20,000 nucleotides of DNA from an uncultured virus (IMG/VR IMGVR_UViG_3300050821_004861) (taxonomy: Duplodnaviria; Heunggongvirae; Uroviricota; Caudoviricetes), in the IMG/VR virus record IMGVR_UViG_3300050821_004861; one strand, 5' to 3'. Shown in pieces: positions 1-20,000 of this stretch (the stretch's first letter is position 1; each line of letters starts with the position of its first letter). The notes under the pieces were generated by a model. The model was not told the DNA's origin, ran no database searches, and saw only the letters and a list, made by a program, of their open reading frames with translations. The position numbers and the translations under genes were made by a program.

Positions 1-1
1 T

Positions 2-223
2 ATAAATGTTGCCGCAGCAGGAACTGGTATAGGAATTTATGCTGTTGGTACAGGTATGGTAAATGTTGCAGCAGGAACTGGTATGGCAAATGTTGCAGCA
101 GTAACTAGTATGGTAAATGTTGCAGCAGGAACTGGTATAACAATGGCAAATGCAGGTTCTGGTAGCCCGCATAATAATATGCCACCATATATAGCGATCC
201 CTATCATCATGAGGTATCAATGA
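2..223 (+). CDS. C-terminal part of tail fibre / tail-collar protein (5' truncated by window)
   Basis: Frame 2 is open from the window start to TGA at 221-223 and reads ...NVAAGTGM repeats...GSGSPHNNMPPYIAIPIIMRYQ*. The HNNMPPY...II ending is typical of tail-collar/short-fibre proteins. Confidence 0.75.
   Translation: MNVAAAGTGIGIYAVGTGMVNVAAGTGMANVAAVTSMVNVAAGTGITMANAGSGSPHNNMPPYIAIPIIMRYQ
61..141 (+). repeat. In-frame 27-bp tandem repeat (3 copies, plus a degenerate copy at ~4-30) encoding NVAAGTGMx
   Basis: aaatgttgcagcaggaactggtatggc (61-87), aaatgttgcagcagtaactagtatggt (88-114), aaatgttgcagcaggaactggtataac (115-141). Confidence 0.9.
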
Positions 224-492
224 TGGCAAAGGTTATATTACCAGAAAAGCCAGTTTTTAATTATACATATAGAATAGATGGAAGAGGAATCATTGTCCGT
301 AATGAGGACAATGCATTGATTCCTAAAGATCCAAAAAATGTTGCATATCAAATATATCTTGATTGGTATGCAGAAGGCAATAGGCCAATAATTGAAGATC
401 CAATTGTGGAAGATGATATGATTCGTCCATTTGGAGTAAACCTAGAAAGAATAGAAAGAGGACTAAAAGATGAATATGCCCCTAAGAAATGA
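220..492 (+). CDS. Small phage protein commonly found next to tail fibres (possible fibre assembly chaperone)
   Basis: Motif IPKDPKNVAYQIYLDWYAEGNRP. ATGA overlap with the fibre gene stop. Confidence 0.6.
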   Translation: MMAKVILPEKPVFNYTYRIDGRGIIVRNEDNALIPKDPKNVAYQIYLDWYAEGNRPIIEDPIVEDDMIRPFGVNLERIERGLKDEYAPKK

Positions 493-679
493 ACCTGTAA
501 TGGTTCCTGATATTCTCCTCACAGGAGAAGCTGTGAGCAACATTCTAATGGCACTTAATAATGCCATTGTATTCGTAAAGGCACAAGATGGATCAATGCG
601 TCCGTTTGTTGATCCTCAACCTATCAACAATGTTATACAAGCAGCAATTCAAACTGCTCTAAAGCCACCTGGAGGTTAA
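470..679 (+). CDS. Hypothetical phage protein
   Basis: ORF with an upstream GAGG RBS, tightly packed with its neighbours. Confidence 0.6.
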   Translation: MNMPLRNEPVMVPDILLTGEAVSNILMALNNAIVFVKAQDGSMRPFVDPQPINNVIQAAIQTALKPPGG

Positions 680-680
680 T

Positions 681-857
681 ATGTCAATAGGCACACTCCT
701 AGTCATTATCCTAATTATAATATTGATAGGAGGTGTAGGTGGTCCTTGGATAGGAAGACCTCAATATTACGGCTATGGCTATGGACATAGCGGCATTGGG
801 ATAGTAGGCGTTATTCTAATCATAGTGCTTATTCTGGCATTAACTGGGCGCTTCTAA
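681..857 (+). CDS. DUF3309-like small membrane protein (58 aa)
   Basis: Not in the ORF track. GGAGG RBS; translates MSIGTLLVIILIIILIGGVGGPWIGRPQYYGYGYGHSGIGIVGVILIIVLILALTGRF*, i.e. two hydrophobic helices around a Gly/Tyr loop with a GRx end as in DUF3309. Confidence 0.75.
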   Translation: MSIGTLLVIILIIILIGGVGGPWIGRPQYYGYGYGHSGIGIVGVILIIVLILALTGRF

Positions 858-1030
858 TGGATAATACCCTCACATGGTTCATTGTTGTGATGCTACACGG
901 AGCCAACTGTCCCGGTAAATGTGAGCCTACGCCTGCTGTTACTATTCAAATGCCATCCCAAGAAATCTGTGTGCAGGTCAAAATTATCAATTCTGATCTC
1001 CCACTAGAATGTTGGGCCAAATCTAAATGA
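857..1030 (+). CDS. Small Cys-containing, probably exported protein (57 aa)
   Basis: TAATG overlap with the upstream gene. MDNTLTWFIVVMLHGANCPGKCEPTPAVTIQMPSQEICVQVKIINSDLPLECWAKSK*: hydrophobic N-terminus and 4 Cys. Confidence 0.6.
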   Translation: MDNTLTWFIVVMLHGANCPGKCEPTPAVTIQMPSQEICVQVKIINSDLPLECWAKSK

Positions 1031-1218
1031 AGGCAACTGCTATGTCAATAGGTCTCTTGTTTTGGATCATCATGATCATAGGTTTCATCTTTTATGGATT
1101 TGTAACCTGGAGACCCATTGCTGGCAATCCCTATTTTAATGCAGCGCCAAATTATATTATTTGGATACTACTGTTTCTACTAGGCTGGGGCGTGTTCGGT
1201 CCTCCAATCCACGGGTGA
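1027..1218 (+). CDS. Small two-TM membrane protein, holin candidate (alternative start 1042)
   Basis: Two hydrophobic helices; lies directly upstream of the endolysin. Confidence 0.6.
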   Translation: MKATAMSIGLLFWIIMIIGFIFYGFVTWRPIAGNPYFNAAPNYIIWILLFLLGWGVFGPPIHG

Positions 1219-1222
1219 GCAA

Positions 1223-1669
1223 ATGACTAATTTAACACCCAACTTCACTGTAGAAGAATTCACGACAAGTGAGACTGCTGCGCGCAAGGGCATTAACAAT
1301 GTCCCACATCATAATAGTCAAGAACATAAAAATATGATACGTACTGCTGAACTTATGGAGAAGGTGCGCTCCATTCTTGGTGACAAACCAATTTTGATTA
1401 GTTCTGGTTATCGTAGTCCATCAGTTAACGCTGCTGTTGGTGGCAGTAAAAATAGTGCTCATATGAGTGCTTTAGCAGTCGATTTCATCTGCCCTAGTTT
1501 TGGAACACCTCTTGCCATCTGCAAAACGCTAGAATTGTATATGAAGGATCTTGGTATCGACCAGTTAATACATGAATATGGTACATGGGTACATTTGGGT
1601 CTACGCGATCCACCACGTCACCAAACTTTAACTATTGATAACAAAGGTACGCGTAACGGATTCACCTGA
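1223..1669 (+). CDS. Endolysin, peptidase M15A (D-Ala-D-Ala carboxypeptidase-like Zn metallopeptidase)
   Basis: SSGYRS...N..VGG...SAH...AVDF and E...WVH Zn-binding motifs; N-terminal LTPNFTVEEF. Confidence 0.9.
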   Translation: MTNLTPNFTVEEFTTSETAARKGINNVPHHNSQEHKNMIRTAELMEKVRSILGDKPILISSGYRSPSVNAAVGGSKNSAHMSALAVDFICPSFGTPLAICKTLELYMKDLGIDQLIHEYGTWVHLGLRDPPRHQTLTIDNKGTRNGFT

Positions 1670-1679
1670 GGAGGGGTAA

Positions 1680-1985
1680 TTGGGAATTACTGAAGAGGCT
1701 GGGAAAGTTGGAGTGTCTGCCGTCACAGCTATGGCAAGCACTCCTTTGGCAATTGCCTTGTTAATTGTCAATGTAGGTTTTTTGGGTTTTGCAGGATATG
1801 TTTTGGGCGAAGTTGCAGCCAACGCATCTGAGCGCAACAAAACTCAAATGGATCTAATCGCACAATTAGTTGGCGATATTAGAGATTGTCGGCAAGGACC
1901 AAAACCTACAACTTGGCATAGTCCTAGTAGTGTTGTGGAACAACCTATAGATTATTTACCAAGTCCTTTGGATATGACAAAATGA
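1680..1985 (+). CDS. Membrane protein with TM helix plus short coiled coil (lysis accessory / spanin-like?)
   Basis: TTG start after a GAGGAGGGG RBS; one long TM segment followed by an amphipathic helix; directly after the endolysin. Confidence 0.55.
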   Translation: MGITEEAGKVGVSAVTAMASTPLAIALLIVNVGFLGFAGYVLGEVAANASERNKTQMDLIAQLVGDIRDCRQGPKPTTWHSPSSVVEQPIDYLPSPLDMTK

Positions 1986-2542
1986 ACGAACATTTATCAG
2001 ATTATATAATGATCACAGAACCTCTAATGACAAAGAATGTTTTGGATGAAATTTTATCCGACTTAAATGAAGTTGAGTGGCGCGTCCCAGATGCGATGTA
2101 TGGTTATGATCGTACTTGTACGACATTCCCAGTATCATCAGCTGTTATAGGAAATTATCCAATACCAGCAGGTAAATTAGATAATGTCAAAAAAATTGAC
2201 AATACATTATTGAGGGTAGTACATAAGGCATTACGAATTTATCAAGGAAGGTTTCCTGATATTCATACTCATTCTGATTCTGGTTTTGATATACTACGTT
2301 ATGATATTGGGCAGTATGTTGGTTCTCACATAGATGATCATGCTCCTAGAGTATTATCCATGTCAATCGGTCTTAATGATGACTATACAGGAGGAGAGTT
2401 TAGATTTTGGAGAAATGATGATCATATCATCAAAGTACCGTCTGGCTGTGCCATAATGTTCCCGCCAAACTTCATGTATCCGCATGAAGTTTTACCAATA
2501 AAATCTGGTGTTCGATATTCAATGCTTACTTGGTTTGTATAA
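1982..2542 (+). CDS. 2OG-Fe(II) oxygenase (prolyl-4-hydroxylase-like)
   Basis: HxD (HID), LNDDYTGGEF, distal H (YPHEV) and RYS motif. Confidence 0.9.
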   Translation: MNEHLSDYIMITEPLMTKNVLDEILSDLNEVEWRVPDAMYGYDRTCTTFPVSSAVIGNYPIPAGKLDNVKKIDNTLLRVVHKALRIYQGRFPDIHTHSDSGFDILRYDIGQYVGSHIDDHAPRVLSMSIGLNDDYTGGEFRFWRNDDHIIKVPSGCAIMFPPNFMYPHEVLPIKSGVRYSMLTWFV

Positions 2543-2560
2543 CCATATAATAGAGGCGTA

Positions 2561-2812
2561 ATGAGTGACGAAGATAAACGTACAATTGCGATCGTTACCA
2601 TTATTGCCGTAGTTGGCGTATTTGGTTTATTATATATGTTATTGGGAATAGGGTTTTATGCTGAATATGAATGTGTTCAATTTTATATTATGAAACAAGA
2701 TAAAATACCACCAGTTTGTTCTAGTGGAGATTTTAGTAAAACATTGCTGGAATTTGCAGGTCTTATGATTGGCGTATTAGCAGCCATTAAAGTCTTTATG
2801 GGAAATATGTAG
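2561..2812 (+). CDS. Small two-TM membrane protein
   Basis: GAGG RBS; two hydrophobic segments flanking a loop with two Cys. Confidence 0.65.
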   Translation: MSDEDKRTIAIVTIIAVVGVFGLLYMLLGIGFYAEYECVQFYIMKQDKIPPVCSSGDFSKTLLEFAGLMIGVLAAIKVFMGNM

Positions 2813-2839
2813 AAGGGGGCTTTTGGCCCCCTTCCTTTT
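2812..2839. terminator. Intrinsic terminator between convergent genes
   Basis: Stem gaagggggc / gcccccttc with a ttttg loop, followed by ctttt on +. Confidence 0.85.
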
Positions 2840-2848
2840 AGTGGCGCC

Positions 2849-3583
2849 TCAGAACGCTACGTTGAGACGATCCTTGCGCGAACGCTTGATACCAAAGAAC
2901 GCCATAAGACCGAAGCCGAGTCCAAGCATTGCCCAAGTCGAGGGCTCAGGAATCGCCGCAGTCTCCATGCTCTCGTTGAACCCCGTGATGGAGGCGCCAC
3001 CACGAAGACCAAGAGTAGCCGCTTCCGTCATGCTAAACGCACCATCCGCCGAGAATGGCGAAAGGTTCGTACCAGCGAACGAGAACGGGTTGGTAGTCGG
3101 CGAGCCGCTGTCCTGAAACAGCGTCGTGCCAGGCGTGCTGAGTCCGATTCCAGCCGGTTGGCCGTTGGCAGAATCAGCAAAGAAGCCAAGCGTCGAAGGC
3201 CCTGACCCAAGTGCATCGTTGAAGGTCAATGACGCGCTCTCGCGGATGCCATTAACTGGGCCGACGAAGTTGGTATCGCCAACCACGATTCTCAGCGCAC
3301 CCGTGCTTGGACCGCTGTTCGAGATCAGCGAAGTTGAGAACTGGAGATTGTCCTCACCCGCGCCGCTAACGCTTGCTGCCACAGTACCGATAATGTGGAA
3401 CGCACCGACCGTGGTGTTCAAGATGATGATGTTGTTCGACGGGCCAGCAAGATCGCAGGCCTGACCATCAGCACAAGTAACCACAGTCGAGCCGTCACTG
3501 AAGGCGATTTGCAACGTCGCCTGGGCGGGTTGCGCCCCAAAGAGAGCGGCGGCTGCCACCCCCATAAGCAGATACTTATTCAT
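2849..3583 (-). CDS. PEP-CTERM (PEPxxWA-CTERM) sorting-domain surface protein
   Basis: Sec signal peptide ending AQA; Ser/Thr/Gly-rich body; C-terminal IPEPSTWAM, TM helix and basic KRSRK tail; AAGGAG RBS. Confidence 0.93.
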   Translation of the reverse strand: MNKYLLMGVAAAALFGAQPAQATLQIAFSDGSTVVTCADGQACDLAGPSNNIIILNTTVGAFHIIGTVAASVSGAGEDNLQFSTSLISNSGPSTGALRIVVGDTNFVGPVNGIRESASLTFNDALGSGPSTLGFFADSANGQPAGIGLSTPGTTLFQDSGSPTTNPFSFAGTNLSPFSADGAFSMTEAATLGLRGGASITGFNESMETAAIPEPSTWAMLGLGFGLMAFFGIKRSRKDRLNVAF

Positions 3584-3684
3584 TCAGTTCTCCTTAGTTT
3601 CCAGATCTGGACGCAGGAACGCTACGCATAGCTGGAGAGCACATACTCACCCTCCATCTATTCAGGAAACATTACGGAATGTTA

Positions 3685-3713
3685 ATCTTAGCACCGCAAT
3701 GCAACAAAAGCAA
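3685..3713 (-). promoter_or_regulatory. Sigma70-type promoter for the PEP-CTERM gene
   Basis: Minus strand TTGCTT-17 nt-TAAGAT with TGC before the -10; same pattern as three other promoters in the window. Confidence 0.7.
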
Positions 3714-3924
3714 GACAGTTTATGTACTAATTTAATATGTGAAAATCATTCGCCTTTGTAAAACATTATGAACAATCCACGTATGATAAAATATGAACCC
3801 GGTAAAAACAAGACTAACCATCCAATTTGGCTTCCTGTTAAATTCCATAACAAAATTGACAATAGGAGAATAAATATTCCAAGAAAGATTGCGCTGACAC
3901 TTTTTCTCATCTTAGTGGCGCCAC

Positions 3925-4224
3925 ATGCAGGATTGTCTCACAGCACGTCTTACAATCAGACGTCTTTCTAATAGAGAAACTGAGTGTCTCGCCTGGGCAG
4001 CTCAAGGTAAAACCTATTCAGAAATTGCCTTATTGACAGGCACATCATTTGGGACAGTTAAAACGAATCTTGATTCGGCACGTTTTAAACTGTGTGCAGT
4101 CAACGTAACTCATGCTGTAGCTTTAGCCATTACTTACGGTAAGCTTTTTATGACTGAAGATGCTATAGAAACTCGTCAAAGAAATGCTGAACGGTATTAT
4201 GGCGAAATGGGTACTGTTAGGTAG
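3925..4224 (+). CDS. Solo LuxR-family C-terminal HTH regulator (no autoinducer-binding domain)
   Basis: LSNRETECLAWAAQGKTYSEIALLTGTSFGTVKTNLDSARFKL...AVALAI matches the LuxR/GerE HTH. Confidence 0.9.
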   Translation: MQDCLTARLTIRRLSNRETECLAWAAQGKTYSEIALLTGTSFGTVKTNLDSARFKLCAVNVTHAVALAITYGKLFMTEDAIETRQRNAERYYGEMGTVR

Positions 4225-4483
4225 TTTTGGCTTTCTCCCTATTTCTTTGGTTAGTATTTGCAGATCGACATTTTGGTGAACAAAACTTTTGTCTCTCTTG
4301 ATACCAATGATATGTTTTACCGCACCAATTACATTTTCTTTCTCTTTTGGCAGATTTTAATTTTCCGAAATTATCACCATGTATCTGTGATTGAGAATCG
4401 CAAACTGGAGAGCAATAACCACCTAAAAGGTTATGTGAATATATGCCACAATATTGGCATTTTCCAGTATCCAACCCTGCCAT
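4217..4483 (-). CDS. Cys-rich zinc-finger-like hypothetical protein
   Basis: Two CxxC...(Y/F)CSxxC units; AAGGTG RBS. Confidence 0.65.
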   Translation of the reverse strand: MAGLDTGKCQYCGIYSHNLLGGYCSPVCDSQSQIHGDNFGKLKSAKRERKCNWCGKTYHWYQERQKFCSPKCRSANTNQRNREKAKTT

Positions 4484-4635
4484 ATATCACCTTCTATTTT
4501 GTGGTTTTCAGAAAAAACCTAATCGTTTCTAGGGGGTTATGCACATAGCCGGCACAAACGATTAGGCCGCCCTTGCCCCGCGCTAGGCCGCCTAAAACGG
4601 GTCCCAGAGCCGACCACCCTCCGATCCGCGGCACC

Positions 4636-4899
4636 CTAGCCCTCCCCTCTTGGTTTTCGCCAAAAGTACGCTGGCTTAGAAACTGACTTAAAGATTTCCC
4701 ATTCTTCTTCATTCTCATCGCTCTTAGCGATAAGCTGATTGATAGTGTGAAGAACTGACTGACGCGCATTTCTGGGCGCTTCCCCAGGCGCGTAAACTCT
4801 GCCCATAATTTCGAGCGTGTTGATGTGACTTCCATCTACAGGAATGGATTCTAAAATTCTCTGCTCTAACGGAGAATATCTGACTTTTACTTTCATCAT
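4636..4899 (-). CDS. Small putative winged-helix DNA-binding protein
   Basis: AAGGA RBS; pattern SPLEQRILES...HINTLEIMGRVY...QSVLHTINQL suggests a wHTH. Confidence 0.55.
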   Translation of the reverse strand: MMKVKVRYSPLEQRILESIPVDGSHINTLEIMGRVYAPGEAPRNARQSVLHTINQLIAKSDENEEEWEIFKSVSKPAYFWRKPRGEG

Positions 4900-4919
4900 A
4901 TCCTTATACCTGATAGAGA

Positions 4920-4943
4920 AAGGGCGCTCCTAAGAGCGCCCTT
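4920..4943 (-). terminator. Intrinsic terminator downstream of the 4950-5771 gene
   Basis: aagggcgctc-ctaa-gagcgccctt perfect 10-bp stem, followed by TCTCT on -. Confidence 0.85.
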
Positions 4944-4949
4944 GTTTGG

Positions 4950-5771
4950 TTACTCAGCAGCGATGTCCTCTTCACCACCGCCTTGGTACTCGATCTTGAC
5001 AGGAACAAAGTTGAAGACAGTATCTTCACCCTTGCTCTTGACGGTAATCCGCCAAGGCTGCTCGTGTTTGGAGAGCAGATAGTTGTCGAAGTTGGCAGCC
5101 GAAACTACCTTCTTGTTGTCAAGATCGGTTTCGTCTGGATCGGTGCCGAGCTTTTCCACAATCGCTGAGGCTGCGATTGGACCATTGCTGTCGATGATAA
5201 GGGCCGCGACCTTGGCGCGACGGCTAACTGCGGTCGTACCAATTTCGTTGAGAATTTCAGCTGCGTGCGTAGTGCAGCCGAGCGCTTCAACGATCTTATC
5301 AACTTTGTTGACATCTGCTTTCTTCGCCTTGGGTTCGCCGGTTTCCGTGGTTGCCTTACGACCGCGAGTGGGAAGAACGAAAGTTCCCGCCCTGATTGCT
5401 TCAAGCTTGGCTTGCGCATCATCAGCGATCTTCTTGATCTTCTCCTCATCTGACAGCTTCGGAGACTTGGGCTTCTTCTCTTTGACGGTTTCTTGGAGCC
5501 GCGTCTCATCCGCGGTCTTGAGGACTTCTACGTGGGAAGGTGGCGTCCCGTCCTTCTTGATGGGCTTACCGCTTTCGCCGCCAGCGAACTCCCAAATCCG
5601 AACAAGAGCCTTTTCTTGGTTTTCGTCGTTGACGTCAATTTCGCCAATAACGGCATTTCCTACCGCCTTGGAAAGAGCCTTGGCGTCGATCTTGGCTCCC
5701 TTTTCCGTATAGTGTTCGTGCGCCACAGTTTTGTCAGCAACTGTGTAGCGTACCTGAAAAATTTTGCTCAT
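4950..5771 (-). CDS. Lys/Glu/Ala-rich hypothetical protein (273 aa), possible DNA-binding protein with C-terminal wHTH-like region
   Basis: Start moved to ATG 5771 (AAGGAG RBS, downstream of the promoter). GC-richer codon usage; has its own promoter and terminator. Confidence 0.75.
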   Translation of the reverse strand: MSKIFQVRYTVADKTVAHEHYTEKGAKIDAKALSKAVGNAVIGEIDVNDENQEKALVRIWEFAGGESGKPIKKDGTPPSHVEVLKTADETRLQETVKEKKPKSPKLSDEEKIKKIADDAQAKLEAIRAGTFVLPTRGRKATTETGEPKAKKADVNKVDKIVEALGCTTHAAEILNEIGTTAVSRRAKVAALIIDSNGPIAASAIVEKLGTDPDETDLDNKKVVSAANFDNYLLSKHEQPWRITVKSKGEDTVFNFVPVKIEYQGGGEEDIAAE

Positions 5772-5814
5772 TATGCTCTCCTTGAGGATTGGGACCTTCC
5801 CGCACCTGGGAGAG

Positions 5815-5843
5815 AATATAGCACATTGCGACGAAAAGCGCAA
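5815..5843 (-). promoter_or_regulatory. Sigma70-type promoter
   Basis: Minus strand TTGCGC-17 nt-TATATT with TGC before the -10. Confidence 0.75.
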
Positions 5844-5885
5844 GCGAAAATTTGCTTTTTAATATACTTGATCATAGTGTAGTTA

Positions 5886-7613
5886 TCAATCCTCGATAAG
5901 TTGTCTAATGTCATCTAATGCAAATTGCGCTAAATCTTTCTTGGCTTTTAAATTATCAGCAATTCCTTTATCCACAGTCTTATCCGCAACTATATCCCAA
6001 ATAGTCAATGCCCCTCTCATACCCATCCTATGTACTCGATCTTCTGATTGAAGTCTATGAATTAAATTATACGAGTTATTATAGTATATCATATTCTGGC
6101 AACCTGATTCTTGCAGATTGCCTCCAATACCTTTGGCTTGATTGGATAACAAGATCTTTTTCTTACCAGATTTAAATTGATCTGATTGCTCCATCAACAC
6201 TATATCGTCACCATAATCTTTATGGAATGTATGTCTAATGCATTTGATATCTGGGATGAAACGCGCCCAAATAATAACTTGTCCCTCAATTTGTTGTACC
6301 ATATCTAGTGCGATTTTGGCACGTTCGTAAGAGAAGATTTCATACACTCTCTTACTTGCAGTCTCATTCTCATCATCGTCGGGTAAGAATCCAGAGCAGA
6401 TCTGCTGGAGGCGCACCATTGCGGCCAAAGCATTCTTGGGCGCGACTACATTTCCTGACTTCAATTCTGTCATAAACGCGTGTTTGATATTCTCGTAATG
6501 CCAACGAGTTTCATTACCTAGCATGTATACACGTTTGGCATAAATCTTATCAGGTAAATCGAGACATTCTTTCTTGGTTTTTCTAAAGCTATGTGGCGCA
6601 ATGATACTATAGAACTCTTCAACATTCTTGCTGCCAACAACTTCTTGACCTGTATATCCACCAAGTTCGCAGAAGTGCGCTTTAAATGGAGTAACATAGT
6701 TATATCCAATAATCTTAGGATCAAGAAACATAAATTGACACCAAATATTAAGTAAGCTAGTGGCAATAGGAGTGCCTGTCAATATCCTGCGATACTCAAC
6801 TAGTCTTCCAAAATCTATTGTCTCTTGAGTTCTACCAGAAGTATAATTGCCTATCTGATGAGATTCGTCAATAATCATCATCAACTTAGATTTTTGGGTA
6901 ATATTCTCATATACTCTTGCGCCTTTTTTGGTATACCTTATATCAAATTTAGCTCCAAATAAACGCATGAATTGCGTTATTGCAAACCATCCATCTTTAG
7001 TATTAACTGAATCTATATTTAAGGCAAAGATATTGAGCTTGCCAGGTTGCTTTAATTCTGAAGACTCATAAGAATTTCCAGCATGCCATAATGTCATATT
7101 TAAAGGGATAGATGGATCTATATGTTTTGGAATTTCCTCTATTATCCATTGCTTGTGTACGCCTTTGGGTGCTAAAACTATAGCAGCTTCAATTTTCTTT
7201 TCCATAAATAGAATACAAAAATTGGCAATAGCCATTGCCGTCTTGCCTAATCCCATCTCTAAGAACCAAGCAAATGCTTTGCGATACGTACTGAGATTAA
7301 GACCTTCTATTTGATGATCTTTAAGCTCGAACTTAGGATGATAATTAAATTTGATAGGTTTAATATCATCCATCATTTCCTTAATTTCTTGAATCTCATC
7401 TAACTGCTTTATCTCAGCAGCAGCATCTTCCCATTCTATTTCAAATCCGCTTTCTCTCAAAACCTTAACATTCCAATTAGACATATCGTATCTAATGGAT
7501 TTAGATGAATAACGTATTTTTGGTCCATTTAGGCGTGACAATATCTTAAGGAACTCAAGCGGAAATGGTCCGTGAATCATTAGATAGTTTGATTCTGTAA
7601 TGACTCTTATCAT
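5886..7613 (-). CDS. SNF2-family (SF2) DNA helicase
   Basis: EMGLGKT (Walker A), IIDESH, LTGTP, QSEDRVHRMG (motif VI). Confidence 0.93.
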   Translation of the reverse strand: MIRVITESNYLMIHGPFPLEFLKILSRLNGPKIRYSSKSIRYDMSNWNVKVLRESGFEIEWEDAAAEIKQLDEIQEIKEMMDDIKPIKFNYHPKFELKDHQIEGLNLSTYRKAFAWFLEMGLGKTAMAIANFCILFMEKKIEAAIVLAPKGVHKQWIIEEIPKHIDPSIPLNMTLWHAGNSYESSELKQPGKLNIFALNIDSVNTKDGWFAITQFMRLFGAKFDIRYTKKGARVYENITQKSKLMMIIDESHQIGNYTSGRTQETIDFGRLVEYRRILTGTPIATSLLNIWCQFMFLDPKIIGYNYVTPFKAHFCELGGYTGQEVVGSKNVEEFYSIIAPHSFRKTKKECLDLPDKIYAKRVYMLGNETRWHYENIKHAFMTELKSGNVVAPKNALAAMVRLQQICSGFLPDDDENETASKRVYEIFSYERAKIALDMVQQIEGQVIIWARFIPDIKCIRHTFHKDYGDDIVLMEQSDQFKSGKKKILLSNQAKGIGGNLQESGCQNMIYYNNSYNLIHRLQSEDRVHRMGMRGALTIWDIVADKTVDKGIADNLKAKKDLAQFALDDIRQLIED

Positions 7614-10495
7614 GCGAATAAATCCGGTCCTTTCATCTTAGGTGGAGGTGGCGCGTCAAGAACGGACATCTTACCAAGAAAGATGATTCTAGTTATTAGA
7701 ATCATTCTGAATCCTCTTGGAATTCTTCCCTTGATAGCATAAAGACTATCACCTGGAACTCCTGTTTCTTCCATAAAAGGTTTACATTCTTCATAATCAT
7801 ACCTATCAATTTTGCATAGTATCTCATCTGTGTCGTCATGCACAAACAGATTTAAACTCCAAGATGGACCTTCTATTCTACGTCCATCCCTCTTTGCTAA
7901 TGAGTGCAAATCATTCTCATCCCGAGGCTGTATTTTCTTGACTAATCCGAATATTGAATGTATTCCATCTAAGCCTGCATACAGATCAATTATAGGCTCT
8001 GGCTTTGTAACGATATTCAAAGCTTTCAAATCTACTTTCTTGATTATATCAGCTATCGGAGTTAATGAATCTATCTTAGTTGATGCTGTTTCTAGCTTTG
8101 CCATAATGGCAGCAGTTAATGGGGCGCTACCAGGTTTGCGTGATTCCAATATCTTACGCACCGTAACTGGACCGACACCTTTGATATTCGTAAGAGGACC
8201 AACAAGGATTTTCTTGCCATCCTCTACTTTAATATTCCATCTGTCTGTAGATGCTTGAATATCTAATGGCTTATATTTGATACCTTCCATATCTAGTTCT
8301 CGAAGCAATCTGAGTTGCTTCATAGGCTCGTACTCATTATCTAATGTGGCTGCCGCAAACTCTACAGGATGATATGCTTTAAGCCAGCAACACCAATATG
8401 TTATAAGTGAATAGCTAAGTGCATGGCTAAGATTAAACGACCAAGCACCCATTTGAATTAGTTCTGCCCAAATAGTATCTGCCGTCTTTTGATCTAATCC
8501 ATTCTCAAGCGCACCCTTCATAAAAGGTTCGCCCAAAGTTTTCATTTCTTCTACGCCTAATGATTTAGACATAGCCTTTCTGATCTTAGTAACACCACGA
8601 AAATCCATCTTGCCTACGTCTCGACAAATGGACATAACTTGTTCTTGATAAACTACTTCGCCATATGTTACTTCCAAATATGGAATTAGCATCGGGTGAT
8701 GATATGTAGCTGGCTCTGTACCCATTCTTTTACGTGTCCAACGGACTGCTCCACCAGCAGCAACTGGACCTGGGCGCGACAAAGAAGTGATTGCTACAAG
8801 ATCACCTAATCTATCCGTATGAATAGATTGAAACAAAATCTGCAAGCTCTTTCCATTAGCCTGGAAGATACCAGAGAATTGTTTCTTGTTGAGTACGTCG
8901 AACGCTTTCTGATCGTCTAATGGGAGCGCCTCAAGAAAACCGTTTCTTGGTTCCTCACCTATTAACTCAAGAGCGCGCTCAAAAACGGATAGTTGAGATA
9001 AGCCCAATATATCAATTTTAAGGATGTTGAGAATTTCTGCATCATATTTGTCTGCCATGATTGCACCAGTCCTGCCATCAATAGCAACATAGTCCAATAC
9101 TTCACCAGAGGTAATAGCGATACCGGCTGCATGCTGACCAGCATTAGTTGCGTGATCTTCTGCTTCAAATACGGCGGATATTTCTGGATACTCATCTAAA
9201 AGTTTCCTTCCGATTTCTGTATCTGAGAAGGTTTCCTCGAATGATTGTAGCGCCCGAGAATCTTTTGATGATCGCTCGATAAGTGTGTCAGCTACCTTAT
9301 CGCATAGCCACTTTGGTATACCCAAAGTTTTACCGGCAGTATTGATGATACTTCTAGGCTTATAACTCATTACTGAGCCCAGCCGTGCCACATGATTGAA
9401 TCCATACTTCTGCCTGATATAATCAAAAACAATGTGACGCTTGACATCGCTGAAATCGAGATCAATATCAGGTAAATCAGCGCGCGTGATATCGATGAAT
9501 CTCTCAAAAAGGAGTCCAAATTTAATAGGGTTAACATTTGTAATACCAGTAAGATAACAGAGCAAAGAACCAGATGAAGATCCACGGCCCGGTCCTACTA
9601 TCATGTGTTCTTTGGCATAACTAACCAAATCTGCAACGATATAAAAGTAGTCTTGGAAATTCTTTTCAGTAATGAGTTTCAATTCACGCTCTAATCGCTC
9701 AGCATATACTGGATCATTTAGATCTATACCAAGTTTTGCTGCGCCCTCCTCACACATATCTCTGAGTGAGTAATTATGTGCTGGTCTAAAAATATCAGCT
9801 TTAAGCAATTTGGCATTGCATATATCCATTGCAAAGTCTCTGTTGACTATCGCACATTGCGCGTCAATATCAGATACTGCATATGGTAGCGCAGCTCGCC
9901 ATTCATTATCGTCTAGTATGTATTGTGGGTGTATAGATGATTCGGCATTATTTCCTATTAACGTATGATATGGAAGTTTGTCATCTGGATATGTAAAAAC
10001 ATTATCTGATGTAGCTATAAATTGAAATCCTTTGGCTTTTGCTTCACGAAATAAACCTATGGGAATGGATGGCGACAAGGCAATAAAAAAATACTCATGA
10101 GGATACACTTCGGACAGAAGCAATTTGTTATCAGCAATTTTGATTACATCAGTTGCAAGAATAGCTTCTTCATAAGAGAGAACTGGATAATAACCTGATT
10201 TAGATGTTGCATTCAACACTAATTCGTTAATGGTGCGGAGCTTGCTTGTGGCGAAAAAGGTCCAGTAAGATACCGGAGGTTTCTTCTGGCCTAGAATTGG
10301 GGTCACTCCAAGCTCTACACCAAACACTGGTTTAACTTTAACTTCATCACATAGTTTTTCCCAATCTGTAAAACCAAATGTGCTCAAACGATCTGAGATG
10401 GGCGCGGCTAGCCAGTTGAGTTGAAGCACCCGATTATGAACATCCTCAATCTTTCCGTATGCGTGACGGAAACTATATTCAGATTTGATGCGCAT
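7610..10495 (-). CDS. dnaE: DNA polymerase III alpha subunit-like (family C) phage polymerase
   Basis: GPGRGSSSGS, LLFERF, PDIDLDF, KIDILGL, YQEQVM, FNLSHALSY, HhH IKGVG and a C-terminal OB fold. Start moved to ATG 10495 (TAATG overlap with the upstream gene; MRIKSEYS is the PHP start). Confidence 0.96.
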   Translation of the reverse strand: MRIKSEYSFRHAYGKIEDVHNRVLQLNWLAAPISDRLSTFGFTDWEKLCDEVKVKPVFGVELGVTPILGQKKPPVSYWTFFATSKLRTINELVLNATSKSGYYPVLSYEEAILATDVIKIADNKLLLSEVYPHEYFFIALSPSIPIGLFREAKAKGFQFIATSDNVFTYPDDKLPYHTLIGNNAESSIHPQYILDDNEWRAALPYAVSDIDAQCAIVNRDFAMDICNAKLLKADIFRPAHNYSLRDMCEEGAAKLGIDLNDPVYAERLERELKLITEKNFQDYFYIVADLVSYAKEHMIVGPGRGSSSGSLLCYLTGITNVNPIKFGLLFERFIDITRADLPDIDLDFSDVKRHIVFDYIRQKYGFNHVARLGSVMSYKPRSIINTAGKTLGIPKWLCDKVADTLIERSSKDSRALQSFEETFSDTEIGRKLLDEYPEISAVFEAEDHATNAGQHAAGIAITSGEVLDYVAIDGRTGAIMADKYDAEILNILKIDILGLSQLSVFERALELIGEEPRNGFLEALPLDDQKAFDVLNKKQFSGIFQANGKSLQILFQSIHTDRLGDLVAITSLSRPGPVAAGGAVRWTRKRMGTEPATYHHPMLIPYLEVTYGEVVYQEQVMSICRDVGKMDFRGVTKIRKAMSKSLGVEEMKTLGEPFMKGALENGLDQKTADTIWAELIQMGAWSFNLSHALSYSLITYWCCWLKAYHPVEFAAATLDNEYEPMKQLRLLRELDMEGIKYKPLDIQASTDRWNIKVEDGKKILVGPLTNIKGVGPVTVRKILESRKPGSAPLTAAIMAKLETASTKIDSLTPIADIIKKVDLKALNIVTKPEPIIDLYAGLDGIHSIFGLVKKIQPRDENDLHSLAKRDGRRIEGPSWSLNLFVHDDTDEILCKIDRYDYEECKPFMEETGVPGDSLYAIKGRIPRGFRMILITRIIFLGKMSVLDAPPPPKMKGPDLFA

Positions 10496-10728
10496 TATAT
10501 TCCAAGTCCCCTTTCTACGAAGGTATGATCTATTGGGCCTAGACCATGTCTCTTTCTTATCCAATTACCAATATTTAATTTATTAGAATCATCTGTGCCG
10601 TATGTTGGCCTATCTCCATCATACCATTCTATAAAACATTCTTTGCAAATTCTATTGTCACCGTGCCACATTGATCCTCTAACATAATCAACTTCTCTTT
10701 CACAACAATCACATATTTTACTTTCCAA
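10495..10728 (-). CDS. Small CxxC...CxxC zinc-binding hypothetical protein
   Basis: CDCC and CKEC; overlaps both neighbours in operon fashion. Confidence 0.6.
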   Translation of the reverse strand: MESKICDCCEREVDYVRGSMWHGDNRICKECFIEWYDGDRPTYGTDDSNKLNIGNWIRKRHGLGPIDHTFVERGLGI

Positions 10729-10984
10729 GACCTGCTCCTTTTCGTTTGCAAATTTCCATCATTAAATACATTAACGCATGAGTTGGATCAGGTATTAATC
10801 CATGAGGATTAAACATACCAAAAGCAACACGACATGCTACTGACATACGCTCATTATTCCCGCCACGTCTTTCGTTATAATTTTTCATTGAATGTTCAAG
10901 CATATCAAGTGCTTCTTTCCAATTTTCTGGAACTTCTACCTCACGTCTATTGTGTTTTGATATATGATATTTTACATACTTCAT
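10718..10984 (-). CDS. Hypothetical phage protein
   Basis: ATGA-coupled to the exonuclease gene. Confidence 0.6.
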   Translation of the reverse strand: MKYVKYHISKHNRREVEVPENWKEALDMLEHSMKNYNERRGGNNERMSVACRVAFGMFNPHGLIPDPTHALMYLMMEICKRKGAGLGK

Positions 10985-11517
10985 AGCAAGCCTCGTTTGA
11001 ATAACTCAACAGCACATCTTACCGTTGCAGCAACATCAACATCTGCTCTATGTGAATCTTCAAACGCAGTACCAAACAACTCTATATGTAGATTTTTTAA
11101 TGAAAGTCTATACCCTTTCAAATGAATAGTATTGGCTACCAAATCTATTGTTGGAGGCCATCTAGGCGGTGGCGTATTATATCTTCTACATTCAAGTTCT
11201 ATCATATCCATATCGAAGCGCAAATTCTGCCCAATTAATAAGTTAGATGATCTTAGTATTGGAATAAGAAATGGCAATTCTAGTTCAATAGATTGAAAGT
11301 CTTTTACATAATCGTTAGTAAATCCTGTGATTTTGGTTATTTCTTCAGATATAGGTCTAGTTGGTTTGAAAACCCTATAATATAAATCTTGCATTTCACC
11401 CGTATCTGATTCAAAAGACTGGATGGCAATTGAGATGATTTCTGGTTGCGCATCCAGTTTGCGTGCTGGGTTGATGATTAACCCTGTAGTTTCAGTATCG
11501 AATACTGTAGCTTTCAT
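10981..11517 (-). CDS. DEDDh 3'-5' exonuclease (Pol III epsilon-like)
   Basis: ExoI VFDTETTG, ExoII QNLRFD, ExoIII HRADVD. Confidence 0.92.
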   Translation of the reverse strand: MKATVFDTETTGLIINPARKLDAQPEIISIAIQSFESDTGEMQDLYYRVFKPTRPISEEITKITGFTNDYVKDFQSIELELPFLIPILRSSNLLIGQNLRFDMDMIELECRRYNTPPPRWPPTIDLVANTIHLKGYRLSLKNLHIELFGTAFEDSHRADVDVAATVRCAVELFKRGLL

Positions 11518-11801
11518 TTGTCGAGTTTAAAAACCTCTTGTATTGGTCTCTGATTTTCATCATGTAACCTCCTTGGTCTAGGAGGAGGCTCTACCATAAA
11601 TTGTCTCATCATCCAAGAATGTAGGGTTGCATTTTCATTATCTGCTCGCTCTAGCCATTCGTTAGTAATTACTGCTGGTGCGCGACCGTATGTTGATTTT
11701 TTCTTTTTCATCCTTTCTAATTCATCTACAGTTTGCTTGAACGACATTGTTTTGATATCAAGAATAAGCTGTGCTCTCTTTACCTCGTTTTCATTTGCCA
11801 T
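11514..11801 (-). CDS. Hypothetical phage protein
   Basis: AAGGAG RBS; ATGA-coupled to the exonuclease. Confidence 0.6.
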   Translation of the reverse strand: MANENEVKRAQLILDIKTMSFKQTVDELERMKKKKSTYGRAPAVITNEWLERADNENATLHSWMMRQFMVEPPPRPRRLHDENQRPIQEVFKLDK

Positions 11802-11806
11802 AGCTG

Positions 11807-12094
11807 CTACTCCTTTGGATCGAACACTGCCAAACGCAACGCATACCCTGCCAAATCCAATAAACTATCAAAATCTCCTTTCTTTGAATATCTACTGAGT
11901 TTATCTATTATATAAATTAAGAATTTCATTCTGACTGCTGCCTCAAATGAGTTAACATGTATTCCTTCTGGAAACAGAATCATTAATATTTGAGCAGTTT
12001 TATGTTCATTGCTACCATACTCCTTCTCACGCTCTTTCATAATTTCTATTAATTGATTAGCTAACTCTATGGCACGCTCTGTTTCTGTTGTCAT
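11807..12094 (-). CDS. DUF6378/Nmad1-like small all-alpha protein (MazG-like nucleotide-handling superfamily candidate)
   Basis: ERxxEYG ... KLSR ... DSLLDLAGYA pattern. Confidence 0.6.
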   Translation of the reverse strand: MTTETERAIELANQLIEIMKEREKEYGSNEHKTAQILMILFPEGIHVNSFEAAVRMKFLIYIIDKLSRYSKKGDFDSLLDLAGYALRLAVFDPKE

Positions 12095-12537
12095 GCAAAC
12101 AAATCCTTTGGTCTTATGTTACGGATTTGCAGAGTTGGTATTCCTAATTTATAAAATTCAAGAATTGATTCTTCATTATCGTCAACAATAAAATGTATTT
12201 GATAAAATCTATCCTTAAAATGTTCTTTGATTAATCTAAGTTTCAATTCGCTGTTCTTGGTATAATCCTCGTCTGGGCGCATCAAGATTGTATTTATATC
12301 AATCCTATTTCGTACTAACCAACTAACAGTTAGTGTTCTGAACTTTTCTGGTCTCCCAGTAAATCCTACAATCTCGTAATTCATAGCAGAAAGAGAATTG
12401 ATTAAATTAGCTACGTTCTTAAATGGTTTGTCATATTTTCCGTTTTCGTAGTACTCATCCCAAGGCACAGTACCGATCATGCTGTCTCTCCAAAAGGAGT
12501 CAGCTACAGTATGATCAATATCTATAACTACAATCAT
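12091..12537 (-). CDS. HAD-superfamily phosphatase (PNKP phosphatase-domain-like)
   Basis: IDIDHTVAD (DxD), FTGRPE, MRPDED, IVDD. Confidence 0.85.
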   Translation of the reverse strand: MIVVIDIDHTVADSFWRDSMIGTVPWDEYYENGKYDKPFKNVANLINSLSAMNYEIVGFTGRPEKFRTLTVSWLVRNRIDINTILMRPDEDYTKNSELKLRLIKEHFKDRFYQIHFIVDDNEESILEFYKLGIPTLQIRNIRPKDLFA

Positions 12538-12719
12538 TGATTTATTAGGCCGTCCTCGTCAATCCAACCTGTATCCCAGGCTTGTTCATAAGTGAATTTT
12601 TTCTTGGTATAAGGATTGGTAAATCTACTCTCACCTTTCTGTCGCGCCACCTTTCCTTGCTGATAACACATTGATACATCTAAGGCGATTTCTTCTGCCC
12701 AACTAAGTTTGAGTTCCAT
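12534..12719 (-). CDS. Rmf/CrpP-fold small protein
   Basis: YQQGKVARQKG...NPY......AWDTGW resembles the RMF pattern G..A...G...PY......W..GW. Confidence 0.6.
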   Translation of the reverse strand: MELKLSWAEEIALDVSMCYQQGKVARQKGESRFTNPYTKKKFTYEQAWDTGWIDEDGLINQ

Positions 12720-13459
12720 TATAGTTCATTCGCTCCTATAATATCCAATTTCTTTACTATGTCAGTTTTTTCTTCAGATGTAAGTTTCTTGTTTTCATAG
12801 ATCATGTTCTGTAGATCTATTCTGGCTTTGAATGCATCATTCTTATAAAAAAGATAGAACCAAGGATATACTTTCTCAACCTCTATTACCATAGCATCCA
12901 TTACGTTTCTATACTCATCTTGTACACGTCTGCTGACACGTTTCCTTGTCATATTAACAAAGTTACGCATATTGATAGACATATTGATATTTGTTAGAAT
13001 ATTTGTTGGCAAGACACCTCGCGCATCTTCATTATGCACACCGTTATCTATCATTATTTTATAACTGGCAGCAATAGTTTCCATTGTATTTTTATAAAGT
13101 TCATTCCCTACAACTGATGGACCTGTAGCATATTCAAAATCTTCCATATTCACAATACGCATAGCTTGCTGAGCATATGATGCAGTTCTGGTGCGCACCA
13201 ATTGATGGGTGAACGCTCTTGTAACCTTCTCTATGAGGAATGTAAATTGAACAAATTCCCAACTAGATGGCAATGTGCCTGCTGCCAATTGAAGTTCTTT
13301 TAAAACCTCATAATCCGGTTTCGCTCGTATCTCATCGAGCAATCCTGGAGACATTTTAAGTCTTGTTGATCTAGTGTATGCAATGATATTAGCAGCATAG
13401 CGACCAGGATCTTCAGAACCCATACCTGTTCCGTCGATGAGTGTTACTTGCATATCCAT
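12719..13459 (-). CDS. thyX: Divergent flavin-dependent thymidylate synthase (ThyX-family) protein
   Basis: FTFLIEKVTRAFTHQLVRTRTASYAQQAMR, DARGVLP, NMRNF, RKR...QDEYR. Several canonical motif residues are substituted. Confidence 0.85.
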   Translation of the reverse strand: MDMQVTLIDGTGMGSEDPGRYAANIIAYTRSTRLKMSPGLLDEIRAKPDYEVLKELQLAAGTLPSSWEFVQFTFLIEKVTRAFTHQLVRTRTASYAQQAMRIVNMEDFEYATGPSVVGNELYKNTMETIAASYKIMIDNGVHNEDARGVLPTNILTNINMSINMRNFVNMTRKRVSRRVQDEYRNVMDAMVIEVEKVYPWFYLFYKNDAFKARIDLQNMIYENKKLTSEEKTDIVKKLDIIGANEL

Positions 13460-14325
13460 CCCTCTATCTTGCGAACATCTTGGATTAGATCATCTAGCAG
13501 TAATTTGGGTCGCCATGTTGCGTAGCGCCCCAAAGAATAGATACCATGATGTACTGTTGCCCAACGCATAAACGCTTTACGTTCTGCTTCATCTATCTCT
13601 GTTATTTTGAAGTATGGCTGTCTCTTAAAGTCAGCGTCGAGTACGACACAATCATATAAACCAAGACTATTATAAACAAGAGCCAAATCAATAAAATCAG
13701 GTATTTCAGTACGGTTTGGGAACTCAACAATGAGTTGATCCCCTGTAATAGTGGCGCGACTATATACTTCTGGACCTGGGTATAGAACTGAGACATAGGC
13801 ATCACAATCCAATATTCTACCTGTGAATACACAACCTGGAATACTATCAAAATTAATATCATGTTCATATTCTAACAATGCCATTAAAACTGGCATTGGC
13901 AATGTAGAGATAGCTTTAACTGGTATATCCGCTTTGTTTTTTAATGGATCAAATCCTGTTCCATAGCAGACATTAACATTTTCTGCCATTTGCTCTACTA
14001 AATTTTGTGGCGCTACATATCGTTCTTCTTGAATAGTACCCGCAATAATGGATCTATCTGATAGATATTTGCCAGTGCATTTTCTTGAATAAGAGAGACT
14101 ATCTGCCACTACGTTTCTAAATGGTTCATGAGTCTTTAACATATTAACTTTTTTAAAAGGTATTCCCAAAATATTACCTATTTCTGGAGTTCTAAACCGC
14201 AAGACTGCATGATGGTTATTTGGCAGTTTTTCTTGTTTTTCAAACACGGTTATGTGATGACGTCTTAGCATATTAGCTGCCAAGAGTCCTGACATACCAG
14301 CACCTATAATATGGATATCTGCCAT
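13444..14325 (-). CDS. FAD/NAD(P)-binding oxidoreductase
   Basis: N-terminal IIGAGMSGLLAA...VFEK Rossmann motif. C-terminal SLGRYATW resembles the GR motif of UDP-galactopyranose mutase / amine-oxidase-fold enzymes. Confidence 0.85.
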   Translation of the reverse strand: MADIHIIGAGMSGLLAANMLRRHHITVFEKQEKLPNNHHAVLRFRTPEIGNILGIPFKKVNMLKTHEPFRNVVADSLSYSRKCTGKYLSDRSIIAGTIQEERYVAPQNLVEQMAENVNVCYGTGFDPLKNKADIPVKAISTLPMPVLMALLEYEHDINFDSIPGCVFTGRILDCDAYVSVLYPGPEVYSRATITGDQLIVEFPNRTEIPDFIDLALVYNSLGLYDCVVLDADFKRQPYFKITEIDEAERKAFMRWATVHHGIYSLGRYATWRPKLLLDDLIQDVRKIEGWICK

Positions 14326-14331
14326 ATTTTG

Positions 14332-14886
14332 TTACTTCGGTTTGATAATGGCCTTCTTGAAGAAACGAAATCCCATCTTATCAAAAGGTGGGACAATGTT
14401 CCTTCTCAACTTCTCACGCAGGAACGCTTTGAACGTACTCGTATGGATACTCTCGAACTCATCGAAGTGTACCTGATTTTCTTCCAACAGTTTACGCAAA
14501 GCCATCGCATAAGAGTGTTGACCTCTAGTATAGTCAATCTCAAAATGTCTTTTGATAATTTCTGAGCCGTCGTTTTCTGCTACCCATTGAATAGCATACT
14601 CACGTTTCTCTTCACCCTTAGCTAAACTACCCTGGATAACATCATCTATGCTAATTTTGCCGCCGCCTGTCATTGTAAATTCTTCTGAGCCAGCAGCCAT
14701 CATAGCTCTAGGTAAATCTACTTCCTCAATTTGAGCAAGTTCCCTATTCAATTCTTTTAGGTGCGCCTCAACTTGTTCGATCTCAGCTTGCAACTCTAGG
14801 GCTTTACTTGCCCATTTCGATATGGATGATAATTGCTCTTCTGATGGCGCAACAAATCCGAACATATCACGGACATCGTCAGTCAT
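14332..14886 (-). CDS. Phage replication-region protein with N-terminal coiled coil
   Basis: GGAG RBS; heptad coiled coil; IHTSTFKAFLRE motif of a type seen in phage proteins next to SSB-like genes. Confidence 0.7.
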   Translation of the reverse strand: MTDDVRDMFGFVAPSEEQLSSISKWASKALELQAEIEQVEAHLKELNRELAQIEEVDLPRAMMAAGSEEFTMTGGGKISIDDVIQGSLAKGEEKREYAIQWVAENDGSEIIKRHFEIDYTRGQHSYAMALRKLLEENQVHFDEFESIHTSTFKAFLREKLRRNIVPPFDKMGFRFFKKAIIKPK

Positions 14887-15181
14887 TTTCTTTCTCCAAA
14901 ATTGGGGTAGCTGTAATCACACGTATCTCAGCTTCTTCTTCGGGAGTGATACCAGGCATTTGTTTGATCCAAGAACAAACAGCACAAGTATTTCTAGTAT
15001 CATCTGCCCATGTATATACATGACAATGACATACAGCGCAATCAAATTCTCTATAATCCACAATGTCCTCCTTCCACATTTTCAAATAGGCGCGCTCATG
15101 GAAGCTGCTTCCCACTTCCCAAGAATTAACCCTCGAAGCATAAGGGCCATTCATCCGATTTCTGTAACCGGATCGCGCCAT
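14879..15181 (-). CDS. Cys-rich hypothetical protein (start uncertain)
   Basis: CAVCHCH and CAVC; fills the gap in the operon. Confidence 0.55.
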   Translation of the reverse strand: MARSGYRNRMNGPYASRVNSWEVGSSFHERAYLKMWKEDIVDYREFDCAVCHCHVYTWADDTRNTCAVCSWIKQMPGITPEEEAEIRVITATPILEKEND

Positions 15182-15186
15182 AAATA

Positions 15187-15621
15187 TTAACCCTTGAGCC
15201 TGTCGTCTGTTCCACGTCCCTTTAATATATTGGACTGTAGGAACATGAGATCACAAATAGCACATGCTATGTGTGATAATCCAGTAGCAGGATCAATTAG
15301 TACGCCTTTTTGAAACTCAAAGATGTGGCGCTGCGTTTTGGCAAGAAGCTCAGTATAGGATTTTGGATTTTCAATCCAACCCCAAGCACCGTGCCTTTCT
15401 TTACCATACATAAGCGCACGAGACACTTCTTCAAGTGCGTCGATTGGAATTAATGTATGGTCTATTTTAACAGGTTCTGGCACAAGTTCAGGTTCCGGCG
15501 GTTGTTCAATTACAGGTGCGATAACAGGTCTTGAAAATCTTGTAGGTGGTCTATCCAATCTAAGCATGTTCTCAATTTCTTCTGTCGCTCTATTGACAGC
15601 TAGGCTTTCATTCTCTGTCAT
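15187..15621 (-). CDS. DUF5664-like (dATP/dGTP diphosphohydrolase N-terminal domain) protein
   Basis: KIDHTLIP..ALEEVSRALMYG..RHG.W.W...RH.......D..TGLSHIA.A...LMFL; AGGAG RBS. Confidence 0.8.
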   Translation of the reverse strand: MTENESLAVNRATEEIENMLRLDRPPTRFSRPVIAPVIEQPPEPELVPEPVKIDHTLIPIDALEEVSRALMYGKERHGAWGWIENPKSYTELLAKTQRHIFEFQKGVLIDPATGLSHIACAICDLMFLQSNILKGRGTDDRLKG

Positions 15622-15633
15622 GTTTTCTCCTGT

Positions 15634-16440
15634 TTAGAATGGTATATTTTCGCCCTTTGAAGGATTTACTCTCCCTTCAATAATAGGACCACTTTCATCC
15701 TGAGTCTGTTCGATATCAGGACGAACAACATTGGTACGAATATCTTCGTAGAATGACTTGCACAGTCTAATTAGTTGTTTGCTTGGATCAAGATCCATTA
15801 TTAGCTCACCCTTTATTGGTCTAAATGTATACCAATCTCCCTGTTCATTTCCATCACTAACAATATCAAGCTTCCAGGAGCGCCAAAAAAGAGGCGGCTT
15901 CCACAGCTCGTTATTAGGAAGTTGAACTGTCTCTGTTCGACAGAGTGTGAGCCATTTACGTGAATGTTTTAGATTGGTTGCCTTGAGTGGAAAAAATATC
16001 CTTGACCAAGTAGCGCCGTCTTGGATAAGGCAATACCACTGCGCTGTTTCTTGGATTATATTGCCACTAGGCAATACATTTTCATTTTTGTCATTTCTAA
16101 CAGTTTGTTTCAATATATTGGCATCGTCGCCATGATTATTAGCAAGACCACCTCTGTTCTTTGTCCATTCAATATAGTCTGTAGTAAAATGGCAAGGAAC
16201 AACAAGAACTGATTCCTTATAGATATCACCTGTCGCGACATTGCAGAAATCACCAATCTCCGCACCTTCGATATACTCAGCTTTCTTTTTATTCAATTGA
16301 GGAGATAGTGCTTGAAGAATAACTAGACGTGGAATAAGAACGTCCTTAGCTTTGACGTTCTCAGTTCCCATTCCTCCCAAGCCGAGGAGTTCATCATCTA
16401 AAGCCAGACTACCTTGGGGCTTCGTTTGTAGTTCATTCAT
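15634..16440 (-). CDS. Putative ssDNA-binding / recombination protein
   Basis: IPRLVILQALSPQ and KHSRKW motifs; C-terminal ENIPF tail like bacterial SSB DDIPF; AGGAG RBS. Confidence 0.65.
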   Translation of the reverse strand: MNELQTKPQGSLALDDELLGLGGMGTENVKAKDVLIPRLVILQALSPQLNKKKAEYIEGAEIGDFCNVATGDIYKESVLVVPCHFTTDYIEWTKNRGGLANNHGDDANILKQTVRNDKNENVLPSGNIIQETAQWYCLIQDGATWSRIFFPLKATNLKHSRKWLTLCRTETVQLPNNELWKPPLFWRSWKLDIVSDGNEQGDWYTFRPIKGELIMDLDPSKQLIRLCKSFYEDIRTNVVRPDIEQTQDESGPIIEGRVNPSKGENIPF

Positions 16441-16449
16441 GTTCCGCTC

Positions 16450-17595
16450 CTATGAGAAAAGATCACGTTTCGGTTTGATTACTTCTTCCATCCTATCAAA
16501 CAATTCTTCCCAAAACTTTATAGCTATTGGGAAACGAGGAACTCCATCTGGAGTTAGTGCTTGATATTTAATTGTAACAGAATGAAAAGCATCTTTATCT
16601 TCCAAAAGAGCCTTTGTGAATTCTTGTGTTCCTGCAATACCAGCTCTAAATTCTGTGCCATCTGGCATAGAACAAACAGCTATTTTAGCATAGCCTGACC
16701 AATTTCCTTCGCCTTCAAGTATGTCCTTTAATTCATATTCTTCGTCAACAAATTCTTTACGTTTGAGAAGTTTATCTGAGCGCTTCTGTTCATATCTAGC
16801 ATTGTGGCGCACGATTTGGCCTTCAAATCCCTGCAACAGAAGTTCTTGATTGTAGATATCAAGCTCATCCTCTGTTGTTACAAATTTTGTTGGCGTTGCC
16901 TTTATCATATTTATGTTATGATCTTTACTAAACAACTCTAGCCATAAAAATTCCCATCTATTCTCAAAATTGATATGTGGACTTTCTAAGTCAAACATAT
17001 CGTATATCCAATATTCTATAAGTTGTGCTGATTCTTCTAAGTCAGCAAACTGTGGCTTAGTCTTTCTGGCTAGAGAAATGATCTTATTAAAATTGTCATG
17101 TAGATCGTGATTATATAGTTCTCCATCAAGAACTATATTTGGATATTCCTCAAAAAATGCTTTCAATTCTCCCTCGATATGAGGAGTAGAAATGAGCTGT
17201 ATATTGGTGCGCGACCAGAGTCCATCCGCATTAGCCAAGCAGCGAACGCCATCGAGCTTAGGCTGAACAAAACAAGGGCGCTGCCAGCCTATGTATTTTT
17301 GAGCAAGCATAGGCTTGATAAGACTTAATCTAGTCTCGTGAATATTATCAATGTCCAATCTGTAATCTATTCTCAATTTCTTGTTCATCTCCGCCCTGGC
17401 ATAAAATAAAGCTTGACTGCTTATAGTAGATTGTGATTTTAATTCTACTTGGGTCCACTCTGTTGTAATTATTTGTCCACCCAAGACACCATAATGCGAT
17501 CTCCAGCAACCTTCCCATTCGCCTTCCCCCACTTCGGCTTGCCAAACTCTAACATTACCAGATACGTCCGCTTTGTATATTTGATCCAGAAGCAT
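16450..17595 (-). CDS. ATP-dependent DNA ligase
   Basis: QPKLDGVR (motif I), LDGELY, IYDMFD, FEGQIVR, LLKRK. Confidence 0.93.
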   Translation of the reverse strand: MLLDQIYKADVSGNVRVWQAEVGEGEWEGCWRSHYGVLGGQIITTEWTQVELKSQSTISSQALFYARAEMNKKLRIDYRLDIDNIHETRLSLIKPMLAQKYIGWQRPCFVQPKLDGVRCLANADGLWSRTNIQLISTPHIEGELKAFFEEYPNIVLDGELYNHDLHDNFNKIISLARKTKPQFADLEESAQLIEYWIYDMFDLESPHINFENRWEFLWLELFSKDHNINMIKATPTKFVTTEDELDIYNQELLLQGFEGQIVRHNARYEQKRSDKLLKRKEFVDEEYELKDILEGEGNWSGYAKIAVCSMPDGTEFRAGIAGTQEFTKALLEDKDAFHSVTIKYQALTPDGVPRFPIAIKFWEELFDRMEEVIKPKRDLFS

Positions 17596-17612
17596 TTTTC
17601 ACCCTCTATAGT

Positions 17613-17641
17613 ACATTAGCACAGTTGCGACACGAAAGCAA
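17613..17641 (-). promoter_or_regulatory. Sigma70-type promoter for the ligase/replication operon
   Basis: Minus strand TTGCTT-17 nt-TAATGT with TGC before the -10. Confidence 0.65.
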
Positions 17642-17654
17642 ACGCTTTTTTAAA

Positions 17655-17939
17655 CTACCGTCTCTTCATGTGATTTACATTGACTAGTGGTTCGTTATTT
17701 TTGAGACAAATCTCAATTGTGATACCTTCTAATTCTAAAGCTTGTAATAATGATAGATCCTCTTTCACAATATGGACAAGAGGCATTAATCCAGCTTTAT
17801 GTAATTCGTCAATTACTTGATTGAATCCTTTTGAACGATTATTACCATTCAGTGCACGGTTTTTACTTCCGTGACCAACATAAAATATTTTGTTTATATC
17901 AGTTCGTTTCCAAACATAGACGCAATAATTACTTTTCAT
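17655..17939 (-). CDS. Small GIY-YIG family nuclease (94 aa)
   Basis: YCVY...FYVGHG...R ... ALELE ... LVN. Start chosen at MKSNY (17939). Confidence 0.75.
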   Translation of the reverse strand: MKSNYCVYVWKRTDINKIFYVGHGSKNRALNGNNRSKGFNQVIDELHKAGLMPLVHIVKEDLSLLQALELEGITIEICLKNNEPLVNVNHMKRR

Positions 17940-18348
17940 GTGATTTCTTTGTGAGCTTATAAACACCCGGTGCAATCTTCTCAACAAGCTTCTTCTCCAT
18001 CAATCTAGTTACAGCATTATTGATTGTACTTTTATTGTAACCTAATGATACAAGATTATGACTCATTTCTCGCCATTCTGCCGATTGGCGCTTCTGTAAA
18101 AATTCAAGAGTAAAATCCATTGCTGTTTTTCCATCTGGATGTTTAAAATGAGATTGTCTTTGCTTTTTATTATGTGGCGGTGCCATTAACTTTTGGTTAT
18201 GAGCAACAAGTTGCGCCACTTTAGAAAAGTGTTCCTCTTTTGGTTCAGGAAGTTCTTCAACATGAACATTAAGTTCATCTGGCAAAAGTTTTGCCATCAT
18301 AGCAAACATGATCTCTGCGTTACCTGAAAACTCCACTTTGTATTTCAT
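17929..18348 (-). CDS. Hypothetical protein with C-terminal winged-helix domain
   Basis: AGGAG RBS; LGYNKSTINNAVTRLMEKKLVEKIAPGVYKL is a typical wHTH recognition helix plus wing. Confidence 0.7.
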   Translation of the reverse strand: MKYKVEFSGNAEIMFAMMAKLLPDELNVHVEELPEPKEEHFSKVAQLVAHNQKLMAPPHNKKQRQSHFKHPDGKTAMDFTLEFLQKRQSAEWREMSHNLVSLGYNKSTINNAVTRLMEKKLVEKIAPGVYKLTKKSHEK

Positions 18349-18380
18349 TTTTCTTCTCCTATGGGCATTGAATGATAAGA

Positions 18381-18414
18381 GGCGCTGCTACCGGCCCATT
18401 CCGATAGCAGCGCC
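18381..18414 (-). terminator. Strong hairpin, terminator-like
   Basis: Minus strand GGCGCUGCUAUCGG-AAUGGG-CCGGUAGCAGCGCC (14 bp, one U-G) followed by UCUUAU. Confidence 0.7.
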
Positions 18415-18624
18415 AATATGTGATGTTATGCGATTTCACAGGTAATGTCAAAACCCACCGAGAACCTGAATCGCATCTTGTAGTGCCAAAACAACAATGA
18501 CCGCTCACTATGGGGCGCGTGCGACGGCGTTATTGCTACGTCTGACCACGCTGGAACATCATTGTTATCCATCACTAGCCGGTAATCACACATCCGCTGC
18601 TGGGGTTGTATCCTCGGTGGGATT
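18381..18624 (-). ncRNA. Candidate structured non-coding RNA with pseudoknots and a 3' terminator-like hairpin
   Basis: Several long pairings whose G-U wobbles form only on the minus strand (detailed in findings); no credible ORF. Confidence 0.6.
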
Positions 18625-18626
18625 CC

Positions 18627-18971
18627 TCATTTTCTTGCTTTTTTCTTATATTTGCTCATCTGCACAACATGGCGCACAGAAACTAGTTTGTGTATTTTTG
18701 GCTGTTCCATTATTGGATAAACTTTAACTTGTTCTCCATGCGGAACAATACCAAGTTTGTATCCCAATGCTCTTAAAACAGCATTGATAGTAGCTGCTTG
18801 CGGCTTTCTTGTTTTACCAGAAAACCAATTTGATAAAGTATTCGATGTTACGCCACTGTTATCTTCAATCCATTTATAATTTACGCCGCTGTCCTGATAA
18901 ACAGTTCTGATTTCGTCAATTATAGGATCTTTATCAACGAAATTATACGATTTGTAGGTGAAGCTCGCCAT
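18627..18971 (-). CDS. XRE/Cro-like HTH transcriptional regulator
   Basis: IEDNSGVTSNTLSNWFSGKTRKPQAATINAVLRALG; AAGGA RBS. Confidence 0.85.
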   Translation of the reverse strand: MASFTYKSYNFVDKDPIIDEIRTVYQDSGVNYKWIEDNSGVTSNTLSNWFSGKTRKPQAATINAVLRALGYKLGIVPHGEQVKVYPIMEQPKIHKLVSVRHVVQMSKYKKKARK

Positions 18972-18998
18972 TTTTCATTCCTTCTGTGGTTGATTGAG

Positions 18999-19016
18999 AA
19001 TTGCGATAACGCAATT
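18999..19016. promoter_or_regulatory. Palindromic operator candidate in the divergent intergenic region
   Basis: AATTGCG-ATAA-CGCAATT perfect 7-bp inverted repeat, 5 bp upstream of the + strand -35 box. Confidence 0.55.
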
Positions 19017-19021
19017 GTGTG

Positions 19022-19050
19022 TTGCTTTCTTTTCTGCTTTATGCTATACT
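19022..19050 (+). promoter_or_regulatory. Sigma70-type promoter for the primase operon
   Basis: TTGCTT-17 nt-TATACT with TGC before the -10. Confidence 0.75.
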
Positions 19051-19078
19051 GCGCGAATATTTCGGGAAAGAGAAAAAG

Positions 19079-19300
19079 ATGCCAGATCTATTTACGGATG
19101 AGTACGAAAAAGCCAAGACTAAATGGGAAGAAGCCAGAAAAACTTTTGATCATGCGATAGATTTATATGATTCAATGAATCTATTGTTGAGACATGCACA
19201 TAAAGAATTAGATGAAGCAGCAAAAGAATTTGCTGTTCAACAAGCAAAATTGGTTAAAACTGGAAAAACTAAAATTAAAGTAGTGAAGAAAGGAGAGTAA
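19079..19300 (+). CDS. Small coiled-coil protein (73 aa)
   Basis: Start moved to ATG 19079, downstream of the promoter (MPDLFTDEYEKAK...); heptad pattern. Confidence 0.65.
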   Translation: MPDLFTDEYEKAKTKWEEARKTFDHAIDLYDSMNLLLRHAHKELDEAAKEFAVQQAKLVKTGKTKIKVVKKGE

Positions 19301-19301
19301 G

Positions 19302-20000
19302 ATGGAATTAAATATCCAAGAAGCTCTGCAATTTCTTGATATACTAGAACCGGATGGGCGCCACACAATAGCGAGCGAAGCTCCATTTGGAGGTCCAGAG
19401 AACGGGCCTGTATGGGAAGCTGGCAAAACATTTGAGGCGCACCAAAGAGAGTTGCTCATCGCCGATATCAAAAAGCGGCAAGCACGTAAATCAAATGTGT
19501 ACTATAGTGTCAATAAACCTTGCAAAATAACTGAGAGGCAAGGTTCTGGAGGCAAGAACAATATTGACGATATTATCGCTATCAGAGCATTAGCATTTGA
19601 TATAGACTTTACGTCTTTTGAAAGAGATCAAGAAGCTGTTTTAAATTTCATAGATAAGGAACTAGAATTAAAACCATCGCTAGTTATAAATACTGGTGGT
19701 GGCTTTCATCTTATATATTTATTGGATAAAAGAGAAGTAACATGGTTATTTAGGCCGCCGAAAAATGACAAAGAAAAAGAAGATAATGTAAAAATGATAG
19801 CAAATCGCTCAAACATTGCAGCGTTAGGCCATGATTTCGAGACCTTGTTGCGCTCCAAAGTTGCACATCTACCAGTTAAAGTAGATAATATGTCCAATAT
19901 AGACCGCGTAATGCGTCTGCCAGGAACGATAAATTATCCAAAAGCAGAGAAGATAGCCAAAGGACAGACAATAGCGCAATCATACATAGCCAAAAATTAT
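19302..20000 (+). CDS. AEP-superfamily (RepB'-like) DNA primase, probably the N-terminus of a primase-helicase (3' truncated by window)
   Basis: Not in the ORF track. AGGAG RBS; open to the window end: MELNIQEALQFL...NVYYSVN...ALAFDID...PSLVINTGGGFHLIYLL...DRVMRLPGTINYPK. Confidence 0.88.
   Translation, partial: MELNIQEALQFLDILEPDGRHTIASEAPFGGPENGPVWEAGKTFEAHQRELLIADIKKRQARKSNVYYSVNKPCKITERQGSGGKNNIDDIIAIRALAFDIDFTSFERDQEAVLNFIDKELELKPSLVINTGGGFHLIYLLDKREVTWLFRPPKNDKEKEDNVKMIANRSNIAALGHDFETLLRSKVAHLPVKVDNMSNIDRVMRLPGTINYPKAEKIAKGQTIAQSYIAKNY

Follow-up and report, generated by a model that had tools for sequence, protein, structure and literature searches.

The window analysed here, by which is meant the whole 20,000-nt stretch of DNA, is part of a 47.8-kb contig from an uncultured virus with an estimated completeness of 59%. 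Two minus-strand genes within it, encoding an XRE-type HTH protein and a MarR-like wHTH protein, are separated by a gap of 278 nt, and the element described below lies in this gap (Table 1). The stop codon of the XRE gene lies 5 nt ahead of the first strand of the element (S1a), and the start of the wHTH gene lies 32 nt past a terminator-like hairpin at its other end. The wHTH gene opens a long minus-strand run of replication and nucleotide-metabolism genes, with products including a DNA ligase, Pam3 gp34- and gp33-like proteins, a dATP/dGTP diphosphohydrolase domain, ThyX, a PNKP-type phosphatase, a DnaQ-like exonuclease, a DNA polymerase III alpha homologue and an SNF2 helicase. A Pfam scan found no reverse transcriptase or integrase among 25 further ORFs of the contig.

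Table 1. Features of the element and its flanking genes in the 20-kb window, in the 5′ to 3′ order of the minus strand.
Feature	Position	Strand	Remarks
Upstream XRE-type HTH gene, 114 aa	18627..18971	-	Pfam HTH_3, E 2e-4; PHROG transcriptional regulator
Conserved RNA core, S1a to PK-d 3′ strand, 208 nt	18416..18623	-	Match to covariance model R1, 155.2 bits, E 1e-32
S1 5′ strand, S1a (CCCACCGAGG)	18612..18621	-	Partner 18454-18463
Hairpin A (GCAGCGG ... CCGGC), 11-nt loop with PK-d 5′ strand	18578..18600	-	5/5 pairs invariant in 18 sequences
PK-d 5′ strand (GUGUGAU), in the loop of hairpin A	18585..18591	-	Partner 18418-18424
Helix B, long hairpin with conserved base (AGUG/CACU) and variable tip	18482..18576	-	Compensatory pairs
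Junction ACAAG, helix B to S2	18477..18481	-	CAAG columns invariant
S2 5′ strand, S2a (AUGCGAUUCAGGU)	18464..18476	-	Partner 18428-18443
S1 3′ strand, S1b (UCUCGGUGGG), immediately adjoining S2a	18454..18463	-	Pairing found in sequence, alignments and duplex folds
S2 3′ strand, S2b (ACCUG-UGA-AAUCGCAU)	18428..18443	-	Constant 3-nt bulge with invariant GAA
PK-d 3′ strand (AUCACAU)	18418..18424	-	Covariation on both alignments
Terminator-like hairpin, 14 bp (10 G-C), then tail UCUUAUCAUU	18381..18414	-	Strongest such site in the 20-kb window
Downstream wHTH (MarR-like) gene, 139 aa	17929..18348	-	Heads long replication operon

The element had been proposed in an earlier sequence-only reading of the window, which drew the S1 and S2 helices, the pairing (PK-d) that links the hairpin A loop with the 3′ tail, the long hairpin and the 14-bp terminal hairpin; every one of these is present in the sequence, at the positions and with the partners that were given. 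At its full extent in the window, PK-d joins 18593-18585 with 18424-18416. On the minus strand, S1, the long hairpin and the terminal hairpin all reappear in the minimum free energy fold, which has a z-score of -2.85, and 1 of 200 shuffled sequences folds equally well; the plus-strand fold is weaker (z -2.06, 3 of 200 shuffles). Comparison with shuffles was one of the checks that the reading had suggested, and covariation in related phages, taken up below, was another; both came out in its favour.

A search of IMG/VR with the XRE protein returned 80 related loci. Of 46 distinct flanks searched by nhmmer with the window gap as query, 12 have the element 3′ of the XRE gene, and these contain 10 different sequences. 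A profile search added compact, diverged copies approximately 900 nt upstream of the XRE gene in two more phages. With a covariance model (R1), which was built from a shortened alignment and leaves out S1, and with gapped patterns based on the conserved positions, the total rose to 18 distinct sequences, all on uncultured phage contigs, with core lengths of 155-212 nt. One additional copy has a 37-nt deletion that removes S2a and S1b. The carriers of the RNA are uncultured phages of soil type.

The 18 sequences occupy three kinds of gene context. In type I, with nine distinct sequences, the XRE gene is followed by the RNA, a hairpin and then the wHTH gene or a small ORF. In types II and III, with seven distinct sequences, the order is a small gene, the RNA, a gene for a 277-291-aa protein of no known family, the XRE gene and the wHTH gene. 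The two distinct sequences of type IV lie about 36 kb from the XRE gene, where a 168-aa HTH protein gene, a 48-nt spacer, the RNA, a hairpin and a gene for a 103-aa signal-peptide protein follow each other. No protein that is common to all three contexts was found next to the RNA, and the 277-aa family, for which no Pfam or PHROG family was found, is absent from all five of the type I and type IV contigs searched.

A first wide pattern run over IMG/VR matched 49 loci, from which nine on contigs already known were dropped, and of the 40 scored by the model six proved real. The second IMG/VR pattern matched 19 loci, four of them new and all chance matches, the third matched 15 loci with seven new and none real, and a 14-mer scan with TTGGCACTACAAGA yielded nearly all chance matches. 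In a metagenome collection, 8 of the 16 matches to the gapped pattern were real, all belonging to the same phage group. When one genome per prokaryote species was searched with a gapped pattern of types I-III, which would miss type IV-like copies, there were nine matches and none was real, these lying in G+C-rich coding DNA. Among GenBank phages, blastn with the region produced no match, and tblastn with the XRE protein produced 17 distant matches of <60% identity in Caulobacter and Rhizobium/Sinorhizobium phages. A check of sequencing runs listed no carrier of the RNA.

Evidence that the element folds as drawn comes chiefly from covariation. In an alignment of 11 sequences made with MAFFT, 94.8% of the cells in the proposed helices are paired, compared with 83.0% after shuffling, where none of 500 shuffles came up to the observed value, and with 34-42% when the partners were slid. 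Pairs that changed on both sides make up 4 of 10 in S1, 6 of 7 in PK-d, 2 of 4 in the base of helix B and 6 of 9 in its inner part, and 6 of 8 in upper S2, with 1 of 5 in lower S2. Aligning the 18 sequences to the covariance model gives 96.1% paired cells (77.4% shuffled, 31-39% with slid partners), with all seven PK-d pairs changed on both sides and 99.2% of their cells paired, and with compensatory changes in seven of the eight pairs of upper S2, which is 100% paired; such an alignment does lean towards the modelled helices, however, and the MAFFT result is therefore the independent one. S1, which the model does not contain, amounts to 9-10 bp by duplex folding in 17 of the 18 sequences, and the 18th, clipped by the alignment window, has 10 bp by eye. 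In type IV its two strands consist of entirely different letters (CUUGCUCGGG/CCCGAGCAAG) with the pairing kept. In all 12 sequences tested, S2 has the same 3-nt bulge and PK-d extends over 6-9 bp.

Since the three long-range pairings and the base of helix B have been kept by compensatory changes, the element is, on this comparative evidence, a real folded RNA of the minus strand with two crossing (pseudoknot) pairings. The strand follows from the G-U pairs, which occupy 52 of 563 cells in the 18-sequence alignment and would be A-C mismatches on the opposite strand, in agreement with the earlier argument that the mismatches of the window's helices become G-U on the minus strand. Two smaller details of the sequence-only reading fared less well. 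The AGCGG/CCGGCU hairpin (hairpin A) can be drawn with 5-6 bp, but none of its five pairs varies in the 11-sequence alignment (0 of 5 changed on both sides), and with no covariation the helix is compatible with the data rather than proven. The motif CCCCA...AGCGG, which had been noted as occurring twice, has its second copy in the tip of helix B, a region that varies freely in length and sequence between relatives, and this copy is missing from most of them.

It is scarcely conceivable, given these results, that there is no RNA element at the locus and that the complementarity is due to chance, to a DNA-level signal (operators or an origin), or to a coding extension of the XRE gene by read-through. 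The frame past the XRE TGA is open for 67 codons in the window, and a promoter-like TTGACA-17-TAACAT is present inside the element, both of which would suit such explanations. All three frames, however, are interrupted by one or more stops in every one of the 12 cores tested, which excludes read-through coding of the XRE gene; the indel lengths are not divisible by three, the -35-like hexamer lacks conservation, and the compensatory changes and the 52 G-U cells are strand-specific. An internal sigma-70-like promoter was dropped as a candidate for the same lack of a conserved -35.

Between the helices, the unpaired CAAG, the GAA of the S2 bulge and the stems of hairpin A are invariant, and the G+C content of the RNA spans 0.48-0.63. 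Conservation of this kind is typical of an aptamer, a ribozyme or an RNP core and not of an sRNA that acts by base pairing. Few complex RNAs combine two pseudoknots with invariant junction nucleotides, and those that have been studied are mostly riboswitches, ribozymes or RNP cores.

The whole window gave no match at the gathering threshold to any of the 4227 models of Rfam 15, which include riboswitches, ribozymes, RNase P, tmRNA, group I and II introns and phage RNAs. With E values allowed up to 10, positions 18250-18750 gave five chance-level matches, none over the core, the best scoring 16.8 bits against a threshold of 55, and in five homologous loci there were three Rfam matches, none at the RNA. 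ARAGORN found no tRNA or tmRNA gene in the window. The sequence-only reading, which had been unable to place the element in the tRNA, tmRNA or other families, is thus borne out. A full-text literature search found no description of the double-pseudoknot RNA either. Judged by these searches, the element is a class of RNA that is absent from Rfam and from the literature covered, and it has unusually good comparative support.

One known fold with a similar layout is that of the group I intron, the core of which is formed by the P3-P7 pseudoknot along with P4-P6 and P8. The order S1a ... S2a-S1b ... S2b is the same crossing order as P3/P7, with two strands abutting. The likeness is confined to this topology, however, as the element has no P4-P6, and the linker between S1b and S2b, where P8 would be, is a hairpin-free 10-14 nt in 16 of the 18 copies. 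No gene is interrupted, the flanks being two complete genes that abut in relatives without the element, a ribosome-binding site of its own lies behind the RNA, and there is no match to the Rfam intron models.

Pseudoknotted cores with invariant junctions are also the style of the HDV, twister and glmS ribozymes, and many phage ribozymes sit between genes on the sense strand inside operons. A self-cleaving ribozyme of a new class might therefore be considered, which would cut the polycistronic transcript between the upstream and downstream genes and uncouple their stabilities. The doubly pseudoknotted core with its invariant junction nucleotides, the intergenic sense-strand position inside operons and the optional distribution would all be accommodated, yet we regard this as improbable, because no Rfam ribozyme matches even at E values up to 10, the 155-212 nt exceed the known small self-cleavers, and a narrow distribution with one copy per genome differs from the scattered spread of known classes. 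Cleavage would also leave it unexplained why a hairpin or U tract is constantly linked to the 3′ side of the core.

The element is optional. It is absent from two complete relatives and one partial relative, and on the XRE tree, which is weakly resolved, its presence is patchy; where it does occur, there is one copy in each of six element-bearing contigs. In the relatives without the RNA, the XRE stop and the wHTH start overlap or are 1-20 nt apart, with no hairpin between them. The block of about 270 nt that comprises the RNA, the hairpin and a new ribosome-binding site is therefore an optional cassette, and since the relatives that lack the RNA also lack the hairpin, core and stop signal are gained or lost together. 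A partnership of the RNA with the downstream wHTH protein or with a GIY-YIG protein, which had been suggested from the window sequence, is not borne out by this distribution: the GIY-YIG gene is confined to the window's lineage, the wHTH gene is also present in RNA-free relatives, where it abuts the XRE gene, and in two further contexts the RNA lies beside unrelated genes. Some of the carrier phages have free-standing homing endonuclease genes close by.

A termination-like signal follows the core in 17 of the 18 copies. In all 11 copies of types I and IV, a strong hairpin stands 2-5 nt past the PK-d strand, with a pyrimidine or U tail next, and its energy in the eight copies whose flank was folded whole is -24 to -36 kcal/mol. 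The hairpin sequences are unrelated and the pairing is retained, compensatory changes being present at 9 of the 14 pairs when 10 type I sequences are compared; the type IV copies are likewise followed by unrelated but equivalent hairpins. Other operon-end hairpins in the window have U tails that are equally short. In six of the seven copies of types II and III there is no hairpin, and a T-rich tract comes directly past the G+C-rich PK-d strand. Three of these tracts were measured, with 8, 8 and 11 T of 16, which ranks them among the most T-rich 0.8%, 0.4% and 0.06% of the windows at their loci, and the remaining ones were judged by eye. The exception is L286, of type II, in which the tract past PK-d is A-rich rather than U-rich.

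At the other edge of the element, S1a starts between 7 nt after and 14 nt before the end of the upstream stop codon in 16 of the 18 copies, the upstream ORF extending 14 nt into the RNA in L006, L029 and L039; in type IV there is a gap of 48 nt between the upstream ORF and S1a. For 14 of the 18 copies the start of the next gene was called correctly, and there it lies 20-73 nt past the core, a gap too short for a typical promoter, and transcription of the downstream genes thus probably reads through the module. Promoters were scored against the sigma-70 consensus only, which may not be that of the host.

With a module transcribed together with the preceding gene, little room for a promoter behind it and a stop signal at its 3′ edge, the simplest reading is control of read-through, and the genes behind the element are probably under the control of the RNA in how they are read. 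The explanation that we favour, with a confidence slightly short of even, is that the element may be a cis-acting gate on transcriptional read-through, similar to a riboswitch or attenuator, or to put and EAR. Of the functions listed in the sequence-only reading, it is the attenuator leader that appears to suit the anatomy best, in which a core is followed by a termination-like signal. The element is a self-contained, portable RNA module, co-transcribed within a phage operon, with a compact core in which S1 and lower S2 abut as in an H-type pseudoknot, PK-d joins the hairpin A loop with the 3′ tail, and the variable hairpin B points outward. The folded core would act in cis on the transcribing polymerase, the outcome being either a stop at the termination signal of the 3′ edge or continued transcription of the genes behind it. 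For types I and IV, this signal would be the strong hairpin with its pyrimidine or U tail, and in types II and III the G+C-rich PK-d helix may itself serve as terminator stem ahead of the U-rich tract, in which case termination would depend on the tertiary fold. The fold may either promote or prevent termination, and the RNA may respond to a small ligand, to a factor of host or phage, or directly to RNA polymerase. That the signals terminate, and that the RNA modulates them, is something that we infer.

Several observations speak for a gate of this kind, namely the covarying crossing helices, the constancy of the core in front of a signal that varies, and the position of the module ahead of genes as unrelated as the wHTH gene with its ~14-kb replication operon, the gene for the 277-291-aa protein and that for the 103-aa signal-peptide protein. 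On the other hand, a search for antiterminator pairing of the hairpin arms with the core found none that is conserved, since the best partners changed from one sequence to the next, and the A-rich tract of L286 does not fit. The hairpin tails are poor in U (for example, UCUUAUCAUU), so that efficient termination is not assured, and the existence of close relatives without the element means that it is not needed for basic control of the operon.

The most serious rival, although an unlikely one in our assessment, is a stable accessory ncRNA, an RNA "moron" that would be cut or terminated from the operon transcript. It would bind proteins in trans, for instance as a sponge or decoy that captures a host factor or a defence protein, or would be the RNA component of an RNP. 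Its 3′ end would then simply be formed by the hairpin or U tract, and a terminator-like 3′ end is indeed what is seen. An optional, single-copy element that is patchy on the XRE tree and occurs in three unrelated neighbourhoods resembles accessory cargo, the lineage with the 37-nt deletion copy is what would be expected of cargo that is dispensable, the compact fold with invariant junctions would suit a protein or ligand partner, and the 48-nt upstream spacer of type IV could hold a promoter of its own. In 16 of the 18 copies, however, the upstream stop and S1a are too close together for a promoter to fit, with the ORF entering S1a in three, and since the downstream gene begins within 20-73 nt, the same signal must still be read through. 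The lack of a neighbouring protein shared by all contexts, including the 277-aa family in the five type I and IV contigs, and the lack of a conserved unpaired "seed" for base pairing also tell against a trans-acting role.

The tight stop/start overlap of the RNA-free relatives is replaced, where the element is present, by a structured spacer with its own Shine-Dalgarno sequence, S1a lies at the stop codon, and in folds of the 3′ flank the pyrimidine tail CUCUU is able to pair with the AGGAG ribosome-binding site. This would be in keeping with a passive structural insulator, which would shield the upstream or downstream message from exonucleases or Rho, or uncouple translation of the two genes, without sensing anything. 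A simple hairpin would suffice for that, however, leaving the invariant junctions and two covarying pseudoknots across distant phages unexplained, and we hold a purely passive role to be very improbable. A pairing of S2b with the ribosome-binding site shows no covariation when L029 and L039 are inspected by eye, which also tells against an insulator, and was dropped. Kissing of the AAUGGG hairpin loop with the CCCC linker was discarded as well; the loop is lost in L010, L006 and L029 though CCCC is kept, and CCCC is missing in types II-IV.

To return to the proposed gate on read-through, its closest parallels fall into two groups. The first is that of transcriptional riboswitches, which are laid out as a constant sensor and a variable output, and among which the ZTP, preQ1-I and fluoride riboswitches have a pseudoknotted aptamer abutting a terminator. 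The element resembles them in its structured core, in the position of a 3′ pseudoknot strand by the expression platform, and in a conserved candidate aptamer with a variable platform directly upstream of a gene, the platform being a hairpin in 11 copies and a U tract or no hairpin in seven. It departs from them in that mutually exclusive terminator and antiterminator pairings are not seen, in being known from one group of uncultured phages only, and in that most copies follow a coding gene instead of standing at a 5′ end. The genes behind the element have no function in common, which speaks against a usual metabolite riboswitch, and the core is a candidate aptamer only.

The second group is that of the RNAs that act on the polymerase. 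In phage HK022 the gene order is cro-putR-tR1, and the genome has two such sites, putL and putR. The arrangement in the window, with a Cro-like gene, an RNA, a terminator and a long early operon, is the same in position, but the fold does not agree, and there is one copy per genome rather than two; a second put-like copy was looked for in the six positive contigs, each of which holds one copy. According to PMC8632103, HK022 put, EAR of B. subtilis and RARE of E. coli are cis-acting structured RNAs within operons that alter the response of the polymerase to terminators, and it is in this that the likeness to the element, and the precedent for a complex RNA changing termination inside an operon, would lie. 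EAR and RARE are described there as complex structures, and put as about 65 nt with two hairpins and no pseudoknot (PMC8632103). The RNA of the phages studied here, with 155-212 nt, crossing helices and two pseudoknots, is of a different build from put, and it has no sequence or model match to these RNAs.

A catalogue of approximately 8,500 candidate structured RNAs, drawn like the element from intergenic regions of IMG/VR and likewise based on covariation, contains candidates of 29-151 nt, shorter than the RNA core described here (PMC10690425). Four motif words of the RNA were not found in the readable supplementary tables of that catalogue, the alignments of which may list a fragment such as the hairpin (PMC10690425).

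More broadly, the element might be a regulatory RNA of a new class. The stem of its intrinsic terminator (types II and III) would be a long-range pseudoknot in place of a local hairpin, its core would be either a new riboswitch aptamer or a new RNA that binds the polymerase directly, and phages would move it between operons as a cassette. This is put forward tentatively, as it is rather more likely to be wrong than right, and the evidence for it would equally allow a new class of self-cleaving ribozyme. If it were true, termination by a pseudoknot and a U tract would be an unusual terminator design, and binding of a ligand or of the polymerase would add a new class to a short list. A regulatory RNA would also appear here to behave as a movable cassette between phage operons. 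The support from covariation is strong for a set of only 18 sequences, the compact form of about 155 nt is suited to structural work, and read-through of the signal at the 3′ edge offers a clear output by which the proposal can be tested.

The genes on either side of the minus-strand double-pseudoknot RNA, encoding an XRE and a wHTH protein, form a conserved pair found both in this window and in related loci from uncultured phage contigs. In relatives that lack the RNA, the XRE stop and the wHTH start overlap (ATGA overlaps, for example) or almost abut, and this contact suggests that translation of the two small DNA-binding proteins, which head the replication operon, is coupled. The short divergent region toward the primase-polymerase side contains a perfect inverted repeat, TTGCG-TTAT-CGCAA, approximately 30 nt 5' of the XRE start; this repeat is a candidate operator.

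Two signals within the RNA itself were considered and set aside. A sigma-70-like promoter (TTGACA-17-TAACAT) is probably a chance occurrence, as its -35-like hexamer is not conserved among relatives. A coding extension past the XRE TGA was likewise rejected: in the window alone, 67 codons without a stop follow the TGA, as far as an invariant UAA, and the frame is broken in relatives.

The compact copies of the RNA (types II and III) carry a linker after the S1a strand (...CUCU...) that is similar to the tract (...UUCUCUUACCC) following PK-d, the loop-to-tail pairing, with a small hairpin, UUACCC/GGGUAA, between the two. Both tracts are complementary, over 7 bp in L214, to an AGAG-type stretch directly 5' of the start codon, and this complementarity may constitute a layer of translational control. 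In the type IV copy of L256, the 48-nt spacer upstream of the RNA contains an inverted repeat, TTCTGT...ACAGAA, around TATTATAC; a separate transcript may have its promoter or operator here.

In locus L018, S2a, S1b and part of S2b are missing from the RNA through a deletion of 37 nt; the hairpin and flanks are still intact, and this copy is probably decaying. This locus shares its contig with L088, L189, L210 and L228, and the deleted copy represents one lineage. Free-standing homing-endonuclease-like genes occur in the same operon at positions that differ between phages, and have no link to the RNA.

Elsewhere in the window, two more strong hairpins, rich in G+C and each followed by a short T tail, provide a local standard for the appearance of terminators in this phage. 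The nucleotide-metabolism genes encode a dATP/dGTP diphosphohydrolase domain, a FAD/NAD-binding protein, ThyX, a PNKP-type phosphatase and a 2OG-Fe(II) oxygenase, a complement that may point to modified DNA bases. The PEP-CTERM sorting motif at the end of one phage ORF is a hint that the host has an exosortase system.

Locations of the features discussed
Feature	Location	Strand	Remark
XRE-wHTH pair	window 17929-18971; L007, L008, L019, L020, L031, L042, L047
Candidate operator	window 19001-19014
Sigma-70-like site	window 18423-18451	-	10/12 matches; S1b-S2b linker and S2b strand
Open frame after XRE	window 18426-18629	-
Similar tracts, types II/III	L214:2657-2710; 3' flanks of L301, L299, L277
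Type IV spacer	L256:1455-1502
Deleted RNA copy	L018:2008-2224
GIY-YIG-like gene	window 17655-17987	-	assigned by eye; no Pfam match
HNH/AP2-like proteins	L039:4014-4364; L010:4592-5020		two relatives
G+C-rich hairpins	window 2812-2834, 4920-4943	+	gene-cluster boundaries
PEP-CTERM ORF	window 2849-3583	-	Pfam E 3e-6
Nucleotide-metabolism cluster	window 12091-15621; 1982-2542	-; +
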